Below are positions 1 through 64,000 of a DNA stretch of 64,000 nucleotides, piece after piece (the first letter of the stretch is position 1; the number at the start of each line of letters is the position of its first letter). Both the position numbers and the translations under genes were made by a program. The notes under the pieces were generated by a model, which was given only the letters and a program-made list of their open reading frames with translations, did no database searches and was not told where the DNA came from. This stretch comes from an uncultured Candidatus Rokubacteria bacterium (GTDB lineage Bacteria; Methylomirabilota; Methylomirabilia; Rokubacteriales; DASRDR01): the NCBI GenBank assembly GCA_963826115.1, contig CAWGVS010000005.1, positions 32,001 to 96,000 of the forward strand, given 5' to 3'.

Positions 1-83
1 AACGTGACGTCCTCGCCCGCGCGGGCCAGGAGCCCGCCGAAGTACCCACCGGTTCCGCCGCTTCCCATCACGGTCACTCGCAT
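1..83 (-). CDS. panE: 2-dehydropantoate 2-reductase (ketopantoate reductase) family, N-terminal part, runs off the window
   Basis: Manual translation MRVTVMGSGGTGGYFGGLLARAGEDVT is the typical KPR Rossmann start. GGGAGG SD lies upstream. Not in the ORF track. Confidence 0.75.
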   Translation of the reverse strand, partial: MRVTVMGSGGTGGYFGGLLARAGEDVT

Positions 84-164
84 GGTCGTCCCGCCTCCCA
101 TCCCTTCCGCGATTCTAGCGCGGGTGTCGAGGCCCCGGCGCTCGCGCCACGCGTGGCGCGTCGT

Positions 165-193
165 TTGACAAGCCCCGGCCCCGCTGCTAGCGT
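165..193 (+). promoter_or_regulatory. sigma70-type promoter for the HTH/qor unit
   Basis: TTGACA (165-170), 17-nt spacer, TG-n-TAGCGT extended -10 (185-193). Confidence 0.6.
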
Positions 194-254
194 CGATCCG
201 TCGAGCGCACACACGCTGCCCGGCTAAACGCGAGAATCCTGGAGGTCCCCGGTT

Positions 255-767
255 TTGGCCAAGATCGAGATGGCGATCAAGGACGCGATTGCGCGCGGCG
301 CGCGCAAGCACATACGGAGCGCGGCGACGCCGCTCCGGCGGGACGTGCGACGGCTCCGGCAGGCGGTGCGCGAGCTGCGCACGCAGGTGGCGGCGCTTCG
401 CGAAGTGGCGACGCGCTGGACGGAATCCCAGGCCGGCCGCGGATGGCAGCCGGGGGTGTCCGAGGACGAGGCGCGGACCGCGCGGCTGTCCCCGGGCCTC
501 ATCCGGAAGCTCCGCGTGCGCCTGGCCCTCAGCCAGGCGGCGGTCGCGCGCCTGGTGGGCGTGAGCCCCGCCGCCGTCGTGCAGTGGGAGCAGGGGCGCG
601 CCACCCCCGCGGGCAAGAATCGCGCGGCGCTGGTCGGGCTCCGCCGGCTCGGGCGCCGCCAGGCGAAGCGGCTGCTCGCGTCGGCGACCCCCGGGCGTCC
701 GGCGCGGCGCCGGCCGGCCGCCTCGCGCGGCCGTCGCGCCCGCCCGCGCCGTCCGCGCCGACGCTAG
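255..767 (+). CDS. XRE-family HTH protein with N-terminal coiled coil and Arg-rich tail
   Basis: IRKLRVRLALSQAAVARLVGVSPAAVVQWEQG is an HTH_3-type motif. TTG start follows GGAGG (241-245). Confidence 0.75.
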   Translation: MAKIEMAIKDAIARGARKHIRSAATPLRRDVRRLRQAVRELRTQVAALREVATRWTESQAGRGWQPGVSEDEARTARLSPGLIRKLRVRLALSQAAVARLVGVSPAAVVQWEQGRATPAGKNRAALVGLRRLGRRQAKRLLASATPGRPARRRPAASRGRRARPRRPRRR

Positions 768-792
768 CCGACACCACCGAGGAGGCGTTCCG

Positions 793-1761
793 ATGCGAGC
801 GATCCGTGTCCACGAGTTCGGCGGTCCGGAGGCCATGCGGCTCGACGAGCTGCCCGCGCCCAAGCCCGGCGAGGGGCAGGCCCTCGTCCGGATCGAGGCG
901 GCCGGCGTCAACTTCATCGACGTCTACCAGCGGACCGGCCTCTACAAGAACGCGCTGCCCTATTCCCTCGGGCTCGAGGGCGCGGGCGTCGTCGAGGCGG
1001 TGGGCGGCGGCGTGACGACGGTCCACGTCGGCGACCGCGTCGCCTGGACCGGCATTCCGGGATCGTACGCGACCCACAACGTGGTGCCGGCCGACAAGCT
1101 CGTCGCGCTGCCCGCGGGCGTCGACGCGCGCGCCGGGGCGTCGGCCATGCTCCAGGGCATGACGGCGCACTACCTCGCCCACTCGACGTACCCGCTCAAG
1201 CGCGGCGACACCTGCCTGGTCCACGCGGCCGCCGGGGGCGTCGGGCTCCTCCTCTGTCAGATGGCGAAGCACGCCGGGGCGCGGGTCATCGGCACCGTCT
1301 CCACCGAGGAGAAGGCGAAGCTCGCGCGGGAGGCGGGCGCCGACGAGATCATCTTCTACACGCGCCAGGATCTCGAGGCGGAGGTGAAGCGGCTGACCGG
1401 CGGCAAGGGCCTCCAGGTCATCTACGACTCCGTCGGCAAGGACACGTTCGAGAAGGGCTTCAACTGCCTCGCGCAGCGGGGGTACATGGTGCTGTACGGC
1501 GCCTCGAGCGGGCCGGTCGCGCCGCTCGACCCGCAGATCCTGAACGCCAAGGGCTCGCTCTTCCTCACGCGGCCGAGCCTGTTCCACTACACCGCGACGC
1601 GGGACGATCTCGTGAAGCGGGCGGGCGAGGTCCTCGGCTGGATCCAGAAGGGTCAGTTGAAGCTGCGCATCGGCGCGACCTTCCCGCTCGCCGAGGCGGC
1701 GCAGGCGCACCGGGACCTCGAGGGCCGGCGGACGACGGGCAAGGTCCTCCTGATCCCCTGA
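793..1761 (+). CDS. qor: NADPH:quinone oxidoreductase (zeta-crystallin/MDR family)
   Basis: GVNFIDVYQRTGLY, HAAAGGVG, GSLFLTRPSL and RRTTGKVLLIP motifs; GGAGG SD. Confidence 0.92.
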   Translation: MRAIRVHEFGGPEAMRLDELPAPKPGEGQALVRIEAAGVNFIDVYQRTGLYKNALPYSLGLEGAGVVEAVGGGVTTVHVGDRVAWTGIPGSYATHNVVPADKLVALPAGVDARAGASAMLQGMTAHYLAHSTYPLKRGDTCLVHAAAGGVGLLLCQMAKHAGARVIGTVSTEEKAKLAREAGADEIIFYTRQDLEAEVKRLTGGKGLQVIYDSVGKDTFEKGFNCLAQRGYMVLYGASSGPVAPLDPQILNAKGSLFLTRPSLFHYTATRDDLVKRAGEVLGWIQKGQLKLRIGATFPLAEAAQAHRDLEGRRTTGKVLLIP

Positions 1762-1804
1762 CGCCGTCGCCGGGGAAGGGCGGATCCCGAGGCCGGGTGG
1801 CGTC

Positions 1805-2857
1805 GTGGTGACGCGGGCGGTCGCGGCGGTCGACGACGGCACCGGCCTCCTCCTCCGGGCGACGCTCGCCGCCGACGAGGGGGAGCGCGCCGTCGCGTGG
1901 GCCTGCTGGGCGCGCGATCACGATCTCGACGCGATCGACGCGCTCGGCGGATGGCTCCTGCCGCTCGTCCACCGGCGCGTGCCCCAGGCCGCGCTGGGCT
2001 CGGCCCTCGGCCGCCTCCGCGGGATCCACCGCTACCACTGGACGCGGAACCAGATGCTCGCGTCCCGGCTCGGCGCGGCCTTCCGCGCCCTCGGGCAGGA
2101 CGGCGTCCTGCCGGTCATGGTCAGCGGTCCGGCCCTCGCGATCCGGTGGTACCCCGACGCCGGGGCTCGACCGGTCGAGGTCGCGGACCTGCTGCTCGAC
2201 GTCCCATCGATCCCGCGCGCGGTCGCGCGGCTGCGGGAGCTCGACTGGCTGGACGCCGACCACACCGTGTCGCGCGGGCTCCGCGGTTCGGGGACGCGGG
2301 CGCTCACGACCGAGCCCGGGTGCCGCGTGGTCCTCCATCCCGCGCGGCGGGACGAGCAGGCGCCCGCCGAGGCGCTGGCGGTGGGCGCGACGGAGACGCG
2401 CGCGCTCGACGCGGAGGCGACCCTCGTCGCCGTGTGCGGCGCGGGATGGCGGTTCCGCGAGTGGTCCACGCCCCGATGGATCCCGGACGCGGCGCTCCTG
2501 CTCCAGTCGGCGGGGGCGACGCTCGACTGGGCCCGAGTGGCGACGGAGGCCGCGGCGTGGGGCGCGGCCGCGACCGTGCACGCGCGACTCGCGGAGCTCC
2601 GGGCGGCCGGGCTCGCGCTGGTGCCGGACGCGGCGCTCGACCGGCTCGGGCGCGTCGGGCCGACGGCGCTCGAGCGCGTCGAGACGATGGCCGCGCGCTG
2701 CGTCTCGCGGGCCCGCGCGGAGCAGCTCGGAGTCCGCCGCCGCACGTGGCTCCGCGCCGCCGGATTCGCGTGGGACCGCGCCCTCGCCGCCCTCCGCGGC
2801 GCCGAGCCGGCGCCCCGGCCGGCGCCCCGGGCGCCGACCCCCGCCGCGCGTCAGTGA
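1805..2857 (+). CDS. Nucleotidyltransferase family protein (NTP_transf_5-like), degenerate motif
   Basis: RLRGIHRYHWTRNQ, GPALAIRWYPDAGARP..DLLL, RWIPDA and LDWARV match the family layout. Start uncertain. Confidence 0.6.
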   Translation: MVTRAVAAVDDGTGLLLRATLAADEGERAVAWACWARDHDLDAIDALGGWLLPLVHRRVPQAALGSALGRLRGIHRYHWTRNQMLASRLGAAFRALGQDGVLPVMVSGPALAIRWYPDAGARPVEVADLLLDVPSIPRAVARLRELDWLDADHTVSRGLRGSGTRALTTEPGCRVVLHPARRDEQAPAEALAVGATETRALDAEATLVAVCGAGWRFREWSTPRWIPDAALLLQSAGATLDWARVATEAAAWGAAATVHARLAELRAAGLALVPDAALDRLGRVGPTALERVETMAARCVSRARAEQLGVRRRTWLRAAGFAWDRALAALRGAEPAPRPAPRAPTPAARQ

Positions 2858-4026
2858 GGGTGGGCGGCGCCGCCGCGCAGGAGCCGCGCCGCGCGGAGGG
2901 GGTAGTGGAGCGGCGCGAGCCAGCGCGGTAGCGGCGTCGCCGTCCAGTCGGCCACCGTCGGCATCATCGCGAAGCGGACGTAGGCGAGCCGGTTCCGCCA
3001 CGTCCCGCGCACGCCCAGGTGGAACCGCGCGGTGTCCCCGATCCCGAGCCGCGCGCTCCCGGCGAGGTCGAGCTGGGTCGAGACGACGCGCGCGAGGCCG
3101 GCGAGCCTCGGGTCACTCGCCACCGCGCGGGGCAGGGGATCGGGGAGATCGGTCGCCAGGAGGTCTCGCGCCAGGAGGCAGCCGAGGAGGAGCTCTCGCC
3201 GGTGACCCGCACGGCCGGCGTCGTCGAGAACGCGGGCCCAGTCGAGCGCCGGACGCTTTGCGATGAGCTCCGCCACGTCGACGATCCAGCCGAGGCGCTC
3301 CCACACGTGCTTCGCGCCGTGGACGCACAGCGCCACGAGGAGCACGTCCACGGGGAGCGTCTCGAAGGTCGTCCCCGCCACCGCCACCGTCTCCAGCCGT
3401 TCGCGCGGCAGCGACCCGCCGAGGCCGGACGACAGCGCCCGCGGCGACACGCTCCAGTGGAGCTCGAGCACGATGCCTTCGGGCCGGCGCGTCAAGGCGT
3501 ACGGATGCGCGGAGCGGACGAGCTGCCGCTCCTGCCACGCCCGGAGCGGCACCTGGGGCACGAATCCCTCCGCGAGGAGCGCCGCCTTCGCGGGAGCGAG
3601 CTGCGCGGGATCGATCAGGAGATCGAGGTCCCCGGCGTGCCGGCTGCCGACGCTGCCGTAGACGAGCGCCGCGAGCACCGGCCCCTTGTACGGGATGACC
3701 CGGATACCGGCGTCCCCCAGACGGTCGACGACGCGCCGGAGCCAGCCGGTGAGGAGGAGGCACCGGCCCGTGTTCTCGTGGGTGAATTGCCGAAGCGCGG
3801 CGAGCGTGTCGGACGGCACGAGCCCGGCGGGCGCGGCGCGGAGCGCCTGGTAGACCAGCGGGGCCACGCCGTGGCGGAGGGCCGCCGCGACGACGGCCGC
3901 CCAGTCGATGGGCCCCGCGAGGCGCTGCTCGAGCCGCGCCCGGCGCTCGGGGCGTCGATGCGCGGTGGCGGCGTCGAGGAGGAGCTCGAGCGGCGCCGCG
4001 GCGCTGCCGGCGGGCACCGGGGTCAC
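2851..4026 (-). CDS. Nucleotidyltransferase family protein (NTP_transf_5)
   Basis: PYKGPVLAALVYGSVGSRHAGDLDLLI, ELHW, LCVHGAKHVWERLGWIVDVAEL. Confidence 0.8.
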   Translation of the reverse strand: MTPVPAGSAAAPLELLLDAATAHRRPERRARLEQRLAGPIDWAAVVAAALRHGVAPLVYQALRAAPAGLVPSDTLAALRQFTHENTGRCLLLTGWLRRVVDRLGDAGIRVIPYKGPVLAALVYGSVGSRHAGDLDLLIDPAQLAPAKAALLAEGFVPQVPLRAWQERQLVRSAHPYALTRRPEGIVLELHWSVSPRALSSGLGGSLPRERLETVAVAGTTFETLPVDVLLVALCVHGAKHVWERLGWIVDVAELIAKRPALDWARVLDDAGRAGHRRELLLGCLLARDLLATDLPDPLPRAVASDPRLAGLARVVSTQLDLAGSARLGIGDTARFHLGVRGTWRNRLAYVRFAMMPTVADWTATPLPRWLAPLHYPLRAARLLRGGAAHPH

Positions 4027-4053
4027 GCTTCTGCCCCGCGTGGCCGCGCCGGG

Positions 4054-5040
4054 TCAGCGCGGCTTCAGCACCTGGGGATTGACCACGCACTCGGCCGGCG
4101 GCGGCTCGCCTCGCCAGACCGCGAGGATCGCGTCGATGGCGCGGTTGGCCATGGCCGCTTCCGACGTCTCGTCGATCCCCGCCACGTGCGGGCTCAGCAC
4201 GACGTTGTTGAGGCCGAAGAGCGCGGAGTCGAAGAGCGGCTCCTTCTCGAACACGTCGAGCCCGGCGCCGGCGATGCGGCCGGTGACCAGCGCCTCGTGG
4301 AGCGCCGACTCGTCGACCAGGGCGCCGCGGGCGGTGTTGACGAGGTGCGCCGTGGGCTTCATCAGGGCGAGGCGCTCGCGGTTGATCAGGTGCCGGTTCT
4401 CGGGCGTGGCGGGACAGTGGAGCGTCACCAGGTCGGCGCGCCGAAGGAGCTCCTCCAGCGAGACGAGCTGGATCCCGTGCTCGCGCACGAAGTCGCGGTT
4501 CGGATAGGGCTCGTAGGCGAGGATCGTCATGTCGAACCCGCGGCACCGGCGGGCCACGGCCTGGCCGATCCGGCCGAGGCCGACGATGCCCACGGTGGCG
4601 CGCCAGAGGCCCGGATGGAACTCGGTCTTCCACTTGCCGCCGGTGATCAGGCGATGGTTCTGGAGGAGGCCGCGCTGGAGCGCGAACATGAGCGATACCG
4701 CGTAGTCCGCGACGGCCTCGTGGTTGGCTCCCACCGCGGTGGTGACCACGACGTTGTGGCGCGTGGCCGCGTCGACGTCGATCGCGTCGAAGCCGACGCC
4801 CCAGCGCGCGACGACGCGGAGGTCCGGAGCGCCCCGGAAGATACGCTCGGTGTAGGGCTCGCTGCTCGCCAGGGTCGCGAAGACTCCGGGGAGCGCCTGG
4901 CCGAGCTCCTCCTCCGTCATCTTGCCGTTGCGGCCGATGCGGCGCTCGACCTCGAGACCCGCGGCCTCGAGGCGCTCGAGGTACGGGGCGTTGCGCTGGT
5001 AGGTGTGGGGCACGGTGATCAGGACGCGTCGCGCATTCAT
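4054..5040 (-). CDS. D-isomer-specific 2-hydroxyacid / phosphoglycerate dehydrogenase family
   Basis: RWGVGFDAID, GIVGLGRIG, NTARGALVDE, GAGLDVFEKEP, SPHVAG. Confidence 0.9.
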   Translation of the reverse strand: MNARRVLITVPHTYQRNAPYLERLEAAGLEVERRIGRNGKMTEEELGQALPGVFATLASSEPYTERIFRGAPDLRVVARWGVGFDAIDVDAATRHNVVVTTAVGANHEAVADYAVSLMFALQRGLLQNHRLITGGKWKTEFHPGLWRATVGIVGLGRIGQAVARRCRGFDMTILAYEPYPNRDFVREHGIQLVSLEELLRRADLVTLHCPATPENRHLINRERLALMKPTAHLVNTARGALVDESALHEALVTGRIAGAGLDVFEKEPLFDSALFGLNNVVLSPHVAGIDETSEAAMANRAIDAILAVWRGEPPPAECVVNPQVLKPR

Positions 5041-5048
5041 CGCTCGGG

Positions 5049-5077
5049 GTTATCGCACCCCGGCTCCGTCGCGTCAA
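5049..5077 (-). promoter_or_regulatory. Putative sigma70 promoter, probably leaderless transcript
   Basis: Minus strand TTGACG-17nt-GATAAC ends 8 nt before the ATG at 5040. No SD. Confidence 0.4.
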
Positions 5078-5115
5078 GGCCGGCCCGCTGCGCGCACGGG
5101 GCGGACCCGGCGAGT

Positions 5116-5144
5116 TTGACGGACGCACCGCCCGGGCATAGGCT
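5116..5144 (+). promoter_or_regulatory. Putative sigma70 promoter for the MBL/beta-CASP gene
   Basis: TTGACG (5116-5121), 17 nt, TAGGCT (5139-5144). Confidence 0.5.
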
Positions 5145-5200
5145 CCTCGAAGAGGCCCGGGAGCGGCGATGGCTCGGGCGAGACGAGAGGAGGCCCGCCG

Positions 5201-6610
5201 ATTCCCACGTCCCAGCCACTCGCGACGGTCCAGTGCCTCGGCGCCTCGAGGACGGTCACCGGGTCCAAGTTCCTGCTCGATTTCGACGGACGGCAGCTTC
5301 TCGTGGACTGCGGGCTCTACCAGGGGCTCAAGAGCCTCCGCCTCCGGAACTGGGACAAGCTGCCGATCGATCCGGCGAAGATCGAGGCCGTCGCCCTCAC
5401 GCACGCCCACATCGACCACACGGGCTATCTGCCGCGGCTCATCAAGGACGGCTTCGGCGGGCCGGTCCACGCGACGCGTGGCACCGCGGACCTCGCGCGG
5501 ATCCTCTTGCCGGACTCCGGCCACCTCCAGGAAGAGGAGGCGGCGTACCACAACAAGCGCGGGACGTCGAAGCACACCCCGGCGCTTCCCCTCTACACGG
5601 CGGAGGAGGGCGCCCGCGCCGCCGCGGCCGTGACGGGTCTCGGCTACGGCGCGCCGACCCGGCTCCTGCCCGGCATCCAGGGCACGTTCCGGCGCGCTGG
5701 CCACATCCTGGGCTCGGCGTCGATCCATGCGGAGCTGTCGAGCGGCGGCGCGCCTCGCCGCGTCGTCTTCTCGGGGGACGTCGGCCGCTACGCCGCCCCG
5801 ATCCTGCTCGACCCGGAGCCCATCGGCGAGGCGGACTACGTCTTCGTCGAGTCGACCTACGGCGACCGGCTCCACGACACCACGCCGGTGCTCGACCAGA
5901 TCGAGCGCGTCGTCCGCGCGGCGGTCGACCGCGGCGCCGCGCTGGTGGTGCCCGCGTTCGCCGTGGGGCGGACCCAGGAGCTCATCTACCACCTGCGCGC
6001 GCTCGAGGACGCGAACCGGATCCCGCGCCTGCCGACCTTCGTCGACAGCCCGATGGCCATCGAGGCGACGGGGCTCTACTGCTCCCACCCCGAGGACCTC
6101 GACCCCGACACCGCCAAGCCGGTCCTCTCCGGGACGTGCCCGCTCCACACCGGCCGGTTCACGCTGAGCCGCTCCGTCGAGGACTCGCGGAAGATCAACG
6201 ACGTGCGAGGGCCCGCGATCATCATCGCCGCCAGCGGCATGGTCACCGGCGGGCGCATCCTCCACCACCTCCGGCGGCGCCTGCCGGACCCGAAGACGAC
6301 GGTCCTCCTGGTCGGCTTCCAGGCGCCGGGGACGCGCGGCCGGCTCATCCAGGACGGCGCCCGCACGATCCGGATCTTCGGCGAGGACGTTCCCGTCAAC
6401 GCGCACGTCGAGGTGATCCACGGCCTCTCCGCGCACTCCGACGCGAACGGGCTGCTCCGCTGGCTCCGCACGGCGACGGGGCGGCCCCGGCGCGTCTTCG
6501 TGGTCCACGGCGAGGCCGGGCCCGCGGAGACCTTCGCCGGCCGGATCCGGACCGAGCTCGGCTGGGACGCGACGGTGCCGGACTACCGGGAGGTGGTCGC
6601 CCTCGACTGA
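5201..6610 (+). CDS. MBL-fold beta-CASP ribonuclease (YSH1/RMMBL type); probable ATT start
   Basis: CLGASRTVTGSK, LVDCG, THAHIDHTG, AGHILGSA, SGDVG, ESTYG, SAHSD, VVHGE. The conserved N-terminus extends upstream of the track start (5303) to an in-frame ATT 7 nt after GAGGAGG. Confidence 0.88.
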   Translation: MPTSQPLATVQCLGASRTVTGSKFLLDFDGRQLLVDCGLYQGLKSLRLRNWDKLPIDPAKIEAVALTHAHIDHTGYLPRLIKDGFGGPVHATRGTADLARILLPDSGHLQEEEAAYHNKRGTSKHTPALPLYTAEEGARAAAAVTGLGYGAPTRLLPGIQGTFRRAGHILGSASIHAELSSGGAPRRVVFSGDVGRYAAPILLDPEPIGEADYVFVESTYGDRLHDTTPVLDQIERVVRAAVDRGAALVVPAFAVGRTQELIYHLRALEDANRIPRLPTFVDSPMAIEATGLYCSHPEDLDPDTAKPVLSGTCPLHTGRFTLSRSVEDSRKINDVRGPAIIIAASGMVTGGRILHHLRRRLPDPKTTVLLVGFQAPGTRGRLIQDGARTIRIFGEDVPVNAHVEVIHGLSAHSDANGLLRWLRTATGRPRRVFVVHGEAGPAETFAGRIRTELGWDATVPDYREVVALD

Positions 6611-6632
6611 TCGCGCCGCGCGGCGCGGCGCG

Positions 6633-7400
6633 TCACTCGCCGAGGAACCAGCGGCGCTTGACCGGCGGGTGGTAGGTGAGGCCGAAGTGGCGCGTCGCGG
6701 CGTCGAGGATGACGGTCACGGCCTCCTCGACCGAGTCCGTCACCGTGAACCGCTTGGGATCGGCGGGATCCACCACGGCCTCCTGGACGAGGCGCGTCTC
6801 GATGAAGTCCATGAGCGGATGCCAGAAATCCTGGCCCATCAGCACCAGCGGGAAGTCCCGGATCTTCCCGGTCTGGATGAGGACCGCCAGCTCGAAGATC
6901 TCGTCGAGCGTCCCGAACCCGCCGGGGAGCGCGACGAACGCGTAGGAGTACTTCACCAGCATGACCTTCCGCACGTAGAAGTGCCGGAAGGTGATCCAGC
7001 GGTCGAGGTAGGGGTTCGGCTCCTGCTCCTGCGGCAGCTCGATGTTGCACCCGACCGACCGGCCCCCGACCTCGCGCGCGCCCCGGTTCGCGCCCTCCAT
7101 GATGCCGGGCCCACCCCCGGTCATCACGGTGAACCCGGCCCGCGCCAGGCGCGCGCCGAGCTGGCGGGCGACGACGTAGTAGGGGTGTGTCTCGGGGAAG
7201 CGCGCCGACCCGAACACGGTGACGCACGGGCCCACGAAGTGGAGGGCCCGGAACCCGCGCATGAACTCCGCGAAGATCTTGAGGGCCCGCCAGAGCTCGA
7301 CGCTCCGCCGCTCCGGCCCGCGGAGGAACTGGATCTCCTCCGGCCCCCCGGGCGTCTTGCCCCACTCCGCGTTCTTGGATCGCTTCCCGAACCGCGGCAC
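6633..7400 (-). CDS. LOG family / TIGR00730 Rossmann-fold nucleotide monophosphate nucleosidase
   Basis: VTVFGSAR, TGGGPGIMEGANRG, RKVMLVKYS, PGGFGTLDE. Confidence 0.92.
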   Translation of the reverse strand: MPRFGKRSKNAEWGKTPGGPEEIQFLRGPERRSVELWRALKIFAEFMRGFRALHFVGPCVTVFGSARFPETHPYYVVARQLGARLARAGFTVMTGGGPGIMEGANRGAREVGGRSVGCNIELPQEQEPNPYLDRWITFRHFYVRKVMLVKYSYAFVALPGGFGTLDEIFELAVLIQTGKIRDFPLVLMGQDFWHPLMDFIETRLVQEAVVDPADPKRFTVTDSVEEAVTVILDAATRHFGLTYHPPVKRRWFLGE

Positions 7401-7623
7401 GGGCTACATGATGGCCCCCGGGGGGGCCCCCGGCAAATGTTCGCGGGGCCCGGTTCGGCCGCCATTCCGGCGCCTGCCGGAGAGCTTGCGGCCGGGCGGG
7501 GCTGCCCCTATAGTCGGGGGAACGGCCCGACCCCCAAGGTCGGGCCGAAGCCATCGGCGCACCTCACGCGCCCAGGGAGCCCTGGAGGCGTAACCCCGTG
7601 TCAATCAAAGCGGAGATCGAGCT

Positions 7624-8694
7624 GTGAACCTGCGCGCGACCGACGACCTCCGGATCGACCGGCTCCGGCCGCTGATCCCGCCCGCCATCCTCATGGAGCA
7701 GTACGCGCTCACCGAGCAGGCGTCCAACACGATCGCGGAGGGGCGCGAGGCCATCAACCGCGTCCTCCGGGACGAGGACGACCGACTCCTGGTGGTGGTC
7801 GGGCCCTGCTCGATCCACGACGTGGAGGCCGCGCGCGACTACGCGGCGCGCCTCCGGCACGCCGCGGACCGGCTCGCCGACGACCTCCTGCTCGTGATGC
7901 GCGTCTACTTCGAGAAGCCCCGGACGACGGTCGGCTGGAAGGGCCTCATCAACGACCCGAAGCTCGACGAGAGCTTCGCGATCAACGACGGGCTCGCCCT
8001 CGCGCGGAGCCTCCTCCTCGACCTCGCCAAGATGGGCCTCCCGGCCGGCTGCGAGTTCCTGGACACGATCACGCCCCAGTTCATCGCCGACCTGGTGTCG
8101 TGGGGGGCGATCGGCGCCCGCACCACCGAGAGCCAGGTGCACCGGGAGCTCGCCTCGGGGCTCTCGATGCCGGTCGGGTTCAAGAACGGCACCGACGGCA
8201 ACGTCCAGATCGCCGTCGACGCGATCCGCGCGGCGATGCACCCCCACCAGTTCCTCTCGGTGACGAAGCAGGGGCTGGCGGCGATCGTCGTGACGCGCGG
8301 CAACGACGCGTGCCACGTGATCCTCCGCGGCGGCCACAAGCGGCCGAACTACCACGCCGAGGACATCGAGCAGACCGCGAAGGTGCTGACGCGCGCCGGC
8401 CTCCCGCCGCGGATCATGGTGGACTGCTCCCACGGCAACAGCGGCAAGGACCACACGCGCCAGCCGGCCGTGGCGCGGGACATCGCCGCCCAGATCGCCG
8501 AGGGGCAGCGTCACGTCTTCGGGATCATGCTCGAGAGCCACCTGGTGGGCGGCCGGCAGGACGCGCGGCCGGGACAGGCGCTCGCCTACGGGCAGAGCAT
8601 CACCGATGCCTGCCTCGCGTGGGACGACACGCTCCCGGTGCTGGACGACCTCGCCAAGGCGGTCCGGGCGCGCCGCGTGAAGCCGCGTGACTGA
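7624..8694 (+). CDS. aroG: 3-deoxy-7-phosphoheptulonate (DAHP) synthase, class I-alpha
   Basis: GPCSIHD, RVYFEKPRTTVGWKGLINDP, GARTTESQVHRELASG, DCSHGNS, YGQSITDAC. Confidence 0.95.
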   Translation: MNLRATDDLRIDRLRPLIPPAILMEQYALTEQASNTIAEGREAINRVLRDEDDRLLVVVGPCSIHDVEAARDYAARLRHAADRLADDLLLVMRVYFEKPRTTVGWKGLINDPKLDESFAINDGLALARSLLLDLAKMGLPAGCEFLDTITPQFIADLVSWGAIGARTTESQVHRELASGLSMPVGFKNGTDGNVQIAVDAIRAAMHPHQFLSVTKQGLAAIVVTRGNDACHVILRGGHKRPNYHAEDIEQTAKVLTRAGLPPRIMVDCSHGNSGKDHTRQPAVARDIAAQIAEGQRHVFGIMLESHLVGGRQDARPGQALAYGQSITDACLAWDDTLPVLDDLAKAVRARRVKPRD

Positions 8695-9484
8695 GGTGGC
8701 GGGCGAGGCCCTCGCGGGCCGCGTCGCCCTCGTCACCGGGGCGGGCGCGGGGATCGGACGCGCGACGGCGCTCGCCCTCGCCCGCGCGGGCGCGGACCTC
8801 GCCGTCAACGACCTCCGCGCCGACGCCGCCGAGAAGGTCGCGGGCGAGGCGCGGGCGCTCGGGCGGAAGGCGCTCGCGGTCCCGGCCGACGTGTCGGCGG
8901 TGCCGGAGATCGAGCGCCTGATCGCGCGCGTGACCGCGGGCCTCGGGCGACTCGACGTCCTCGTGAACAACGCCGGGCTGATCCGGCCCACGCCGTTCGG
9001 CCAGGTCACCGAGCGCGACTGGGACGAGACCTTCGCGGTCAACGCGCGGGGCCTCTTCTTCTGCATGCAGGCGGCCGCGCCGGTGATGATCGCCCAGGGC
9101 TCGGGCGTCATCGTGAACGTGTCGTCCATCGCCGGCCGCGGCTCGGCGAGCCTGTCCCCGCCCTACGCCGCCAGCAAGACGGCGGTCCTGTCGCTCACCC
9201 AGCAGGCCGCGCGGGCGCTCGCCCGGCACGGCGTCCGGGTGAACGCGGTCTGCCCGGGCGTCGTCGACACCGACTTCAACTGGCGGCTCGACGACCTGCT
9301 CGGCGTCCGCCAGCAGGGCCTCGCCGCCGGCGAGTTCATGAAGCAGCGCGCCGCCAGCGTGCCGCTCGGCCGGCTGGCCGAGCCCGACGACATCGCCCGC
9401 GTGATCGTCTTCCTCGCCTCGCCCGCCGGCGGCTACATCACGGGGCAGGCGGTCACCGTCGACGGCGGCTTCCTGATGCACTGA
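8687..9484 (+). CDS. Short-chain dehydrogenase/reductase (SDR)
   Basis: TGAGAGIG, NNAG, YAASK, VNAVCPG, YITGQAVTVDGG. Overlaps the aroG stop. Confidence 0.92.
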   Translation: MTEVAGEALAGRVALVTGAGAGIGRATALALARAGADLAVNDLRADAAEKVAGEARALGRKALAVPADVSAVPEIERLIARVTAGLGRLDVLVNNAGLIRPTPFGQVTERDWDETFAVNARGLFFCMQAAAPVMIAQGSGVIVNVSSIAGRGSASLSPPYAASKTAVLSLTQQAARALARHGVRVNAVCPGVVDTDFNWRLDDLLGVRQQGLAAGEFMKQRAASVPLGRLAEPDDIARVIVFLASPAGGYITGQAVTVDGGFLMH

Positions 9485-9619
9485 CCGGCGGGCGCCGCCG
9501 CCCGCCGGGGACGCCCGAACTTCCGGGGCGTCTCGCTCGTTCAATGGATGTCGACCCGCGGGCGACCGGAGCGCCGCGCGCCCGCCCTGGAGCCATTCGC
9601 ACCCCGAGGGAGGTTCTCC

Positions 9620-10492
9620 ATGACGATCACGCGCCGCGCCGTCCTCGCCGGCGGACTGAGCCTCGCCGTCCTGCCGCTCCGGGCCCAGCTGGCCTCCGCC
9701 CAGACCGCGGCTCCGGTGAGGGAGATCACGCCGCTCGCCGGGCCGGTCTATCGCTTCCGGAACAACTTCCACTACTCGGTGTTCGCGGTGACCCCCGAAG
9801 GGATCATCGCGACCGATCCGATCAACGCCGACGCCGCCCGCTGGCTGAAGGCCGAGATCGCCAAGAGCTTCTCCCAGCCGGTCCGGTTCCTGATCTACAG
9901 CCACGACCACGCCGACCACAGCTCGGGGGGTGAGGTCTTCGCGGACACCGCCCGCGTCGTGGCCCACGAGAACGCCCGAAGGACGATCCTCGCCGAGAGG
10001 CGCCCCACGGCCGTGCCGCAGGTGGCGTTCAACGACCGGATGATGATCGAGCTGGGCGGCACCGCGGTCGAGCTCTCGCACGTCGGCCGGAACCACTCGG
10101 ACAACTCGATCGTCATGCGGTTCCCGAAGGAGCGGATCCTGTTCGCGGTCGACTTCATCCCGGTGAAGGGGGTCGGGTTCCGCGACTGGCCGGACGCCTA
10201 CATCGAGGACTGGATCGAGTCGCTCCGGCGGGTGGAGGCCATGGACTTCGACGTGCTCGTCCCCGGCCACGGCCCGGTCGGGACGAAGGAAGACGTGAGC
10301 GCCTTCCGCGTGTACATGGAGGAGCTCCGGGACGCGGTGACGCGCCTCGCCCGCGAGGGGAAGAGCGAGCAGGAGGTCGTGCAGGCCGTCAAGCTCCCGA
10401 AGTACGAGAGCTGGGGCGGGTACAAGGACACGTTCGAGCTCAACGTGGCCGGGATGTACCGGCACGTCCAGTCGCACCGCCGGCCGAACTGA
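9620..10492 (+). CDS. Secreted (Tat-signal) MBL-fold metallo-hydrolase
   Basis: ATG 9620 follows GGGAGG. MTITRRAVLAGG twin-arginine-type signal; SHDHADH, NHSD, VPGHG. Confidence 0.85.
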   Translation: MTITRRAVLAGGLSLAVLPLRAQLASAQTAAPVREITPLAGPVYRFRNNFHYSVFAVTPEGIIATDPINADAARWLKAEIAKSFSQPVRFLIYSHDHADHSSGGEVFADTARVVAHENARRTILAERRPTAVPQVAFNDRMMIELGGTAVELSHVGRNHSDNSIVMRFPKERILFAVDFIPVKGVGFRDWPDAYIEDWIESLRRVEAMDFDVLVPGHGPVGTKEDVSAFRVYMEELRDAVTRLAREGKSEQEVVQAVKLPKYESWGGYKDTFELNVAGMYRHVQSHRRPN

Positions 10493-10504
10493 CCCGAGCC
10501 GTCC

Positions 10505-10540
10505 CGCCGTCCCGCCGCGCCCTCGGGCGGCGGGACGGCG
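10505..10540 (+). terminator. Perfect 14-bp GC hairpin after the MBL gene (terminator or processing stem, no U-tract)
   Basis: CGCCGTCCCGCCGC (10505-10518) pairs with GCGGCGGGACGGCG (10527-10540). Confidence 0.5.
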
Positions 10541-10556
10541 GTGATCCCCACCACCA

Positions 10557-11174
10557 GTGCGCGGGCTCGAGCAGATCCCCTGGCTGTACGACGCGACCCT
10601 CGCGCTCGCCGAGCGCGCGGGGCTCAGGCGCTGGCGGGAGTGGCTTTGCGCGGGGGCCGAGGGCCGCGTCCTCGACCTCGGCTGCGGCACGGGCCGGAAC
10701 CTGCCGCTGCTCCCGCCGGGCTCGGTCGGGGTCGATCCCGCGCTGGATCCGCTCCGGCGCGCTCGCCGGCGCGCCCCCGCCGCGCGGCTCGTCCAGGCCC
10801 GGGCCGAGGCGCTGCCGTTCCGCGCCGCGGCCTTCGACACCGTGGTGAGCGGGCTCGTCTTCTGCAGCGTCGACGACCCGGCCGCGGGACTCGCGGAGGT
10901 CGCCCGCGTCCTCCGGTCCGGCGGGACGCTCCGCATGCTCGAGCACGTGCGGTCCGAGCGCCCCTGGCGCGCCCGGGTCCAGGACCTGATCCAGCCCGCG
11001 TGGACCCGCGTCGCCGGCGGCTGCCGGCCGAACCGCGACACCGAGCGGACCGTCGAGGCCGCCGGCTTCGCGATCGACCGGGGCACCCGGCGCGCGCAGG
11101 GCAACCTGCGGCGCTTCGTGGCCCGATCGGCGGCGGATGCTCGGCCCGTTGCCGCCGCGGCGCCGGGGCGCTAG
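10557..11174 (+). CDS. Class I SAM-dependent methyltransferase
   Basis: VLDLGCGTG, AEALPF..FDTVV, CSVDD, LEHVRS, GGCRPNRDT. Confidence 0.88.
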   Translation: MRGLEQIPWLYDATLALAERAGLRRWREWLCAGAEGRVLDLGCGTGRNLPLLPPGSVGVDPALDPLRRARRRAPAARLVQARAEALPFRAAAFDTVVSGLVFCSVDDPAAGLAEVARVLRSGGTLRMLEHVRSERPWRARVQDLIQPAWTRVAGGCRPNRDTERTVEAAGFAIDRGTRRAQGNLRRFVARSAADARPVAAAAPGR

Positions 11175-11213
11175 CATCACGTCGCGATCCCTCGAGGTCG
11201 CGCGCCCGAACCC

Positions 11214-11561
11214 ATGGCAATCCAGATCGTCCGAACGCCCATCACGCTGGCGGAGTTGCGGAGGATGGCTCGCGACCAGTTCGGTGACATGGTGAAGGCG
11301 GTGGTGGATCTGGAGCACGGAATCATGGCGGTTGGCGGGGAGCTTCAGGCCGACGAGGAGGCTCTCCTGCTCGACCAGGGTTCTCGTCAGACCGATCTCT
11401 GGGGCATCAACGTGTACCCCGACGCGGCGGCCGCCGAGCGGGTCGAGTTCGACTCGATGATCAACGTGCGCCCCGGGCAGGGGAATCGGACCCGTTCCGT
11501 CGACGATCCGGCTCGGCGCGATCGCATCCAAGAGGTCGTACGTCGGCTGGTCCAGGAATGA
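11214..11561 (+). CDS. Conserved hypothetical protein, DUF5674-like
   Basis: FGDMVKAVVD, GGEL.AD.E..LL..GS.Q.DLWGIN and EFDSMINVRP.QGNR recalled as the DUF5674 pattern. Codon usage is atypical for this window. Confidence 0.7.
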   Translation: MAIQIVRTPITLAELRRMARDQFGDMVKAVVDLEHGIMAVGGELQADEEALLLDQGSRQTDLWGINVYPDAAAAERVEFDSMINVRPGQGNRTRSVDDPARRDRIQEVVRRLVQE

Positions 11562-11881
11562 CGACGTCGACGCCCCAGCATCGGGAGCTTGCCGAGGGTG
11601 GGTGGAAGCGGCTGACGCTGGCCGAGCAGCTGGCCAACGTCGGCGCCGAGGTCGGACGGATGCGCCGCCCTCGCGGCGCGACGGGAGCCTTCGAGCGCGC
11701 GCTCGAGCTCCTCGACCTCACGCTCGCCGACGACCGCTGGCGTGGTCGCCGCAAGGAGATCGCGCGGGCCCGCGAGCTTCTGTGCGACGCGGCCGCCGGC
11801 GGGCAGGAGTACGGGACCACCCTCGAGGACCTCGACCGCTACTTCCTCGCCTTCGCGGTCCTCGCCCGTCGCGGACGCTAG
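11558..11881 (+). CDS. Conserved helical hypothetical protein, coupled partner of the DUF5674-like gene
   Basis: ATGA overlap with the upstream gene; W..LTLAEQLANVGAEVGR and AFERALELLDLT segments. Confidence 0.7.
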   Translation: MTTSTPQHRELAEGGWKRLTLAEQLANVGAEVGRMRRPRGATGAFERALELLDLTLADDRWRGRRKEIARARELLCDAAAGGQEYGTTLEDLDRYFLAFAVLARRGR

Positions 11882-11927
11882 CGCTCGTGGCGGCCCTCGG
11901 GGGGACGGTCGTACACTACCGATCACG

Positions 11928-13088
11928 ATGAGCGGGTCCACCGTCCGCCCGTTCGTGGTCGACGTCGCCGACGGCGTCCTGACGGACCTCCGCGAGCGCC
12001 TCGCGCGGACGCGGTGGCCGGACGAGCCGCCGGGGGGCGGCTGGCGCTACGGCACCGACCTCGCGTACCTCCGGGAGCTCTGCGAGCACTGGCGGACGCG
12101 CTACGACTGGCGCCGCCACGAGGCCCGGTTGAACGCCTTCCGCCAGTTCGTCACGCCGCTCGCGGGGATCGACGTCCACTTCATCCACGAGGCCGGCGCG
12201 GGGCCCGACCCCATGCCGCTGCTCCTCTCCCACGGCTGGCCGGGCTCGGTCTGGGAGTTCCACCAGGTCATTCCGCGGCTCACGGATCCCGCCCGGTTCG
12301 GCGCCGACGCGGCGGACAGCTTCACGGTCGTGGCGCCGTCGCTTCCGGGCTACGGGTTCTCGTTCCGGCCGGGCCAGCCCCGCTTCGGCGCGCCCGAGAT
12401 CGCCGGGGTCTTCGCCGCCCTCATGACGGACGTCCTCGGCTATCCGAAGTTCGGCGCGCAGGGTGGCGACTGGGGCTCGTTCGTCAGCGCGCGGCTCGCC
12501 GCCGACCATCCCGACCGCCTGATCGGCATCCACCTGAACCTGATGCCGCTCCGCCGCGACATCCCGCGCGACGCCGGCGCCCGGAGCCCCGAGGAGGCGG
12601 CGTACCTCGCGGAGCTCGACGAGTGGCTCAAGGAGGAGACGGGCTACCAGTGGATCCAGGGCACCCGGCCCCAGACCCTCGCCTACGGGCTCACCGACTC
12701 GCCCGCCGGGCTCGCGGGCTGGATCGTCGAGAAGCTCCGGCGCTGGACCGACTGCGGCGGCGACGTCGAGACGAGCCTCGGCCGCGACGACATCCTCACG
12801 ATGCTCACGATCTACTGGGCCACCGGGACGATCAACGCGTCGTTCTGGCCGTACTACGACCGGATGCACCGGGGCTGGCCGCTCCCCGCCGGGCGGATCG
12901 ACGTGCCGACGGGGTACGCCGAGTTCCCGCGCGAGATCCTCCACCCGCCGCGCGCCTGGGCCGAGCGCGCCTTCGACATCCGCCGCTGGACGCGGATGCC
13001 GCGCGGCGGCCACTTCGCGGCGCTGGAGGCCCCGGACCTCCTGGCCGAGGAAGTGCGCGCCTTCTTCCGACCCCTCCGCCGCCCATGA
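11928..13088 (+). CDS. Epoxide hydrolase (EHN + alpha/beta hydrolase)
   Basis: LRERLARTRWP, HGWPGS, QGGDWG, GLTDSPAGL, GGHFAALE. Start reassigned to ATG 11928. Confidence 0.92.
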   Translation: MSGSTVRPFVVDVADGVLTDLRERLARTRWPDEPPGGGWRYGTDLAYLRELCEHWRTRYDWRRHEARLNAFRQFVTPLAGIDVHFIHEAGAGPDPMPLLLSHGWPGSVWEFHQVIPRLTDPARFGADAADSFTVVAPSLPGYGFSFRPGQPRFGAPEIAGVFAALMTDVLGYPKFGAQGGDWGSFVSARLAADHPDRLIGIHLNLMPLRRDIPRDAGARSPEEAAYLAELDEWLKEETGYQWIQGTRPQTLAYGLTDSPAGLAGWIVEKLRRWTDCGGDVETSLGRDDILTMLTIYWATGTINASFWPYYDRMHRGWPLPAGRIDVPTGYAEFPREILHPPRAWAERAFDIRRWTRMPRGGHFAALEAPDLLAEEVRAFFRPLRRP

Positions 13089-13984
13089 TGCCGGACTGGC
13101 CGCGGCCGCTGATCTCGCCGGCGGAGCTGGCCGCGCGCCTCGATCGCCCGGAGCTCCGCCTGATCGAGTGCGGCGTGACCTACACCGCGCTGCCGGACCG
13201 GAGCGACTTCCGCGCCGAGAGCGCGCGGCCCCGCTACGACGCGGGACACGTGCCCGGCGCGGTCTTCGTGGACCCGATCGCCGAGCTGTCCGATCCCGCG
13301 AGCCCGCTCCGCTTCACGATGCCGCCGCCCGAGCGCGTGGCCGAGGCCTTCGGCGCGCGGGGCGTCGGGCCGGGGACGTTCGTCGTGCTCTACTGCCGCG
13401 ACCACAACGTGTTCGCCGCGCGGCTCTGGTGGATGCTCCGCGCCATCGGCGTGGACGACGCGGCCGTCCTGGACGGCGGCTTCCAGCGGTGGGTCGCCGA
13501 GGGCCGACCGGCGTCCACCGACGCGCGGATCCACGCGCCGGCGCGGCTCGAGGCGCGCCCGCGCCCCGGGCTCTTCGTCGACAAGGCGGCCGTGCGCGCG
13601 TCCCTCGGCGACGCGGGCGTCGTGCTCGTCAACGCGCTCTCGGCCGAGCAGCACGCGGGCCAGGGCGGCGTGACCTACGGCCGCCCGGGCCGCATCCCGG
13701 GCAGCGTGTCGGTGCCGGCCCGCGCCCTCACCGACCCGGCGACCCACGCGTACTTGCCGCCGGAGCGGCTCCGAGCCGCGTTCGAGGCGACGGGCGCCCT
13801 GCCGCGCGCCGCCGCCGGCGGCCCGCGCGTCGTGACCTACTGCGGGGCGGGGATCGCCGCGTCGAGCGACGCCTTCGCGCTGTCGCTCCTCGGCGCCGCC
13901 GACGTCGCCGTCTACGACGGCTCGCTCGAGGAGTGGGCCCGCGATCCCGAGTCGCCGATGGAGTCCGGACCGGCGGCTCCGTGA
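13085..13984 (+). CDS. Two-domain rhodanese / 3-mercaptopyruvate sulfurtransferase
   Basis: GHVPGAVF, AARLWWML, LDGG, GRIPGS, YCGAGIAAS, YDGSLEEW. ATGA overlap. Confidence 0.9.
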   Translation: MMPDWPRPLISPAELAARLDRPELRLIECGVTYTALPDRSDFRAESARPRYDAGHVPGAVFVDPIAELSDPASPLRFTMPPPERVAEAFGARGVGPGTFVVLYCRDHNVFAARLWWMLRAIGVDDAAVLDGGFQRWVAEGRPASTDARIHAPARLEARPRPGLFVDKAAVRASLGDAGVVLVNALSAEQHAGQGGVTYGRPGRIPGSVSVPARALTDPATHAYLPPERLRAAFEATGALPRAAAGGPRVVTYCGAGIAASSDAFALSLLGAADVAVYDGSLEEWARDPESPMESGPAAP

Positions 13985-14646
13985 CCCTGGACGGCGCCGT
14001 CCCGCCGCTCCTGGTGCTCCTCGCGGCGGCCGGGCTGCTCGCGGGCCGCCGGGCACTCTGGCGGGACGGCCGCGCCGGTGGGACGCCGGCGCCCGCGTGG
14101 ACCGATGCCGGCATCGTGGTCCTGCTGGTCGCGCTGAGTGCTGCGCTGCTCCTCGCCATGGGCCGACCGCTCGTCTACCAGCGCGGGCCGGTCCGGCTCT
14201 GGTCGGGCGAGGTCCAGAGCGACCAGAACTCCCAGCAGCTGGCCGACCCCTACACGCTCACGCACGTCTCGCACGGCGTCCTCCTGTTCGGCCTGGTGAG
14301 CCTCGTCGGCCGGCGGCTCCGGGTCGGGACGCGGGTCGTCGTCGCGCTGGCCCTCGAATGCGCCTGGGAGGTTCTCGAGAACACCGACGCCGTGCTCCAG
14401 CGCTACCGCGCCGCGACGGTGTCGCTCGGCTACTACGGCGACAGCGTGCTGAACTCGGTGGGGGACATCCTGGCGGCGGCCGTCGGCTGCTTCTTGGCGG
14501 CGACGCTCCCGGTGTGGACCGTCGTCCTGGGGGTGGTTCTGGTCGAGGCCGTGCTGGCGGTCTGGATCCGGGACAACCTCGCGCTCAACATCGTGATGCT
14601 GCTCCGGCCGGTCGAGGCGATCCGCCGCTGGCAGCTGGGCGGATAG
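13981..14646 (+). CDS. DUF2585-like membrane protein
   Basis: NSQQLADPYTLTHVSHG, WEVLENT, RYRAAT, GYYGDSVLNS, IRDNLALNIVML. GTGA overlap. Confidence 0.8.
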   Translation: MTLDGAVPPLLVLLAAAGLLAGRRALWRDGRAGGTPAPAWTDAGIVVLLVALSAALLLAMGRPLVYQRGPVRLWSGEVQSDQNSQQLADPYTLTHVSHGVLLFGLVSLVGRRLRVGTRVVVALALECAWEVLENTDAVLQRYRAATVSLGYYGDSVLNSVGDILAAAVGCFLAATLPVWTVVLGVVLVEAVLAVWIRDNLALNIVMLLRPVEAIRRWQLGG

Positions 14647-14650
14647 GACC

Positions 14651-15730
14651 GTGACACGGAGCCGTGCCGGGACCTGGGTCGCGCTCCTGGTCACGGCGTG
14701 CCTCGCGACCGGCGCCGGGGCGGCCGACGTCGCGCCGGGCGCCGCCGATCGCCTGGCCCTCGTCGAGGAGTCGGCCGGCGGCCAGGACGTCCTGGTGATC
14801 GACGTGGACCGCGGGAGGACGACGCGCGTGGCCCGCGGCCTCGCGGAGATCGACGGGCTCAGCTGGGCTCCCGACGGCGGCCGGCTCGCGTTCGGCGCGC
14901 GGCGGGGAGGCGGGCCGGCGATCTTCGTCGCGCGGAGCGACGGGTCGGAGCTGCGCAGGCTGGCCGCCGGGCGCGCGCCGTCCTGGTCGCCGGACGGGAC
15001 TCGGATCGCCTTCTCCGCGGCGCCGGCCGGCGACGAGGAGATCTTCGTCGTCCGCCTGGACTCCGGCTCGATCGCGGGCCTGACCGCGCATCCCGGGCGC
15101 GACGTGACGCCGCTGTGGGCGCCCGACGGCGCGCGCCTCGCGTTCGCCTCGAGCCGGAGCGAGAGCTCGCGCCTCCAGGGGCTCGAGTACGGCACCGAGA
15201 TCCACGTGATGGGCGCCGACGGCTCGGCGGTGCGCGCCGTGACCGCCGGGAACGCGTGCGGCCTCTCCAGCGAGAGCGAGGGGAAGCTCAACAGCCTCGG
15301 CCAGGCGGCGTGGACTCCCGACGGCCAGCGGCTCCTCTACCGCGGCGGGGTCTGCAAGATGGATTGCCGGGTGTGCGTCGTCGACGTGGCCGGCGGCCGC
15401 GTCCGCCCGCTGGTGGCGGAGCGGATGGTGACGGCCTTCGCGCTGGCCCCCGACGGGCGGTCGGTCGCGTGGACGCGCGACCGCCAGATCGTCGTGTCCG
15501 ACCTCGAGGGAAACGGGCGCCGCACCCTGGTCCCGGACGGGTGGGGGCCGGCGTGGTCGCGGGACGGCCGGCGGATCGCGTTCCTGGTCACGGCGGGGTC
15601 GGACCCGTTCGCCCGCCGTTACCACGTCGAGACGATCGAGCCCGACGGCGGGAACCGGCGCCGCGTGACCCAGCGCCCCGGCAACTACTGGGGCCTCGCG
15701 TGGTCGCCGGTCCCCGCCGGGCGACCCTGA
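14651..15730 (+). CDS. Secreted TolB-like PD40 beta-propeller protein
   Basis: Signal peptide followed by repeated P.WSPDG.RIAF units. Confidence 0.85.
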   Translation: MTRSRAGTWVALLVTACLATGAGAADVAPGAADRLALVEESAGGQDVLVIDVDRGRTTRVARGLAEIDGLSWAPDGGRLAFGARRGGGPAIFVARSDGSELRRLAAGRAPSWSPDGTRIAFSAAPAGDEEIFVVRLDSGSIAGLTAHPGRDVTPLWAPDGARLAFASSRSESSRLQGLEYGTEIHVMGADGSAVRAVTAGNACGLSSESEGKLNSLGQAAWTPDGQRLLYRGGVCKMDCRVCVVDVAGGRVRPLVAERMVTAFALAPDGRSVAWTRDRQIVVSDLEGNGRRTLVPDGWGPAWSRDGRRIAFLVTAGSDPFARRYHVETIEPDGGNRRRVTQRPGNYWGLAWSPVPAGRP

Positions 15731-15732
15731 CC

Positions 15733-15765
15733 GCAACCGCGCCGCCCGTCGGGCGGCGCGGTTGT
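15733..15765. terminator. Hairpin between convergent genes (possible bidirectional terminator)
   Basis: GCAACCGCGCCGCCC-gtc-GGGCGGCGCGGTTGT. Confidence 0.55.
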
Positions 15766-15773
15766 GACGACGG

Positions 15774-15950
15774 CTACTTGTCCTTGATCGCGGCCTGAAC
15801 CTTCTTCGCGACGTCGGGCGGGATCGCGCTCATCCCGTGAGCGGTCTTCGCGTGCTCCGCGCCCTTCTTCATGACCTCGGCGACGTCGTGCCCCTCGATC
15901 ACGGCTTTGCAGCCCGGCATCAGGTCACCGCAGTGCAGCACCTTCGACAT
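15774..15950 (-). CDS. DUF1059-family small putative metal-binding protein (58 aa)
   Basis: Manual translation MSKVLHCGDLMPGCKAVIEGHDVAEVMKKGAEHAKTAHGM...DK with C-x6-C and H-x4-H. Strong GAAGGAGG SD. Below the ORF-track cutoff. Confidence 0.85.
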   Translation of the reverse strand: MSKVLHCGDLMPGCKAVIEGHDVAEVMKKGAEHAKTAHGMSAIPPDVAKKVQAAIKDK

Positions 15951-16020
15951 GGTGGACCTCCTTCAGCGAGTCGACGGATCGAACACCTCGACGTTAGACC
16001 CCGGGACGCGGGCGGTCAAC

Positions 16021-16911
16021 TCACGAGCGCTCGAGATCGCGCTCGGCGGCGAGATGCTCGCGAACCCCGACGATGTCGGCGATCTCCCCGGACGTCAGCG
16101 CGCGATCGGGCGGGAGCGGCCGGCCGGCGGCCATGTCGCCGAGCGCGTCGCGGAACGCCGCCGCCGCCGCGAGCACGAGCGCGATCCCGTACAGAGCGAC
16201 CTCGAAGCCGAGCGCGTGGACGCGCGCGGGGGCGAGGAACGCCCGACCCGGGTCGTCCACCTGGACGAGCTGCGGCGCGCCGGCGGCGGCGCGCACGCGC
16301 GCGAGCTCCCGCTCGTCGCGCGGGCCGGTGACGAACACGAGATCGGCGCCGAGATCCGTGAACGCGCTGGCGCGCCAGAGCGCTTCGTCGAGCCCGCTCG
16401 CCCGGCCGGCGGCGTTCCGCGCGTCGGTGCGCGCGATGATCAGGACGTCGGCGCCCGCCTCGCGGGCCCGGACCGCCGCCATCACGCGGCGCCGCGCGTC
16501 CTCGCGCGAGACCACGCCGCCGGGCGCGCCGAAGTCCCGCTTCGGCGACTCCTGGTCTTCCAGCATGAGGCACGCGGCCCCGGCCGCCGCGAACCCGCGC
16601 ACCGTGCGCTGCACGTTCTGGGCGCCGCCGAACCCGGTGTCCGCGTCGACGATCAGCGGGATCGAGGCCGCGGCGGCCACGTCGCGCACCTGCGCCGCCA
16701 TCTCGCCGTAGGAGAGGAGGCCGGCGTCGGGCGCGCCGAGCCGGGCGGCGGACACGGAGAAGCCGCTCAGGAACGCGGCGGGGAACCCGGCGCGGGCGAT
16801 CATGCGGAAGCCGAGCGCGTCGTAGCAGCTCGGCACGGTCAGGCCGCCGGCCGCGAGGCGCTCGCGGAGGCGGCCCGCGGGGCCGGTCGGGGGCGGACGA
16901 TCGGAGCTCAT
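16021..16911 (-). CDS. Isocitrate lyase / PEP mutase superfamily protein
   Basis: YDALG, SGFSVSA..LGAPDAGLL, DADTGFG, LEDQ..PKR, IIARTDA. Confidence 0.85.
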   Translation of the reverse strand: MSSDRPPPTGPAGRLRERLAAGGLTVPSCYDALGFRMIARAGFPAAFLSGFSVSAARLGAPDAGLLSYGEMAAQVRDVAAAASIPLIVDADTGFGGAQNVQRTVRGFAAAGAACLMLEDQESPKRDFGAPGGVVSREDARRRVMAAVRAREAGADVLIIARTDARNAAGRASGLDEALWRASAFTDLGADLVFVTGPRDERELARVRAAAGAPQLVQVDDPGRAFLAPARVHALGFEVALYGIALVLAAAAAFRDALGDMAAGRPLPPDRALTSGEIADIVGVREHLAAERDLERS

Positions 16912-16933
16912 GGGCGGCGCGCGGCCTCGCGGC

Positions 16934-17884
16934 TCAGGCGACGGCGGGGATCACCTCGCGGGCGATCAGCTCGATGGCGGCCAGGTCGTCGATGTCGAGG
17001 AACTGGAGCATCACGCCGTGGACGCCGAGCGCCTGCCAGCGACGGAGATCGCGCACGACCTCGTCCACCGAGCCGTGGAGGAAGCTCTGGGCGCGCCACT
17101 CCGCCTCCGACTCGGGGACGCGCGGGAACCACTCGCGGCCCCGCGCGAGCCGCGCCGCCACCTCGGCGCGCGTCCGGCCGATCACGACGGGCGCCATGAG
17201 CGAGAGGCGGATCGTCGCCGGGTCCCGGCCCACGGCGCGGCAGTGGCCGGCGAGGACCTCGAGCTTTCGCGGGTACTCGTCGAAGGTCACGCGCGTCGCG
17301 TTCCACTCGTCGGCGAGCTCGGCGGCGACGCGCATCGTCCGCCGCTCGCCGCGTCCCCCGACGATCAGCCGCGCGCCGACCGGGAGTGGGAAGCTCCGGG
17401 CGTCGACCAGCGGGGAGTACGGCTGCTCGAGCGTCACCGGCGTGCCCCGCCAGAGCGCGCGGATCGCGCGCGTGCCCGCCTCGAAGCGGTCCATGCGCTC
17501 GCGCAGCGGCGGGAAGGGGATGCCGAACATCCGGTGCTCCATCTCGTTCCAGCCCGCGCCGATCCCGAGGTCGAAGCGCCCGCCCGCCAGCTCGTCGATG
17601 GCGGCGGCGCGCTTGGCCAGGAGCGCCGGCTGGTAGAACGTGAGCGGCGAGACGATCGGGCCGAAGCGGATGCGCCGGGTCGCGGTGGCGAGGTACGGGA
17701 GCGACGCCCACGTCTCCAGCGAAGGCCGCGACGAGTCGCCGAAGAGTCCCGTGAGGTGATCCGACCGGTAGAGCCCGTGGAACCCGCCGTCCTCGGCCGC
17801 CCGCGCGAGCCGCTGCCAGCGCGGCCAGGTGAGGCCCTCCTGGCCCTCGATCATCACGTTCAGCTCGAGCGTCTTCGCGGTCAT
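16934..17884 (-). CDS. LLM-class (putative F420-dependent) oxidoreductase
   Basis: MIEGQEGLTW, RSDHL, GRFDLGIGAGWNEMEH, GGRGERRT, ADEWN. Confidence 0.88.
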   Translation of the reverse strand: MTAKTLELNVMIEGQEGLTWPRWQRLARAAEDGGFHGLYRSDHLTGLFGDSSRPSLETWASLPYLATATRRIRFGPIVSPLTFYQPALLAKRAAAIDELAGGRFDLGIGAGWNEMEHRMFGIPFPPLRERMDRFEAGTRAIRALWRGTPVTLEQPYSPLVDARSFPLPVGARLIVGGRGERRTMRVAAELADEWNATRVTFDEYPRKLEVLAGHCRAVGRDPATIRLSLMAPVVIGRTRAEVAARLARGREWFPRVPESEAEWRAQSFLHGSVDEVVRDLRRWQALGVHGVMLQFLDIDDLAAIELIAREVIPAVA

Positions 17885-17943
17885 TCCCCCTCCGTCAAAC
17901 TTCGGGGTCAGGCCTTAACTTTGATTCGCCCGCCCGGCCCGCG

Positions 17944-18771
17944 TCACGCGCCCGGGAGGACCGCGCGCGTGGCCTCGAGCGCCTCGCGGGCCACGGTCAC
18001 GGGGTCGCGCGCCCAGGCGGCGGGATTCGGCGCCTCGTAGGAGCAGTGGCCGGCGTACCCGGATGCCTCGATCAGGCGGAAGAACTCCCGGAACGGCACG
18101 ATGCCGCGCCCCGGCGGCAGGCGATTCGCCGTCTGGCCGGGCTCGAGCCCCGTCGCCGGCACGTCGCTGTACTGGACGTAGGCGATCTCGCCCGGCCCGA
18201 GGTCCTCGACCGCGCGGAGGCCGCCGCCGCCCCGGTGGAGGTGGTAGGCGTCGACGAGCAGGCCGCACGACGGGTGCCCCGCGCGGGCGATCAGCTCGCG
18301 GAGCCGGTCGAGCGTGTTGAGCTGCGCGGCCTGCGACGGCGCCTCGAGCGCGATCCGGATCCCGTGGGCGGCCCCGATGTCGCCGACCTCGCGGACGGCC
18401 GCCGCCGCGCGCGCGAGGTCGCCGGTCCCCATGTCGGCCGGGCTCATGACGGTCGGCGCGCCGAGCGCCTTGGCCCACCGGCAGGACTCGGTCATCGCCG
18501 CGACGAGCCGCGCCCGCTCCGCGCCGTCCGAGAACATCCAGCCGAGCTGGCCGCCGACGCACGCGACCGTGAGGCCGCTCGCCCGCACGAGGTCCAGGAC
18601 CGACTCCGCCGTCTGCCCCGCCTCCGCGGCGCGCGCGAAGTCGATCCGCCGGAGCTCGACGGCTGCCCACCCCGCCGTCCGCGCGGCGCGGAGCGCCTCG
18701 GGCAGGGGCGTCGTGTCGAGGGTCCAGGTGTGAAGCGCGAGACGCTCGCGCAGGGCGAGGTTGGACCCCAC
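17944..18771 (-). CDS. Sugar phosphate isomerase/epimerase (xylose isomerase-like TIM barrel)
   Basis: IALE, LLVDAYH, YVQYSD, RLPPGRG, SYEAPN. Confidence 0.82.
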   Translation of the reverse strand: MGSNLALRERLALHTWTLDTTPLPEALRAARTAGWAAVELRRIDFARAAEAGQTAESVLDLVRASGLTVACVGGQLGWMFSDGAERARLVAAMTESCRWAKALGAPTVMSPADMGTGDLARAAAAVREVGDIGAAHGIRIALEAPSQAAQLNTLDRLRELIARAGHPSCGLLVDAYHLHRGGGGLRAVEDLGPGEIAYVQYSDVPATGLEPGQTANRLPPGRGIVPFREFFRLIEASGYAGHCSYEAPNPAAWARDPVTVAREALEATRAVLPGA

Positions 18772-18774
18772 CGC

Positions 18775-19770
18775 TCAGCTGCCCTTCCGATGCTGGAGCG
18801 CCTCGGGGTTCACGACGTGGAGCCGCTCGCCCTTCAGATGCGCGGCGATCGTCGCGATGGCGATGTTCAGCATGTTGAGGCTCGCCTCGTGGGTGTTGTA
18901 GCCAATGTGGGGCGTGATCAGGGCGTTCGGCAGGTCGCGGAAGACGTGCGGGCCCGGCGGCACCGGCTCCTCGTCGTAGACGTCGAGCGCCGCGCCCGCG
19001 ATCCGCTTCTGGCGCAGGAGGTCGGCCAGCGCCTGGTTGTCGACGATCTTGGCGCGGGCGGTGTTCACGAAGTAGGCCTCGGGCTTCATCCGCGACAGGA
19101 GCGCCCGCGACACCAGGTGCTCCGTCTCCGGGCGGAGCGAGAGGTGGATCGAGACCACGTCGGCGCGGCTGAAGACCTCCTCGAGCGGGACCAGAGCGAG
19201 GCCGTGCTTCGCCCGGTCCGGCGTCGCGTGCCGGGTCCAGCCCACGAGCTTCATCCCGATGCCCGCGCCCAGCCGCGCCGTCTCCTGGCCGATCGGGCCG
19301 AGGCCGACGAGCCCGAGAGTCTTGCCCCGGAGCTCCGTGCCCTGGAACTTCCCCGGCTCCCAGCGCCCCTCCTTGAGGGAGACGTAGGAGGTCGCGATGT
19401 GGCGCGTGAGCGCGAGGATCATGCCGAGGCAGTGCTCGGCGACCGACGTCGCGCCGTAGTCGGGCGTGTTGCTGACCACGATGCCGCGGCGGTTGGCGGC
19501 CTCGATGTCGATGCAGCTCGCGTAGCCGATCCCCAGGAACGCCACGAACTTCAATCGCGGGCACTGCGCCAGGACCTCGTCGTCCATCAGCGTGTAGTCG
19601 AGGACGACGACGTCGGCGTCCTTGACGCGCGAGATGAAGTCGGCCCGGTCGCGCGGGTGCCCGGGAGAGACGACGAGCTCGCCCAGCCGGCGGAGCGGAT
19701 CGAGGTGCTCGGGCTTCTGGACGAACTCGGCTCCCTCGGGGATCACGATGCGCACGGGTTGGCTCCTCAT
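18775..19770 (-). CDS. D-isomer-specific 2-hydroxyacid dehydrogenase
   Basis: SNTPDYG, GLVGLGPIG, VNTARA, AALDVYDEEP, TPHIG. Confidence 0.9.
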   Translation of the reverse strand: MRSQPVRIVIPEGAEFVQKPEHLDPLRRLGELVVSPGHPRDRADFISRVKDADVVVLDYTLMDDEVLAQCPRLKFVAFLGIGYASCIDIEAANRRGIVVSNTPDYGATSVAEHCLGMILALTRHIATSYVSLKEGRWEPGKFQGTELRGKTLGLVGLGPIGQETARLGAGIGMKLVGWTRHATPDRAKHGLALVPLEEVFSRADVVSIHLSLRPETEHLVSRALLSRMKPEAYFVNTARAKIVDNQALADLLRQKRIAGAALDVYDEEPVPPGPHVFRDLPNALITPHIGYNTHEASLNMLNIAIATIAAHLKGERLHVVNPEALQHRKGS

Positions 19771-19789
19771 GGCTCGGGGAACGGCGGGG

Positions 19790-20329
19790 TCACGGCGCGG
19801 GCTGGGAGAAGCGCTGGGCGTTCCCCATGTGCGGCCAGACGTAGGCCTGGACGTTCGCCAGGATCTGGCGCAGGTGGTTGCGGTCGTGGTGGACCCACTC
19901 GGCCAGGAGGTCCCCGATCGACAGCTGCCCGACCTGGGGATGGCGGCCGGATCGCGCGAGATCGCCGGGCTGGAGCCCGTCGACCAGCATGGCGCTCGCC
20001 TCGCGGAGGCGGGTCCACTCCGCCAGGAGCGTGCCGGGGTCGCGCACGCAGTCCCGCCGCTCCCGCGCGACGCCGTCCGGGTCCCAGCGCTGGAGCTCGG
20101 GGTCCGTCTCGGCCAGGATCGTCCGGATCCGGCCCGCGAATCCCCGCTGCTCGGCCTCGATCAGGTGGCCGATGACCTCGAGGGCGCACCACTCTCCGGC
20201 CGCCGGATGCCAGCGCAGGATGACGGCCGGCAGCCCCGTGCACTCCACCCGCACGGCGAGGAGCGAGGCGCGGAGCGCGTTGGCGGTCTCGCGGGGGACC
20301 AGCGGGGGCACGATCTCGGCGTGCGTCAT
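19790..20329 (-). CDS. DinB-family protein
   Basis: GEWCALEVIGHL and HHDRNHLRQI metal-binding histidines. Confidence 0.85.
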   Translation of the reverse strand: MTHAEIVPPLVPRETANALRASLLAVRVECTGLPAVILRWHPAAGEWCALEVIGHLIEAEQRGFAGRIRTILAETDPELQRWDPDGVARERRDCVRDPGTLLAEWTRLREASAMLVDGLQPGDLARSGRHPQVGQLSIGDLLAEWVHHDRNHLRQILANVQAYVWPHMGNAQRFSQPAP

Positions 20330-20362
20330 CGCGTCATCGTAGCCCAGGTCAGGCAGGCCGCG

Positions 20363-21406
20363 TCAACCGCGCAGCAGGGAAGTCAGGAACTCGACGGCGC
20401 GGGGCTCCGCCCACGAGCGCGCGCGCCAGGGCCAGCGGCCCTGGAGGAATCCCGCGTGGCCGCCTCGCGCCGTGAACTCCGCGCGGACGTTCGCCGGGAG
20501 CCGCGCGGGATCCGGCAGGGTGCGGCCGGGAACGATCGGGTCGTCGTGGGCGCCGAGCAGGAGCGTGGGCCGACGGATCCGCTCGATGTAGGGGCCGCTC
20601 GACGAGGTGGTCCAGTAGTCCACCTCGTCGCGGAAGCCGTTGAGCGGCGCCGTGACCACCCGGTCGTAGCGGGCGAACGTCCGCGCCCCCCGCATCGCCG
20701 CCACGTCGACGAAGCCGGGATAGCGGCGCGCCTTCTCGACCACCTTCGACCTCATCGTCCGGAGGAAGTTGGCCGCGTACACGAGCCGGCGGAATCCGCG
20801 GTCGAGGACGCGCGCGCAGGCCGCCACGTCGAAGGGGACCGAGATCCCGACCGCCCCGAGGAGCTCCGCGGGCGCCTTCGCGCCAACCTCCCCGAGCCAC
20901 TTGAGGAGCACGTTCCCGCCGAGCGAGACGCCGACCGCGCCGATGGGCGTCCCGGGGGCGCGCCCGACGAGCGAGCGCATCACCCAGTCGAGGTCGCCGG
21001 TCTCGCCGGAGTGGTAGAAGCGGGGCAGGTCGTTCAGCACGCCGCTGCACGAGCGAAAGTTCAGCGCGACGCCGTGCCAGCCCGCCGCCCGCCCGGCCCG
21101 GAGGAGGCCGGAGACGTAGTGGGACCGCGACGAGCCCTCGAGCCCGTGCAGCACGAGGAGCCGCGGCGCGCCGTCGCCGAGCCCGTCGCCGTCGAGCCAG
21201 TCGAGGTGGACGAAGTCGCCGTCGGGCATCGTGAGCCGCTCCCGGCGGAGCGGCACCGAATCGCTGCGGAAGAGCGGGCCCCAGATCGTCTGCACGTGCC
21301 CGTTCCGGCCCCACCAGGGCGGGGAGAAGGCGCCGTCGCCCCCCGCGGGTCGCGCCGCGCGCGGGGCGGGCGGGGACGGGAGCGTGTCCGCGGGCCGGGC
21401 GGTCAC
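20363..21406 (-). CDS. YheT-like alpha/beta hydrolase
   Basis: NGHVQTIW, DGDFVHLDW, HGLEGSS.S.Y, GVSLGG, DDPIV, GGHAGF. Start reassigned to GTG 21406. Confidence 0.88.
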   Translation of the reverse strand: MTARPADTLPSPPAPRAARPAGGDGAFSPPWWGRNGHVQTIWGPLFRSDSVPLRRERLTMPDGDFVHLDWLDGDGLGDGAPRLLVLHGLEGSSRSHYVSGLLRAGRAAGWHGVALNFRSCSGVLNDLPRFYHSGETGDLDWVMRSLVGRAPGTPIGAVGVSLGGNVLLKWLGEVGAKAPAELLGAVGISVPFDVAACARVLDRGFRRLVYAANFLRTMRSKVVEKARRYPGFVDVAAMRGARTFARYDRVVTAPLNGFRDEVDYWTTSSSGPYIERIRRPTLLLGAHDDPIVPGRTLPDPARLPANVRAEFTARGGHAGFLQGRWPWRARSWAEPRAVEFLTSLLRG

Positions 21407-21414
21407 GCGCGGCC

Positions 21415-21849
21415 TCAGAAGCCCGCGCGGGCGGGGCTCTCGATCAGGAGCACCGATTCCTGCTGGAACAAGCGGCGGTACGTGTCGCGGAGCGCCTGGA
21501 TGGCCGCTCGCGGCGCGGCTTCGGGCGGGTGGACGAGAAGCAGGATCTTCGTCGGCTCGGTCTGGACCTGCCCGTCCTTCATGCGGTACTGGCCGAGGGC
21601 GTCGAGCACGGTGAAGCCGTCGGGGAAGCGCGTCGCGATCTCGTCGGCCACGAAGGCCCGCCACTCCGCGTCGGTCACGACGCTGCCGTCGGGCTTCTGC
21701 CGCCCGAAGTAGAGCTCGCTCCGCACGAGGGCCTGCGTGTTCGGCGGGGGCGGCGGCGCCATGGCCCCGCCGCAGCCGGCGGCCGTGGCGAGGAGGAAGG
21801 CCGCCGCGAGCCCGCGGGCGCGGCGGCCGAGCGCGGCGCGTCCGATCAC
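21415..21849 (-). CDS. DUF3574-like lipoprotein
   Basis: Lipobox AAGC; ELYFG, RFPDGFTVLDALGQY, YRRLFQQESVL. GTG overlaps the upstream TGA. Confidence 0.8.
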   Translation of the reverse strand: MIGRAALGRRARGLAAAFLLATAAGCGGAMAPPPPPNTQALVRSELYFGRQKPDGSVVTDAEWRAFVADEIATRFPDGFTVLDALGQYRMKDGQVQTEPTKILLLVHPPEAAPRAAIQALRDTYRRLFQQESVLLIESPARAGF

Positions 21850-22964
21850 CGCGTGTAGCGCCCCACCGCGTCCCAGTTCAGCTTCACTCCGAGGCCGGGG
21901 CCCGTCGGCACCCTCAGCATCCCCTCGTCGTCCAGCTTGAACGGCGGGTCGAGAATCTCCTCGATGTACGGCACGCCGGTCTGGTACTCGATCCAGCGCG
22001 CGACCGGCAGCGCCGCGGTGAGCGCGAGATCGGCCGCCACCCCGATGCCCGTGTTCCAGCCGTGAGGGACCAGGAGCACGCCGTGGTCCTGCGCCATCCA
22101 GCCGATGCGGCGGCCCTCGCGAGAGCCCGCCGCACTTGGTCACGTCGGGCTGGATGACGTCGACCGCGCGCTCGGTGAGGAACGGCTGGAACGCCTGGCG
22201 GCGCGTCAGGACCTCGCCCGTGGCGACGAGGACCGGGGAGGTCTGCCGGAGCTCCTTGAAGCCTGTCACGTCGTCCGGGCGGAGCGCCTCCTCGAACCAC
22301 ACGATGCCGTAGTCGCCCAGCATCTTGGCGGTCTCGCGGGCCCAGGAGACGCCGTGCGGCCAGAACTGCTCGCTGCCGCCCGCGTCCACCATCAGCTCGA
22401 CGTCCTCGCCGACCGTCTCGCGCGCGGTCTTGATCAGGAGCTCGTCGAGCTTCCGGCTCACCCGGCCGAACGGGCGCCAGCCCATCTTGATCGCCCGGAA
22501 GCCGCGCGCGGTCTGCACGAGGAGCTTGTCCCGGAGGACCGGCGGGTCGTCGAAGAGGATCGACGCGTACGGCTTGATGCGGTCGCGGTAGTTGCCGCCG
22601 AGGAGCCGCGAGACGGGCTGGCCGAGCGCCTGCCCCTGGAGGTCCCAGAGCGCGATGTCGATGCCGCTGATGGTGTGCTCGACGGCGCCGCCGCGCCCCT
22701 GCCAGAAGGTCATCTGGCGGAGCTTTTCGGCCACGCGCTCGGCCTCGAGGCCCGTTTCCCCGATCAGCATCGGGTGGAGAAGCTGCGAGAGACGCCTCCA
22801 CCAGTGCCCGGCTCGTATAGCAGCTCCCGATCCCGGTGATGCCCTCGTCGGTCTTCGACCTCGAGGAGCGTGTTCTTCTGCTCGTCAGGATCGGTGCCGC
22901 CGGGCCATCCGTGGTCGTGGGTGGCGCCCGAGAGGGCGATCGTGCGGACCTCGGTGATCTTCAT
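21846..22964 (-). pseudogene. Mandelate racemase/muconate lactonizing enzyme family gene interrupted by three +1 frameshifts
   Basis: Segments MKITEVRT..., KTDEGITGIGS, ISGIDIALWDL, IKMGW, LMVDAG, WFEEAL, ATGE, QPDVTKCGG, PHGW and PTGPGLG lie in successive frames, with shifts near 22856, 22786 and 22120. Confidence 0.8.
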
Positions 22965-23159
22965 CGGTCTCCTCGTGTCATGCTCGCGTCGCGGGCGGCG
23001 TCGAGGGCGGGGCGGCACGGCCCGACCGTCCGAAATGTTGCCACAGGCGAGGCCCGCCCGCCACGCGCCCGGCGACCGCCGGCCGTGGTACGCTGCCGGC
23101 GCGCCGGGGATGGGCCTCGGCGCCCGCGACGCGACACCGACGACAGGGGGACGACGGGC

Positions 23160-23645
23160 ATGGCCGATTCGAGACAGCTGCGCCGACTGGTGGCCTACAA
23201 CCAGTGGGCGGACGAGCGGATCCTCGCCGCGATCGACGGCCTCGCGGCCGACGAGCTCGAGAAGCCGCGCGAGGCGTACTTCCAGAACCTGTCCGCGAAC
23301 CTCCGCCACACGCTCATCGCCCAGCGCAACTGGCTCGCCCGGTGGCAGGGGCACCCGCGCGGCGACCAGACGATCGGCGCGTCCTGGCGCGACGCGTACG
23401 CCACGACGCACGCGGCCCTCCGCAACTTCGTCGGCGCGCTCTCGGACCACGACGGGGAGCGGATGTTGCGCTACACGGATCTCCAGGGGGTCGCGCGCGA
23501 GATGGTGCTGGCCGATGCGATCACCCACGTGGTGACCCACGGCACGGCCCACCGGGCGGAGACGGGCCTGCTCCTCGAGCGCCTCGGCCGGTCGCCGGGC
23601 GACCTCGACTTCTCGTACTACGTCCGCGAGTTCGAGTGGCGCTGA
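23160..23645 (+). CDS. DinB-family protein
   Basis: YNQWADERIL, LRHTL, HVVTHGTAHRAE, GDLD. ATG 23160. Confidence 0.85.
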   Translation: MADSRQLRRLVAYNQWADERILAAIDGLAADELEKPREAYFQNLSANLRHTLIAQRNWLARWQGHPRGDQTIGASWRDAYATTHAALRNFVGALSDHDGERMLRYTDLQGVAREMVLADAITHVVTHGTAHRAETGLLLERLGRSPGDLDFSYYVREFEWR

Positions 23646-23663
23646 GGGCTGCCGGGCGGCCCG

Positions 23664-25082
23664 TCAGCCGGCGGCGATCCGGAGCAGGACCCAGTCCCGT
23701 CCTTCCAGGACGACCTCCGTCGCCGCGCCCGCGGCCGCGACCTCGCCGAGCCGCTTCCGCGTGACGAGAAGGAGGTGCCCGCCGTGGCGCCGGGCGGCGT
23801 CGAGGGCCTCGGCGGCCGAGGGGCTCGAGGGCGCCTGCACCCGCTCCGTGTAGTAAAGGAGCGGGTTCGCGGTGGCCCAGTAGTGGTTCCCGAGATACGG
23901 CACCGGCTCGCCCGGCGGCGCCAGCTCCCTGATCGTTCCCGCGTTGCGCTTGAAGGCGGCGTTCGGGTCGCGCGTGAGGAGCGACGGGTGCACCCAGAAG
24001 ACGAGCGCGACGGCGACCGCCGCCGCCGGGACGATCACCGACGCGAGGAGCGCCGTCACGCGCGGGACGAGCGTCACGAGCGCGTGGCCGGCCGCGAGCG
24101 CGAGCGCGGGCAGGATCGGGAAGATGAAGCGCGGGGTCCGGAACGACCCCAGGCTGTAGAGCGCCACCGGCAGCACGATCCACGCGGCCAGGACGAGGCC
24201 CGGCCCGCGGAGCGGCCCGGGCCGCCGGAGCAGGAGCCAGAGCCCGGCGAGCGCGGGCAGGATGACCGGCTGGTAGAACTTCAGCAGGATCAGCGGATAG
24301 GCCCGCACGACGCCGAGCCCGAACGACCGCATGGACCGTCGGGCCACGTGGGCGAGGAGGTGGGACGCCACGGCGTTCGGCCCCTGCGTCCACCACTGGT
24401 GGGCGAGCCACGAGGCGCCGAGCGCGAGCCCGAGCGCGAGCCCGATCCACACCCACGGCCGCCGGAGCGGCGCGCGCAGCTCCTCGCTGGCCAGGACTCC
24501 CGCGAGGGCGAGAAGCGGCATCAGGCCGAGCACGCTCTTCGTCAGGATGGCGGCGCCGAGCGGCACGGCGATGAGGACCTGCCAGCGGGGGCGTCCGCGC
24601 GCCTCGAGGTACACCCACACGGTGGCGGCGATCCAGAAGGTGAGCGGGACCTCCATCATCAGGCGGCGCGCGTTGTCGACGAAGATCGGCGTCGCGAGGA
24701 GGCACGCGACTCCGGCGACCGCGGCCGATCGCCCCAGGGTCAGCGCTCCGATCCGGAAGGTGAGGAGGAGCGTCCCGAGGGCGAGCAGCACCGTCGGGAG
24801 CCGCGCCGCGAGGTCCCGCTCTCCGAGCGCGTCGAAGGTGCGGGCGACCAGCCACAGGTGGAGCGGCGGGTGCTGGTGGGTCGGGAGGCCGTTCCAGGTG
24901 ACCGTGTAGACGCGGCCGCTCCGCGCCATCTCCACGGCCTCGCGCCCGTAGAACGCGTCCTCCAGCGAGGGGAGGCTCAGGCTGTCGATGCGGGCCGTGA
25001 AGAGGACCAGCGCGGCGAGGAGCAGGACGGCGAGGGTCCGCGGCCGCTCGAGCGCGGCAACGGGCGTCGCCCCGCCGGACAT
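23664..25082 (-). CDS. ArnT/PMT-like (GT39) membrane glycosyltransferase
   Basis: EDAFYGREAVEM, HPPLHLWL, AARLP, LMMEVP, LTKS and many hydrophobic segments. Start 25082 or 25112. Confidence 0.82.
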   Translation of the reverse strand: MSGGATPVAALERPRTLAVLLLAALVLFTARIDSLSLPSLEDAFYGREAVEMARSGRVYTVTWNGLPTHQHPPLHLWLVARTFDALGERDLAARLPTVLLALGTLLLTFRIGALTLGRSAAVAGVACLLATPIFVDNARRLMMEVPLTFWIAATVWVYLEARGRPRWQVLIAVPLGAAILTKSVLGLMPLLALAGVLASEELRAPLRRPWVWIGLALGLALGASWLAHQWWTQGPNAVASHLLAHVARRSMRSFGLGVVRAYPLILLKFYQPVILPALAGLWLLLRRPGPLRGPGLVLAAWIVLPVALYSLGSFRTPRFIFPILPALALAAGHALVTLVPRVTALLASVIVPAAAVAVALVFWVHPSLLTRDPNAAFKRNAGTIRELAPPGEPVPYLGNHYWATANPLLYYTERVQAPSSPSAAEALDAARRHGGHLLLVTRKRLGEVAAAGAATEVVLEGRDWVLLRIAAG

Positions 25083-25138
25083 CCCGCCGCCGCTCGCCGT
25101 CTCGGAGTTCACCGGCTCGAGGGGCCCCTGCGGGCGCG

Positions 25139-25495
25139 TCAGTGGTGCCGGGACACCGGCCGCCAGACCGTCCGGTCGAGCTCGCGGTCGGCGCGGACCA
25201 GGCTGACCGCGAACTCGCGCTCGGTCGGGGCGATGTGGACCAGCGGGATCGTCACGAGGGTCCCGCCGACGGCCGGGGTGCCGATTCCCACGGGCTGCGC
25301 GCCGGCCACGCGGACGTCTCCGGCGTCGTCGCGGAGGAGGCACTGGACGCGATCGGACGGGAGCGCTCCCGCCACCGTGACCTCGACCTCGGGGACGGCG
25401 AGGTCGTGGACCTCCGACCGGACGATCTCCTGGGCCGCCGCGGGCGCGGCGGCGAGGAGCGCGACGAGGATCGCCCCCGCGGCGAACCTCGTCAC
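25139..25495 (-). CDS. Hypothetical secreted protein (118 aa)
   Basis: GTGA overlap with the upstream gene; signal peptide MTRFAAGAILVALLAAAPAAA-Q. Confidence 0.6.
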   Translation of the reverse strand: MTRFAAGAILVALLAAAPAAAQEIVRSEVHDLAVPEVEVTVAGALPSDRVQCLLRDDAGDVRVAGAQPVGIGTPAVGGTLVTIPLVHIAPTEREFAVSLVRADRELDRTVWRPVSRHH

Positions 25496-26172
25496 CGGAC
25501 CCCGCCGTCGAGGACGCGGAGCGCCGCGTCGAGCGCCGCCTGGTTGCTGGTGATCACGGGCACGCCGGTCGCCGCCGCGATCGCGTCGCGCGCCTCGAGC
25601 GCCCGGAACGTGCAGCAGGCGACGAAGACCGCGTCGGCCGGCCCGCGACGGAAGGTCTCCAGCGCGAACCGCGCGATCGCCTCCGGCGGCACCGCGGCGA
25701 TCTCGAGGCTGTCGGTGAGCCCGAGACCCGCGGCGGCCGTCACGCGGAGGCCGTCGGCCTCGAGACCCGCCCGGACCGGGCCGGTCAGCGTGTCGGGATA
25801 GGGCGTCACGACCGCCACCGAGCGGACGCCGAGGCGACCGAGCTCCGCGCGCACCGCGTCCATGGTGCTGACGACCGGCGCGCCGGCCGCGTCCCCGATC
25901 TCGCCGCACAGCCGCGCCTCGTAGTCCCGCCCGCGGAGCGCGCCCGCCGACGTGCAGGAGAAGACGACGACGTCGGGCCGGATGGTGGCGAGGTCCCGGG
26001 CGGCGGGCATGACGTGGTCGTCGAGCATCCGGACCTCGTCCGCCTCGGTCGTCGCGGGCAGGCGCATGCGCGCCGAGTGCACGGTCACGTGGGGCGGGAC
26101 GCGGCGGTAGAAGTCCACCTCCTGCACCGTGCCGGACGAGGGGAGGAGGAGGCCCAGCCGTCGCGCCCTCAC
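25492..26172 (-). CDS. Asp/Glu racemase / maleate cis-trans isomerase family
   Basis: LGLLLPSS, VHSARM, FSCTS, VVTPY, FVACCTF, PVITSNQA. GTG 26172 overlaps the upstream stop. Confidence 0.85.
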   Translation of the reverse strand: MRARRLGLLLPSSGTVQEVDFYRRVPPHVTVHSARMRLPATTEADEVRMLDDHVMPAARDLATIRPDVVVFSCTSAGALRGRDYEARLCGEIGDAAGAPVVSTMDAVRAELGRLGVRSVAVVTPYPDTLTGPVRAGLEADGLRVTAAAGLGLTDSLEIAAVPPEAIARFALETFRRGPADAVFVACCTFRALEARDAIAAATGVPVITSNQAALDAALRVLDGGVR

Positions 26173-27149
26173 GGCCGGGGGGACAGCGCCCGCGCGTACT
26201 CCGGCGGGCGGGCGCGCAGGAGGGCCCGGCAGCGGCACGCGGCAGGCTCGTCGAGCCGGTCGAGGAGCGCGAGCTCGAGCGCGGCCGCGACGCGCGGGAG
26301 CGTCTCCATGTAGAGCCGGTCGAGCGTGATCGTCGGATCCTCGGGCTCGAGGCCGGTGCCCCAGTTGGCGACCACGTGGTAGTAGGCGAGGTGCATGCCG
26401 CAGACGCGGGCCAGCACCGGGCTCACGCAATCGCCGGTGATGACCGGCATCCCGGTCAGGCGGCCGTAGAGCTCGAGCTCGCGGCAGGTGGCGAGCGATT
26501 CGAAGCCGTTGCCGGCGAGCCAGCGATTCAGCACGGCGCCCGCCTCCGGGCCGTGGACGCGCCGGAAGCGGAAGCCCGGCACCTGCTGGGCCTCCGCGCG
26601 GATCGCCTCCGCGAGCGGGGGGCAGAACGGGTCGTCCATGATGGCGACCTGGCGCGGCAGGCAGAACTCGAGCTCGGTGCCGGGGAGGCCGGTCGGCATC
26701 GTGTCGCGCGCGAGGTAGCTCCGCGGCAGCACGAGATCCCCGGGCCGCACGGCTTCCTCGTCGCGCACGGCGCGGCGCCAGTCGCAGCTCCCGCTGGTCC
26801 CGCCCACCAGGAGGATCCGCACGCCGGCCCGCCAGAGGATCCAGAACGTCTTCCACTCGCTCCCGTGGAGGAGCGGGTCCTCGTCGACGACCTGCCCGTA
26901 GGTCGGGATGCGGAGGAACGCGCGGCCGGACGGCGTCCGGTAGTGCTCGACCTGCGGGCCGAGGCCGTAGGGGGTGGGCGGCCGGTGCACCCCGACCCGC
27001 GTGTGGCCGTGGGCGGCGGCGAGCTCGTGGAAGCGGTCCCCGAGACCCCACGTGGGGCTGCCGCCGAGCGTCGCGATCGCGGCCCGCGGGCCGTCGTACT
27101 GGACCGTCGAATCGAGACCGCAGAGACAGCCGTTGTGACCGGGGCTCAC
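26169..27149 (-). CDS. Divergent MTAP/PNP-like nucleoside phosphorylase
   Basis: LGGS, TPYG, AGVRILL, PGDLVLP, MDDPFCPPL, GFES, LARVCGM, VVANW follow the MTAP layout. Confidence 0.6.
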   Translation of the reverse strand: MSPGHNGCLCGLDSTVQYDGPRAAIATLGGSPTWGLGDRFHELAAAHGHTRVGVHRPPTPYGLGPQVEHYRTPSGRAFLRIPTYGQVVDEDPLLHGSEWKTFWILWRAGVRILLVGGTSGSCDWRRAVRDEEAVRPGDLVLPRSYLARDTMPTGLPGTELEFCLPRQVAIMDDPFCPPLAEAIRAEAQQVPGFRFRRVHGPEAGAVLNRWLAGNGFESLATCRELELYGRLTGMPVITGDCVSPVLARVCGMHLAYYHVVANWGTGLEPEDPTITLDRLYMETLPRVAAALELALLDRLDEPAACRCRALLRARPPEYARALSPRP

Positions 27150-27248
27150 GGGGCGTGCCGGAACGGACCGGGCGGGGTCTCGAGCCTCACGCGCTAAAGC
27201 GTGGTGGGCAGGCGGGGAGAAGTCAACCCCGGCGAGCGGCGGCGCGAT

Positions 27249-27449
27249 CTACGCGGGCGCCGTCCCGCCGTGGCCGTTCTCCGGCGCCACGTCCAGGACC
27301 ACGCCGTGCTCCGCGCAGATGCGGCCGAGCGCGGGGGGCGGCGCGGCGTCGGTGACGAAGTGGTGGATCTCGGAGAGGTGGCCGATGCGCACGGGCGCGG
27401 ATCGCCCGTACTTCGAGCTGTCCGCCACCAGGAGCGCGCGGCGGCTGCG
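27249..27449 (-). pseudogene. C-terminal remnant of a DeoR/GlpR-family regulator
   Basis: SRRALLVADSSKYGRSAPVRIGHLSEIHHFVTD is the DeoRC end. No HTH or upstream part is present. Confidence 0.7.
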
Positions 27450-27548
27450 TACGTCCACTTCATCTGGCTCGCGCTCCTCGGGCCGCCGCTCTGGGGCGCG
27501 ACCGTCCTGTCGCTGGCCCTGGCCACGAGCGTCTTCCGCTGGGGCTAG
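27450..27548 (+). pseudogene. C-terminal remnant of a membrane protein (possibly ABC-2 permease)
   Basis: YVHFIWLALLGPPLWGATVLSLALATSVFRWG-stop is a hydrophobic helix ending FRW-x with normal codon use and no plausible own start. Confidence 0.4.
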
Positions 27549-27736
27549 CTGGCCGGGAACGGGCGTCTCGGGCCTGACGTGCGGGGTCACTCCGCCTGCC
27601 GAAGTTTGACAATGGGCGCCTCCGCGGGGGCCGCGGCGCGAGTCGGGTTTTCCCCGTTTTCCCGAGAGCTTGGCCAGCATGTCGGCGGGCGCCACCCGTG
27701 GCACGCCGTTCGCATCCACGCCTACCGAGAACGGCC

Positions 27737-28132
27737 ATGAGCACGTTGCTGCTGGTGAGCGGAGAGCACGGGGCCGAGACGTCCTCGGGGACGACCCGGC
27801 CTGCGCCGCGACGGGGGCCGACCCTCAAAGGGGCGCTGGAGAAGGCCGGCTACGAGGTCGTCCAGGTGGCGGACGGCGCTACCGCGCTGACGCGCGTGGG
27901 CTCGGACCGCCCCGACCTGATCGTGCTCGCGGGCGCCGTGCCCGACATGGAGATCGTCGACCTCTGCGCGGCGCTCCGCCGTGAGCCCTCCGCCGAGAAG
28001 GTGCCGTTCGTCCTGGTCGCCGACGCGGCGGCCCAGACGGGCCGCGCGGCCGCGCGGGCCGGCGCGGACATGGTCTTCCCCGCGACGGTGGGTCCCGCCG
28101 AGATCGCCGACCGCCTGCGCCGGCTCTTCTAG
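27737..28132 (+). CDS. Atypical single-domain response regulator (pseudo-receiver)
   Basis: LEKAGYEVVQVADGATAL...RPDLIVLA...VPFVLV...AGAD fold pattern, but the phospho-acceptor Asp and conserved Lys are absent. Confidence 0.7.
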   Translation: MSTLLLVSGEHGAETSSGTTRPAPRRGPTLKGALEKAGYEVVQVADGATALTRVGSDRPDLIVLAGAVPDMEIVDLCAALRREPSAEKVPFVLVADAAAQTGRAAARAGADMVFPATVGPAEIADRLRRLF

Positions 28133-28157
28133 CGGCGGCCGCGCGCCGCGGCCGCCG

Positions 28158-30029
28158 TCACGGATCCCGCGCGGGCGCGGTCCGCGGCGACCCCGCCCAT
28201 TCCATCCATTCGGCCAGCACGACGAGCGTCCAGATGGCGCGCGCGTGGTCGCCCTGGCGCTTCCGGTGCAAGTCGAGGAGGCGCACCGCCGCGTCGGGAT
28301 CGATCCCCGCCATGCGGAGCCGGCCGTCGCCGAGGCGCGCCGCGGCCCACGCGTGGAGCGGGCCCCGGAGCCAGCGCGCCAGCGGGACCGACAGCCCGCG
28401 CTTCTTGCGGCGGACGATCTTCGACGGGAGGTACCGGAGCGCGAAGCGCTTGAGAAAGACCTTCGTCGTCACGCCCCGCACGCGCTCGGCCGCGGGCAGG
28501 GAGGCGGCGAACTCCATGACGGCCTGGTCGAGGTAGGGCGCGCGGAGCTCGAGCGCCGAGCGCATGCTCGCCCGGTCGGCCTTGGTGAGGAGGCCCTCCG
28601 CGAGCGACGTTTCGAGATCGATCCGCTGGAGGACGTCGAGGACCGCGTCGCCCGGCTCGATTCGCTCGTCCGCCGGTTCTTCCTCGAGACCGAGCCGCCG
28701 CAGGAGCTCGGGCGAGACGCTCGACGTCCAGTGCCGGTGTCGCTCCACCGGACCGAGCTCCGCCGCCGCCACGAAGCGCTTCAGCAGGTAGGACAGGGTC
28801 ACCTTCCGGTCGCTCGGCGGCCACCGCTCGACGACGCCGCGGAGGACGCGGCGCATCGGCCGCGGCAGCCGCGCGTAGCGCTCGGCCATGGCGGCGCCGA
28901 CGTAGGTCGGGTACCCGCCGAAGAGCTCGTCGGCGCCCTCGCCGACCAGCGCCAGCTTGACGTCGCGCGCGGCCCGGCGGGCGAGGAGCGCGGTCGGCAC
29001 CCAGGCGGGGTCGGCGAGCGGCTCGCCGACCAGGCGGATCAGCTCCGGCAGACCGTCCTGGAGCGCCTCCGGCGTCACGGCGACCGGCGTCCAGTCGAGC
29101 CCGAGCTGGCGCGCCACCTCCTCGGCGACGCTCCCCTCGTCGTAGGACGTCTCGCGGAACCGCAGCGTGTAGGCGCGGAGCCGCCGATCCGGCGCGAGGT
29201 CCGTGGCGACCGCCGCGACCAGCGACGAGTCGAGCCCGCCGCTCAGGAAGACCCCGCACTCGACCTCGGCGTCGGACTGGCGGCGGATCGCCTCGCGGAA
29301 CACGTCGTCGAACCCCGCCACCGTCGGCGCCCGCCGGCTCGCCGGCCCGATGGACCAGCGCCAGTACCGCCGGCGGGTCACGCCCTCCCGCTCGACGACG
29401 ACGACCTCGCCCGGCGCGACCTTGCGCACCTCGGCGAACGGCGTCTCGGGCGCCGTGAAGTAGCCGAAGCGGACGTAGCGGCCGAGCGCGCGCCGGTCCG
29501 GCGTGAGCTCGAGGGCGGGGTCGACGGCGAGGGCGGAGATCTCGGTGGCGAAGCGCACCACCCCGTCCCGGTGGTGGTAGAAGAGCGGGCGCTCGCCGGC
29601 GCGGTCGCGGGCGAGGACCAGGCGGTCGCGGCGGGGATCCCAGACGGCGATCGCGAACACGCCCGACAGGCGCTCCACGAACGCGTCCCCCAGCTCGAGG
29701 TAGAGCCCGGGGATCACCGCGACGTCGGTCGCGGCGGCGACGGGGCGCCCGCGCGCCTCGAGCCACGACCGGAGGCTCGCGTGGTTGTCGATCTCCCCGT
29801 TGCAGACCGCCACGATGCCGCTCCCCGACTCCACCATCGGCTGCCGGCCGTCGGCGAGACCGCGGATCGCGAGCCGCGTGGCCCCGAGCACGGCCGCGCC
29901 GGCTCCGTGGAGGCCCGAGTCGTCGGGCCCGCGGTGCGCGAGCGCGTCGATCATCGCGCGGACGTGGAGACCGGCCCACGCGGCGTCGAGCCCGACGCCG
30001 GGAGCCGCGATGCCGCAGACGCCGCACAT
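28158..30029 (-). CDS. asnB: Asparagine synthase (glutamine-hydrolysing) family amidotransferase
   Basis: N-terminal MCGVCG, HRGPD, CNGEI, RDRAGERPL, LSGGLDSS, GEGADELFGGY, KADRASM, ELRAPYLD. Confidence 0.93.
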   Translation of the reverse strand: MCGVCGIAAPGVGLDAAWAGLHVRAMIDALAHRGPDDSGLHGAGAAVLGATRLAIRGLADGRQPMVESGSGIVAVCNGEIDNHASLRSWLEARGRPVAAATDVAVIPGLYLELGDAFVERLSGVFAIAVWDPRRDRLVLARDRAGERPLFYHHRDGVVRFATEISALAVDPALELTPDRRALGRYVRFGYFTAPETPFAEVRKVAPGEVVVVEREGVTRRRYWRWSIGPASRRAPTVAGFDDVFREAIRRQSDAEVECGVFLSGGLDSSLVAAVATDLAPDRRLRAYTLRFRETSYDEGSVAEEVARQLGLDWTPVAVTPEALQDGLPELIRLVGEPLADPAWVPTALLARRAARDVKLALVGEGADELFGGYPTYVGAAMAERYARLPRPMRRVLRGVVERWPPSDRKVTLSYLLKRFVAAAELGPVERHRHWTSSVSPELLRRLGLEEEPADERIEPGDAVLDVLQRIDLETSLAEGLLTKADRASMRSALELRAPYLDQAVMEFAASLPAAERVRGVTTKVFLKRFALRYLPSKIVRRKKRGLSVPLARWLRGPLHAWAAARLGDGRLRMAGIDPDAAVRLLDLHRKRQGDHARAIWTLVVLAEWMEWAGSPRTAPARDP

Positions 30030-30030
30030 C

Positions 30031-31749
30031 CTAGGGCCGTGCCGCCGGCGGGACGAGGGCGCCCCACCAGCCGGGGCGGAGCTCGACCACGGGGACGCCG
30101 CGCGCCCGGCCGATCTCGTCGAGGAGCGCCTTCGCGTGGTCCCTGGTCACGACGTACACGGGGACGGTCTGCCGGGCCAGCCACGGGCCGCGGTCGTCCA
30201 GGCGGACCAGGATGGCGGGCCAGTTGCGGTCGTGCTTCAGGCGATAGCGCACGTAGTTGCTGGTCAGGCCGCCCCGGCCGCGCTGGGTGATGTAGGTCAC
30301 CGGCTGGCCCACGTAGTACGGCAGCCCCACCGCGAAGCATTCGAGGCAGGCCACGATCGTGCCGGGCGGCCGCGGGTCGAGCGCGCGCGCGAGGGCGCGC
30401 GACGAGCTCGCCTCCGCGTAGCGGGCCGCGGTGCCGAAGCCCACCGCCAGGAAGAGGACGGCGGGGAGGACGAACACGCCGAGGGCGAGCCGCGGGTCGC
30501 GCCAGAGCCGCACGGCGAACGCCATGATGGCGATGCCCCCCAGGGCCGCGACCAGGACCCCGATGTCCGGCTGAAGGCGCCCGAACTCGTTGCTCTCGAA
30601 GTCGAGCAGGTCCTGCAGGCGGTCCGGCCCGGCGAGGTTGAGCGACAGCGCGCCGGCGGCGACCGCGCTGAGGAGCGCCAGGCCCACGCTGGCCCGGAGG
30701 ATCAGACGGGTCGCCCGGCCGTCCGGCTGGGTGAGCGCGTGGTCGAAGAGCCGCGCGGTCAGGGCGGCCAGCGCGACGACGCCGGGCAGGATGTAGCCGG
30801 GCCGCTTGCCCTGCGAGGTCGAGAAGAACGCGACGACGACGACCGCCCACACGATCAGGAAGCGATCGACCGGCGTCCAGCGAGCGCGGTTCCGCCACGC
30901 GGCTACCACTGCCTCCGGCAGGAGCGCGCTCCACGGGAAGAAGACGACGAGGAGGATCGGCCCGTAGTAGTAGAACGGCTCGGTCCGGCGGAGCGTGGCC
31001 GTGGCGTACCGGCGCATGGTCTCCTCGACCAGGCCGTAGTGGACGAACTCGGGGTGCTCCCAGACGAGGGCGACGAACCACGGAAGGACGATGGCGAGGA
31101 ACAGAAGGACGTTCACGGGCGCCAGCATCCGGAGGATCGCCCGCGGCCGCCGCTCCACGAGGTGAAGGACCGCGAGGACGACCGCCGGCACCAGGAACCC
31201 CACCGGCCCCTTGATCAGCGTGGCGACGCCGCTCGCGGCGGCGCCGACCAGGAGCCATCGTCGCCGCGAGGCCCCGTCCTCCTCGGCGAGGTACCCCGCC
31301 AGGATGGCGCCGCACACGAACAGCGCGAGCTGCATGTCGAAGATCACCAGCCGCGCGAACCCGACCACGAGCGGCGTGGTCCCGAGGACGAGCACCGTCA
31401 GCGCTGCGACCCGCTCGCCGTACGCCCGCCGGCAGAAGAGGAACATCATGATCGCGAGCGCGGCGGCGCTGACCGCGGAGGGCAGGCGAGCCGTGGCCTC
31501 GGAGCGTCCGAAGGCGCCGAACGAGAGCGCCACCGCCCGGAAGTAGAACGCCGGCTTGTCCAGATAGGGGATCGCGTTGAACGTGGGCACCACCCAGGCG
31601 CCCGACTCCGCCATCTCGCGCGCGACCTCGGCGTTCCGGCCCTCGTCGGGGTCGATCAGCGGTAGCTCGCCCAGGCGGCCGAAGAACATGAACGCCGCCA
31701 CCAGGAACGCCGCCCCGGTGAGGACCCGAGGCTGCCATCTCCGCATCAA
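30031..31749 (-). CDS. ArnT/GT39 4-amino-4-deoxy-L-arabinose transferase-like glycosyltransferase
   Basis: DPDEGRNAEVAREM, YLDKPA, ARLPSA, LIKGPVG, PWF, PFYYY, KRPGYILP. Start TTG 31749 or ATG 31746. Confidence 0.88.
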   Translation of the reverse strand: MMRRWQPRVLTGAAFLVAAFMFFGRLGELPLIDPDEGRNAEVAREMAESGAWVVPTFNAIPYLDKPAFYFRAVALSFGAFGRSEATARLPSAVSAAALAIMMFLFCRRAYGERVAALTVLVLGTTPLVVGFARLVIFDMQLALFVCGAILAGYLAEEDGASRRRWLLVGAAASGVATLIKGPVGFLVPAVVLAVLHLVERRPRAILRMLAPVNVLLFLAIVLPWFVALVWEHPEFVHYGLVEETMRRYATATLRRTEPFYYYGPILLVVFFPWSALLPEAVVAAWRNRARWTPVDRFLIVWAVVVVAFFSTSQGKRPGYILPGVVALAALTARLFDHALTQPDGRATRLILRASVGLALLSAVAAGALSLNLAGPDRLQDLLDFESNEFGRLQPDIGVLVAALGGIAIMAFAVRLWRDPRLALGVFVLPAVLFLAVGFGTAARYAEASSSRALARALDPRPPGTIVACLECFAVGLPYYVGQPVTYITQRGRGGLTSNYVRYRLKHDRNWPAILVRLDDRGPWLARQTVPVYVVTRDHAKALLDEIGRARGVPVVELRPGWWGALVPPAARP

Positions 31750-31860
31750 GACCCTCGCCTTCTTTCCAGGAGGAGTCGCCGGCGGCGGCGCGGCGACGAC
31801 CTGCGCCCCGTTCCGCGAGCGAGCGGGCGCGTCAATTCGGAAGGGGACCTGGCGAGCGTC
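31750..31860 (-). promoter_or_regulatory. Putative anti-SD/SD pairing (translational attenuator) between the RAPP ORF and the ArnT-like gene
   Basis: On the minus strand GACGCTCGCC, directly after the RAPP stop (plus 31851-31860), is 9/10 complementary to GGCGAGGGTC, directly before TTG/ATG (plus 31750-31759). Confidence 0.55.
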
Positions 31861-32154
31861 CTAGGCCGGAGGCGCGCGGGAGCCGAGGGGGTCGCGCGCA
31901 ACGTTCGGGGGGCCGGCGACGTCGGCGGAGGCGAGGCGCTCCCCCGGCGCCGACACGATGAGCCGGAGCTCGCTTCCCGTGGCCGGCACGTCGGCCCACT
32001 GGGACAGGGTCTTCCAGATGAGCCCCACGTCGTCCTCGTCGCCGTCGTAGTGACCGCGCGGGTGGAACTCGGGACCGAGCGCCACGCTGGCGAGCGCGAG
32101 TCCGAGGACGACGAGGAGAACGGCTGAAACGACGCATGCTTCGCCGCGATGCAT
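31861..32154 (-). CDS. Putative ribosome-arrest leader peptide (97 aa): TM/signal, acidic HYDGDEDD motif, C-terminal RAPPA
   Basis: MHRGEACVVSAVLLVVLGLALASVALGPEFHPRGHYDGDEDDVG...DPLGSRAPPA-stop. Extended -10 TGtTAGGAT lies 5 nt before the ATG. Confidence 0.65.
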   Translation of the reverse strand: MHRGEACVVSAVLLVVLGLALASVALGPEFHPRGHYDGDEDDVGLIWKTLSQWADVPATGSELRLIVSAPGERLASADVAGPPNVARDPLGSRAPPA

Positions 32155-32159
32155 GGCCA

Positions 32160-32232
32160 ATCCTAACACGGGGACCGCCGCTCCCGTTGCTTGCCCGCCG
32201 CGTTGTGAAGCGACCCGCGGCGGTGCTATGGT
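32160..32232. promoter_or_regulatory. Divergent extended -10 promoters for the two RAPP ORFs (leaderless)
   Basis: Minus: TG-T-TAGGAT (32168-32160), 5 nt, ATG 32154. Plus: TG-C-TATGGT (32224-32232), 6 nt, GTG 32239, with TTGTGA at 32203-32208. Confidence 0.5.
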
Positions 32233-32238
32233 GGCGCC

Positions 32239-32799
32239 GTGCGGCTCCGTGTGATCCGGCTCACGCTCGCGCTCTCCCTGACTCTCGCCGCGGCGCCTGT
32301 CTGGGCGCACGGGATCAACGGGCCCCTCGCCCTCGACGATCTTCGCGAGCCCACCGTCGCCGTCGTGGGCCCGAGCGCGGAGCCCGCGCGCGCGCCGGAC
32401 GCCGCTATGCCGGCCCACCTCACCGCGGCGCCACGCGGGCGCCTCGCCGGCGGCGACGGCCTCGCGGCGGCCGCGGGCGTCCTGATCGCGGCGGCGGGAC
32501 TCGTGGGCCTCACGCGCGGCTGGCGGCGAGACCCGCGGCGGGCGATGGCGACGGCCACGGCCGCCCTGGTCCTGGGGTTCGTCGTCGAGACCACGCCGCA
32601 TCTGGTCCACCACAGCCTGGATCCCGACAAGGGCGCCGGCTGCCAGGTGCTCCAGACTGTCGAGCGCAGCCAGGCCGCGCTCGGCACGCCCGACGTCGTC
32701 CCCGCCGAGACGCCGAGTCGCCTGGTCGAGACGCCGCCCCGCGAGACGGCGCCGACCCTCGCCGCGCCCGCGGCTGTCGGTCGCGCTCCGCCCGCCTAG
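32239..32799 (+). CDS. Putative copper-responsive ribosome-arrest leader protein (CutF/CruR/DUF2946-like), C-terminal RAPPA
   Basis: Signal peptide ending VWA-H, two hydrophobic segments, PHLVHH..GC motif, Pro/Ala linker, GRAPPA-stop. Lies directly upstream of copCD. Confidence 0.7.
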   Translation: MRLRVIRLTLALSLTLAAAPVWAHGINGPLALDDLREPTVAVVGPSAEPARAPDAAMPAHLTAAPRGRLAGGDGLAAAAGVLIAAAGLVGLTRGWRRDPRRAMATATAALVLGFVVETTPHLVHHSLDPDKGAGCQVLQTVERSQAALGTPDVVPAETPSRLVETPPRETAPTLAAPAAVGRAPPA

Positions 32800-32801
32800 C
32801 C

Positions 32802-32890
32802 CGCTCCTCCTTCTCGCAGTTTCCATCGTCGCGCGACCGCGCGGGACCGTTCCGCGCTCGCGCAGAATCGTCGAGATTCACGAAGGAGCG
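32802..32890 (+). promoter_or_regulatory. Putative anti-SD/SD structure controlling copCD translation
   Basis: CGCTCCT (32802-32808) and CTCCTTC (32807-32813) just after the RAPP stop complement GAAGGAGCG (32882-32890). An inner GC hairpin lies at about 32831-32863. Confidence 0.55.
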
Positions 32891-32894
32891 ATCC

Positions 32895-34880
32895 ATGGAG
32901 CGCCCGGGGCCGGACTTCCGGCCGCCGCCACCCGTGCCGGGCAGTGCCGCGTCGCCGCCTTTCCGACGTGCACGTGCCACGTCATCCGTCACGCGGCGCG
33001 GGCTCGTGGCGGCGGTGGTCGCCGTCGCCTGGGCCCTGCCTGCGACGCCCGCGGGGGCGCACGCCGTCCCGGCCGCGATGGAGCCGCCACCGAACGCGCG
33101 TCTGGACCGCGCGCCCGGCGAGGTGGTCATCCGCTTCACCGAGCGCGTCGAGGCGCGTCCCAGCAGCCTGGAGGTGCTCGACGCGCGCGGCCAGCGTGTC
33201 GAGCAGGGCGCCGCCGCCGTGGTCCCTGGCGATCCCTGGCGGTATCGCGTCGCGCTCCCGGCGCTGCCCGACGGCGTGTACACGGTGGCCTGGCGCGTGC
33301 TCTCCGCCGACGACGGCCACGTCACCAGCGGCGCCCACGTCTTCACGGTGGGCGCCGCCGGGGCGCCGGGCGGCGAATCTGCGCCCACCCTCCGGAGCGG
33401 AGTGGGAGGGAGGCCGTTCGCGCGGTGGCTGGTCGGGCTCGGCGGGGCGCTGCTCCTCGGCGCCCTCGTCGCCGGACCGCTCCTGGGCCTCGGGGGGCTC
33501 GGTGGAATGATCGTCCTGGGAGGGATCGCGGTGGCCGCGGGGGCCACGCTCGACCTCGCGCTCCAGGCGCGAGACCTGGCTGGCGAGCGCCCGCTGGCCG
33601 GCGTCCTCGCAGCGCTCCTGCTCAGCCCGCCCGGCTACGCCGGCCTCGCTCGCATCGGTCTCGTCGCGCTCCTGCTCGGCCTCCTCGGCCTGCGTGGCTC
33701 GCGGGCGCGAGCCGGCGATGGCCGAGCGCGGGTCGGTGCCCTCGTCGCGATGGCCATCGTGGCGACGGGCGGCCTCGTGAGCCACGGCGCGGCCGCGGCC
33801 GAGGGGCGAGCGCTCGCGCTCGGCGCCGAGGCGCTCCACCTCCTCGCGATGGCGTCGTGGGTCGGCGGGCTCCTCTGCTTCGCGACGGTCTACTGGCGCG
33901 CGGGCGCCGCGGGGACGGCCGATCCGGAGACCGAGCGCCTCGTCGTGGCGATCCCGACCTTCTCCCGGCTCGCGGTGTTCGCGGTCGCGATCATCGGGGT
34001 GAGCGGTCTCCTCCTCGCGCGCCTTCACCTCTCGGCGTGGAGCGAGCTCCTCGACACCACGTACGGCCGGTGGGTCGGGGCCAAGGTCGCGGTCTTCCTG
34101 GCGATGATGGGGCTCGGCGCGTGGCACCAGTGGGGCGTCGAGTCGCGGCTCCGGCGCGCGCTGGCTCGCGGCCTCGCGGGGTCGGGCGCGGTGTCGCTCT
34201 TCCGGCGCACGGTCCGGATCGAGGCGGCCCTCGGCCTCGCCGCGCTCGGACTGGCCGGCGCGCTGGGCGTGACGGCGCCGCCCTCGGGGTCGTCATCGGC
34301 GGGGGTGGTGGAGACCCCGGCGGCCGCGCCGGCGGGCTTCACTCACGAGCGCGCCCTCGACGCGGCCCGTATCCGGCTCGAGATCACGCCCGTTCGGCCC
34401 GGGCCGAACGCGATCCGCCTGACGGTCACCGATCCCGCGGGCCGTCCGCTCGCCGACGCCACGGCCGCCCTCGTCCAGGTGACGCCGGCCGACGCCAGCG
34501 TGGGCGCCGTCTCGTTCCAGCTCGATCGCGCGGCGCCGGGCGTCTTCACCGCGCCGTCCGCGGTGTTGGGGTTCGCGGGCCGCTGGAGCGGACGCCTGGT
34601 CGTCCAGCGGACGAACGCCTACGACGTGAACGACCGGTTCGACCTGGTCGTGGCCGAGGGCGTTTCCGACCACGCCCACGTTCATGCCGCCGCGCCCGCC
34701 GTGGCGGCGACCGCCCCGCGCCGCGGGACGCCCTTGGACCGCGCCACCGTCTCGGTCGCCCTGGCGGCCGCGGTCGCCTCACTCGTGCTCTTCCTGCGAA
34801 GCGGCCGTCAGCTTGACGCGGCTCGCCGCCTCGTGTCCGACAACCCACAACCGCCGGCGTCCGCGCCGGCCCGGAGGTGA
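32895..34880 (+). CDS. CopC-CopD fusion copper uptake/resistance protein (YcnJ/CutJ-like) with C-terminal YtkA/FixH-like domain
   Basis: AGA-HA..., YTVAWRVLSADDGHV (CopC); SHG, HLLAMASWVGGL, YGRWVGAK (CopD); ITPVRPGPN domain; DHAHVH near the C-terminus. ATG 32895 follows GAAGGAG. Confidence 0.88.
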   Translation: MERPGPDFRPPPPVPGSAASPPFRRARATSSVTRRGLVAAVVAVAWALPATPAGAHAVPAAMEPPPNARLDRAPGEVVIRFTERVEARPSSLEVLDARGQRVEQGAAAVVPGDPWRYRVALPALPDGVYTVAWRVLSADDGHVTSGAHVFTVGAAGAPGGESAPTLRSGVGGRPFARWLVGLGGALLLGALVAGPLLGLGGLGGMIVLGGIAVAAGATLDLALQARDLAGERPLAGVLAALLLSPPGYAGLARIGLVALLLGLLGLRGSRARAGDGRARVGALVAMAIVATGGLVSHGAAAAEGRALALGAEALHLLAMASWVGGLLCFATVYWRAGAAGTADPETERLVVAIPTFSRLAVFAVAIIGVSGLLLARLHLSAWSELLDTTYGRWVGAKVAVFLAMMGLGAWHQWGVESRLRRALARGLAGSGAVSLFRRTVRIEAALGLAALGLAGALGVTAPPSGSSSAGVVETPAAAPAGFTHERALDAARIRLEITPVRPGPNAIRLTVTDPAGRPLADATAALVQVTPADASVGAVSFQLDRAAPGVFTAPSAVLGFAGRWSGRLVVQRTNAYDVNDRFDLVVAEGVSDHAHVHAAAPAVAATAPRRGTPLDRATVSVALAAAVASLVLFLRSGRQLDAARRLVSDNPQPPASAPARR

Positions 34881-34886
34881 GAAGCC

Positions 34887-35453
34887 ATGCGCGCGATATC
34901 GACGATGACGTGGAGCCTCGCGGCCCTCGTGGCCCTGCTTGGTCTGGCCGGTCCGGCCGCCGCCCACCAGCGGCAGCTACTCCAGGTGGGAGGAACGGAC
35001 TACCTCCTGGTCGTCGGCTCGCTCGACGAGCCTGTGTTCACGGGCGACAAGAGCGGCGTCGACCTGACGGTCCTCGTGCCGGATCCGGGGGCCCCCATGG
35101 ACTCGCGCGCCGAGAAGGCGAAGCCGGTCGAGGGCCTGGAGAAGACGCTGAAGGTGGAGGTCAAGGCCGGCCCGCACGCCCGAGTGTTCGAGTTCGAGCC
35201 CAGGTTCCGGGCGCCGGGCCGGTACGACGCGGTGTTCTTCCCGACCGTGGCCACGACGTACACCTACCGCCTCTTCGGAACGATCAACGGCGCGCCGTTC
35301 GACGTGGCCTTCGTCTGCAACCCCGGCGGCCACATGGCCGGCGAGGACCGGAGCGTGGTGAAGGTGTCCCAGGACGTCACGCGGAAGGGCCTCACCGGAA
35401 GCTTCGGGTGCCCGCGGGCCCGGAGCGAGGCGGAGTTTCCCCCGACGAGGTAG
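34887..35453 (+). CDS. Secreted hypothetical protein with predicted mature N-terminal His, co-transcribed with copCD
   Basis: Signal peptide ...GPAAA-HQ; VVGSLDEP, VEGLEKTLKVEV, PGRYDAVFFPT; GGAGG SD. Confidence 0.75.
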   Translation: MRAISTMTWSLAALVALLGLAGPAAAHQRQLLQVGGTDYLLVVGSLDEPVFTGDKSGVDLTVLVPDPGAPMDSRAEKAKPVEGLEKTLKVEVKAGPHARVFEFEPRFRAPGRYDAVFFPTVATTYTYRLFGTINGAPFDVAFVCNPGGHMAGEDRSVVKVSQDVTRKGLTGSFGCPRARSEAEFPPTR

Positions 35454-35508
35454 CTGGGCCGCGAGCGGCTCCGGCGAAGGTCGATCGGCGACTGCGTCGG
35501 CCCGGAGG

Positions 35509-36450
35509 CTACGGGCCGGGCCGGCGCAGGAGCCGCTCGCGCCGGCCCAGGCGCGTGAGGCGGAGCCACTCGCGGAAGCCCGCGGCGTCGCGGCGAACGA
35601 CCAGGAAGTACCAGCCGAAGGTCGCGAAGTCGAGCCACCCCAGGAGGCGACGCCCCGGCTGGGTGGCCAGGTAGCCGCGGTTCCGGAACGTGTAGTACCG
35701 CTTGCCGGAATCCCCGGGGTCGTGGACGTAGTAGCGGCCGCCGAGGATCGGCCAGGACTCGGACTGACCGCTCGGATGGAGCATCGCCGCGGTCAGGCAC
35801 GTGCCGAAGGCGAGCCCGGACCTGAGCGCCCGGCGGTACACGTCGACCTCGTCGCCCCGCAGGAAGAGCCGGTAGTCGGGCACGCCGAGGACGTCGAGCG
35901 CCTCCGCGCTGAAGAGCGCGCCGTTGAACAGGCACGCGTAGCCGGGCACGAACTCCCGCTCGCTGAGCTGGTCGGGCCGGGCGAGCCAGCGCCGCCCTCG
36001 CCGCATCAAGAAGGACAGCTGCGAGGGGTCGTCCGCGCTGACCACGACCGGGGCCACCATCTGGAGCCCGCGTCGGGCGGCGCAGCCCAGGAGCTCGGTC
36101 AGGCAGCCGTCCGTCGCGGGCCGGCCGTCGTCGTCGGCGAACCAGATCCACGACGCGCCGAGCGCGAGCGCGGTCAGCGCGCCGAGCGCGAATCCGCCGG
36201 CGCTGCCGAGATTCCGCCGCGACGGGACGTACGTGGAGGGTCCGGGATACGCGGCGACGAGCGCCCCGACCGCCTCGTCGGCGTCGTTGTCCACGACCAC
36301 CAGGCGGTCGATCGGGCGCGTCTGGCGGGCCAGAGTCCCGAGGAGCGTCTCGAGGGCGGCCCGGCGCCGCCACGTGACCACGACGGCCGCCACCGACCCC
36401 ACCGGGAGCCCCGGCGTCGCCGCCGAGACCGGCTCGCCGGCCGGCGTCAC
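35509..36450 (-). CDS. GT2 glycosyltransferase (GlfT1 galactofuranosyltransferase-like)
   Basis: AVVVTWRR, VVVDND, NLGSAGGFALG, WFADDDG, LFNGALF, GVPDYRLFLRGDE, YYTFRNRG. Confidence 0.85.
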   Translation of the reverse strand: MTPAGEPVSAATPGLPVGSVAAVVVTWRRRAALETLLGTLARQTRPIDRLVVVDNDADEAVGALVAAYPGPSTYVPSRRNLGSAGGFALGALTALALGASWIWFADDDGRPATDGCLTELLGCAARRGLQMVAPVVVSADDPSQLSFLMRRGRRWLARPDQLSEREFVPGYACLFNGALFSAEALDVLGVPDYRLFLRGDEVDVYRRALRSGLAFGTCLTAAMLHPSGQSESWPILGGRYYVHDPGDSGKRYYTFRNRGYLATQPGRRLLGWLDFATFGWYFLVVRRDAAGFREWLRLTRLGRRERLLRRPGP

Positions 36451-37439
36451 GCGCGGGCAGTCCGGGGGCGGAGGTAGCGGTAGACCGGTCGCGCGAGCGC
36501 GGCCGGCAGGAGCCGCAGCCCGAGGTACGCTCCCGTCCAGACGACATTGCCGGGGGAGGCCATGCAGAGCTCGTTCATCGCGCGGAGACGGGCGCGGAGC
36601 TCGGTCATCGCCTTGCTCCACGAGGACCGCCGGCGGAAGAGGTCGCGGGAGACCCGGTACCGGAGGAGGGGCTCCTCCAGGTTCGCGAAGGTCCAGCCGT
36701 AGCGCGTCAGGTCCACCCAGAGATGCATGTCCTCCGAGGGGTGGGTCGAGTAGCGAATGCCTTCGCTGAAGACCTCGGCCCGGAACACGACGGTCGGGTG
36801 CACGAACGGCGTCCGCTTGACGAGCTCCCGCTTGAGCGTGCCGTCGTCCGGTGGCAGGAGCTTCACGAGCTCCTCGCCGGTGTCCTCGTCGAACTCGAGG
36901 CAGCCGGCGCCCAGCACGGCGACCTCGGGGTGGCGCTCCAGGAAGGCGAGCTGCTTCGCGAGTCGCTCGGGATGGCAGACGTCGTCCGCGTCCATGCGCG
37001 CGATCACGTCGCAGCCGTCGCGGAGGGAGTCGTCGATCAGCCGGTTGAGCCCGGCGCCCAACCCCCGGTTGGCGGCCGCGAACTCGACGCGCACCCGCGG
37101 GTCGTCGAGCGCCTCGAGGAACGCGCGGACGCCCGTCTCGACCGGCCCGTCCACGTAGATCCGCAGCACGAGATCGGCGAACGTCTGTTCGAGGACGCTC
37201 CTGACGGCGTCGCGAAAGGGCCCCGGCCGGTCGCCGGCGTAGACGCACATGACGACCGACACGGTCGCCCGGCCGGTCGCCGGCGCGGCCGCCTCGAGCT
37301 CGACCGGGCTCGCGCTCTTGACCGTCCCGCCCGGCGTCACGACGTTCCGTCTCGCCGGGCCTGCCGTCTGTCCGACGAAGGACCGGCGCCAGCGTGCGCC
37401 TTCGGGGCGGAGTTCACGATGATCATGCGGGCGCCGCAT
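36447..37439 (-). CDS. GT2 glycosyltransferase (AmsE/WbbD-like)
   Basis: SVVMCVY, YVDGP, NRGLGAGLN, ARMDADD, RTPFVHPTVVFR, EDMHLW. True start probably nearer 37340. Confidence 0.85.
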   Translation of the reverse strand: MRRPHDHRELRPEGARWRRSFVGQTAGPARRNVVTPGGTVKSASPVELEAAAPATGRATVSVVMCVYAGDRPGPFRDAVRSVLEQTFADLVLRIYVDGPVETGVRAFLEALDDPRVRVEFAAANRGLGAGLNRLIDDSLRDGCDVIARMDADDVCHPERLAKQLAFLERHPEVAVLGAGCLEFDEDTGEELVKLLPPDDGTLKRELVKRTPFVHPTVVFRAEVFSEGIRYSTHPSEDMHLWVDLTRYGWTFANLEEPLLRYRVSRDLFRRRSSWSKAMTELRARLRAMNELCMASPGNVVWTGAYLGLRLLPAALARPVYRYLRPRTARA

Positions 37440-37463
37440 TGAAGCACCGCGCCCCGGATCACG

Positions 37464-38096
37464 TCAAGGAGCGCGGGCGCCGGGCACGCCGGCGCGGGGG
37501 CCCAGGGGATGGGCCGCGTCCCACCAGGCCGCGGCCGCGGATCCGGCGGCTCCGAGGGCGAACCCGGCGAGGACGTCCAGGGTCCAGTGCGCGTCGAGGA
37601 CCATGCGGGAGATTCCGATGGCCAGGGTCATCGTCACGACGGCGAACGCGATGACGCCCCGGAGGAGGGGCCCCAGCCCCGACCGGCCGACCAGGTAGAG
37701 CGTGGCCACGGCGAACGCCGCGACCGCGGTGGCGTGGCCGCTCGGGAATCCCAGCGCCGTCCCTCGGGGCCGGAGCCGGCCCACGAACTCCTGCAGCGCC
37801 TCGCCGGCCAGGGGCGCCACGACGAGGGCCAGGCACCAGAGCCACCAGCGGCGCCGGGCGTGCCGGGAGACGGCCAGGAGGAGGAGCACGCCGGGGGCGA
37901 TGCCCCACCACGTCCCGAGCGGCCGGATGGTGCGGGCGAGCGACCGGAGCTCCCGCGACGACGCGCCGCGGACGGCCGCGCGCAGGAGCGCCTCTCCCGG
38001 GACGACGCCGGTCATCGCCAGGAGCGCGGCGACGAGGACCACGCCGGCCGCCCAGAGCGTGGCGAGGCGCCAGGCGCGCGCCGAGGCGGGCGTCAC
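37464..38096 (-). CDS. PAP2-family membrane phosphatase
   Basis: GRLRP, FPSGHA, SRMVLDAHWTLDVLAG. Confidence 0.85.
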   Translation of the reverse strand: MTPASARAWRLATLWAAGVVLVAALLAMTGVVPGEALLRAAVRGASSRELRSLARTIRPLGTWWGIAPGVLLLLAVSRHARRRWWLWCLALVVAPLAGEALQEFVGRLRPRGTALGFPSGHATAVAAFAVATLYLVGRSGLGPLLRGVIAFAVVTMTLAIGISRMVLDAHWTLDVLAGFALGAAGSAAAAWWDAAHPLGPRAGVPGARAP

Positions 38097-38100
38097 GGCC

Positions 38101-38868
38101 TCACGCGCGGTCGCGCGCGGCGCCCTGCCAGTCGAGGCGCCGTCCCACCACGTGGACCAGGGAGTAGACGAGGAACGACAGGAGCGCCGCGAGGAGCGCG
38201 ACGGCGTACACCTGGTCGCCGCGGTACTGCTGCATGGCCCGGTTGATCACGTAGCCCAGCCCCGAGCCCGAGATCATCCACTCGGCGGCGATGGCCACGA
38301 TGATGCTGCCGCTCCCGGTGATCTCCTGGGCGGAGATGATGTACGGGAGCGCGTAGGGGAGGCGCACGTGGAGGAACGTCTCGAGGGCGCTGGCGTTCAG
38401 CACGCGCATGCGGTCGAGCACCACCGGGTCCGCGGCGAGGAGGCCCCGGTACGTGTTGACCATGACCGGGAAGAAGCCCGCGAGCACCACGATGGCGACC
38501 TTCGAGCCGAGCGTGTCACCGAGCGCGAGCGACAGGACCGTGACGAGGGCGACGTAGGGCACGTTGCGCAGCATGATCGCGGCGGGCATGACCAGCTGGC
38601 GCGCGAGCGGCAGCGCGACCAGGAGCGCGGCCAGCCCGATCCCGACCAGGTTCGCGAGAACGTAGCCCACCGCGGCGGCCTTCAGTGTCTCGACGAGGTG
38701 GTGCGTGATCAGCCCGCGGTCGGCGATCAGCGCCTGGAGGACCCGCTCGGGCCGCGGGATGACGAAGGCCGGGAGGCCGGTGGTCAGGATCGCGAGGTAC
38801 CAGAGGGCGAGGATCGACACCAGCGGCATCGTGACCTGGAGCAGGACCCGGGCGAGGGCGCGTATCAT
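38101..38868 (-). CDS. ABC transporter permease (SsuC/TauC type)
   Basis: FFPVMVNTYRGL, VRLPYALPYI, AIAAEW..SGSGLGY. ATG 38868. Confidence 0.88.
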   Translation of the reverse strand: MIRALARVLLQVTMPLVSILALWYLAILTTGLPAFVIPRPERVLQALIADRGLITHHLVETLKAAAVGYVLANLVGIGLAALLVALPLARQLVMPAAIMLRNVPYVALVTVLSLALGDTLGSKVAIVVLAGFFPVMVNTYRGLLAADPVVLDRMRVLNASALETFLHVRLPYALPYIISAQEITGSGSIIVAIAAEWMISGSGLGYVINRAMQQYRGDQVYAVALLAALLSFLVYSLVHVVGRRLDWQGAARDRA

Positions 38869-39629
38869 CGGCCGCCCGGCGTCCCGGCGCGCGACGGCCC
38901 GAAGAGCAGCCGTCGGATGTGGGCCGTCGTTTTCACGAACTCCGGGTCCTGGCGGAAGTCGGGGCTGCGGGGCCGGGGGGTCGGCACCCGGACCAGCTCG
39001 AGGACGCGGCCCGGCGCCGGCGAGAAGACCAGCACGCGGTCGGCGAGCAGTACGGCCTCGTCGATGTGGTGGGTCACGAACAGCACGGTCTTCGGCCGGC
39101 GCGCGAGCTCCTGCCCGAGCCACTCGCCGAGCTCCTCGCGCTTCATCTCGTCGAGCGCCGAGAAGGGCTCGTCCATCAGGAGCACCGGCGGGTCGTGGGC
39201 CAGCGCGCTGGCGATGTTCACCCGCTGGAGCATGCCCCCCGACAGGTGGTGGGGGCGCTTGCCCTCGTGCCCGGCGAGGCCGAACTCCCGGAGGAGCTCG
39301 GCCGCCGGGAAGCCCTCGCGCCGGGCGATCCGCTGCGTGAACACGACGTCGTCGATGGCGCGCTTCCAGGGCAGGACCGCGGGCCGCTGCGACACGAGGC
39401 CCAGGAGGCGCTGCCCGCGGGCGGCGCCGGCGGTCTGGGCGCCGACGCGGACCCCGCCGGTCGACGGGGATTCGAGGTCGGCGACGATGCGGAGGAGCGT
39501 GGTCTTCCCGCAGCCCGATGGGCCGACGAGGGCCACGAACTCGCCGGCGTCGACCGCGAGGTCCATCCGGTCGAGCGCCAGGGTCTCTCCGAAGCGGCGG
39601 GAGACGCCGTCGATCGAGATCGGCAGCAC
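38865..39629 (-). CDS. ABC transporter ATP-binding protein (SsuB/TauB type)
   Basis: GPSGCGKT, LSGGMLQR, LLMDEPFSALD, VTHHIDEA. Confidence 0.92.
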   Translation of the reverse strand: MLPISIDGVSRRFGETLALDRMDLAVDAGEFVALVGPSGCGKTTLLRIVADLESPSTGGVRVGAQTAGAARGQRLLGLVSQRPAVLPWKRAIDDVVFTQRIARREGFPAAELLREFGLAGHEGKRPHHLSGGMLQRVNIASALAHDPPVLLMDEPFSALDEMKREELGEWLGQELARRPKTVLFVTHHIDEAVLLADRVLVFSPAPGRVLELVRVPTPRPRSPDFRQDPEFVKTTAHIRRLLFGPSRAGTPGGR

Positions 39630-39713
39630 CGGCTCAGGCTCCGATCCGCCGGCGTGCGCGCCGGCCGGCGCGCGAGGGCGCCCGGCGAGCGTCCCCCGCG
39701 GCTCGCCGCGCCG

Positions 39714-40751
39714 TCAGCGCTTGATGCCCGGATTGAACCCGTTCGTCATCATCTCCTCCGTCGGGACGACGCGCGGGATCTGCTCGTACTCCTTGTAGAA
39801 GGCCATCATTTCCTCCCAGACCGCGGGGTTCATCCAGAGGAGGCCGTTCTTCTTGGTGTCCTCGCTCGTGAACAGGGCGTTCTGGATCTTCCAGCGCCAC
39901 GCCAGCTTGTCCGCCTTCTCGACCTGCTCGGGGAAGCTCGCCACGAGCTGCACCGTCTCATCGGGGTTGTCGAGGATGTACTGCATGCCCCGGGCGAGCG
40001 CCCGCATGTAGCGCCGGACCAGGTCCGGGTTCTCGCGCACGGTCTTGCCGGTGGCGAAGATCACGTCGGAGTAGCTCCGGATCCCCCAGTCGGCGTAGCG
40101 CATGGCCTTCCAGGTCTTGCCCTTCAGGCGCGCGGCCGCGTCGGGCTTGGCGATCTCCTGCTCGATGAGGAACGGCTGGTTCGTCACCCACCCGGTGAAG
40201 AAGTCGACGCGGCCCACCAGGAGCGGCTCGGCGTTCGCCTGGACGACCTCGACCTTCACCTTGGAGACGTCCACGCCGTGCTTCTTGGCGAACGCCTTCA
40301 GGAAGATCTCGCCGTCCGACTGCATCCCGAGGACCTTGCCCTCGAGATCCTTCGGCTTCGGGTCGGGCTCGCCCGGGCTGCCGAGCGTGATGTAGCTGTA
40401 GGGCCCCTTCTGGAGCAGGGTCCCGACCGCCACCACGTCCACCGGGTCCTTGGCGAGCCGGGCCTGGAAGACGTTGTTGCCGCCGGCCGTGATCCCGAAC
40501 GTGGCCTGGCCGGCCCCCACGATCGGCACCGGGTTCTTGCCGGGGCCGCCGTCCATGATGCGGTGCCGGATGCCTTCCTCGGTGAAGAAGCCCTTGGCCT
40601 CGGCGACCATGACGGGGGCGAATTCCCCGTTGCGGAGCCAGCCGAGCTGGGTCCGGACCTCGACCTGGGCCAGGGCCGGAGAGGGCGCCATCCAGCCGAG
40701 GCCCGCCAGGAGCGCGAGGGCGAGCGAGAGCGCGAAGCGAGAGCTAGCCAT
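39714..40751 (-). CDS. ABC substrate-binding protein (NMT1/THI5-like)
   Basis: Signal peptide, QLGWLRNGEFAP..VA..KGFFTEEGI, GGPG, GWVTNQP, YSDVIFAT. ATG 40751 follows GGAGGAG. Confidence 0.85.
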   Translation of the reverse strand: MASSRFALSLALALLAGLGWMAPSPALAQVEVRTQLGWLRNGEFAPVMVAEAKGFFTEEGIRHRIMDGGPGKNPVPIVGAGQATFGITAGGNNVFQARLAKDPVDVVAVGTLLQKGPYSYITLGSPGEPDPKPKDLEGKVLGMQSDGEIFLKAFAKKHGVDVSKVKVEVVQANAEPLLVGRVDFFTGWVTNQPFLIEQEIAKPDAAARLKGKTWKAMRYADWGIRSYSDVIFATGKTVRENPDLVRRYMRALARGMQYILDNPDETVQLVASFPEQVEKADKLAWRWKIQNALFTSEDTKKNGLLWMNPAVWEEMMAFYKEYEQIPRVVPTEEMMTNGFNPGIKR

Positions 40752-41796
40752 GGCGTCGGTCTCCTCCATAGCGGGCGTTGGGGGCGAACTCGCGGAAGAG
40801 CGAGCCGCTGCGGTCGGCGCAGTGGCAGCTCGCCGAGCCGTCGGGCTCCGCCGCGGACTCGGCGAGGGCCTCGATCACCATGCGGCCCATGGCGGGCCCG
40901 CAGCGGCGGTAGATGGCGCGGAGGTCGGCGTGCTCGAACTCCCCGAGCCCCTCGGCCGGGTTGACCACGATCGAGAGGATGCCGAGACACATGCCGTGCA
41001 TACGGGCGAGCCGGAACTCGGGGCCGGCCGTCTTGCCGACCAGGTCGAGCCCGAGCCGCCGATAGATCCGGTCCTCCGTCGGCGTCTCGAACCAGGGGCC
41101 CGGCGTGTGGACGTACAGCGCGCCGGCCTTGACCTTCGGCTGCGCGCCGTCGCCGGCCAGGGCCGCCAGGCCGGCCAGCCCGCGCTTCGCGGCGCCCTCG
41201 AGGCTCGCGGCCAGCCGCGGGCACATGGGATCCCGGAACCGGATGAGGCCCGGCGGGACCGGACGCGGCACGACGCCGGAGAGGTCGAGGACGTCGCCGA
41301 CCACGGCGAGGTCCCACGGCCGGAGGTCCTCCGAGACCCCGCCGGTACTGTTGTCCACGAGCACGCGGCGGACCCCCGCGCGCGCCAGAACGTCGAACAC
41401 GCGCTCGCTGGCCCGCGCGCTGTTGCCCGGCGCGTCGGAACGGTTCTCCGGGTCGATCCCGTGCATCCAGACGTACAGGTAGTCCGTCGAGCGACCGGCG
41501 AGCCGGTCGGTCAGGCGGCAGAGCCGGAACGGCGGGGACGGGCCGTACGGCGTGGCGAGCTGGATGTCCGCCCGGACCACCTCGACCGAGAGATGCGGGT
41601 GTCCCGCCAGCGCGCCGTCCGGGTAGGGGAAAGCCCACGTGCCGGACCCGCCGATGTGGGCGAGCGGTACCTGGGGCGGCTCTGGCGTCACGTGGTCGGT
41701 GTCCGTGACCGGATCGGGGAGCGTCCCGCGCACGACGCGCGGGGGTGGGCCCGTCCGGGCGGGCCCAGGATAGTCGAGGACTCGCGCGGTCCACAA
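40744..41796 (-). CDS. MTAP/MTI-phosphorylase-like nucleoside phosphorylase (divergent)
   Basis: HIGGSG, TPYGPSP, DPMCPRL, GPWFETPTE, DLVGKT.GPE..LAR, IVVNPAEG. Start uncertain, possibly about 41690. Confidence 0.75.
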   Translation of the reverse strand: MWTARVLDYPGPARTGPPPRVVRGTLPDPVTDTDHVTPEPPQVPLAHIGGSGTWAFPYPDGALAGHPHLSVEVVRADIQLATPYGPSPPFRLCRLTDRLAGRSTDYLYVWMHGIDPENRSDAPGNSARASERVFDVLARAGVRRVLVDNSTGGVSEDLRPWDLAVVGDVLDLSGVVPRPVPPGLIRFRDPMCPRLAASLEGAAKRGLAGLAALAGDGAQPKVKAGALYVHTPGPWFETPTEDRIYRRLGLDLVGKTAGPEFRLARMHGMCLGILSIVVNPAEGLGEFEHADLRAIYRRCGPAMGRMVIEALAESAAEPDGSASCHCADRSGSLFREFAPNARYGGDRRHG

Positions 41797-41844
41797 GGGG
41801 CCGGCGGCCGCCCGGCTCGCTCGGACGCGCCGGCGCCGCGGGCG

Positions 41845-42273
41845 TCAGTTCATCCGGAGACCCGGGACGTGGAACTCGAGGACGCGCAGCACGAAGGTGG
41901 CCTCGCGGCCCATTGGCGTGAGCTCGACGGCGAACGGGATGGTCGGATCGCCGAACTCCGACCGGAGGTACGTGGTGCCGCGGCTGACGATCCGGCCGTC
42001 CGCGTCCAGACCGAAGAGCGCGAGCGTCAAACGGGCCTCGGCGTCGATCGACGGGACGATGCGCCCCACCGCGCGGACCACCGTGGGCTCCTGCTGGAGA
42101 GCGTAGCGGATGGTGAAGAGCTGCTCGTTCACGCGCAGGGGGAGCTCTGCCGGAACGTCGACCCGGGGGCCGGTCGCGCACCCCGCCAGGAGAGCCAGCG
42201 CCCCGCCTGCGCTGAGCGCCCGGAGGGTGCGGCGCGAGGGACGGGGGCTCGCGGACGATCGCCGGGCGGTCAT
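41845..42273 (-). CDS. Hypothetical lipoprotein
   Basis: Lipobox LLAGC after a basic and hydrophobic N-terminus; ATGA overlap with the DMT gene. Confidence 0.7.
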   Translation of the reverse strand: MTARRSSASPRPSRRTLRALSAGGALALLAGCATGPRVDVPAELPLRVNEQLFTIRYALQQEPTVVRAVGRIVPSIDAEARLTLALFGLDADGRIVSRGTTYLRSEFGDPTIPFAVELTPMGREATFVLRVLEFHVPGLRMN

Positions 42274-43232
42274 GTCGACTGCTTCCTCGGCGTTGCGCCG
42301 GCGCGTGCCCCGGAAGACGATTCGGACGCCTTGCCCCGGAGACCGCGGACGAGGATGGCCAACCCGCTCACGACGAGGACCAGGGCACCGAGCTCCGGCC
42401 ACCCCACGGGCTCGCCGAGGAGCAGCGCGCTCCCGAAGAGGCCCACGATCGGGATGCCGAGCGTGCCGATCGCCGCGACGCTTGCCGGGAGGATGGCCAC
42501 GAGACGGAACCAGGCCCAGTGGCAGAAGATCGCGCCGACGAACGTGGCGTACGCCGTGCCGAGGAGCGCGACCGACGAGGGCACTGTCGGCCAGAGCGGC
42601 GCCCCGCGGTGGCTCAGGACGGCCAGGCGGATCGCCTCGCCGACGACGATCGGGACGCCGCCGAGGAGGACCTGCCAGCCGGTCAGGAGCGCCGTCGGCA
42701 TGGTCCAGCGATACGTCTTGATGAGCACGGTGCCGACGGCCCAGGCCATGGCCGCCGCCAGCATGACCAGCGTGCCGGCCGGGGCGGCCCGGAGCGCCCC
42801 CGCCTCGGGGGCGAGCAGCGAGGCGAGGCCGAGGAGACCCAGCCCGAGCGCGACGAGACGGTCCAGGGTGATCCGCTCGCCCACCAGGAGGCGGCCGAAG
42901 ACCACGGTCCAGAGCGGCATCGTGTAGCCGAGGATCGCCGCCCGGCCGGCCTGGATCAGGGTGAGCCCGTAGGCGGAGCAGAGATGCCAGGCCGTGATGT
43001 TGAAGAACGCCACGACGCAGAGGGGCCACCGCTGGTCGCGGGGCACGCGGAGGCTCTGGCCGCCCGAGCGGACCAGGGCGAGGAGCCCGCCGCCTCCCAC
43101 CATGAGGCAGATCGTCCGGAACGTCCACGGATCGATCTCGCGGAGCGCGACCTTCATCGCCGGCCAGTTGCTTCCCCAGAGCACGGTGAGCGCGCCCAGG
43201 AGGAGCAGGCCGCCGAGCGGCAGAGTGCTCAC
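42270..43232 (-). CDS. DMT/EamA-family transporter
   Basis: LWGSNWPAMK, AAILGYTMPLW, AMAWAVGTV, LLLGEP. Start reassigned to GTG 43232. Confidence 0.88.
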   Translation of the reverse strand: MSTLPLGGLLLLGALTVLWGSNWPAMKVALREIDPWTFRTICLMVGGGGLLALVRSGGQSLRVPRDQRWPLCVVAFFNITAWHLCSAYGLTLIQAGRAAILGYTMPLWTVVFGRLLVGERITLDRLVALGLGLLGLASLLAPEAGALRAAPAGTLVMLAAAMAWAVGTVLIKTYRWTMPTALLTGWQVLLGGVPIVVGEAIRLAVLSHRGAPLWPTVPSSVALLGTAYATFVGAIFCHWAWFRLVAILPASVAAIGTLGIPIVGLFGSALLLGEPVGWPELGALVLVVSGLAILVRGLRGKASESSSGARAGATPRKQST

Positions 43233-43290
43233 CGGGCGCGGTCGGGACGCAGGGCGCGGGCGCGCGGGCGCCCCCGGTCGAGCGTGTCCG

Positions 43291-45291
43291 TCAACGGGCT
43301 CCGCGCGCGAGCGTGTCGACGATCGTGTCGACGTCGTAGACACACCCGCCCCACGTGCCGCCGCCCACCGCCTGGAGCGCCGCCCAGAGGCGGGTCTCCG
43401 GCGGGAGGTCGGGGTCGGCCGCGAGGTCGGGCCGGGGCGCCCGGCTGGCGAGGACGCGCGCCCCCTCGGCGGGGTCCCACTCGCGGTCCCCGTGGCCGAC
43501 CAGGTCGATCGAGCCCTCGAGCCGGTTGCGGTCGACGACGATCCGCACGCGATCGCCCTCGACCAGCTTGCCGACGGGTCCGCCGGCCAGGGCTTCGGGC
43601 GCGACGTGCCCGATGCACGCGCCGGTCGACACGCCGGAGAAGCGGGCGTCCGTCAGCACCGCGACGTGCTTGCCGAACGACAGGTGCTTGAGGGCGGCCG
43701 TGATCTGGTAGATCTCCTCCATCCCGGTCCCCAGCGGCCCCCGGCAGATGAGGACCAGGACGTCGCCCGCCTTCACGCCCTCGGGCCCCGTGCTCTTGAT
43801 CGCGGCGATCGCGGCCCGCTCGGTGGTGAACACGCGCGCGGGCCCGGTCTTCCGGTAGACGCCGTCGGCGTCGACGACGGACGGATCGATGGCGGTGCTC
43901 TTGATGACCGAGCCCTCGGGGGCGAGGTTGCCGCGCGGGAAGGTGATCGTGCTGGTGAGGCCCCGCGCGCGCGCCTGCTCCGGCGACATGATCACGTCGT
44001 CGGCGTCGACCCCGTCCTGCGCGCGGAGACGCTCGCGGAGCGCGCGCCGTCGCGCCGAGCCCTCCCACCAGTCGAGCGTTCGCCCGAGCGTGTCGCCGGC
44101 CGCGGTGAGACAGTCGAGCTCGAGGAGACCAAGCCGCCGGAGGTGGAGCATGACCTCGGGCACGCCGCCGGCCATGAAGACGCGCACCGTCGGGTGGTAG
44201 CGCGGCCCGTTCGGCAGCACGTCGACGATCCGGGGCACGCGGCGGTTGATCGCGGTCCAGTCGTCGACGGTGGGCCGCCGGAGCCCCGCCGCGTGGGCGA
44301 TCGCCGTCAGGTGGAGGAGGAGGTTCGTCGACCCGCCGAAGGCGGCGTGGACGGTCATGGCGTTCCGCACCGCGGCGTCGGTCAGGATGTCGCGCGTCGC
44401 GAGCCCGCGGGACTCCAGCGCGACCAGCGCCCGAGCGGAGCGTCGCGCCATGTCGAGCCAGATCGGCTGGCCCGACGGCGCGAGGGCCGAGTGGGGCAGG
44501 GCGAGCCCGAGCGCCTCGCCGACGACCTGGGACGTCGCCGCGGTGCCGAGGAACTGGCAGCCGCCTCCGGCCGAGCCGCAGGCGCGGCAGCCCATGTCGG
44601 CCGCGCGCTCGAGCGTGATCTCCCCGTGGGCGAAGCGGGCGCCGATCGACTGCACGGTGCCGGCGTCCTCCGCGTCGCGAGCGGGCAGCGTCACGCCACC
44701 GGGAACGAGGACGCACGAGAGGCTTCGCATGCCCGCGAGCGCCATCATCATTGCGGGGAGGCCCTTGTCGCATGTGGCGACGCCGAGTACGCCCCGGCGC
44801 GTGGGCAGGGAGCGGATGAGGCGCCGGAAGACCTGCGCGGCGTCGTTCCGGTACGGGAGGCTGTCCATCATGCCCACCGTGCCCTGGGTCCGGCCGTCGC
44901 AGGGGTCGGTGACGAAACCGGCGAACGGCAGGCACTCGAGGCCGCGCAGCTCCTCGGCCGCCGCCTGCATGAGGAGCCCCACCTCCCAGTGCCCCGTGTG
45001 GTAGCCGAGGGCGACCGGTCGGCCGTCCGGCGCGCGGATGCCGCCCTGGGTCGAGAGGATGAGGAACTGCGGCCGTCCGAGCTCCCGCGGGTCCCACCCC
45101 ATGCCCGCGTTCTGCGTCCATCCGAAGAGGTCGCCGCTCGGCCCGTCGAGGAGCATCTCGGGCGTCAACGGCAGCCGGCCCGCCGGCCCGGCGCCGACGG
45201 TCGTGACCTCGAGGAGCCCGCGCGCGTCCGCGTCGCTTCCGACGATCTCCTCGAATGCGATGCTCGTGCCCAGGCGTTGCCGTCCGCTCAT
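43291..45291 (-). CDS. YjhG/YagF-family D-xylonate dehydratase (IlvD/Edd family)
   Basis: [61 protein letters not shown]. Confidence 0.92.
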
Positions 45292-45360
45292 TGGTCGCTC
45301 CTCCGCGCGCTCGCCGGTGGCGGCGCTCCGCCAGTGTACACGGGCCTCGCGGCCCGGGGG

Positions 45361-47004
45361 CTACCGGTCGGCGCGGAGCGCGCGCTCGGCCAGGGCCGGC
45401 GGGAGCCCGCCGCTCCCCGCGAGCCGGTCGTGGAAGCCCCGGAGGCTCGGGGCGTCGCGCCGGTCGCCGAGGTACCGGTCGCGGATCGCCAGGATCTCGA
45501 GGCAGCCCACCAGGTACGCCGACGCCTGGGTGGGCCACGCGGCGTAGCGCGCGACCTCGGCTCGCGCCGTCGGCTCCGTCAGGTTCGCCCGCTCCATCAT
45601 GAATCGCCGGGCGTCGTCGAGCGTCATGTCGCCGGCGTGGAGGCTCGTGTCGACGACGATCCGGGCCGCGCGGAAGAGGAGCGCCTCGACCTGGAACAGC
45701 TCGTGGCGCGGATCGGTGAAGAATCCCTGCTCCCGCATCATCTGCTCGGCGTAGAGGGCCCACCCCTCGCTGAAGTAGGGCGTGCGGAACGTGAGGCGCA
45801 CCGGGCTCGGGTGCGCCTTCATCGTGACCAGATGCCAGTGGTGGCCCGGGTAGGTCTCGTGAACGGCGGTGGTCGGGATGCCGGCGTGGCTGTTGTTCTC
45901 GAGGCGCTGCCGGACCTCGTCCGGGTCCGCGCCGTCCGGCGGGAACGGGACGAAGAAGTGGCCGCGCCGGGACGGCGAGAACGGGGGCGGGCTCGCGTAG
46001 GACGCCACCGCCAGCACCGGGCGCTGGAAAGGCGGCGACGGCTCGACGTCGCACTCCTCGCCCTCGGGGAGGGTCACCAGCTCGCGCTCGCGGAGGAACG
46101 CCCGGGCGCGCTCGGTCCAGTCCGCGTAGGCGACGCGCATCGCCTCGGGGGACGCGGGATGGTCCCGGTTCAGCTCGGCGAGCACGGCCGGCCAATCGTC
46201 CGACCCGGCCACGCGCCGGGAGAGATCGCGGAGCTCGGCCGAGAGCCGCTCGTACTCGCGGCGCCCGCGCTCGCGGAGGGCGCCGGCGTCGAGCGGGACG
46301 TGCTCCTTGTCGCGGAGCAGCCGGCTGTAGCGGGACTCGCCGAGGGCGAAGTCGCCGCCCGCCCGGCCGCGGAGGTCCTCGAGGAAGAGCGCGAACTCCT
46401 CGAAGGCCCTCGCGGCGACCGCGCCGGCCTCGGCGAGCGCGGTCCGGAGGTCGGGGTCGCGCGCCTCGGCGGGGAGCAGCACGCCCACGTACCGGGCGCC
46501 GGCGCGCGCCTGGCCGATCGCGCGGTCGACGAACACCGGAGCGACGAGCGCGGGATCGAGGTTCCGCCGCCCGTGGTCGAGCATCTCGGGGATCCCGCGG
46601 AGCCGGGCGACGGCGTCGCGGACGAGCGCGGGCTCGGGGCGCAGGCGATGGAGGAAGAGGCCGAAGACCCCGTGGAGCCCGGGCCCCAGGTAGACCTCGG
46701 GCTGGCGGCGCCACGCGGCCCACTCGGCGGTGATCGCGCGTCCGGCCAGGACGGAGAGGACGAGGTCGCGGTCGACGCGCTCGCCGGCCGTGAGCCCGTC
46801 GTCGGGGACGGCACGGAAGCGCTCCCGCCAGGCGTCGCTCCGGCGGCGCCGCGCCTCGAACGCCGTGGCGGACAGATCGTCGAGGCGCCCGTCGTACTCG
46901 GTGAGGCCGAGCCCGCTCGCCATGACCGGCGAGGCCTCGCGCTCCTCCGCGAGGAACTCCCGGCACAGCGCGCCGAACGGGGTCAGACCTTGCTTCGGGG
47001 ACAA
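45361..47004 (-). CDS. DUF885-family protein (zincin-like)
   Basis: AVHETYPGHH, FSEGWALYAE, LFRAARIVVDT.LH, PTQASAYLVG, FHDRL. Start uncertain (TTG 47004). Confidence 0.85.
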   Translation of the reverse strand: MSPKQGLTPFGALCREFLAEEREASPVMASGLGLTEYDGRLDDLSATAFEARRRRSDAWRERFRAVPDDGLTAGERVDRDLVLSVLAGRAITAEWAAWRRQPEVYLGPGLHGVFGLFLHRLRPEPALVRDAVARLRGIPEMLDHGRRNLDPALVAPVFVDRAIGQARAGARYVGVLLPAEARDPDLRTALAEAGAVAARAFEEFALFLEDLRGRAGGDFALGESRYSRLLRDKEHVPLDAGALRERGRREYERLSAELRDLSRRVAGSDDWPAVLAELNRDHPASPEAMRVAYADWTERARAFLRERELVTLPEGEECDVEPSPPFQRPVLAVASYASPPPFSPSRRGHFFVPFPPDGADPDEVRQRLENNSHAGIPTTAVHETYPGHHWHLVTMKAHPSPVRLTFRTPYFSEGWALYAEQMMREQGFFTDPRHELFQVEALLFRAARIVVDTSLHAGDMTLDDARRFMMERANLTEPTARAEVARYAAWPTQASAYLVGCLEILAIRDRYLGDRRDAPSLRGFHDRLAGSGGLPPALAERALRADR

Positions 47005-47050
47005 GTCAGTCGGAGCAGCCGGATTGTCCGGATGACGAAGGCTGACCCGG

Positions 47051-48388
47051 TCAGCTGGCCTCGATCCGGCTCGCGAGCCAGCGCGCGGTGCGCAGGAGGC
47101 GGGCGTCGCCGTGCCGGGTGCCGACGAGCTGGATCCCGATCGGGAGCCCGTTCGAGGCGTGCATGAGGGGGAGCGTGATCGCCGGCATGCCGGCCAGCGT
47201 CCACAGGGTGCAGAAGCTCGGGTCGCCCGTGGACTCGAGGCCGTGCGGGGCCGGGCCCGGCGCGGCCGGCGTGAGGATCGCGTCGCAGCGCTCCTGGAAG
47301 AGCTCCGCGAGCCCCTCGGCGAACGCCTCCGCGCGGCGGCGCGCCAGCTGGTAGTCGAGGGCCGTGACCTCCCGGCCGCGTCCGAGCTGGGTCCGGAGGG
47401 CCTCGGACAGGCGGTCACGCCCGACGGTCCACTCGCGGTCGAGGCTGGCCGCCATCTCGGACTCCATGATCAGGCGGTGCCACTCGAAGGCGTCGGCGGA
47501 CTGGACGAGCTCGACCTCCTCCATCCGGTCGCCGAGGAGGCCGGCGAGCTCCGCGAACGCCTCGCGCGTGTCGCCGTCGACGCGGTCCCAGCGCGCGGTC
47601 TTGATGAGGGCGAGCATCGGCGGGATCGGCGGCTCCTCGGCCCCGACGGCGCGGAGCGGCACGCGCGCCCGCGGCCGGGAATCGGGGTCGCGCTCGTCGA
47701 AGCCGATCAGCTCCTCGGTCACGAGGGCGACGTCGTCGAGCGTCCGGGCGAAGACGCCCACGGTGTCGAGGGAGCGGCAGAGCGGGAGCACGCCGTGCCG
47801 CGGGATCAGCCCGTGGGTCGGCTTGAAGCCGTAGACGCCGCAGAACGCGGCCGGCCGGATCACGGAGCCATTGGTCTGGCTGCCGAGCGCGACCGGCACC
47901 ATTCCGGCCGCCACGGCGGCCGCCGAGCCGCTCGACGAGCCGCCGGGTGTGTGGGCGGGGTTGTGGGGGTTCCGCGTCTTGCCCGGCGCGTAGGCCGCGA
48001 ACTCCGTCGTCACGGTCTTGCCCACGATCACGGCGCCCGCGGCGCGGAGCATCGACACCACGGTCGCGTCCCGGGACGGCGTCCGCCCCGCATGGAGCAC
48101 CGACCCGTTCTCGGTCGGCATGTCGGCGGTGTCGATGATGTCCTTCACCCCGACCGGCACGCCGTGGAGCGGCCCGAGCGGACGGCCCGACAACCGGTAC
48201 TCGTCGGCCGCGGCCGCCTGCGCCCGCGCGAGCTCGGGGTCGAGGAACGCCCAGGCCCGGACGTCCGGGTCCACCGCCTCGATGCGGGACAGGCAGGCCT
48301 CGACCAGCTGGACGGAGCTGATGACGCCGTCCCGGACGAGGCGCGCCCCGTCGGTGGCGGAGAGCGCGTAGAGGTTGGTCAGGTCCAT
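47051..48388 (-). CDS. Amidase signature family enzyme
   Basis: GPLHGVPVGVKD, GKTVTTEFA, TPGGSSSGSAAAVA, GSQTNGSVIRPA. Confidence 0.93.
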   Translation of the reverse strand: MDLTNLYALSATDGARLVRDGVISSVQLVEACLSRIEAVDPDVRAWAFLDPELARAQAAAADEYRLSGRPLGPLHGVPVGVKDIIDTADMPTENGSVLHAGRTPSRDATVVSMLRAAGAVIVGKTVTTEFAAYAPGKTRNPHNPAHTPGGSSSGSAAAVAAGMVPVALGSQTNGSVIRPAAFCGVYGFKPTHGLIPRHGVLPLCRSLDTVGVFARTLDDVALVTEELIGFDERDPDSRPRARVPLRAVGAEEPPIPPMLALIKTARWDRVDGDTREAFAELAGLLGDRMEEVELVQSADAFEWHRLIMESEMAASLDREWTVGRDRLSEALRTQLGRGREVTALDYQLARRRAEAFAEGLAELFQERCDAILTPAAPGPAPHGLESTGDPSFCTLWTLAGMPAITLPLMHASNGLPIGIQLVGTRHGDARLLRTARWLASRIEAS

Positions 48389-48422
48389 CGGATCGCGACC
48401 GGCCCGCGGCGTTCCCGTGGCC

Positions 48423-50444
48423 TCAGCTGCCGTACAGGAACTCGGGCAACCAGAGCGTCATGCCCGGCCAGATGTACATGAACGCCAGGCACACGAGCAC
48501 GATGATCATGTACGGCATCATGCCGGCGAAGATCTGGTTCAGCGTGACGTGTTTCGGCGAGACGCCCTTCAGGTAGAACGCGGACATCGCCACCGGCGGC
48601 GAGAGGAAGGCGGCCTGGAGGTTCACGGCGACCATGGTGCCGAACAGGATCGGGTCGACGTGGAAGTGGCTCAGGAGCGGGATGAAGATCGGACAGAAGA
48701 TCACGATGATCTCCGTCCACTCCAGCGGCCAGCCCAGCAGGAAGATGATGAGCTGCGCCGTGATCTGGAAGCCCAGCGGCGAGAGGTTCATGCTGAGCAC
48801 CCACCGCTCGATCAGGCCCTGGCCGCCGTGGAGCGCGAACACCGCGGAGAAGAGGGCCGAGCCGACGAACAGCCAGCACACCATGGCCGTCGTCTTCGCG
48901 GTGAGGAACGTCGACTGCTTGAGGTTCTCCCGGAGCTCCTGCGAGGTGCGGAGATGCCAGATGCCCGGGACCACGGTGCCCAGGAAGGTCCCGCCGATCG
49001 CCGCCGCCACGAGCAGCGACGCGAACGGCTCGCCCTCGTACCAGCCGAGGACCAGGCCGATGATCGCGCCGACCAGGCTCCACCAGAGAACCTCGCGGGC
49101 GTACTTCGCCATCACCGCCAGGTAGAGGGCGCCGAGCGCGCCGATCGCCGCCGACTCGGTGGCGGTGCAGATGCCGAACAGGATCACGGCCAGCACGATG
49201 AAGGTGAGGACCGCGAGCGGCACGACCGAGGCGATCAGCTCCTTGAGGATCTGGAGCTGCTCCCCGTCCATGCGCCAGAAGTAGGTCAGGAGGAGGAGGG
49301 CGGAGAAGGCGACGAGACCCCAGTACCACTGGTAGAAGTGGGCCGGGACCTTGTCGCCCGTCGCCGCGACGGGGGCTGCCGCCGAGCCCACCTCCTCGAG
49401 TCCTGCGTCGGCCGCCCGCGCCGGCTCGCTGTCCTTCACCTCGGTCTCCGCCGAGCCGAGCTCCTGCGGCGCCTCGTCGGCGGGCGGCGCCGGGGTGGCC
49501 GTTGCCGGCGCCGTCGGAGCCGCCCGGCGGACGGGCGCCTGACTGGCCTCCACGGCGGGCGCCGCGTTGTAGACGACGACGTACCACCAGGTCGCCGCAA
49601 ACGTGCCGAACGTGAGCAGGACCGGGACCGTCACCGCCAGCACGTTCTTCACGATCGTCCCGTAGCTCGCCTGGAGCCCGTGCACGAGCCCCGGCCGCAC
49701 GAGCGCGGCCAGGAGGCCGGGGACGACGCTGCCGGACCGGCCCCCCTCGAGGCGCTTCAGGTAGTCCGGGACGTCGAGGCGGAACTGGTCCGGGGGGAGC
49801 TTGGGCGCGATCTTCGGGTTGATGAGCGCCCAGCCCAGGATGTAGGCGAGGTAGAGGAACGTGAGGAAGAACCCCGGCAGCATCGCCGCCGCGTAGAGCT
49901 TGACGATCGACTGTCCCGACACGGCGGCGTAGACGATCAGCATCACCGAGGGCGGGATCAGGATGCCCAGCGTCCCGCCTGCGGTGATCACGCCCGAGGC
50001 GAGGCGCACGTCGTAGCCAGCCTTCAGCATGGGCCGCATCGCGATGACGCCCATGAGGACGACGACCGCGCCCACGATGCCCGACGCGATGCCCCAGAAG
50101 GCGCACACGAGCAGCGTCGTCACCGCCAGGGACGCCGGCACCCGCCGGAAGGCGAGCTGGACGCTGTGGAACATCCGGTCGACGAGCGCCGCTCGCTCCA
50201 TGATGTAGCCCATGAAGACGAACAGCGGCACCGACAGGAGGGTGTCGTTCGTCATCACGCCGTACGTCCGCTGCACCATCAGGTCGAAGATCTGGTTCTG
50301 CCACCAGTACTGGCCGTGGGTCCAGAAGGCGAGGAAGCCGAAGATCATGCCCAGGCCCATGAGCGTGAACGCGGTCGGAAAGCCCATCATGATCGCGATC
50401 ACGATGAGGCCGAGCATCGTGAGGCCGAGCCGGGGATCGCTCAC
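48423..50444 (-). CDS. TRAP transporter large permease (DctM) with internal insertion
   Basis: GFPTAFTL, SVPLFVFMG, GGTLGILIPPSV, TATESAAIGA, LGWPLEW, NLQAAFLSPP. GTG 50444. Confidence 0.9.
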   Translation of the reverse strand: MSDPRLGLTMLGLIVIAIMMGFPTAFTLMGLGMIFGFLAFWTHGQYWWQNQIFDLMVQRTYGVMTNDTLLSVPLFVFMGYIMERAALVDRMFHSVQLAFRRVPASLAVTTLLVCAFWGIASGIVGAVVVLMGVIAMRPMLKAGYDVRLASGVITAGGTLGILIPPSVMLIVYAAVSGQSIVKLYAAAMLPGFFLTFLYLAYILGWALINPKIAPKLPPDQFRLDVPDYLKRLEGGRSGSVVPGLLAALVRPGLVHGLQASYGTIVKNVLAVTVPVLLTFGTFAATWWYVVVYNAAPAVEASQAPVRRAAPTAPATATPAPPADEAPQELGSAETEVKDSEPARAADAGLEEVGSAAAPVAATGDKVPAHFYQWYWGLVAFSALLLLTYFWRMDGEQLQILKELIASVVPLAVLTFIVLAVILFGICTATESAAIGALGALYLAVMAKYAREVLWWSLVGAIIGLVLGWYEGEPFASLLVAAAIGGTFLGTVVPGIWHLRTSQELRENLKQSTFLTAKTTAMVCWLFVGSALFSAVFALHGGQGLIERWVLSMNLSPLGFQITAQLIIFLLGWPLEWTEIIVIFCPIFIPLLSHFHVDPILFGTMVAVNLQAAFLSPPVAMSAFYLKGVSPKHVTLNQIFAGMMPYMIIVLVCLAFMYIWPGMTLWLPEFLYGS

Positions 50445-51142
50445 GACTTCCGCCCGTCGTCCTTGAGCGCCTGCTCGTGCACGACGCTCTCTTCCATGAC
50501 GCTCCGGTGCCGGGCCGCCTCGTCGATGGCCTTGGCGCTGTCCATGGCCGCGCGGCGGGATTCCTCGTCCACGTACTGGCTGTGCCCGAGCTGGGTGTCG
50601 ATGACGTCGATCTCCTCGACGTCCTCGATGCGGACGGGCCAGGAACCGGTGCGGATGCACATGACGCAGCGGACGATCTCGGCCACGCCCTGGAGCAAGA
50701 CCAGGGCGCCGGCGATCGGGATCACCGACTTGAAGTGGTACACGGGCGGCCCCTCGGCGGTGACGGTCGAGTGCTCCCCGATTCGCCAGGAGTCGCCGGC
50801 ATACCCGTAGCCCGCGTAGATCAGGGCGATGATGCCCGGCATGAAGAAGAGGACGTAGAGGCTCAGATCGAGCATGGCCTGCACGCGCGGCTTCAGGTAG
50901 ATGTAGACGAAGTCGGCGCGCACGTGTCCGCCCTGGGCGAGCGTGTAGGCCCCGCACATCATGAAGAGCGTGCCGTACAGCATGTTGTTGAAGTCGAAGA
51001 TCCACGCGGTCGGCGCGTTCAGGATGTAGCGCTTGAAGACCTCGATCGACACCACGAACGTCAGCGCCACGATCAGCCACGCGAACAGCTTCCCCGACAG
51101 GTAGCTGAACCGGTCGATGGTGCGAATCAGACTGGCCATCAT
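50441..51142 (-). CDS. TRAP transporter small permease (DctQ)
   Basis: RYILNAPTAW, GGHVRADF, KSVIP..G.L..LQG. Confidence 0.9.
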   Translation of the reverse strand: MMASLIRTIDRFSYLSGKLFAWLIVALTFVVSIEVFKRYILNAPTAWIFDFNNMLYGTLFMMCGAYTLAQGGHVRADFVYIYLKPRVQAMLDLSLYVLFFMPGIIALIYAGYGYAGDSWRIGEHSTVTAEGPPVYHFKSVIPIAGALVLLQGVAEIVRCVMCIRTGSWPVRIEDVEEIDVIDTQLGHSQYVDEESRRAAMDSAKAIDEAARHRSVMEESVVHEQALKDDGRKS

Positions 51143-51243
51143 GGCCTCACGGGATCGGCGCGCATGTGGCGTCGGACGGGCGACCGGCCAGCGGTCCGGT
51201 GGTGGCCGGACGGCTGGCCGGTCGCGGTTCCGTCACGGACGGG

Positions 51244-52371
51244 CTAGCTCTTCTTCGCGAAGTAGTGGTTGTACGCCATGCGCCGGCTGACGTTCGTGTC
51301 GAGGTCCCACTTCACCGCGCGCTCGGCGAACTTCTTCTGCGACTCGGTGATCTCCTTGAACAGCGGATTCTCGCCCGCCTTCTTGGTCGCCACCTCGTCG
51401 TACACGTCCAGCTGCTTCTGCAGCACCGCGTCCGGCGTCTTGAAGAACCGGACCTTGTCCTTGACCTGGAGCTCGATGTAGTCCTTCGAGTACCGATCGA
51501 CGGCCTTCCAGGACATGTCCGCCGAGGCCGCCTCGACGGCGCTCTCGATGATCACCTTCATCCTGTCGGGGAGCGCGTCGAACTTGGTCTTGTTGAACGT
51601 GATCTCGAGCTGCTCGGCGTTCTGGTGGTAGCTCTGCAGCATGCAGACCTTCGCCACGTCCGGGAACCCGAGGATCCGGTCGGACGTGGCGTTGTTCCAC
51701 TCGGCCGCGTCGATCAGGCCGCGGTCGAGCGCGGGCACGATCTCGGGGCCCGGCAGCGCGTTGACCGCCGCGCCGAGGGCGGTGAACACGTCGATGGAGA
51801 TGCCGACCGTGCGGAACTTCAGCCCCTTGAAGTCGTCGGGCTTGGTGATCGGCTTCTTGTACCAGCCGAGCGGCTGGGTCGGCATCGGGCCGTAGGGGAA
51901 GGACACCACGTTCGCGCCGATCGACGCGTAGAGCTTGTTCAGGAGCTCCTTCCCGCCGCCGTACTTGTGCCAGGAGAGGAGCATGTTGGCGTCCATGCCG
52001 TAGGCCGGGCCCGAGCCCCAGAGCGCGAGCGCGGTCTGCTTCCCGTAGTGGTACACGAGCACCCCGTGGCCGCCGTCGAGGGTGCCCTTCGACACGGCGT
52101 CGAGGAGGCCGAACGCCGGGACGACGGCGCCCGCCGGCAGCACCTCGATCTTGAGGTCGCCGCCCGTCATGTCGTTGATGCGCTTCGCGAAGTCGAGCGC
52201 GTACTCGTGGATGATGTCCTTCTGGGCCCACGTGCTCTGCCATCGCATGTTGATCGGGCCCTGCGCCTTCAGGACGCTCGGGAAGCCGAGCGCCGCCGCT
52301 CCGACGGCGACGGCTGCGCCCTTGAGGAACTGCCGGCGCTCCGCTGCGGGCTTCACCTGCGCATCGCTCAT
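51244..52371 (-). CDS. TRAP substrate-binding protein (TakP/keto-acid type), Tat signal
   Basis: RRQFLKG, WQSTW, LPAGAVVP, GLKFRTVG, ALDRGLIDAAEW. Confidence 0.9.
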   Translation of the reverse strand: MSDAQVKPAAERRQFLKGAAVAVGAAALGFPSVLKAQGPINMRWQSTWAQKDIIHEYALDFAKRINDMTGGDLKIEVLPAGAVVPAFGLLDAVSKGTLDGGHGVLVYHYGKQTALALWGSGPAYGMDANMLLSWHKYGGGKELLNKLYASIGANVVSFPYGPMPTQPLGWYKKPITKPDDFKGLKFRTVGISIDVFTALGAAVNALPGPEIVPALDRGLIDAAEWNNATSDRILGFPDVAKVCMLQSYHQNAEQLEITFNKTKFDALPDRMKVIIESAVEAASADMSWKAVDRYSKDYIELQVKDKVRFFKTPDAVLQKQLDVYDEVATKKAGENPLFKEITESQKKFAERAVKWDLDTNVSRRMAYNHYFAKKS

Positions 52372-52489
52372 GCCGCACCTCCTTGTGCCCTAGGGGTTCA
52401 CCGATCGGATGGTGGCGCGTCGCGACGGACTGGATCCGACGGTCGGGCGTGAGACGGCGTGCTCCGCGCCGGTCCGTCGATTGGGCGTC

Positions 52490-52519
52490 ATTCTACCGTC
52501 ACGCTTCGCTCCGTCGCAA
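52490..52519 (-). promoter_or_regulatory. Putative sigma70 promoter of the TRAP-amidase operon
   Basis: Minus strand TTGCGA-18nt-TAGAAT. Confidence 0.5.
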
Positions 52520-52666
52520 GACAAGGCGGCACCCGCCCGTCGCCGTCCCGGCCGCGCCGGCTGTCCCGGGAACGCCGCGCGCCCGCGGAGGGTTCCGGCC
52601 CCGGTCCGGCCGTCCGGCCGCGGCGCCGGTTGACGAGCCGCGCCGGCTGACCCAGGATGGCGGGCC

Positions 52667-53887
52667 ATGGCCACCCCGCGCCCCCCCGAGAGCGGCTGGC
52701 GCGAGCTCTGGCCCCTCGACCCCGCGGTCACCTTCCTGAACCACGGCTCGTTCGGGGCCTGTCCCCGCGCGGTGCTGGACGCGCAGAGCCGCCTGCGCGA
52801 CCGGCTCGAGAGCGAGCCCGTCCGGTTCCTGGGCCGGGAGCTGGAAGGGCTCCTGGACGGCGCCCGGGCGGCCCTCGGGGCGTTCGTCGGCGCCGCTCCC
52901 GACGACCTCGCCTTCGTGCCGAACGCCACCACGGGCGCCAACACGGTCCTCCGGTCGCTCGATCTCGGGGTCGGGGACGAGCTCCTCGCCACCGACCACA
53001 CGTACAACGCCTGCCGGAACGCGCTCGACGCCGTGACGGCGCGAGCGGGGGCGCGCGTCGTGGTGGCGACCCTGCCGTTCCCGGTGGCGGCCCCGGACGA
53101 GATCCTCGACGCGGTCCTCGGCCGGGTCGGGCCCCGGACGCGCCTGGCGCTCGTCGACCACGTGACGAGCCCGACCGGGCTCGTCCTCCCGATCGAGCGG
53201 CTGGTGCGCGAGCTCCAGTCGCGCGGGGTCGACGTGCTGGTGGACGGCGCCCACGCGCCCGGGATGGTCCCGCTCGACGTCGAGACCCTCGGCGCCGCCT
53301 ACTACACGGGCAACTGCCACAAGTGGATCTGCGCGCCGAAGGGCTCGGCGTTCCTTCACGTCCGGCGCGACCGCCAGAAGGGCATGCATCCCCTGGTGGT
53401 CAGCCACGGCGCCAACTCGCCCCGCTCGGACCGGTCGCCGTTCCGGCTCGAGTTCGACTGGACGGGCACCGCGGACCCGACGGCGTTCCTCACCGTGCCG
53501 GAGGCGATCCGGTACATGGGGTCGCTCCTGCCGGGCGGCTGGCCGGCCCTCATGGCCCACAACCGGCAGACGGCGCTCGCCGCGCGCGATCGGCTCGCGG
53601 CCGCCCTCGGCGTGCCGGCGCCCGCCCCGGACTCCATGGTCGGGACGCTCGCCGCGCTTCCGGTGCCGCCCGGCTTCTTCCCGGCCGCGCCGCCGCGGAC
53701 GGGCGACCCGCTCCAGGCCGCGCTGTTCGACCGCTTCGGGCTCGAGCTGCCCGTCTTCACGTGGTCCGCGCTCTCGTGCCGCATCCTCCGTGTGTCGGCC
53801 CAGCTCTACAACACCGCCGCGGACTACGAGCGCCTCGCCCAGGCGCTCGGCGCGCTCGGGCCCGGCCGCCGTCCGTCGGGTGGATGA
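52667..53887 (+). CDS. PLP-dependent class V aminotransferase (CefD/EgtE/cysteine desulfhydrase-like)
   Basis: FLNHGSFGACP, NATTG, DHVTSPTG, DGAHAPG, GNCHKW.CAPKG, RVSAQLYN. Confidence 0.9.
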   Translation: MATPRPPESGWRELWPLDPAVTFLNHGSFGACPRAVLDAQSRLRDRLESEPVRFLGRELEGLLDGARAALGAFVGAAPDDLAFVPNATTGANTVLRSLDLGVGDELLATDHTYNACRNALDAVTARAGARVVVATLPFPVAAPDEILDAVLGRVGPRTRLALVDHVTSPTGLVLPIERLVRELQSRGVDVLVDGAHAPGMVPLDVETLGAAYYTGNCHKWICAPKGSAFLHVRRDRQKGMHPLVVSHGANSPRSDRSPFRLEFDWTGTADPTAFLTVPEAIRYMGSLLPGGWPALMAHNRQTALAARDRLAAALGVPAPAPDSMVGTLAALPVPPGFFPAAPPRTGDPLQAALFDRFGLELPVFTWSALSCRILRVSAQLYNTAADYERLAQALGALGPGRRPSGG

Positions 53888-55047
53888 GGGACGGGGTGGA
53901 CCTCTTCGACCCCGTCCGCTACCAGGGGGTCCGGCGTCCGGTCGGCGAGGCCGAGACGCTGCCCGCGTGGTGCTACACGTCGCCCGAGTTCTACGCGCGC
54001 GAGGTCGATCGCATCTTCTCGCGCGGGTGGCACTTCGTGGGGCGCGCCGACGAGCTGCCGGAGACGGGGAGCTACCTCGCCGTCGATACCCCGACGGGCC
54101 CGCTGCTCCTCCTCCGGGACGCGGGCGGGCGGGTCGGCGCCTTCGCCAACACGTGCCGCCACCGCGGGGCCCGCCTCCTCGAGGGCCGCGGCCGCTGCCG
54201 GACCATCGTCTGTCCCTACCACGCCTGGACATACGGGCCGGACGGGCGGCTCCTGGGGGCGCCGGGGATGCAGGACCGTCCCGGCTTCGACCCCGCCGAC
54301 TGGGGGCTGACCCGCGTGCGCTGCGAGAGTTGGCAGGGCTTCGTCTTCGTCGGCGTTGACGAGACCGGCCCCGGGCTGGTCGAGCACCTCGGCGACCTTG
54401 CCGAGAAGCTCGGGTCGTACGACTTCGACCAGATGGTCTGCGTGCGCCGGATCGACTACGACCTCGCCGCCAACTGGAAGCTGATCGTGGAGAACGCGAT
54501 GGAGGAATACCACACCGGCGCCGTCCACCACGCGAGCCTGGGCCAGCAGTACGCGGTCCAGGAGGAGACGCGCGGCCACTGGGACGCCCTCTACATTCCG
54601 CAGGAGACGAGCATCGCGGTCCTGCCCGGCGAGACCGCGCCGTTCCCCCACGTCTCCGGGCTCCGGGGGCGGCCCGCCCACGGAACGTACTTCACGATGC
54701 TCCACCCGGCGACCCAGTTCGCGTGCACGCAGGACGCCATGTGGTGGCTGCGCGTGCTCCCCCTGGGGCCCACTCGCTCGCGCCTCGGAGTCGGGTTCTG
54801 CTTTCCGCGGACCACCGTGGCGCGACCGGACTTCGAGGCCGGCGTGAAGAAGTACATGCACCGGTGGGAGACGGGGATCGCCGAGGACAACGCGATCTGC
54901 GAGGCGCAGCAGGCCGGGCTCGCGTCCGCCCTCCGGACCCCGGGGCCGTTCGCGCTCCGCGAGCCCGCGGTTCACCGCGTGAACAACTGGGTGCTCGACC
55001 AGGTCCTCGACGGGCTGCCGGGCCGGCGCCGGGTGCCGACGCCATGA
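53884..55047 (+). CDS. Rieske non-heme iron oxygenase alpha subunit (choline monooxygenase-like)
   Basis: CRHRG...CPYHAW Rieske motif, NWKLIVENAMEEYH...VH, EDNAICE. ATGA overlap. Confidence 0.9.
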   Translation: MRDGVDLFDPVRYQGVRRPVGEAETLPAWCYTSPEFYAREVDRIFSRGWHFVGRADELPETGSYLAVDTPTGPLLLLRDAGGRVGAFANTCRHRGARLLEGRGRCRTIVCPYHAWTYGPDGRLLGAPGMQDRPGFDPADWGLTRVRCESWQGFVFVGVDETGPGLVEHLGDLAEKLGSYDFDQMVCVRRIDYDLAANWKLIVENAMEEYHTGAVHHASLGQQYAVQEETRGHWDALYIPQETSIAVLPGETAPFPHVSGLRGRPAHGTYFTMLHPATQFACTQDAMWWLRVLPLGPTRSRLGVGFCFPRTTVARPDFEAGVKKYMHRWETGIAEDNAICEAQQAGLASALRTPGPFALREPAVHRVNNWVLDQVLDGLPGRRRVPTP

Positions 55048-55712
55048 CCAACCAGGTCGTCCTCGCGTTCAAGGTCATGACGCTCGTGTTCGCGGCGCTC
55101 GCGTCCATCATGAACCCGCCGGCGAACGTGCCGATCTTCCTGGCGAGCACCGCCGGCTCCTCGACGGACGTGCGGAAGGCCCTGTCGTGGCGGATCGCGG
55201 TCAACGTCTTCATCATCCTGGTCGTGTCGATGTTCGTGGGGTCCTACATCCTCAACTTCTTCGGACTGTCGCTCCCGGTCGTGCAGGTCGGCGGCGGCCT
55301 CCTGATCATGTCGTTCGGCTGGACGTTTCTCCACCAGCGGGAGGAGGACGCCTCGGCGCCCAGCGCTCAAACGTGGAAGCCCGAAGAGCTGGCGACGCGG
55401 GCCTTCTACCCCTTGACCCTGCCGCTCACGGTCGGGCCCGGCTCGATGTCGATCGCCATCGCGCTCGGCGCCAACACGTCCCAGGCCGGGCTCTTCTACG
55501 GCGGCCAGCTCGTGGCGATGGTGACGGGGGTCGCGCTCGTCGCCCTGTGCATCTACCTCTGCTACCGGTACGCCGAGACGATCGCGCGCGTGCTCGGAAA
55601 GACGGGCACGAGCGTCCTGTTGCGCCTGTCGGCGTTCATCGCGCTCTGCATCGGCGTCCAGATCCTCTGGAACGGCCTGACCGCCCTCATCCGGGCCATG
55701 CCGAAGGGGTAG
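55044..55712 (+). CDS. MarC-family membrane protein
   Basis: IMNPP, FFGLSLP.VQVGGG, AFYPLTLPLTVGPGS, RLSAFI.LCIGVQ. Confidence 0.9.
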   Translation: MTNQVVLAFKVMTLVFAALASIMNPPANVPIFLASTAGSSTDVRKALSWRIAVNVFIILVVSMFVGSYILNFFGLSLPVVQVGGGLLIMSFGWTFLHQREEDASAPSAQTWKPEELATRAFYPLTLPLTVGPGSMSIAIALGANTSQAGLFYGGQLVAMVTGVALVALCIYLCYRYAETIARVLGKTGTSVLLRLSAFIALCIGVQILWNGLTALIRAMPKG

Positions 55713-55751
55713 CGCCCGCCGCGCTATAGTGGGTCTCGAGGACCCTTGCCG

Positions 55752-56732
55752 ATGACCGGTGCCGCGCCGCACATCCTGGCGGACGACATCCAGGACGCCC
55801 GGGCCTGGCGGCGAGACACCCTGTCGCGCCGGGACTGGCTGGTCGAGGTCCCGCCGCGCTGCGTGGACGAGCTGGACGCCGTCGTCCGGACGCTCCGCCG
55901 CGATCCGCTCCCGACGCTCCTCCTTCACCCCGACCAGTTCGCGATGTCCGCGTGCGCCGAGCTGATGGGGACCGTGCGGACCCGTCTCCGCGACGGGATC
56001 GGGCTGGCGGTCGTGAGCCGGCTCCCCGTGGAGCGTTACGAGGCCGAGGAGCACCGCGCGCTCTGCTGGCTCCTGACCCAGCTCCTCGAGCGCCCCGTCG
56101 CCCAGGCGTGGAACGGCGCGATGCTCTACGACGTCCGCGACACCGGCCGCACGCTCGAGTACGGCGTCCGGCGGTCGATCACCAACCTGGACCTCACGTT
56201 CCACACCGACGGCCCGTGGCTCGACGTCCCGCCACACCTGGTCGGCCTCTACTGCGTGAACCCCGCGCAGGAGGGCGGCGTGAGCCGCTTCGTCAGCTTC
56301 GGCACCGTGCACAACGAGCTCCGGCGCCGCCACCCGCGCCTCCTGTCGCGGCTGTACCGGCCGTTCCCGTGGGACCGGCAGGCCGAGCACGCGCCGGGGG
56401 AGCCGAAGGCGGGCGCCCAGCCGATCTTCCAGTACGACGGCCGCGCGCTCGTCGGGCGCTTCAACGAGCGGCTGATCGAGTCGGGCGCCGAGCTGGCCGG
56501 CGCGCCGCTCGACGCGGAGGGCCGCGACGCGCTGGAGGCGATGCGCGGCGTCGTGGACTCGCCCGCCCTGTGGGTGGAGTTCACGATCGAGCGCGGGCAG
56601 ATCCAGTACCTCAACAACCGCGCGTTCGCGCACAGCCGGACCGACTTTCGCGACGCCTCCGAGCCGGAGCGGAAGCGCCACATGATCCGCGTCTGGACGC
56701 GCGAGGAGGGACGCCGCACCTTCTATCCCTGA
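55752..56732 (+). CDS. TauD/TfdA-family Fe(II)/2-oxoglutarate dioxygenase
   Basis: FHTDG (HxD), LNNRAFAHSRT, RHMIRVW. Confidence 0.88.
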   Translation: MTGAAPHILADDIQDARAWRRDTLSRRDWLVEVPPRCVDELDAVVRTLRRDPLPTLLLHPDQFAMSACAELMGTVRTRLRDGIGLAVVSRLPVERYEAEEHRALCWLLTQLLERPVAQAWNGAMLYDVRDTGRTLEYGVRRSITNLDLTFHTDGPWLDVPPHLVGLYCVNPAQEGGVSRFVSFGTVHNELRRRHPRLLSRLYRPFPWDRQAEHAPGEPKAGAQPIFQYDGRALVGRFNERLIESGAELAGAPLDAEGRDALEAMRGVVDSPALWVEFTIERGQIQYLNNRAFAHSRTDFRDASEPERKRHMIRVWTREEGRRTFYP

Positions 56733-56802
56733 GCGGGGTCCCGGCGGCGCCCGCCGCGGCCGGTCACGCCGCCTCCAGTCTCTTGCCCCGGGAGGTCCGC
56801 CG

Positions 56803-57234
56803 ATGCGATCGCTCTTGTCGACCGACCCGAGCCTGATCCAGCTCGTGCTCCGATGGACCCTCGCCGTCGTCATGTTCCCCCACGGCGCCCAGAAGGCCCT
56901 CGGGTGGTTCGGGGGACACGGCTTCAAGGGGACGATGGCGTACTTCGGGCAGAAGTTCCCGGCGCCCCTCGGGCTCCTCGCCATCGCGGCCGAGTTCCTC
57001 GGCCCGATCGGTCTCGCCCTCGGGCTCCTGACGCGCGTGGCGGCGCTCGGGATCGCGTGCGTCATGGTGGTCGCGACGCTGACGGCGCACGCGCCGCACG
57101 GGTTCTTCATGAACTGGACCGGCAAGCAGAAGGGCGAGGGCTTCGAGTTTCACCTGCTGGCGCTGGGGATCGCGATCGCGCTGATCCTGGGCGGCGGCGG
57201 GCTCTGGTCTCTCGACGCGCTCCTCGCGCCCTGA
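56803..57234 (+). CDS. DoxX-family membrane protein
   Basis: MFPHGAQK.LGWFGG.G, GFFMNW.G..KGEGFEFHLL, GGG.WSLD. Confidence 0.92.
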   Translation: MRSLLSTDPSLIQLVLRWTLAVVMFPHGAQKALGWFGGHGFKGTMAYFGQKFPAPLGLLAIAAEFLGPIGLALGLLTRVAALGIACVMVVATLTAHAPHGFFMNWTGKQKGEGFEFHLLALGIAIALILGGGGLWSLDALLAP

Positions 57235-57341
57235 GGACCGGCCGCGCCCCGCTCGCCCCGACGCACCCCTCGCAGTAAGATCGAGGCGGTGCGCTCGACC
57301 AGATCTCCGTTCTCCGCCCGATTCCCCGAGGGAGCCTCGAC

Positions 57342-59639
57342 ATGACCCAGGGTTCATCCATCGGCCGGTCCGTCCGCCGCCTCGACGGCGGGGAGAAGGT
57401 CACCGGCCTCACGCGCTTCGCGGGCGACGTCCAGCTGCCGCGCATGGTCCACGCCCGTCTCGTCCTGAGCCCGCACGCCCACGCGCGGATCACGCGCATC
57501 GACGGCCGCGCCGCCGCGGCCCGGGCCGGCGTGCTCGGCGTCTTCGCCGCGGCCGACCTCGGTCTCGTCAACGTCGACCCGACCGCGCGGAGCAAGTCGC
57601 CGCTGGCCCTCGACCACGCGCTCTTCGTGGGACACCCCGTGGCGGCGGTCGTGGCCGAGACGGCGGCCATCGCCGAGGACGCGGCCGCCCTCGTCGAGGT
57701 CGACTACGAGCCGCTTCCGGCCGCGCTGGAGGCGCTCGCCGCGATGCGGCAGGACGCGCCGCGCGTGCGCGCCGCGGCCGCCGCGGGCGGCGAGGCGGAG
57801 CTGGCCATGCACGGCGCGGCGACCGGCGGCGAGCGGCTCCGCGAGACCGTCGGCCCGAACGTCGTGAGCACCCAGCGCTTCCACCGGGGCGACGTGGCCC
57901 GGGGCTTCGCCGAGGCCGATGTGGTCGTCGAGCGCCGCTTCGAGACGCCCATGGTGCACCAGGGCTACCTCGAGCCGCGCGCGGTCGTCGCGGACGTGGA
58001 CCCCCTCGGGGCGCTCACCGTGTGGACCGCGACCCAGGCGCTCTTCTTCACGCGATCGGAGGTCTCTGAGGTGCTCGGGCTGCCCGAGCATCAGGTGAAG
58101 GTCGTGGCGACGCCCCTCGGGGGCGGATTCGGCGCGAAGTTCGTGCTCCTCGAGCCCCTCGCCGCGGCGCTCGCGCTGCGCCTCCGCCGGCCGGTCTCGG
58201 TCGTCATGACCCGCACCGAGGAGTTCCTGTCGACGACGCCGGCCCCGCCCGCGGTGATCGAGCTCAAGGTCGGAGCGCGCCGCGACGGGACCCTCACCGC
58301 CCTCGAGGGCCGGGCGGTGTTCGACGCCGGCGCCTACGCGGGCGCGCCGCTCGGCATCGCGCTCCTCCTGATGGGCAGCTATTACCAGGTGCCGAACATC
58401 GAGCTCCGCGGCTACGAGGTGCTCACGCACAAGCCCGGTAACGGCGCGTACCGCGCGCCGGGCGCGGTGCAGGGGACCTTCGCGATCGAATCGGTCATGG
58501 ACGAGCTCGCGCGGGCGACCGGGCTCGACCCGATCGACCTCCGGCTCCTCAACGCGTCGCGGCCGGGCGACCCGATGGTGACCGGCCAGCCCTGGCCGAA
58601 GATGGGCCTCGTGGAGTGCCTGGAGCGGCTCCGCGAGGAGCGCGGCCGTCGCGCCACGCGCCGCCGCCGCCCGCGAACCGGGCGGTACCGGCGGGGATCG
58701 GGGGTCGCCGTCGGGGGCTGGATGGGCGGGGTCGAGCCCGCCAACGCCGCGTGCCGCCTGGACCGCGACGGGACGGTCAGCATCCTCGTGGGCACCGTCG
58801 ACATGAGCGGCACCAACACCGCGTTCGCCCAGATCGCCGCCGAGGCGTTCGGCATCCCGTTCGAGGACGTCCGCGTGATCAACGGCGACAGTGACACCGC
58901 GCCGTACGCGGGGGCGAGCGGCGGCAGCAAGATCACCTACACCGTGGGCCTGGCCGTGGAGCGCGCCGCCCGCGAGGCCCGGCGGCAGCTCCTCGCCATC
59001 GCCGCCGACCGGCTCGAGGCCTCGATGGAGGACCTCGAGATCGTCGACCGCGCGGTGCGCGTCCGCGGCGTCCCCGCGCGCGCCGTCGCCCTCGGCGACC
59101 TCGCCAAGGCGAGCATGCAGTTCGGCGCGAAGTACGAGCCCGTGTACGGGCGGGGCGGGAGCGCGACGGTCGCGCGCTCGCCGGCGTTCGCCGCCCACTG
59201 GAGCGAGGTCGAGGTGGACACGGAGACCGGCGCGGTCCGGGTGACCGGCCACCTGGCCGTGCAGGACGTCGGGCGGGCCATCAACCCGGCGGCCGTCGAG
59301 GGACAGATCCAGGGCGGCGTGGTGCAGGGGATCGGCTGGGCGCTCCTCGAGCGGATGCCGTACGACGAGGCGGGCCAGCTCCTCGCGGCGACGCTGATGG
59401 ACTACGCCTTGCCCCAGAGCGACCAGGTGCCGAGCGTGGAGTCCGTCCTGCTCGAGGTGCATTCCGACCACGGCCCCTTCGGCGCCAAGGGCGTGGGCGA
59501 GCCGCCGATCGTCGGCGTGCCCGCCGCGATCGCGAACGCGGTCGCCGCCGCGACCGGGCATCGGTTCACGTCGCTCCCGATCACGGCGCACGAGGTCGTC
59601 GCGGCACTGGACGGCCACGCCGGCGGCCGGGCGGGCTGA
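57342..59639 (+). CDS. Xanthine dehydrogenase/aldehyde oxidase family molybdopterin-binding subunit
   Basis: DGGEKVTG, HQGYLEP, GGGFGAK, AYRAPG, GQIQGG..QGIG, GAKGVGE, AIANAV. Confidence 0.92.
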   Translation: MTQGSSIGRSVRRLDGGEKVTGLTRFAGDVQLPRMVHARLVLSPHAHARITRIDGRAAAARAGVLGVFAAADLGLVNVDPTARSKSPLALDHALFVGHPVAAVVAETAAIAEDAAALVEVDYEPLPAALEALAAMRQDAPRVRAAAAAGGEAELAMHGAATGGERLRETVGPNVVSTQRFHRGDVARGFAEADVVVERRFETPMVHQGYLEPRAVVADVDPLGALTVWTATQALFFTRSEVSEVLGLPEHQVKVVATPLGGGFGAKFVLLEPLAAALALRLRRPVSVVMTRTEEFLSTTPAPPAVIELKVGARRDGTLTALEGRAVFDAGAYAGAPLGIALLLMGSYYQVPNIELRGYEVLTHKPGNGAYRAPGAVQGTFAIESVMDELARATGLDPIDLRLLNASRPGDPMVTGQPWPKMGLVECLERLREERGRRATRRRRPRTGRYRRGSGVAVGGWMGGVEPANAACRLDRDGTVSILVGTVDMSGTNTAFAQIAAEAFGIPFEDVRVINGDSDTAPYAGASGGSKITYTVGLAVERAAREARRQLLAIAADRLEASMEDLEIVDRAVRVRGVPARAVALGDLAKASMQFGAKYEPVYGRGGSATVARSPAFAAHWSEVEVDTETGAVRVTGHLAVQDVGRAINPAAVEGQIQGGVVQGIGWALLERMPYDEAGQLLAATLMDYALPQSDQVPSVESVLLEVHSDHGPFGAKGVGEPPIVGVPAAIANAVAAATGHRFTSLPITAHEVVAALDGHAGGRAG

Positions 59640-60895
59640 TGGCGGCGACGCGCGAAGCGGCGGCGGCCTCGCCGGAGCTTCGCCAGCGGGTTCTGGGGCG
59701 GATCGACGACGACGAGGTCGTCCGGCTCGCCCAGGACCTGATCCGGATCCCGTCGTTCACGACCGAGGAGACCCCCTGCGCGGAGTGGCTGGCGAACTAC
59801 CTCGCCGACCAGGGCCTCGAGGTGGAGCTCCAGGAGATCGAGCCGGGGCGGAAGCAGGCCGTGGCCCGCCTCCGCGGCACGGGCGGCGGCCGGTCGATCA
59901 TGCTCAACGGACACATCGACATCGATCCGCTCGCGAGCGGCTGGACCCGCGATCCCTTCGAGCCCTGGATCGCCGAGGGTCGCCTGTACGGCCACGGGAT
60001 CTTCAACATGAAGGCGGGCGTGACCGCGAACATCATGGCCGCGCTCGCGCTCCGCCGGGCGGGCGCGCCGCTGCGGGGCGACGTCGTGGTGGCGTGCGTG
60101 GCCGCGGAGCTCAACAGCGGGATCGGCACGATCCACGCGATCCGGCACGGCGGGCGGACGGACATGGCGGTCGTCTCCGAGCCGTACGGCGCCGACACGA
60201 TCCTCACGAAGCACACCGGGACCATGGACGTCGTGGTCCACACGCTCGGGCGGGCAACGCACATCAGCAAGAAGGAGCAGGGCGTGGACGCCATCGGGCT
60301 GATGATCCGGGCCATCGGCGCGCTGAACGCCATGCGCTTCACCCACGTCCACGACCCGGACCTGCCGGGCCTCCCGCGCCTGAACGTCGGCTCCATCGTC
60401 GGCGGCCGGGGCCGGAGCCACGAGCTGCGCGGCGCCTACACGGTCAGCGACCACTGCACGGCGTACGTCAACGTGCGCTTCAACGCGAGCCAGACCGGCG
60501 AGACCATCCTCGCCGACTTCCGCCGGACGCTCGACGGGCTCGCGGCCGAGGACCCGACCTTCCGGTACGAGATCGAGTTCCCGCCCGCGCTCGAGCGCGG
60601 GCTCGGGCGGCTCGCGAAGGCCGCGGTCGACGTGCCGAAGACCGAGCCCGTCGTGCAGATGGTGCGGTGCAGCCTCCACGCCCTGACCGGGCGCGAGCCC
60701 GAGCACTTCGGGGTCCGGCTGCCCCAGAGCTACGCCGGGAACGACACGACGCACCTCTGGGCCGCGGGCATCCCGTGCTGTCTCTACGGGCCCGGCGGCG
60801 GGTATACGGACTACCATGACGTGCACGTCACCCTCGCGGACCTGTTCCTGTGCACGAGGGTCCTGGCCCTGACCGCGCTGGAAGCGGCCCTGTGA
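59639..60895 (+). CDS. M20-family (ArgE/DapE-like) metallo-amidohydrolase with atypical metal site
   Basis: LIRIPS, NGHID, GIFNMKAG, VSEP, GRATH, YGPG. Overlaps the upstream stop. Confidence 0.82.
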   Translation: MAATREAAAASPELRQRVLGRIDDDEVVRLAQDLIRIPSFTTEETPCAEWLANYLADQGLEVELQEIEPGRKQAVARLRGTGGGRSIMLNGHIDIDPLASGWTRDPFEPWIAEGRLYGHGIFNMKAGVTANIMAALALRRAGAPLRGDVVVACVAAELNSGIGTIHAIRHGGRTDMAVVSEPYGADTILTKHTGTMDVVVHTLGRATHISKKEQGVDAIGLMIRAIGALNAMRFTHVHDPDLPGLPRLNVGSIVGGRGRSHELRGAYTVSDHCTAYVNVRFNASQTGETILADFRRTLDGLAAEDPTFRYEIEFPPALERGLGRLAKAAVDVPKTEPVVQMVRCSLHALTGREPEHFGVRLPQSYAGNDTTHLWAAGIPCCLYGPGGGYTDYHDVHVTLADLFLCTRVLALTALEAAL

Positions 60896-62046
60896 CGGGC
60901 GCGGCCGACGTGCGCTACGTCGACCCCGCGACCGGCCGCACGTATCCCCTGGCCGAGCCGCGATGGTGCGGTGACGACGGCCACTACCTGAACCTCGAGC
61001 CCGGGCCGGGGCTCGGGCGGGACGACATCGACCCGGGCCAGGACTCGGTCTGGCGCTACGCGAAGGCGCTCCTCGTCGACCCGGGCGACGCCGTCAGCAT
61101 GGGCGAGGGCTGGACGCCGCTGGTCGCGGGCACGTGGGCCGGCGCCCCCGTCCTGTTCAAGCTCGAGTTCCTGATGCCGACGGGGTCGTTCAAGGACCGC
61201 GGCATGACGGTGATGGTGAGCTACCTGAAGAGCCGCGGCGTCGACCGCGTGCTCGAGGACTCGTCGGGGAACGCCGGCGCGTCGCTCTCCGCCTACGCGG
61301 CGCGGAGCGGCCTGTCGTGCCGCATCCTGGTGCCCGAGACGGCGTCCTACCCGAAGATCGCCCAGATCGCCGCGTGCGGCGCCGACGTCGTCACGATCCG
61401 GGGCTCGCGCCAGGACGTCGCCGAGGCCGCGCTCCGGCAGAGCGCGGACATCTTCTACGCGAGCCACAACTGGCAGCCGACGTTCGTGGAGGGCGTGAAG
61501 ACGCTCGCGTACGAGCTGTGGGAGCAGCTCGCCTTCAACGCGCCCGACAACGTCGTCGTGCCCCTCGGCTACGGGAGCAACGTCCTCGGCTGCGAGCGCG
61601 GCTTCGACGAGCTCCTCCGGCGTGGCGAGATCGTCCGGCGGCCGCGGCTCTTCGGCGTCCAGGCGGCGAACTGCGCCCCCTACCACGCGGCCTTCCGGGC
61701 GGGGGTCGAGCACCTCGTGCCCACGACGATCGCGCCGACCGTCGCCGAGGGCATCGCCTCGGCCAAGCCCACGCGGGTGGCCGAGGTGCTCCGCGCCGTG
61801 CGGGAGAGCGGGGGCAGCGTGGTGACGGTCGACGAAGCGGAGATCGTGGAGGCGCTCGGGACCCTGGCGCGCAAGGGGCTCTACGTGGAGCCCACGTCCG
61901 CGGCGGCCGCGGCGGGGCTCGGCCGGCTCCTCGAGACGGGCGCCATCCGGCCCGACGAGACGACCGTGCTCGTCCTGACCGGATCGGGCCTCAAGGCGTC
62001 CGCGAGCATCGGCGAGCTCCTGAAGCTCGGCGCGCGGGGCGACTGA
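60892..62046 (+). CDS. Threonine synthase-like PLP enzyme (fold type II)
   Basis: MGEGWTPL, PTGSFKDRG, SSGNAGAS, EPTSA, LTGSGLK. GTGA overlap. Confidence 0.88.
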   Translation: MTGAADVRYVDPATGRTYPLAEPRWCGDDGHYLNLEPGPGLGRDDIDPGQDSVWRYAKALLVDPGDAVSMGEGWTPLVAGTWAGAPVLFKLEFLMPTGSFKDRGMTVMVSYLKSRGVDRVLEDSSGNAGASLSAYAARSGLSCRILVPETASYPKIAQIAACGADVVTIRGSRQDVAEAALRQSADIFYASHNWQPTFVEGVKTLAYELWEQLAFNAPDNVVVPLGYGSNVLGCERGFDELLRRGEIVRRPRLFGVQAANCAPYHAAFRAGVEHLVPTTIAPTVAEGIASAKPTRVAEVLRAVRESGGSVVTVDEAEIVEALGTLARKGLYVEPTSAAAAAGLGRLLETGAIRPDETTVLVLTGSGLKASASIGELLKLGARGD

Positions 62047-62050
62047 GCCC

Positions 62051-62374
62051 ATGCGGCTGACGCCGACCGAGCTCGACCGCCTGGCGATCTTCACCGCCGC
62101 CGAGCTCGCCCGCCGCCGGCGCGCGAAGGGCTGGCGGCTCACGTATCCGGAGGCGCTGGCGCTCATCTGCGACGAGATGCACGAGGCCGCGCGCGGGGGC
62201 GCGTCCTACGCGGAGGTCGTCCAGACGGCCCGCGGCGTCCTCACCGAGGACGACGTGCTGGACGGGGTCGCCGATCTGGTCGGCACCGTGAAGCTGGAGT
62301 GCCTGTTCGGAGACGGCACCCGAGTCCTCCACGTGGAGCGGCCGATCGGGCCGGGCCGGCGGCCGACGGCATGA
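62051..62374 (+). CDS. ureA: Urease-like gamma subunit
   Basis: MRLTPTE.DRL.IF.AAELARRR, YPEALALI, F.DGT....V..PI. Confidence 0.88.
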   Translation: MRLTPTELDRLAIFTAAELARRRRAKGWRLTYPEALALICDEMHEAARGGASYAEVVQTARGVLTEDDVLDGVADLVGTVKLECLFGDGTRVLHVERPIGPGRRPTA

Positions 62375-62769
62375 GGCCGGGGGAGGTCCTGTTCGCCGAG
62401 GGGACGATCGTCCTGAACGCCGGCCGGCCCACCGTCGAGGTGAGCGTGACCAACACCTCGGCGCACACGATCTTCATCAGCTCCCACTTCCCGTTCTTCG
62501 AGGTGAACCGCCGGCTCGAGCTCGACCGCGCCCGGGCCTGGGGCATGCACCTCGACATCCCTGCCGGCGACGCGGAGCGCTGGCGCCCGGGCGAGACCCG
62601 GATCGTGCGGCTCGTCGCCTTCGGGGGCGCGCGCGCGGTGCGCGGGTTCAACGGGCTCACGGACGGCCCGGCCACGCCCGAGCGCCTGGCCGGGGGCCTC
62701 GCGCGGGCCCGCGCGGGCGGGTACGCGCACCGGGATGCGGGCGCCCCGGAGGCCTCCCGTGGCCGGTGA
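62371..62769 (+). CDS. ureB: Urease-like beta subunit
   Basis: MRPGEV, LNAGR, SHFPFFEVN, GMHLDIPAG, PGETR.V.LV.FGG...V.GFNGL. ATGA overlap. Confidence 0.88.
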   Translation: MRPGEVLFAEGTIVLNAGRPTVEVSVTNTSAHTIFISSHFPFFEVNRRLELDRARAWGMHLDIPAGDAERWRPGETRIVRLVAFGGARAVRGFNGLTDGPATPERLAGGLARARAGGYAHRDAGAPEASRGR

Positions 62770-64000
62770 GCTGACGCGCCCCGAGTACTCGGGGCGCTAC
62801 GGGCCCACCACCGGCGACCGCGTGCGGCTGGGGGACACCGACCTCCTCCTCCGGATCGACCGCGACGAGTCGAGCTACGGCGACGAGGTGCTGCGCGGCT
62901 GGGCCAAGACGTTGCGCACCGGGATCATGACCAACGCCGAGCTGCCGGCGGCGAGCGAGCTCGACCTCATCGTCACGAACGTGATCGTGATGGACCCCGT
63001 CCTCGGCATCTTCAAGGGGAACATCGGGGTGAAGGACGGCGTGATCGTCGGCGTGGGGCGCGCCGGCAACCCGGACGTCGTGGACAACCCGGACCTCCTG
63101 ATCGGCTCCAACACGGTGCCGGTGTACGGCCAGGGCTACATCGCGACGCCCGGCGGCATCGACACCCACGTCCACCTGGTCCAGCCGCGCCTCATCCCGG
63201 CCGCGCTGGCCGCGGGCATGACGACCCTGATCACCGGCGGCCTCAACGAGAACCCGGCCTTCAACCTGGACCACATGTTCCTTGCCTTCGAGGGGTTCCC
63301 GGTGAACCTCGGCGTGCTCGGCCGCGCCGCCAGCTACGTGGCCGCCCCGCTCGAGCGGCAGATCGAGTCGGGCGCGTGCGGCCTCAAGGTGCACGAGGAC
63401 TACGCGGGGTACCCGAGCATCGTCGACGCGGCGCTGACCGTCGCCGACGCCTACGACGTCCAGATCGCGATGCACACCGACGGCCTCAACGAGTCGTGCG
63501 AGCTCCACGAGACCGTCGCCGCGATCGCGGGGCGGAGCATCCACGCCTACCACGTGGAGGGGATCGGCGGCGGCCACTCGCCCGACATCCTGGCGATCGC
63601 GGGGATCGGCCACGTCATCGGGTCCTCGACGACGCCGACGGTGCCCTACGGCCGGAACGTCGCGGCCGAGCACCACGCCATGATGTGGTCGGTCCACGGC
63701 ATGAACCCGCGCGTCCCGAGCGACCACGTGATGATCGCCGACCGGATCCGCGAGTCCACGATGCGCGCGGAGAGCGTGCTCCACGAGCTCGGAGCGATCA
63801 GCATCATCAACTCCGACTCCCAGGGGATGGGGCGCATCGGCGAGGTGATCCGCCGGACCTGGCAGCTCGCCCACCAGATGAAGCGCATGCGGGGCGAGCG
63901 CCCGCCGCACGACAACCCGCGGATCCTCCAGTACCTCGCGAAGTACACGATCAACCCCGCGCGGGCCCACGGCGTGGACCGCTGGGTGGGCTCGCTCGAG
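62759..64000 (+). CDS. ureC: Urease-like alpha subunit, partial (runs off the window), divergent active-site periphery
   Basis: Manual translation gives YGPTTGDRVRLGDT, GRAGNPD, GGIDTHVH, GLKVHED, MHTDGLNE, AYHVEG.GGGH.PD, NSDSQGMGRIGE, KYTINPA. Absent from the ORF track because there is no stop in the window. Confidence 0.9.
   Translation, partial: MAGELTRPEYSGRYGPTTGDRVRLGDTDLLLRIDRDESSYGDEVLRGWAKTLRTGIMTNAELPAASELDLIVTNVIVMDPVLGIFKGNIGVKDGVIVGVGRAGNPDVVDNPDLLIGSNTVPVYGQGYIATPGGIDTHVHLVQPRLIPAALAAGMTTLITGGLNENPAFNLDHMFLAFEGFPVNLGVLGRAASYVAAPLERQIESGACGLKVHEDYAGYPSIVDAALTVADAYDVQIAMHTDGLNESCELHETVAAIAGRSIHAYHVEGIGGGHSPDILAIAGIGHVIGSSTTPTVPYGRNVAAEHHAMMWSVHGMNPRVPSDHVMIADRIRESTMRAESVLHELGAISIINSDSQGMGRIGEVIRRTWQLAHQMKRMRGERPPHDNPRILQYLAKYTINPARAHGVDRWVGSLE

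Follow-up and report, generated by a model that had tools for sequence, protein, structure and literature searches.

Why should two small open reading frames that point away from each other end in the same five residues? In the window, the 64,000-nucleotide stretch of DNA analysed here, ORF A and ORF B both terminate in R-A-P-P-A followed by TAG, encoded by different synonymous codons. An earlier note had described two divergent, otherwise unrelated ORFs, 84 nt apart and with this common end; the coordinates and tails were confirmed, and each ORF was found to belong to a conserved family of its own. The ORFs and the elements discussed below are:

31861-32154, minus strand: ORF A, 97 amino acids, tail DPLGSRAPPA then TAG
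32029-32049, minus strand: YDGDEDD codons of ORF A (residues 36-42), candidate exported sensor element
31867-31878, minus strand: RAPP codons of ORF A (CGC GCG CCT CCG), proposed arrest site
32239-32799, plus strand: ORF B, 186 amino acids, GTG start, tail GRAPPA then TAG
32599-32643, plus strand: H121-C135 codons of ORF B (HLVHHSLDPDKGAGC), candidate metal-binding motif at the outer end of TM2
32782-32793, plus strand: RAPP codons of ORF B (CGC GCT CCG CCC), proposed arrest site

The answer favored here, with a probability of roughly 0.7 on the sequence evidence, is that the two genes are unrelated and arose independently, each as a leader of the type that arrests ribosomes at RAPP, and that their products would act as nascent-chain sensors for the genes downstream.

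The shared ending could instead have arisen by chance from GC-rich codons, or the ORFs might not be genes. With a genome of 72% G+C, R, A, and P are frequent residues, and 102 of the 69,675 six-frame ORFs of at least 40 amino acids in this 6.24-Mb genome ended in RAPP plus 0-2 residues, mostly in non-coding frames. Only seven of the 69,675 ended in RAPPA; four of these had a coding-like GC pattern, and three of the four were mutual paralogs, namely ORF A and the genes at C12:700522-700803 and C5:104348-104698. Other genes of the same build in this genome include C5:295526-295864, C4:196835-197434, and C6:25989-26378. The GC content at codon positions 1/2/3 was 0.80/0.52/0.88 in ORF A and 0.83/0.61/0.91 in ORF B, which resembles the neighboring genes and is coding-like, notably at the third position. 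Furthermore, hundreds of homologs have conserved tails and fixed spacing with synonymous variation, and RAPP is depleted in the proteome, where it occurs 58 times (crude proteome), less often than any of the other 11 orderings of R, A, P, and P (78-122). RAPP, RGPP, and RSPP were each the rarest ordering of their own residues, indicating that the host avoids motifs of this type. With tails conserved across the homologs of both ORFs, an accident of GC-rich codons was rejected, and the probability left to it is close to negligible. The tails are conserved as protein and not as DNA: at the RAPP codons, the homologs of ORF A had synonymous differences only.

Both ORFs are supported by their sequences as real small exported or membrane proteins with a conserved C-terminal RAPP, with export and topology as read from the sequence and from a low-confidence AF2 model (pLDDT 62). 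ORF A begins with an Arg-containing segment and a single hydrophobic helix predicted at about residues 7-27, followed by the exported motif HYDGDEDD, a variable 50-residue linker, and DPLGSRAPPA. ORF B consists of a predicted signal peptide ending in VWA before HG, a variable region, TM1, WRRDPRR, TM2 ending in PHLVHHSLDPDKGAGC, a variable 46-residue linker, and GRAPPA; its AF2 model has helices at 2-23, 73-97, 99-127, and 133-148 (mean pLDDT 62). Neither family had a Pfam match. In the B family, F114, P120, H121, H124, H125, L127, D128, D130, G132, C135, Q139, R143, A183, and P185 were invariant, and in 26 diverse sequences the candidate metal-binding motif kept H30, H33, H34, and C44 without exception. 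ORF A has no Cys or His motif; D32, G33, D37, R88, P90, and P91 were the only invariant residues among 18 paralogs and orthologs. When conservation of RAPP was examined in related genomes, 50 of 52 close homologs of ORF B ended in RAPP plus one residue, and 144 of 146 library representatives had RxPP near the C-terminus (127 RAPP, 11 RGPP, 5 RSPP, 1 RPPP). The tail was almost invariant in the 35 homologs of ORF A, and RxPP was found in 118 of the 125 sequences of the A superfamily (62 RAPP, 54 RSPP, 1 RGPP, 1 RDPP).

In both families only the exported motif and R[A/G/S]PP were invariant, and the linker between them was hypervariable in sequence and fixed in length. The layout of the B family is TM plus PHxVHH...C, 46-48 residues, RxPP; that of the A family is TM plus YDGDxDD, 49-52 residues, RxPP. 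ORF B has 46 residues between Cys135 and Arg182, and ORF A has 50 between Asp42 and Arg93, in agreement with the earlier description of an N-terminal export or TM segment and a motif 46-50 residues before RAPP. The Cys-to-Arg spacing was 46-48 in all 26 diverse B sequences and in 141 of 143 library representatives, and the spacing from YDGDxDD to Arg was 49-52 in all of the 114 A sequences (of 125) in which the acidic motif and RxPP were both identifiable. At the level of loci, the acidic motif was 48-51 residues from RxPP in the 19 A-family loci with an RxPP tail (49-51 in 18 of 19); a twentieth locus, L048, had no RxPP. Between 1 and 9 residues follow RxPP, so that the position of the tail is set by the upstream motif rather than by the C-terminus. 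The same ruler is found in the DUF2946 protein CruR (CXXC, 45 residues, RAPP), in which altered spacing between CXXC and RAPP spoils regulation (PMC9426467).

This spacing bears on the possibility that the RxPP tail has a role in the mature protein, for example as a tag for sorting, a protease, or a binding partner, with no regulatory arrest and with the genes merely first in their operons. The conserved motifs of both proteins could indeed act in a mature membrane protein, and the RNA coupling modeled below is inconsistent. However, a tag would not be expected to lie 1-9 residues from the end and yet at a fixed distance from an upstream motif, across a linker that is hypervariable and predicted to be disordered; nor does it fit that tail and ruler are common to two unrelated families and DUF2946, or that the host proteome avoids the motif. 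We regard a mature-protein tag as improbable.

The genes that the two leaders would control are as follows:

30031-31746, minus strand: GT39 / PMT_2, ArnT-like membrane glycosyltransferase, first gene after ORF A
28158-30029, minus strand: asparagine-synthase-type glutamine amidotransferase (AsnB-like), second gene of the ORF A operon
32895-34880, plus strand: CopC-CopD fusion with a FixH-like C-terminal part, first gene after ORF B

Gene annotation supports each ORF as the predicted head of a co-directional operon, copCD for ORF B and the GT39 and AsnB-like amidotransferase genes, which have a 1-nt gap, for ORF A. The GT39 gene matched PMT_2 (3.7e-16), PMT (2.6e-14), and the ArnT model (6.8e-63, below the ArnT cut-off); the amidotransferase matched Asn_synthase (1.5e-82) and TIGR01536 (above cut-off); and copCD matched CopD (2.3e-19), CopC (5.5e-19), and FixH (2e-05). 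Examination of synteny with copCD and arnT showed copCD directly downstream of B in all six same-genus loci, and a GT39 gene downstream of A-type genes in all five loci. CopC was found within 1.5 kb downstream of B in 18 of 30 phylum loci, and the context of B-family genes also includes CopD, TonB, and porin genes. GT4 was downstream of C-type paralogs in four of six loci, and the genes that follow A-family paralogs encode ArnT-like GT39, GT4, GT21, PAP2, and phosphoesterase proteins. In the closest relative, G237, the GT39 gene operates with no ORF A before it; the leader is therefore dispensable, an observation that counts against the arrest reading.

A 2025 publication describes leader ORFs with C-terminal RAPP or RGPP before a variety of genes, copper genes among them (PMC12992588), and A and B are thus new families within an already described type of control. 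As described there, seven RAPP/RGPP proteins of Streptomyces lividans and CruR arrest translation, and A, G, and S are arrest-permissive at position 2 of RxPP. Members of the class, including SLIV_16130 and SLIV_18480, have the same build as A and B (fewer than 300 amino acids, a signal peptide or TM segment, RxPP close to the C-terminus, and a following co-directional gene), a likeness judged from the descriptions, between different phyla; the class also includes copper-related downstream genes, conserved His/Cys, and depletion of the motif from proteomes (PMC12992588). The main text of that paper names no glycosyltransferases, CopC, or CopD, although its figure 4 lists or supplements may include such groups, and neither a fixed-ruler analysis nor the YDGDxDD family appears in the sections covered. 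The crude proteome nevertheless contains 58 instances of RAPP, and RAPP by itself is insufficient for arrest, which needs a suitable preceding sequence (PMC12992588); this counts against the arrest reading.

CruR (Bp2923 of Bordetella pertussis) is, like B, a small exported protein that heads a copper-related operon, with a Cys-containing metal motif, a linker of constant length (46-48 residues in B, 45 in CruR), RAPP shortly before the stop codon, and an extended G+C-rich spacer (PMC9426467). Its arrest, shown in PMC12992588, is described as keeping the downstream genes on (PMC9426467). The two differ in that B has HxxHH and a single Cys where a TM helix ends and is followed by copCD, whereas CruR has CXXC and is followed by a TonB-dependent transporter. 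Membership of DUF2946 (PF11162) was not borne out: neither the 52 B homologs nor the 36-row A alignment (35 homologs plus one mis-framed row) gave a match at a meaningful E-value, and the CXXC motif was absent from both families. The best PF11162 match in this genome scored 14.5 bits; a B-like protein from the phylum, L061, reached 25 bits against a cut-off of 23.7 bits, so a distant relationship between B and DUF2946 is possible.

CutF of Rhodobacter capsulatus is described as sensing periplasmic copper as a nascent chain that is exported co-translationally; when it stalls near its C-terminus, the ribosome can melt a stem-loop in which the SD of the following gene is masked by an anti-SD (CTTC) (PMC9973294; bioRxiv 10.1101/2025.02.05.636593). 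That anti-SD resembles the CTCCTCCTTC tract directly after the stop of B, but a conserved counterpart of the SD-masking helix was not found in B or A loci by RNAalifold or the opening models. Unlike B, CutF has a CxxxC sensor and a proline-rich, EF-P-dependent PPP stalling motif (bioRxiv 10.1101/2025.02.05.636593); RAPP, which had been attributed to CutF, is absent from the main text of PMC9973294, and the discussion of the 2025 preprint names PPP. ApdA, ApdP, and SecM share with A and B a RAPP or RAGP core and an export signal; their core acts at the peptidyl-transferase center, and control of the following gene requires arrest (PMC10951233, PMC7897499). Their downstream genes encode Sec components and their signal is translocation force, whereas the genes downstream of A and B encode copper-handling and envelope-modifying enzymes.

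The conserved motif follows the last hydrophobic segment and would therefore face the periplasm. In the mechanism that we propose, peptide-bond formation would stall between the two prolines of R-A-P-P, about 46-51 residues past the motif, the codons of the first and second Pro then occupying the P and A sites, respectively; for ORF A this position is taken from CruR toeprinting (PMC12992588). At the stall the motif would be just out of the ribosome-SecYEG conduit, and an event there would set the pulling force on the chain and with it the duration of the stall. For ORF B the event may be metal binding by HxxHH...C, probably of copper, and for ORF A something at the acidic YDGDxDD patch, the ligands being guesses. 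A ribosome stalled on the last leader codons could raise expression of the downstream operon either by melting pairing of the leader 3' end or post-stop pyrimidine tract with the downstream SD and start codon (as in CutF and SecM) or by shielding the C-rich spacer from Rho (as in CruR).

The same arrest could be used for monitoring, in which case the peptides would be substrates that report secretion capacity or proton-motive force and not ligand sensors, and all that the exported motifs would do is adjust the force exerted by Sec/YidC translocation or by the membrane potential on the acidic patch. The motif of ORF A is a run of acidic residues beside a TM segment, and membrane potential pulls on acidic residues in such a position. 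The many different genes that follow A paralogs would suit a general signal of envelope state, and the arrest class was first found as Sec/YidC monitors (PMC7897499, PMC10987492). On the other hand, no Sec or YidC component was present among the downstream genes examined, the invariant His, His, His, and Cys of B and its links to CopC, CopD, TonB, and porins point to metal, and the strict ruler matches the ligand-sensing DUF2946 case (PMC9426467). Monitoring is accordingly judged unlikely, and ligand sensing by the nascent chain is preferred.

Either route to downstream control would act through the spacers:

31747-31860, minus strand: spacer between ORF A and the GT39 gene, 114 nt, with SD-like GAAGGCGAGGG at 31752-31762
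32800-32894, plus strand: spacer between ORF B and copCD, 95 nt to the ATG at 32895, with SD GAAGGAG at 32882-32888

The distance of about 95-115 nt to a membrane-protein operon claimed earlier holds, at 95 nt for ORF B and, for ORF A, 114 nt to an ATG (31744-31746) or 111 nt to a TTG (31747-31749). The B spacer opens with a pyrimidine tract (32800-32815) that contains the anti-SD-like CTCCTCCTTC. CTCC or CCTC was found within 30 nt of the stop in 17 of 26 B loci and 163 of 572 control spacers, and C minus G after the stop was +0.10 compared with +0.02 in controls, the spacers being pyrimidine-rich; the loci in these comparisons are related sequences and the 572 controls come from one genome. 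In the minimum free energy fold of the A spacer the RAPPA-stop region pairs with the SD and start region. RNAalifold gave no conserved long-range anti-SD:SD helix in six B loci, and in five A-type loci it gave only invariant pairs. With a ribosome at the arrest site, the modeled cost of opening the SD fell from 16.3 to 10.4 kcal/mol at the ORF A locus, and at the ORF B locus it went from 14.0 to 11.1 to 8.5 kcal/mol. Clear unmasking by an arrested ribosome was predicted in one of five A-type loci (the ORF A locus itself), 0-1 of four C-type loci, and 2-3 of six B loci. Fold z-scores of +0.67 (A spacer) and -1.08 (B spacer), together with SD unmasking that is clear in few loci, count against the arrest reading. 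Both rho and efp are present in the genome, which, like the post-stop composition, speaks for the arrest reading. At the RNA level the folding and opening results give weak support for a leader mechanism, which may be SD unmasking or Rho antitermination.

The two ORFs are also close to each other at their starts, where the following elements were found:

32224-32232, plus strand: extended -10 TGCTATGGT, 6 nt before the GTG of ORF B
32160-32168, minus strand: extended -10 TGTTAGGAT, 5 nt before the ATG of ORF A
32203-32208, plus strand: -35-like TTGTGA, upstream of ORF B

The start codons are 84 nt apart (32155-32238) and the -10 elements 55 nt apart. This proximity had been read as a functional unit in which twin sensors and a common bidirectional control region would jointly regulate the copper and the glycosylation genes, and the chance that two of about seven RxPP-tail genes in 6.2 Mb fall 84 nt apart was estimated at about 0.003. 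Against this, the adjacency was confined to this genome and was not found elsewhere among 14 other genomes of the genus. Four of the 14 had an ArnT-linked A-type gene and none of these four had a B match, while seven other same-genus genomes with B had no ArnT-linked A-type gene (C-type paralogs were present in two). In G237, B adjoins the GT39 gene, and ORF A with its promoter (427 nt) is absent. A functional pair is therefore very improbable, and the back-to-back arrangement is attributed to a local accident of gene order.

The extended -10 elements themselves, reported earlier at 5-6 nt before the start codons, are conserved: TGnTAnnnT, 5-6 nt, and a start codon were present in all 11 A/C-type loci and all six same-genus B loci. 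A consensus scan gave no match. The A/C-type form, TGnTAnnAT (11 of 11 loci), was considered as an SD and rejected because its positions 3-4 vary. All six same-genus B loci had TGCTAnnGT, 6 nt, and GTG, with GTTGT about 18 nt upstream in five; among more distant B loci the element was found in only 2 of 17. The position of the elements 5-6 nt before the start codons predicts that the ORF A and ORF B mRNAs are leaderless, and genome-wide the spacing between extended -10 and start codon peaks at 6-7 nt.

Two divergent small open reading frames (ORFs) separated by an 84-nt region, both ending in RAPPA and a stop codon, had been described in the earlier note, and their coordinates and translations were confirmed in the source genome (G000, 6.24 Mb, 72% G+C; the window is positions 32001-96000 of contig C5):

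31861-32154 (-), ORF A, 97 aa, ending in R-A-P-P-A followed by TAG
32239-32799 (+), ORF B, 186 aa, ending in R-A-P-P-A followed by TAG

The two tails are encoded by different codons, both ORFs show gene-like codon-position G+C, and both have hydrophobic N-terminal segments from which export or a transmembrane (TM) segment is predicted. The spacer after ORF B is 95 nt long and leads to a gene in the same direction for a CopC-CopD(-FixH-like) fusion (copCD), and that after ORF A is 114 nt long and leads to genes for an ArnT-like GT39/PMT_2 glycosyltransferase and then an asparagine-synthase-type amidotransferase. No Pfam (E<=0.1) or NCBIfam model matched either ORF. An AF2 model of ORF B, of low confidence (pLDDT 62, pTM 0.34) and used for helix positions only, had helices at residues 2-23, 73-97, and 99-127. 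The closest named relatives of ORF B were from 'Candidatus Rokubacteria / Rokuibacteriota' MAGs. The product of the gene 3' of copCD, at 34887-35453 (+), is a secreted protein of 188 aa without a Pfam match; the predicted mature N-terminus is His in this protein (AAA-HQ), in CopC (AGA-HA), and in ORF B (VWA-HG), all within one operon.

A search of 5.8 billion proteins yielded 52 close homologs of ORF B; in 50 of them a single residue follows RAPP at the C-terminus and an invariant Cys is separated from the Arg by exactly 46 residues, and the remaining two look frameshifted. At E<=0.001, 1067 of 1.84 billion cluster representatives matched the B-family profile (394 at E<=1e-10), and most of these were about 100 aa long. 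Among the 150 matches listed, 146 were new sequences and were used for the tail and spacing counts: 144 of these had the C-terminal arrest core R-x-P-P (RxPP; RAPP 127, RGPP 11, RSPP 5, RPPP 1), usually followed by 1-9 residues, and the two that lacked it look truncated or frameshifted. Of the 143 listed matches in which Cys and Arg could both be located, 141 had them 46, 47, or 48 residues apart. Within the phylum, 41 of 251 genomes, from six GTDB families, had a member by six-frame profile search (40 of 250 without the unpublished genome G076, whose one locus is also included in the B gene-context table and affects no conclusion). Twenty-six diverse members aligned with a mean column identity of 41%, and with 25-33% identity to ORF B outside its own genus, the sole invariant residues being H, H, H, C, R, P, and P. 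Alignment A3 of the B family, the Cys-to-Arg spacing count made on the 26 diverse members (46-48 residues in all 26), and the post-stop composition tests exclude the G076 locus (L026), the near-duplicates L025, L036, and L040, and the frameshifted locus of the closest relative, G237 (L017). B-family members share a single TM helix that ends in PHxVHH and is separated by 9-11 residues from the one invariant Cys; in the source genus a long form has in addition a predicted cleavable signal peptide and second TM, and its predicted mature N-terminus is a conserved His (WA-HG).

The gene copCD was directly downstream of B in all six same-genus loci, and a CopC-encoding gene was found no more than 1.5 kb downstream in 18 of 30 phylum loci. 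Other B loci precede genes for BBP2 porins, for TonB and a TonB-dependent receptor, or for DUF3105. In many phylum genomes (L019, L020, L023, L024, L027-L029, L031, L033, L039) an unnamed 300-350-aa secreted protein with no Pfam match and a conserved N-terminal block, RFFPATLxIDDPFVADELSLP, is encoded between the B leader and copC. In three of the six same-genus relatives (L014, L015, L016) the sole start-like codon 6-7 nt after the copCD SD is ATT or ATC rather than ATG, GTG, or TTG, suggesting that copCD starts at a non-canonical codon in these genomes.

ORF A had 35 close homologs, in which the tail ...RDPLGSRAPPA was nearly invariant; alignment A1 (36 rows) consists of these and one mis-framed row (L001:4522-4800). 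There were three ORF A-profile paralogs in the source genome and up to five per genome in relatives, and the profile was found in 9 of the 20 genomes of one GTDB family and in none of the 230 genomes elsewhere in the phylum. Eighteen paralogs and orthologs aligned almost without gaps, and only the D, G, and D of an acidic motif, YDGDxDD, and the R, P, and P of the tail were invariant. Alignment A7 leaves out L048, which has no RxPP, and L047 and L054, which are frameshifted. A search with the family profile returned 146 clusters of proteins, none of them named. RxPP was present in 118 of 125 A sequences examined (RAPP 62, RSPP 54, RGPP 1, RDPP 1), with 1 or 2 residues after it in most, and the other seven look truncated or frameshifted. 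The acidic motif was 49-52 residues from the Arg in 114/114 of the 125 in which both could be located.

Two subgroups of this superfamily were distinguished, ArnT-linked (A-type) leaders, which precede a GT39 gene in 5/5 loci, and C-type leaders, paralogs that precede a GT4 gene in 4/6 loci. Other A paralogs are followed by genes for PAP2, GT21, a B12-binding radical SAM enzyme, a PF04185 phosphoesterase, a methyltransferase, UPF0047, or another PMT_2, and envelope lipid or glycan modification is the theme common to most of these downstream genes. The synteny search in relatives upheld both neighborhoods named earlier, copCD after B (6/6 same-genus loci) and the arnT-like GT39 gene after A-type leaders (5/5). 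The third ORF A paralog, G000:C5:104348-104698 (+) (locus L006), lies 8 kb past the window end and has YYDGDADD, 51 residues, and RAPPA-TAA; a gene for a PF04185 phosphoesterase of the phospholipase C / acid phosphatase type follows about 220 nt downstream. The stop codon was TAG in 16 of 19 A-superfamily leaders, compared with 31% TAG in the genome's crude gene set, and in 16 of 33 B-superfamily loci; this excess may be inherited, because the loci are related.

Chance alone might produce RAPPA before a stop codon, and this explanation was ruled out by the rarity of such ORFs, their paralogy, and the conservation of the tail in homologs. Only 7 of 69,675 six-frame ORFs of at least 40 aa in the whole genome ended in RAPPA. 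Four of the seven were coding-like, and three of these four, ORF A, C12:700522-700803, and C5:104348-104698 (C-numbers are contigs of the source genome), were mutual paralogs. In the crude gene set, RAPP was the rarest ordering of its four residues (58 vs 78-122), as were RGPP (34 vs 46-102) and RSPP (14 vs 20-52), the same depletion that PMC12992588 reports across bacterial proteomes. Conservation of RAPP in relatives had been set beforehand as a test, and RxPP was kept in 144 of 146 B sequences among the matches listed and in 118 of 125 A sequences. Three further coding-like small ORFs of similar build were found outside the window, at G000:C4:196835-197434 (+), G000:C6:25989-26378 (+), and G000:C5:295526-295864 (+); one has HSAHH...C, 48 residues, and RAPPVPPA, another HEH...C, 48 residues, and RGPP, and another VYDGGGLDD, 48 residues, and RAPPLA. 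The genome therefore has at least seven candidate leaders with an RxPP tail.

The central result, as read from these alignments, is a fixed distance with a free linker sequence in two unrelated families. In DUF2946/CruR, 45 residues separate CXXC from RAPP, and altered spacing impairs regulation (PMC9426467). The residue counts from exported motif to Arg in B (46-48) and A (49-52) agree with a DUF2946-like sensor-RAPP spacing of about 45 residues. The exit tunnel holds about 30-35 residues, and the ribosome-SecYEG path roughly another 12-17, so that a motif 46-52 residues from the peptidyl-transferase center would have just emerged on the periplasmic side at arrest. Position 2 of the core was almost only A, G, or S in both families, the set reported to be arrest-permissive (PMC12992588). 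At arrest, the P site is predicted to hold RAP-tRNA and the A site Pro-tRNA. According to the same source, RAPP and RGPP are enriched near the C-terminus of small secreted and membrane proteins, whose genes lie 5' of sec, TonB-receptor, YcnI, PCu(A)C, PepSY, DsbA/thioredoxin, and sigma-factor genes, and seven such proteins of S. lividans, as well as CruR, arrest translation (PMC12992588). ORF A and ORF B share with this class a C-terminal core, its conservation, small size with a signal peptide or TM segment read from sequence, and a co-directional upstream position. Both are probably regulatory RAPP-type arrest leaders, with a probability of roughly 70%.

The copper-linked DUF2946 leaders (CruR, CutF) had been named earlier among the known cases of the RAPP arrest motif. 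Like DUF2946, B heads a copper homeostasis operon, with copC-copD directly downstream, whereas A does not. Membership of the DUF2946 type did not hold up, failing on both the PF11162 model and the CXXC motif: none of the 52 B and 36 A alignment rows matched PF11162 at E<=10, and the best score in the source genome (six-frame) was 14.5 bits, compared with a cut-off of 23.7 bits. In place of the CXXC/CxxxC copper motif of DUF2946, B has HxxHH, 9-11 residues, and a single Cys, and A has the acidic YDGDxDD. A remote relationship between B and DUF2946 is possible, because the one PF11162 match in 251 phylum genomes (25 bits, cut-off 23.7) looks like a B-family member and a DUF2946 cluster ranked 30th in the ESM Atlas. 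That search returned unnamed Rokubacteria/Methylomirabilota clusters and, at 0.89-0.91, a range in which matches are often due to chance, DUF2946, DUF6769, and SecM_small clusters. One library member (P0102) had an E of 0.92 with the DUF2946 model. The gene downstream of SecM, MifM, VemP, and ApdA/P encodes a protein localization component, whereas CopCD and GT39/AsnB follow B and A. The downstream genes speak against Sec or YidC monitoring; those of the paralogs encode GT4, GT21, PAP2, phosphoesterase, radical SAM, and other proteins.

The earlier note had further proposed that the two ORFs form a twin nascent-chain sensor locus serving copper genes on one side and glycosylation and amidation genes on the other. 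The divergent pair as one functional unit was rejected on the evidence of same-genus genomes and G237. The four other same-genus genomes with an ArnT-linked A-type leader had no match to B, and among the 14 other genomes of the genus B was present in 7 and an A-superfamily gene in 7. In G237, B and the GT39 gene are divergent neighbors, and the 427 nt that are absent correspond to ORF A, its promoter, and most of the spacer.

The extended -10 element close to each start codon, also proposed earlier, proved to be conserved. TGnTAnnAT was found 5-6 nt before the start codon in 11/11 A- and C-type loci, and TGCTAnnGT, 6 nt before GTG, in 6/6 same-genus B loci, with GTTGT about 18 nt upstream in 5 of the 6. 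TGnTAnnAT was taken as a -10 box and not an SD because positions 3-4 vary. This assignment is based on conservation; a consensus scan of 31650-32950 for sigma-70 promoters and terminators gave no sites. Genome-wide, TGnTAnnnT preceded ATG or GTG at 41 and 50 sites at spacings of 6-7 nt, compared with 10-16 at 2-5 nt, and 61-80% of the sites at 6-7 nt open a coding-like ORF. Leaderless mRNAs therefore seem to be common in the source organism, and the ORF A and ORF B leaders would follow this rule. A conserved piece with CCCATACAAT was present in the A-type leader-GT39 spacer of three relatives (L041-L043) and upstream of GT39 in G237 (L017 2108-2218), a genome without ORF A, and was absent from the window's own spacer; it may be an internal promoter.

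Recent work established that RAPP/RGPP arrest leaders occur widely, ahead of genes with roles well outside protein secretion (PMC12992588), so leaders of this kind are already known. The main text of that paper does not mention glycosyl, CopC, CopD, YcnJ, divergent, or CutF, and its Figure 4 and appendix lists may include such groups. The literature search did not find RAPP arrest peptides linked to glycosyltransferases, and no match among those listed combined an arrest peptide with CopC/CopD. As far as these searches show, the two families, the fixed spacing, the link of YDGDxDD to glycosyltransferases and lipid-modifying enzymes, and the leaderless promoters have not been described, though the supplements of PMC12992588 and Table S1 of PMC9426467 may hold them. 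The single locus yielded two cleanly defined families, one large (1067 representatives at E<=0.001) and one restricted to one bacterial family with several paralogs per genome, and in both of them nothing is invariant apart from the candidate sensor motif and the arrest motif, which are joined by a linker of fixed length. We know of almost no RAPP/RGPP leader for which the sensed signal or the sensing element has been established. A spacing rule of this kind had been published for DUF2946 only, and these families contribute two further, independent cases. They are relevant to the way in which force, or the binding of a ligand, is relayed from outside the membrane to the peptidyl-transferase center. 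With the A family, control of the arrest type would also reach glycosyltransferases and enzymes of lipid modification, in a soil phylum without cultivated members.

A broader and rather improbable reading is that YDGDxDD-(50)-R[A/S]PP marks a lineage-specific regulon of leaderless nascent-chain sensors, in which the acidic patch would read an envelope signal and arrest would activate lipid and glycan enzymes. Candidate signals for a membrane-proximal acidic patch, for which that of PhoQ is a parallel, would be divalent cations, cationic peptides, or membrane potential, and the enzymes switched on through arrest would be ArnT-like GT39, GT4, GT21, PAP2, and PLC-type phosphoesterase. In model bacteria, lipid- and glycan-remodeling enzymes are switched on by two-component systems. 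If this reading were true, the A family, together with the HxxHH...C family and DUF2946, would represent unrelated exported sensors that converge on one 45-52-residue distance set by ribosome-translocon geometry.

Two known routes fit the coupling of arrest to the downstream gene. In the first, as in CutF and SecM, the stalled ribosome would unmask the downstream SD. In MFE folds of the window, the RAPPA-stop region and the nucleotides after it pair with the SD and start of both copCD and the GT39 gene. A modeled ribosome at the arrest or stop site changed the SD opening energy from 14.0 to 11.1 to 8.5 kcal/mol for B and from 16.3 to 10.4 kcal/mol for A, and one 30-60 nt upstream left it unaffected. 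Single-sequence folds of both spacer regions were no better than shuffles, no SD-masking helix with convincing covariation emerged from RNAalifold of 5 A-type, 4 C-type, and 6 B loci, and the ribosome-occlusion model failed in most homologs, with inconsistent results across loci. In the second route, as in CruR, the stalled ribosome would shield the spacer from Rho. A rho gene is present, the leader-gene spacers are 84-201 nt long, and the 60 nt after the stop codon had an excess of C over G (+0.10 vs +0.02 in 572 control spacers; Mann-Whitney p 4e-4 and 5e-5) and were pyrimidine-rich (0.62-0.64 vs 0.515 in controls), both with significance overstated because the sequences are related. An Rfam search gave one snoRNA match only, at E 0.34. 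C-type spacers (L005, L045, L050, L052) contain, about 25-65 nt after the leader stop and with no U tract following, a conserved block, CTGAACTGA, and then a G+C-rich hairpin, CCGTCCGG...CCGGACGG, with some compensatory changes.

Follow-up and report, generated by a model that had tools for sequence, protein, structure and literature searches.

At the end of the window, the 64,000-nucleotide stretch of DNA analyzed here, lies a three-gene urease-like cassette in the order gamma, beta, alpha. Its alpha subunit combines the metal ligands of urease with a rebuilt flap and a shortened pocket loop, and the genome that carries it gave no match to UreD, UreF or UreG. We put at about even the chance that the cassette belongs to a urease lineage that matures by itself and hydrolyzes urea produced inside the cell, perhaps using a metal other than nickel.

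Gene content of the cassette

All features described here lie on the + strand. The ureA-like gene (62051..62374) starts 4 nt past the stop of an upstream PLP-enzyme gene and encodes a urease gamma subunit homolog of 107 aa, which matches PF00547 with 113 bits and exceeds the TIGR00193 cut-off of 82.3 with 106.5 bits. The ureB-like gene (62371..62769) encodes a beta subunit homolog of about 132 aa. PF00699 (111.9 bits) matches residues 27-123 of a longer ORF at 62299-62769, and the TIGR00192 score of 110.9 bits exceeds the cut-off of 90.3. The most likely start is the ATG at 62371, which would overlap the stop of ureA in the bases ATGA. The ureC-like gene for the alpha subunit, recognized by PF00449 and PF01979, occupies 62735..64000 and overruns the window by 429 bases to window-equivalent position 64429; its full-length sequence was taken from L002:736-2430. 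Translation from the ATG at 62735 would give 564 aa and from the GTG at 62759 would give 556 aa, and the GTG is the more likely start because homologs are 555-556 aa long and begin at that position.

In all 21 of the genome loci the gamma, beta and alpha genes stay together, with their order unchanged. Upstream and co-oriented are genes identified with Pfam and NCBIfam as a molybdenum-hydroxylase large subunit (57342-59639), an M20 deacylase (59639-60895) and a threonine-synthase-like PLP enzyme (60850-62046). This block (57342..62046) is retained in just 7 of the 21 loci, all from the same genus, and we therefore place it outside the conserved cassette. Comparison with four same-genus loci gave a dN/dS of 0.10-0.12. 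We conclude that the cassette has stayed intact under purifying selection.

An AF2 model of the ureC-like product (pLDDT 82, pTM 0.90) predicts the fold of a urease alpha subunit, with an N-terminal urease domain and an amidohydrolase TIM barrel. The best 39 PDB matches of the model were all urease alpha chains, with TM scores of 0.88-0.93, and the helix-turn-helix of the flap region is kept in it (H303-320, H328-337).

The alpha subunit keeps the metal ligands in a remodelled active site

A preliminary description of this DNA had reported a series of altered motifs in the alpha subunit, and alignment to H. pylori UreB (PDB 1e9z, 519 bits) bore out each one. It had also noted that the metal ligands appear to be retained, and all six are. 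These are His145-x-His147 (63167..63175); Lys218, at the position of the carbamylated bridging lysine, which lies with His220 and Asp222 in KVHEDYA (63386..63400); His247 in MHTDG (63473..63475); His273 in HAYHVEGIGGGH (63551..63553); and Asp361 in NSDSQGMGR (63815..63817). The six ligands, together with H220, D222, the flap residue H321 and R337, are invariant across the clade described below, other non-canonical relatives and canonical ureases, and R339 is nearly so (90% or more) over the same alignment. We take H220, D222, H321 and R337/R339 to have the catalytic or substrate roles assigned to them by work on the K. aerogenes urease.

The flap motif (residues 312-323, 63668..63703) reads EHHAMMWSVHGM in place of EHMDMLMVCHHL in H. 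pylori UreB. Catalytic His321 is kept, the flap Cys and second His are now Val320 and Gly322, as first reported, and an extra His and a Trp are present. The flap reads WSVHGM versus the canonical MVCHHL, a form fixed across the clade. The pocket loop, TGGLNENPA (residues 167-175, 63233..63259), had been estimated to fall short of the canonical loop by about 10 residues, and the alignment gives 10, with TGGLNENPAF replacing GGGTGPADGTNATTITPGRR of H. pylori UreB. The canonical loop GGGTGPAxGTxATTxTPG is unmatched, and the short form GGL[ND][EDQ]NP is fixed throughout the clade. The remaining changes are KVHEDYA versus KIHEDWG (Y223 and A224 clade-fixed versus W and G), V274 and I277 near His273 (both clade-fixed differences), SDSQGMGR versus SDSQAMGR (G364 clade-fixed, Ala in canonical ureases), and GWAKTLRTG where H. 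pylori UreB has GGGKTLREG.

A multi-phylum clade outside the canonical ureases

At least 134 sequences, 72-100% identical and labelled as at least seven phyla, all carry these altered motifs. Across the 134 clade sequences, conservation reaches 97% or more at 341 of 564 positions, so the motif changes are not noise in one sequence. Comparison of the clade with nine canonical sequences gave 57 fixed differences. Of these, 39 fall within the 131 active-site positions, including 18 in the flap. In a quick IQ-TREE analysis of 41 rows, with the root set by assumption on ligand-lost sequences, the clade had a support of 100, was nested in a non-canonical group (99) and stood apart from the canonical group (96). 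The clade is part of a broader radiation of non-canonical UreC-like proteins that keep the ligands and vary in the flap. The ureC-like product scored 624.1 bits against the TIGR01792 urease-alpha equivalog, below the cut-off of 680, and passed only the subfamily model NF009686, its top-scoring model (687.5 bits). We therefore agree with the preliminary description that this is not a canonical urease: it belongs to its own clade outside the accessory-linked ureases.

The gamma and beta parts score top with NF009671, a bifunctional gamma/beta model (137.8 and 131.5 bits), and because NF009686 and NF009671 score best, public annotation names the clade proteins urease subunits. Both are annotation models rather than characterized enzymes, and here gamma and beta are separate genes. 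The Protein Atlas returned only clusters named "urease subunit alpha", mainly from Actinomycetota, and a description of the clade was absent from the open-access main texts searched.

We compared the cassette with the canonical nickel ureases UreABC of K. aerogenes (2KAU/1FWJ), S. pasteurii (4CEU) and H. pylori (1E9Z). The three-subunit build is common to both, the identity is 42-44%, and the metal ligands, bridging lysine, substrate His, flap His and Arg are identical. However, the clade has HEDYA, HVEGIGGGH and SQGMGR where canonical ureases have HEDWG, HTEGAGGGH and SQAMGR, and it differs further in forming a separate clade, in lacking adjoining ureDEFG and any UrtA link, and in a genome without a UreD, UreF or UreG match.

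Accessory genes track the canonical urease

Urease is a textbook nickel enzyme that needs a dedicated line of chaperones, to which we know of only isolated exceptions. The preliminary description had proposed inspecting the sequence downstream of the cassette for ureDEFG, and none of these genes was found there. The genome of origin, which is 99% complete in 12 contigs, has just one UreC-like gene and gave no matches to UreD, UreF or UreG/HypB-type GTPases. Among 41 related genomes, UreF and UreG scored over cut-off in exactly the 14 that also encode a UreC of canonical type (47-51% identity), where they share its contig, and both were missing from all 10 genomes that have only the paralog. 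The UrtA urea transporter was found over cut-off in 12 of the 41. Each of these 12 has a canonical urease, and the 10 paralog-only genomes gave no UrtA match over cut-off. Thus UreF, UreG and UrtA track the canonical urease and never the paralog. Urea carboxylase, an alternative urea route, was found over cut-off in none of the 41 genomes. Across 101 cassette loci (901 kb) and the window there were no matches to UreF or UreG, with positive controls found, and UreF was absent in 6 of 10 carriers from other phyla, these being MAGs that may be incomplete. Most other carriers, like the genome of origin, lack the accessory genes. A canonical urease set was also present in 7 of 23 carrier genomes checked, which disfavors simple redundancy. 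A cassette with its catalytic residues kept in helper-free genomes either matures on its own or is no ordinary urease.

The nickel economy of the genome was considered as a clue to the metal. Matches to a NicO-family metal transporter were present, HupE/UreJ was not found in the genome, and the NiFe-hydrogenase family gave only weak NuoD-like matches, none of which is decisive.

Two known ureases are precedents for helper independence. The B. subtilis urease has a canonical active-site sequence. It is encoded by ureABC without known accessory genes, yet is functional, as recounted where PMC2770081 cites Kim, Mulrooney and Hausinger 2005. That case is a single organism, whereas the cassette here belongs to a multi-phylum clade with a remodelled site. 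UreA2B2 of Helicobacter mustelae is accessory-independent. This iron urease (PDB 3QGA; Carter et al. 2011) co-exists with a nickel urease, as described in PMC11541087. The clade shares only HAYH[I/V]EG and SSTTPT with it; UreB2 retains the canonical long loop, HEDWG, the CHH flap and SQAMGR, which the clade does not, and UreA2B2 has two subunits where the cassette has three. The ureC-like product scored 504 bits against UreB2 and 519 against the nickel urease (H. pylori UreB), and thus the iron urease is no closer.

Gene neighborhoods of the cassette

The cassette occupies many unrelated neighborhoods across 48 lineages, defined by clustering UreC at 95% identity. When 467 neighbor genes from 101 loci were clustered, no family was common to the whole clade and most counts collapsed to 1-5 lineages, so a conserved neighbor was dropped as a clue to the substrate. 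A cluster of 13 neighbors at position -1 proved to be an antisense ORF lying over ureB, an artifact of gene picking, and was left out. The most widespread neighbor, an SBP_bac_5 binding protein in 10 of the 48 lineages, scored far under every NCBIfam cut-off (GsiB 127 bits, NikA 89 bits). Agmatinase-family genes, which are urea-producing, occur in 4 loci, and in L077 directly downstream of ureC; a xanthine-dehydrogenase-like gene occurs in 8 loci. In some loci the cassette is flanked by an M20 gene of the carbamoylase/allantoate-amidohydrolase type on one side and an ABC importer on the other, and a D-hydantoinase and an AtzE-like amidase are close by. Such ureide-type neighbors (carbamoylase, hydantoinase) are limited to 2-3 of the 48 UreC lineages. 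In 7 loci a COG0523 GTPase shares an operon-like block with the cassette. Its role as a stand-in chaperone was set aside, since these loci represent one UreC lineage only and a narrow two-sequence profile found none in the genome of origin. The gene neighborhoods vary and do not settle the substrate.

Function of the cassette

We suggest that the cassette represents a distinct branch of the urease family, spread by horizontal transfer, whose binuclear metallohydrolase would become active without maturation by UreD/UreE/UreF/UreG. Its mechanism would be that of urease, with a metal-bridging hydroxide attacking the carbamoyl amide held by His220 and flap His321 protonating the leaving nitrogen. 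The most likely substrate would be urea from various intracellular nitrogen-catabolic routes, with the release of ammonia, and urea is favored because the cassette plugs into many unrelated contexts, including those with agmatinase-family and xanthine-dehydrogenase-like genes. With UreD, UreF and UreG missing, a second explanation for the remodelling is available beside a change of substrate, namely self-assembly of the metal site or the use of another metal: the changes to the flap, the loop and the second shell may reflect chaperone-free assembly, possibly with a metal other than nickel. A metal change or helper loss alone need not cause remodelling, however, because in the iron urease UreB2 both loop and flap are canonical. 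We also count against a self-maturing urease the absence of UrtA from 10 of 10 paralog-only genomes and the canonical set in 7 of 23 carriers. If the lineage is truly helper-free, it would be a natural experiment on the unaided assembly of a binuclear site, and it may reveal whether another metal can serve and which parts of the flap and pocket urea and nickel dictate. All clade genes are annotated as urease alpha, so ureC-based surveys of ureolysis may count an enzyme whose substrate and metal are predicted; the surveys concerned are those of soil Rokubacteria/Methylomirabilota, Chloroflexota, Nitrospirota and others.

Of the 57 fixed differences, 39 fall in the 131 active-site positions, a pattern that a change of substrate would give as well. 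A serious though on balance unlikely alternative is a urease-family amidohydrolase for a substituted urea or related amide, such as ureidoglycolate or another N-carbamoyl compound, methylurea or biuret, with a different and probably larger pocket. The 18 flap differences, the pocket loop shortened by 10 residues and the failed TIGR01792 cut-off are consistent with this, as are the placement of the clade within a radiation of ligand-keeping proteins with varied flaps, the canonical urease alongside it in 7 of 23 carriers, the missing UrtA link, and the M20 carbamoylase-type gene, ABC importer, D-hydantoinase and AtzE-like amidase of some loci. However, every residue that binds or protonates urea is kept, the ureide-type neighbors represent 2-3 of 48 lineages, and no neighbor is clade-wide, which is unusual for a specialized pathway enzyme. 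We also know of no enzyme built from three subunits like urease that acts on something other than urea. The interpretation in the preliminary description is supported in part; its different, probably bulkier substrate stays a proposal, since all known residues for urea hydrolysis are kept, the contexts are varied and few lineages have ureide neighbors. In a fuller version, which seems to us rather doubtful, the cassette would encode the first urease-family enzyme in a new chemical niche: a chaperone-free, possibly non-nickel, three-subunit hydrolase with a rebuilt flap and pocket that take substituted ureas or ureides over urea. Such an enzyme would be common among the uncultured phyla of soil and sediment, and nitrogen-cycle surveys would at present be tallying it as ureC.

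It is improbable that the cassette encodes an ordinary nickel urease whose maturation factors were missed, either as accessory genes in unassembled DNA or as unrelated chaperones such as COG0523 GTPases. MAGs may be incomplete, the genome has NicO-family matches, and the COG0523 GTPase does sit in the operon-like block of 7 loci. Against this, the genome of origin is 99% complete in 12 contigs without a UreD, UreF or UreG match, the same absence recurs in all 10 paralog-only relatives, COG0523 is confined to one UreC lineage and was not found in the genome of origin with the narrow profile, and the enzyme is not ordinary by sequence. Some other UreC-like representatives have lost the metal ligands (P0137, P0152, P0153, P0155, P0161, P0163, P0165 and P0170), which would fit a non-catalytic or decaying urease relic, but we find this very hard to credit for the clade, where all ligands are kept, dN/dS is about 0.1, identity across phyla is 72-100% and the three genes stand together in 21 of 21 genome loci.

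RNA elements and expression

A riboswitch or other RNA element near the cassette was sought with Rfam in 16 loci, and the candidate was rejected: the sole match, 5_ureB_sRNA in L022, lies over coding sequence and is taken as probable coding similarity. None of the public runs held half of the query words. Contigs from soil RNA libraries match parts of ureC, one of them identical over 151 nt, which gives a weak hint of expression and not proof of transcription. The RNA-library entries X19 and X20 resemble the same data filed twice.

A urease-like cassette with a remodelled alpha subunit

The window, from a genome of ~73% G+C, closes with three co-oriented genes that overlap or abut and fill its final 2 kb. 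A urease gamma homolog (62051-62374, + strand) is followed by a beta homolog, most likely at 62371-62769 (+), with an ATGA overlap at the gamma stop, and by an alpha homolog (+) that passes the window end and, as read from the contig, terminates at the window-equivalent of 64429. The longest alpha ORF begins at ATG 62735 (564 aa), but GTG 62759 (556 aa), which overlaps the end of ureB by 11 nt, is the likelier start because homologs of 556 aa begin at this position; the 8-residue N-terminal extension may arise in automatic annotation.

The preliminary description held that this is a urease paralog with intact nickel ligands and an altered flap and substrate pocket. Alignment of alpha to H. pylori UreB (1e9z, 519 bits) bore out every sequence change on which that view was based: the pocket loop reads TGGLNENPA (63233-63259) and is 10 residues shorter, the flap reads EHHAMMWSVHGM (63668-63703), and KVHEDYA, GWAKTLRTG and SDSQGMGR are all present. 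The metal ligands are likewise retained: H145, H147, K218, H247, H273 and D361 do not vary among 26 aligned sequences drawn from the clade, from other non-canonical proteins and from canonical ureases. H220, D222, flap His321 and R337 are also invariant there, and R339 is nearly so (at least 90%). An AlphaFold2 model of alpha (pLDDT 82, pTM 0.90) keeps a helix-turn-helix flap, and its 39 best PDB matches are urease alpha chains throughout (TM 0.88-0.93). Among NCBIfam models, alpha falls short of the TIGR01792 equivalog (624 bits vs a cut-off of 680) and passes only the NF009686 subfamily model.

The altered alpha subunit defines a clade

A search of 5.8 billion proteins gave 7410 matches, the best 120 of which are 79-91% identical to alpha and 541-570 aa long (mostly 555-556); all named proteins among these 120 are called "urease subunit alpha", and the MAGs they come from are labelled Planctomycetes, Acidoferrum, Entotheonellaceae, Methylomirabilis and Bathyarchaeia, among others. 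The cassette was found in 21 species genomes, in gamma, beta, alpha order in each, under labels (which for MAGs may be wrong) of Rokubacteria/Methylomirabilota, Planctomycetota, Nitrospiraceae, Chloroflexota/Dehalococcoidia, Burkholderiales, Gammaproteobacteria and Acidoferrum. Pairwise identity among 134 sequences sharing the altered loop and flap is 72-100% (median 85%), vs 37-53% to nine canonical sequences, and 341/564 positions are at least 97% conserved. Against the same nine, a small sample, the clade has 57 fixed positions at which the canonical residue is near-fixed and different; 39 of them belong to the 131 positions that surround the ligands, loop and flap (hypergeometric p ~1e-14), 18 are in the flap, and for at least one, G33, there is no difference from H. 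pylori. Judged by sequence comparison, the altered alpha is a clade and not a single-sequence oddity. We found no description of it in search listings and abstracts of the openly accessible literature.

A quick IQ-TREE phylogeny (LG+G4, 41 rows) was built from the query, 14 clade sequences taken at cassette loci, two clade proteins from the 5.8-billion-protein search, five canonical UreC adjoining ureF/ureG in relatives and 19 of 150 representatives at 50% identity (near-full-length only, fragments excluded), with the root set by assumption on ligand-lost sequences. The clade forms one branch (SH-aLRT 100, stem 0.30) nested in a wider non-canonical, ligand-keeping UreC-like group (support 99), with canonical ureases apart (support 96). 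Rokubacteria sequences occupy three places within the clade, and dS between phyla, although compressed by high GC3, is short of saturation (0.6-0.8); both observations fit horizontal spread. The 50%-identity representatives (P0123-P0170) also show that UreC-like proteins have radiated widely: some have all ligands yet other flaps and intermediate loop lengths, and others have lost several metal ligands (e.g. P0137, P0152, P0153, P0155, P0161, P0163, P0165, P0170).

Maturation genes and the function of the cassette

Inspection of the downstream sequence for ureDEFG, as had been proposed, found instead an aminotransferase, a flavin monooxygenase and, on the opposite strand, a YceI gene. Models of UreD, UreF and UreG found nothing in the genome itself (99% complete, 12 contigs), which also has no other UreC-like gene. 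Across 41 related genomes alpha matches fell into two classes with none between, the paralog (79-92% identity, 13 genomes) and canonical UreC (47-51%, 14 genomes), and three genomes carry both; one relative, G038, which is flagged as unpublished, was without a relevant match and bears on none of the conclusions. UreF and UreG (the latter over its cut-off) occur in exactly the 14 canonical-UreC genomes, beside the canonical gene, and are absent from all 10 paralog-only genomes. Profiles made from the relatives' canonical clusters recovered control loci and gave no UreF/UreG match in the window or in the 901,234 bases of the 101 cassette loci. Among carriers in other phyla, which are MAGs of unstated completeness, 6/10 are without UreF and 4/10 have UreF on another contig. 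The alpha gene has a dN/dS of 0.10-0.12 against four same-genus loci. We consider it improbable that a chaperone was simply missed, and that the gene is a dead relic seems very remote; both explanations are less likely than the two set out below. Matches to ureC also came from contigs of soil RNA libraries, including an identical one of 151 nt, a weak hint of expression. RNA runs X19 and X20 give the same number of records and the same pieces, apparently one data set filed twice, and were therefore counted once.

We suggest, at roughly an even chance, that the cassette represents a putative self-maturing urease lineage that hydrolyses urea generated within the cell, in which the remodelled site would be tied to chaperone-free assembly, perhaps with another metal. 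Helper-free precedents are the B. subtilis urease (PMC2770081) and UreA2B2, an iron urease described in PMC11541087. The loop and flap of UreB2 are nevertheless of the canonical form, unlike those of the clade, and this keeps alive the possible, if less probable, alternative of a hydrolase for substituted ureas, akin to the bulkier substrate proposed earlier. Gene neighbourhoods bear on the choice. No neighbour is universal across the 101 loci (48 lineages at 95% UreC identity); those that recur are an SBP_bac_5 binding protein of unassigned ligand (14 loci, 10 lineages), a molybdenum hydroxylase (8, 7), an AtzE-like amidase (13, 5), Amidohydro_2 (11, 4), an agmatinase-family gene (4, 3; directly 3' of ureC at locus L077), a D-hydantoinase (7, 3), a carbamoylase/allantoate-amidohydrolase-type M20 (14, 2) and DUF488 (13, 1). 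The picture is of a portable module in varied nitrogen-catabolic settings, which suits urea or another shared end product somewhat better than one special substrate, although ureides may fit too. UrtA exceeded its cut-off in 12/41 relatives, all of which have a canonical urease, frequently sharing a contig with it, and in 0/10 paralog-only genomes; urea carboxylase did so in 0/41.

Other features of the neighbourhoods

In the window the cassette lies among genes for an aminotransferase, a NAAT transporter, a TauD-like dioxygenase, DoxX, a molybdenum-hydroxylase large subunit, an M20 deacylase and a ThrC-like enzyme, an arrangement conserved only in seven same-genus loci. The large subunit (57342-59639) is xanthine-dehydrogenase-like, has no adjoining FAD or 2Fe-2S subunit genes and scores far under every NCBIfam equivalog cut-off. 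One UreC lineage (L021:5259-17154; also L041, L042, L044, L045, L091 and L106) has a long same-strand block with a carbamoylase-type M20, ureABC-like genes, a PotABCD-like ABC importer, a polysaccharide-deacetylase-family gene with weak PuuE likeness, a COG0523 metallochaperone GTPase and a D-hydantoinase; beside a helper-less urease-like enzyme, the COG0523 gene is a candidate replacement chaperone. In a Dehalococcoidia MAG, the 5' portion of the ureC-like gene carries an antisense Rfam 5_ureB_sRNA match (L022:1510-1789, - strand; 46.5 bits, cut-off 40), which probably reflects coding-sequence similarity rather than a conserved sRNA. Two adjoining NTP_transf_5 genes (uncharacterised nucleotidyltransferases) lie at the window start (1805-4026), and in an Acidoferrum MAG a gene of this family immediately precedes the cassette (L016:1953-3446). 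Finally, a 1390-aa open frame at 42994-47166 has no Pfam match and a GC3 of 0.77, vs at least 0.9 in its neighbours, and may be either foreign DNA or not a real gene.
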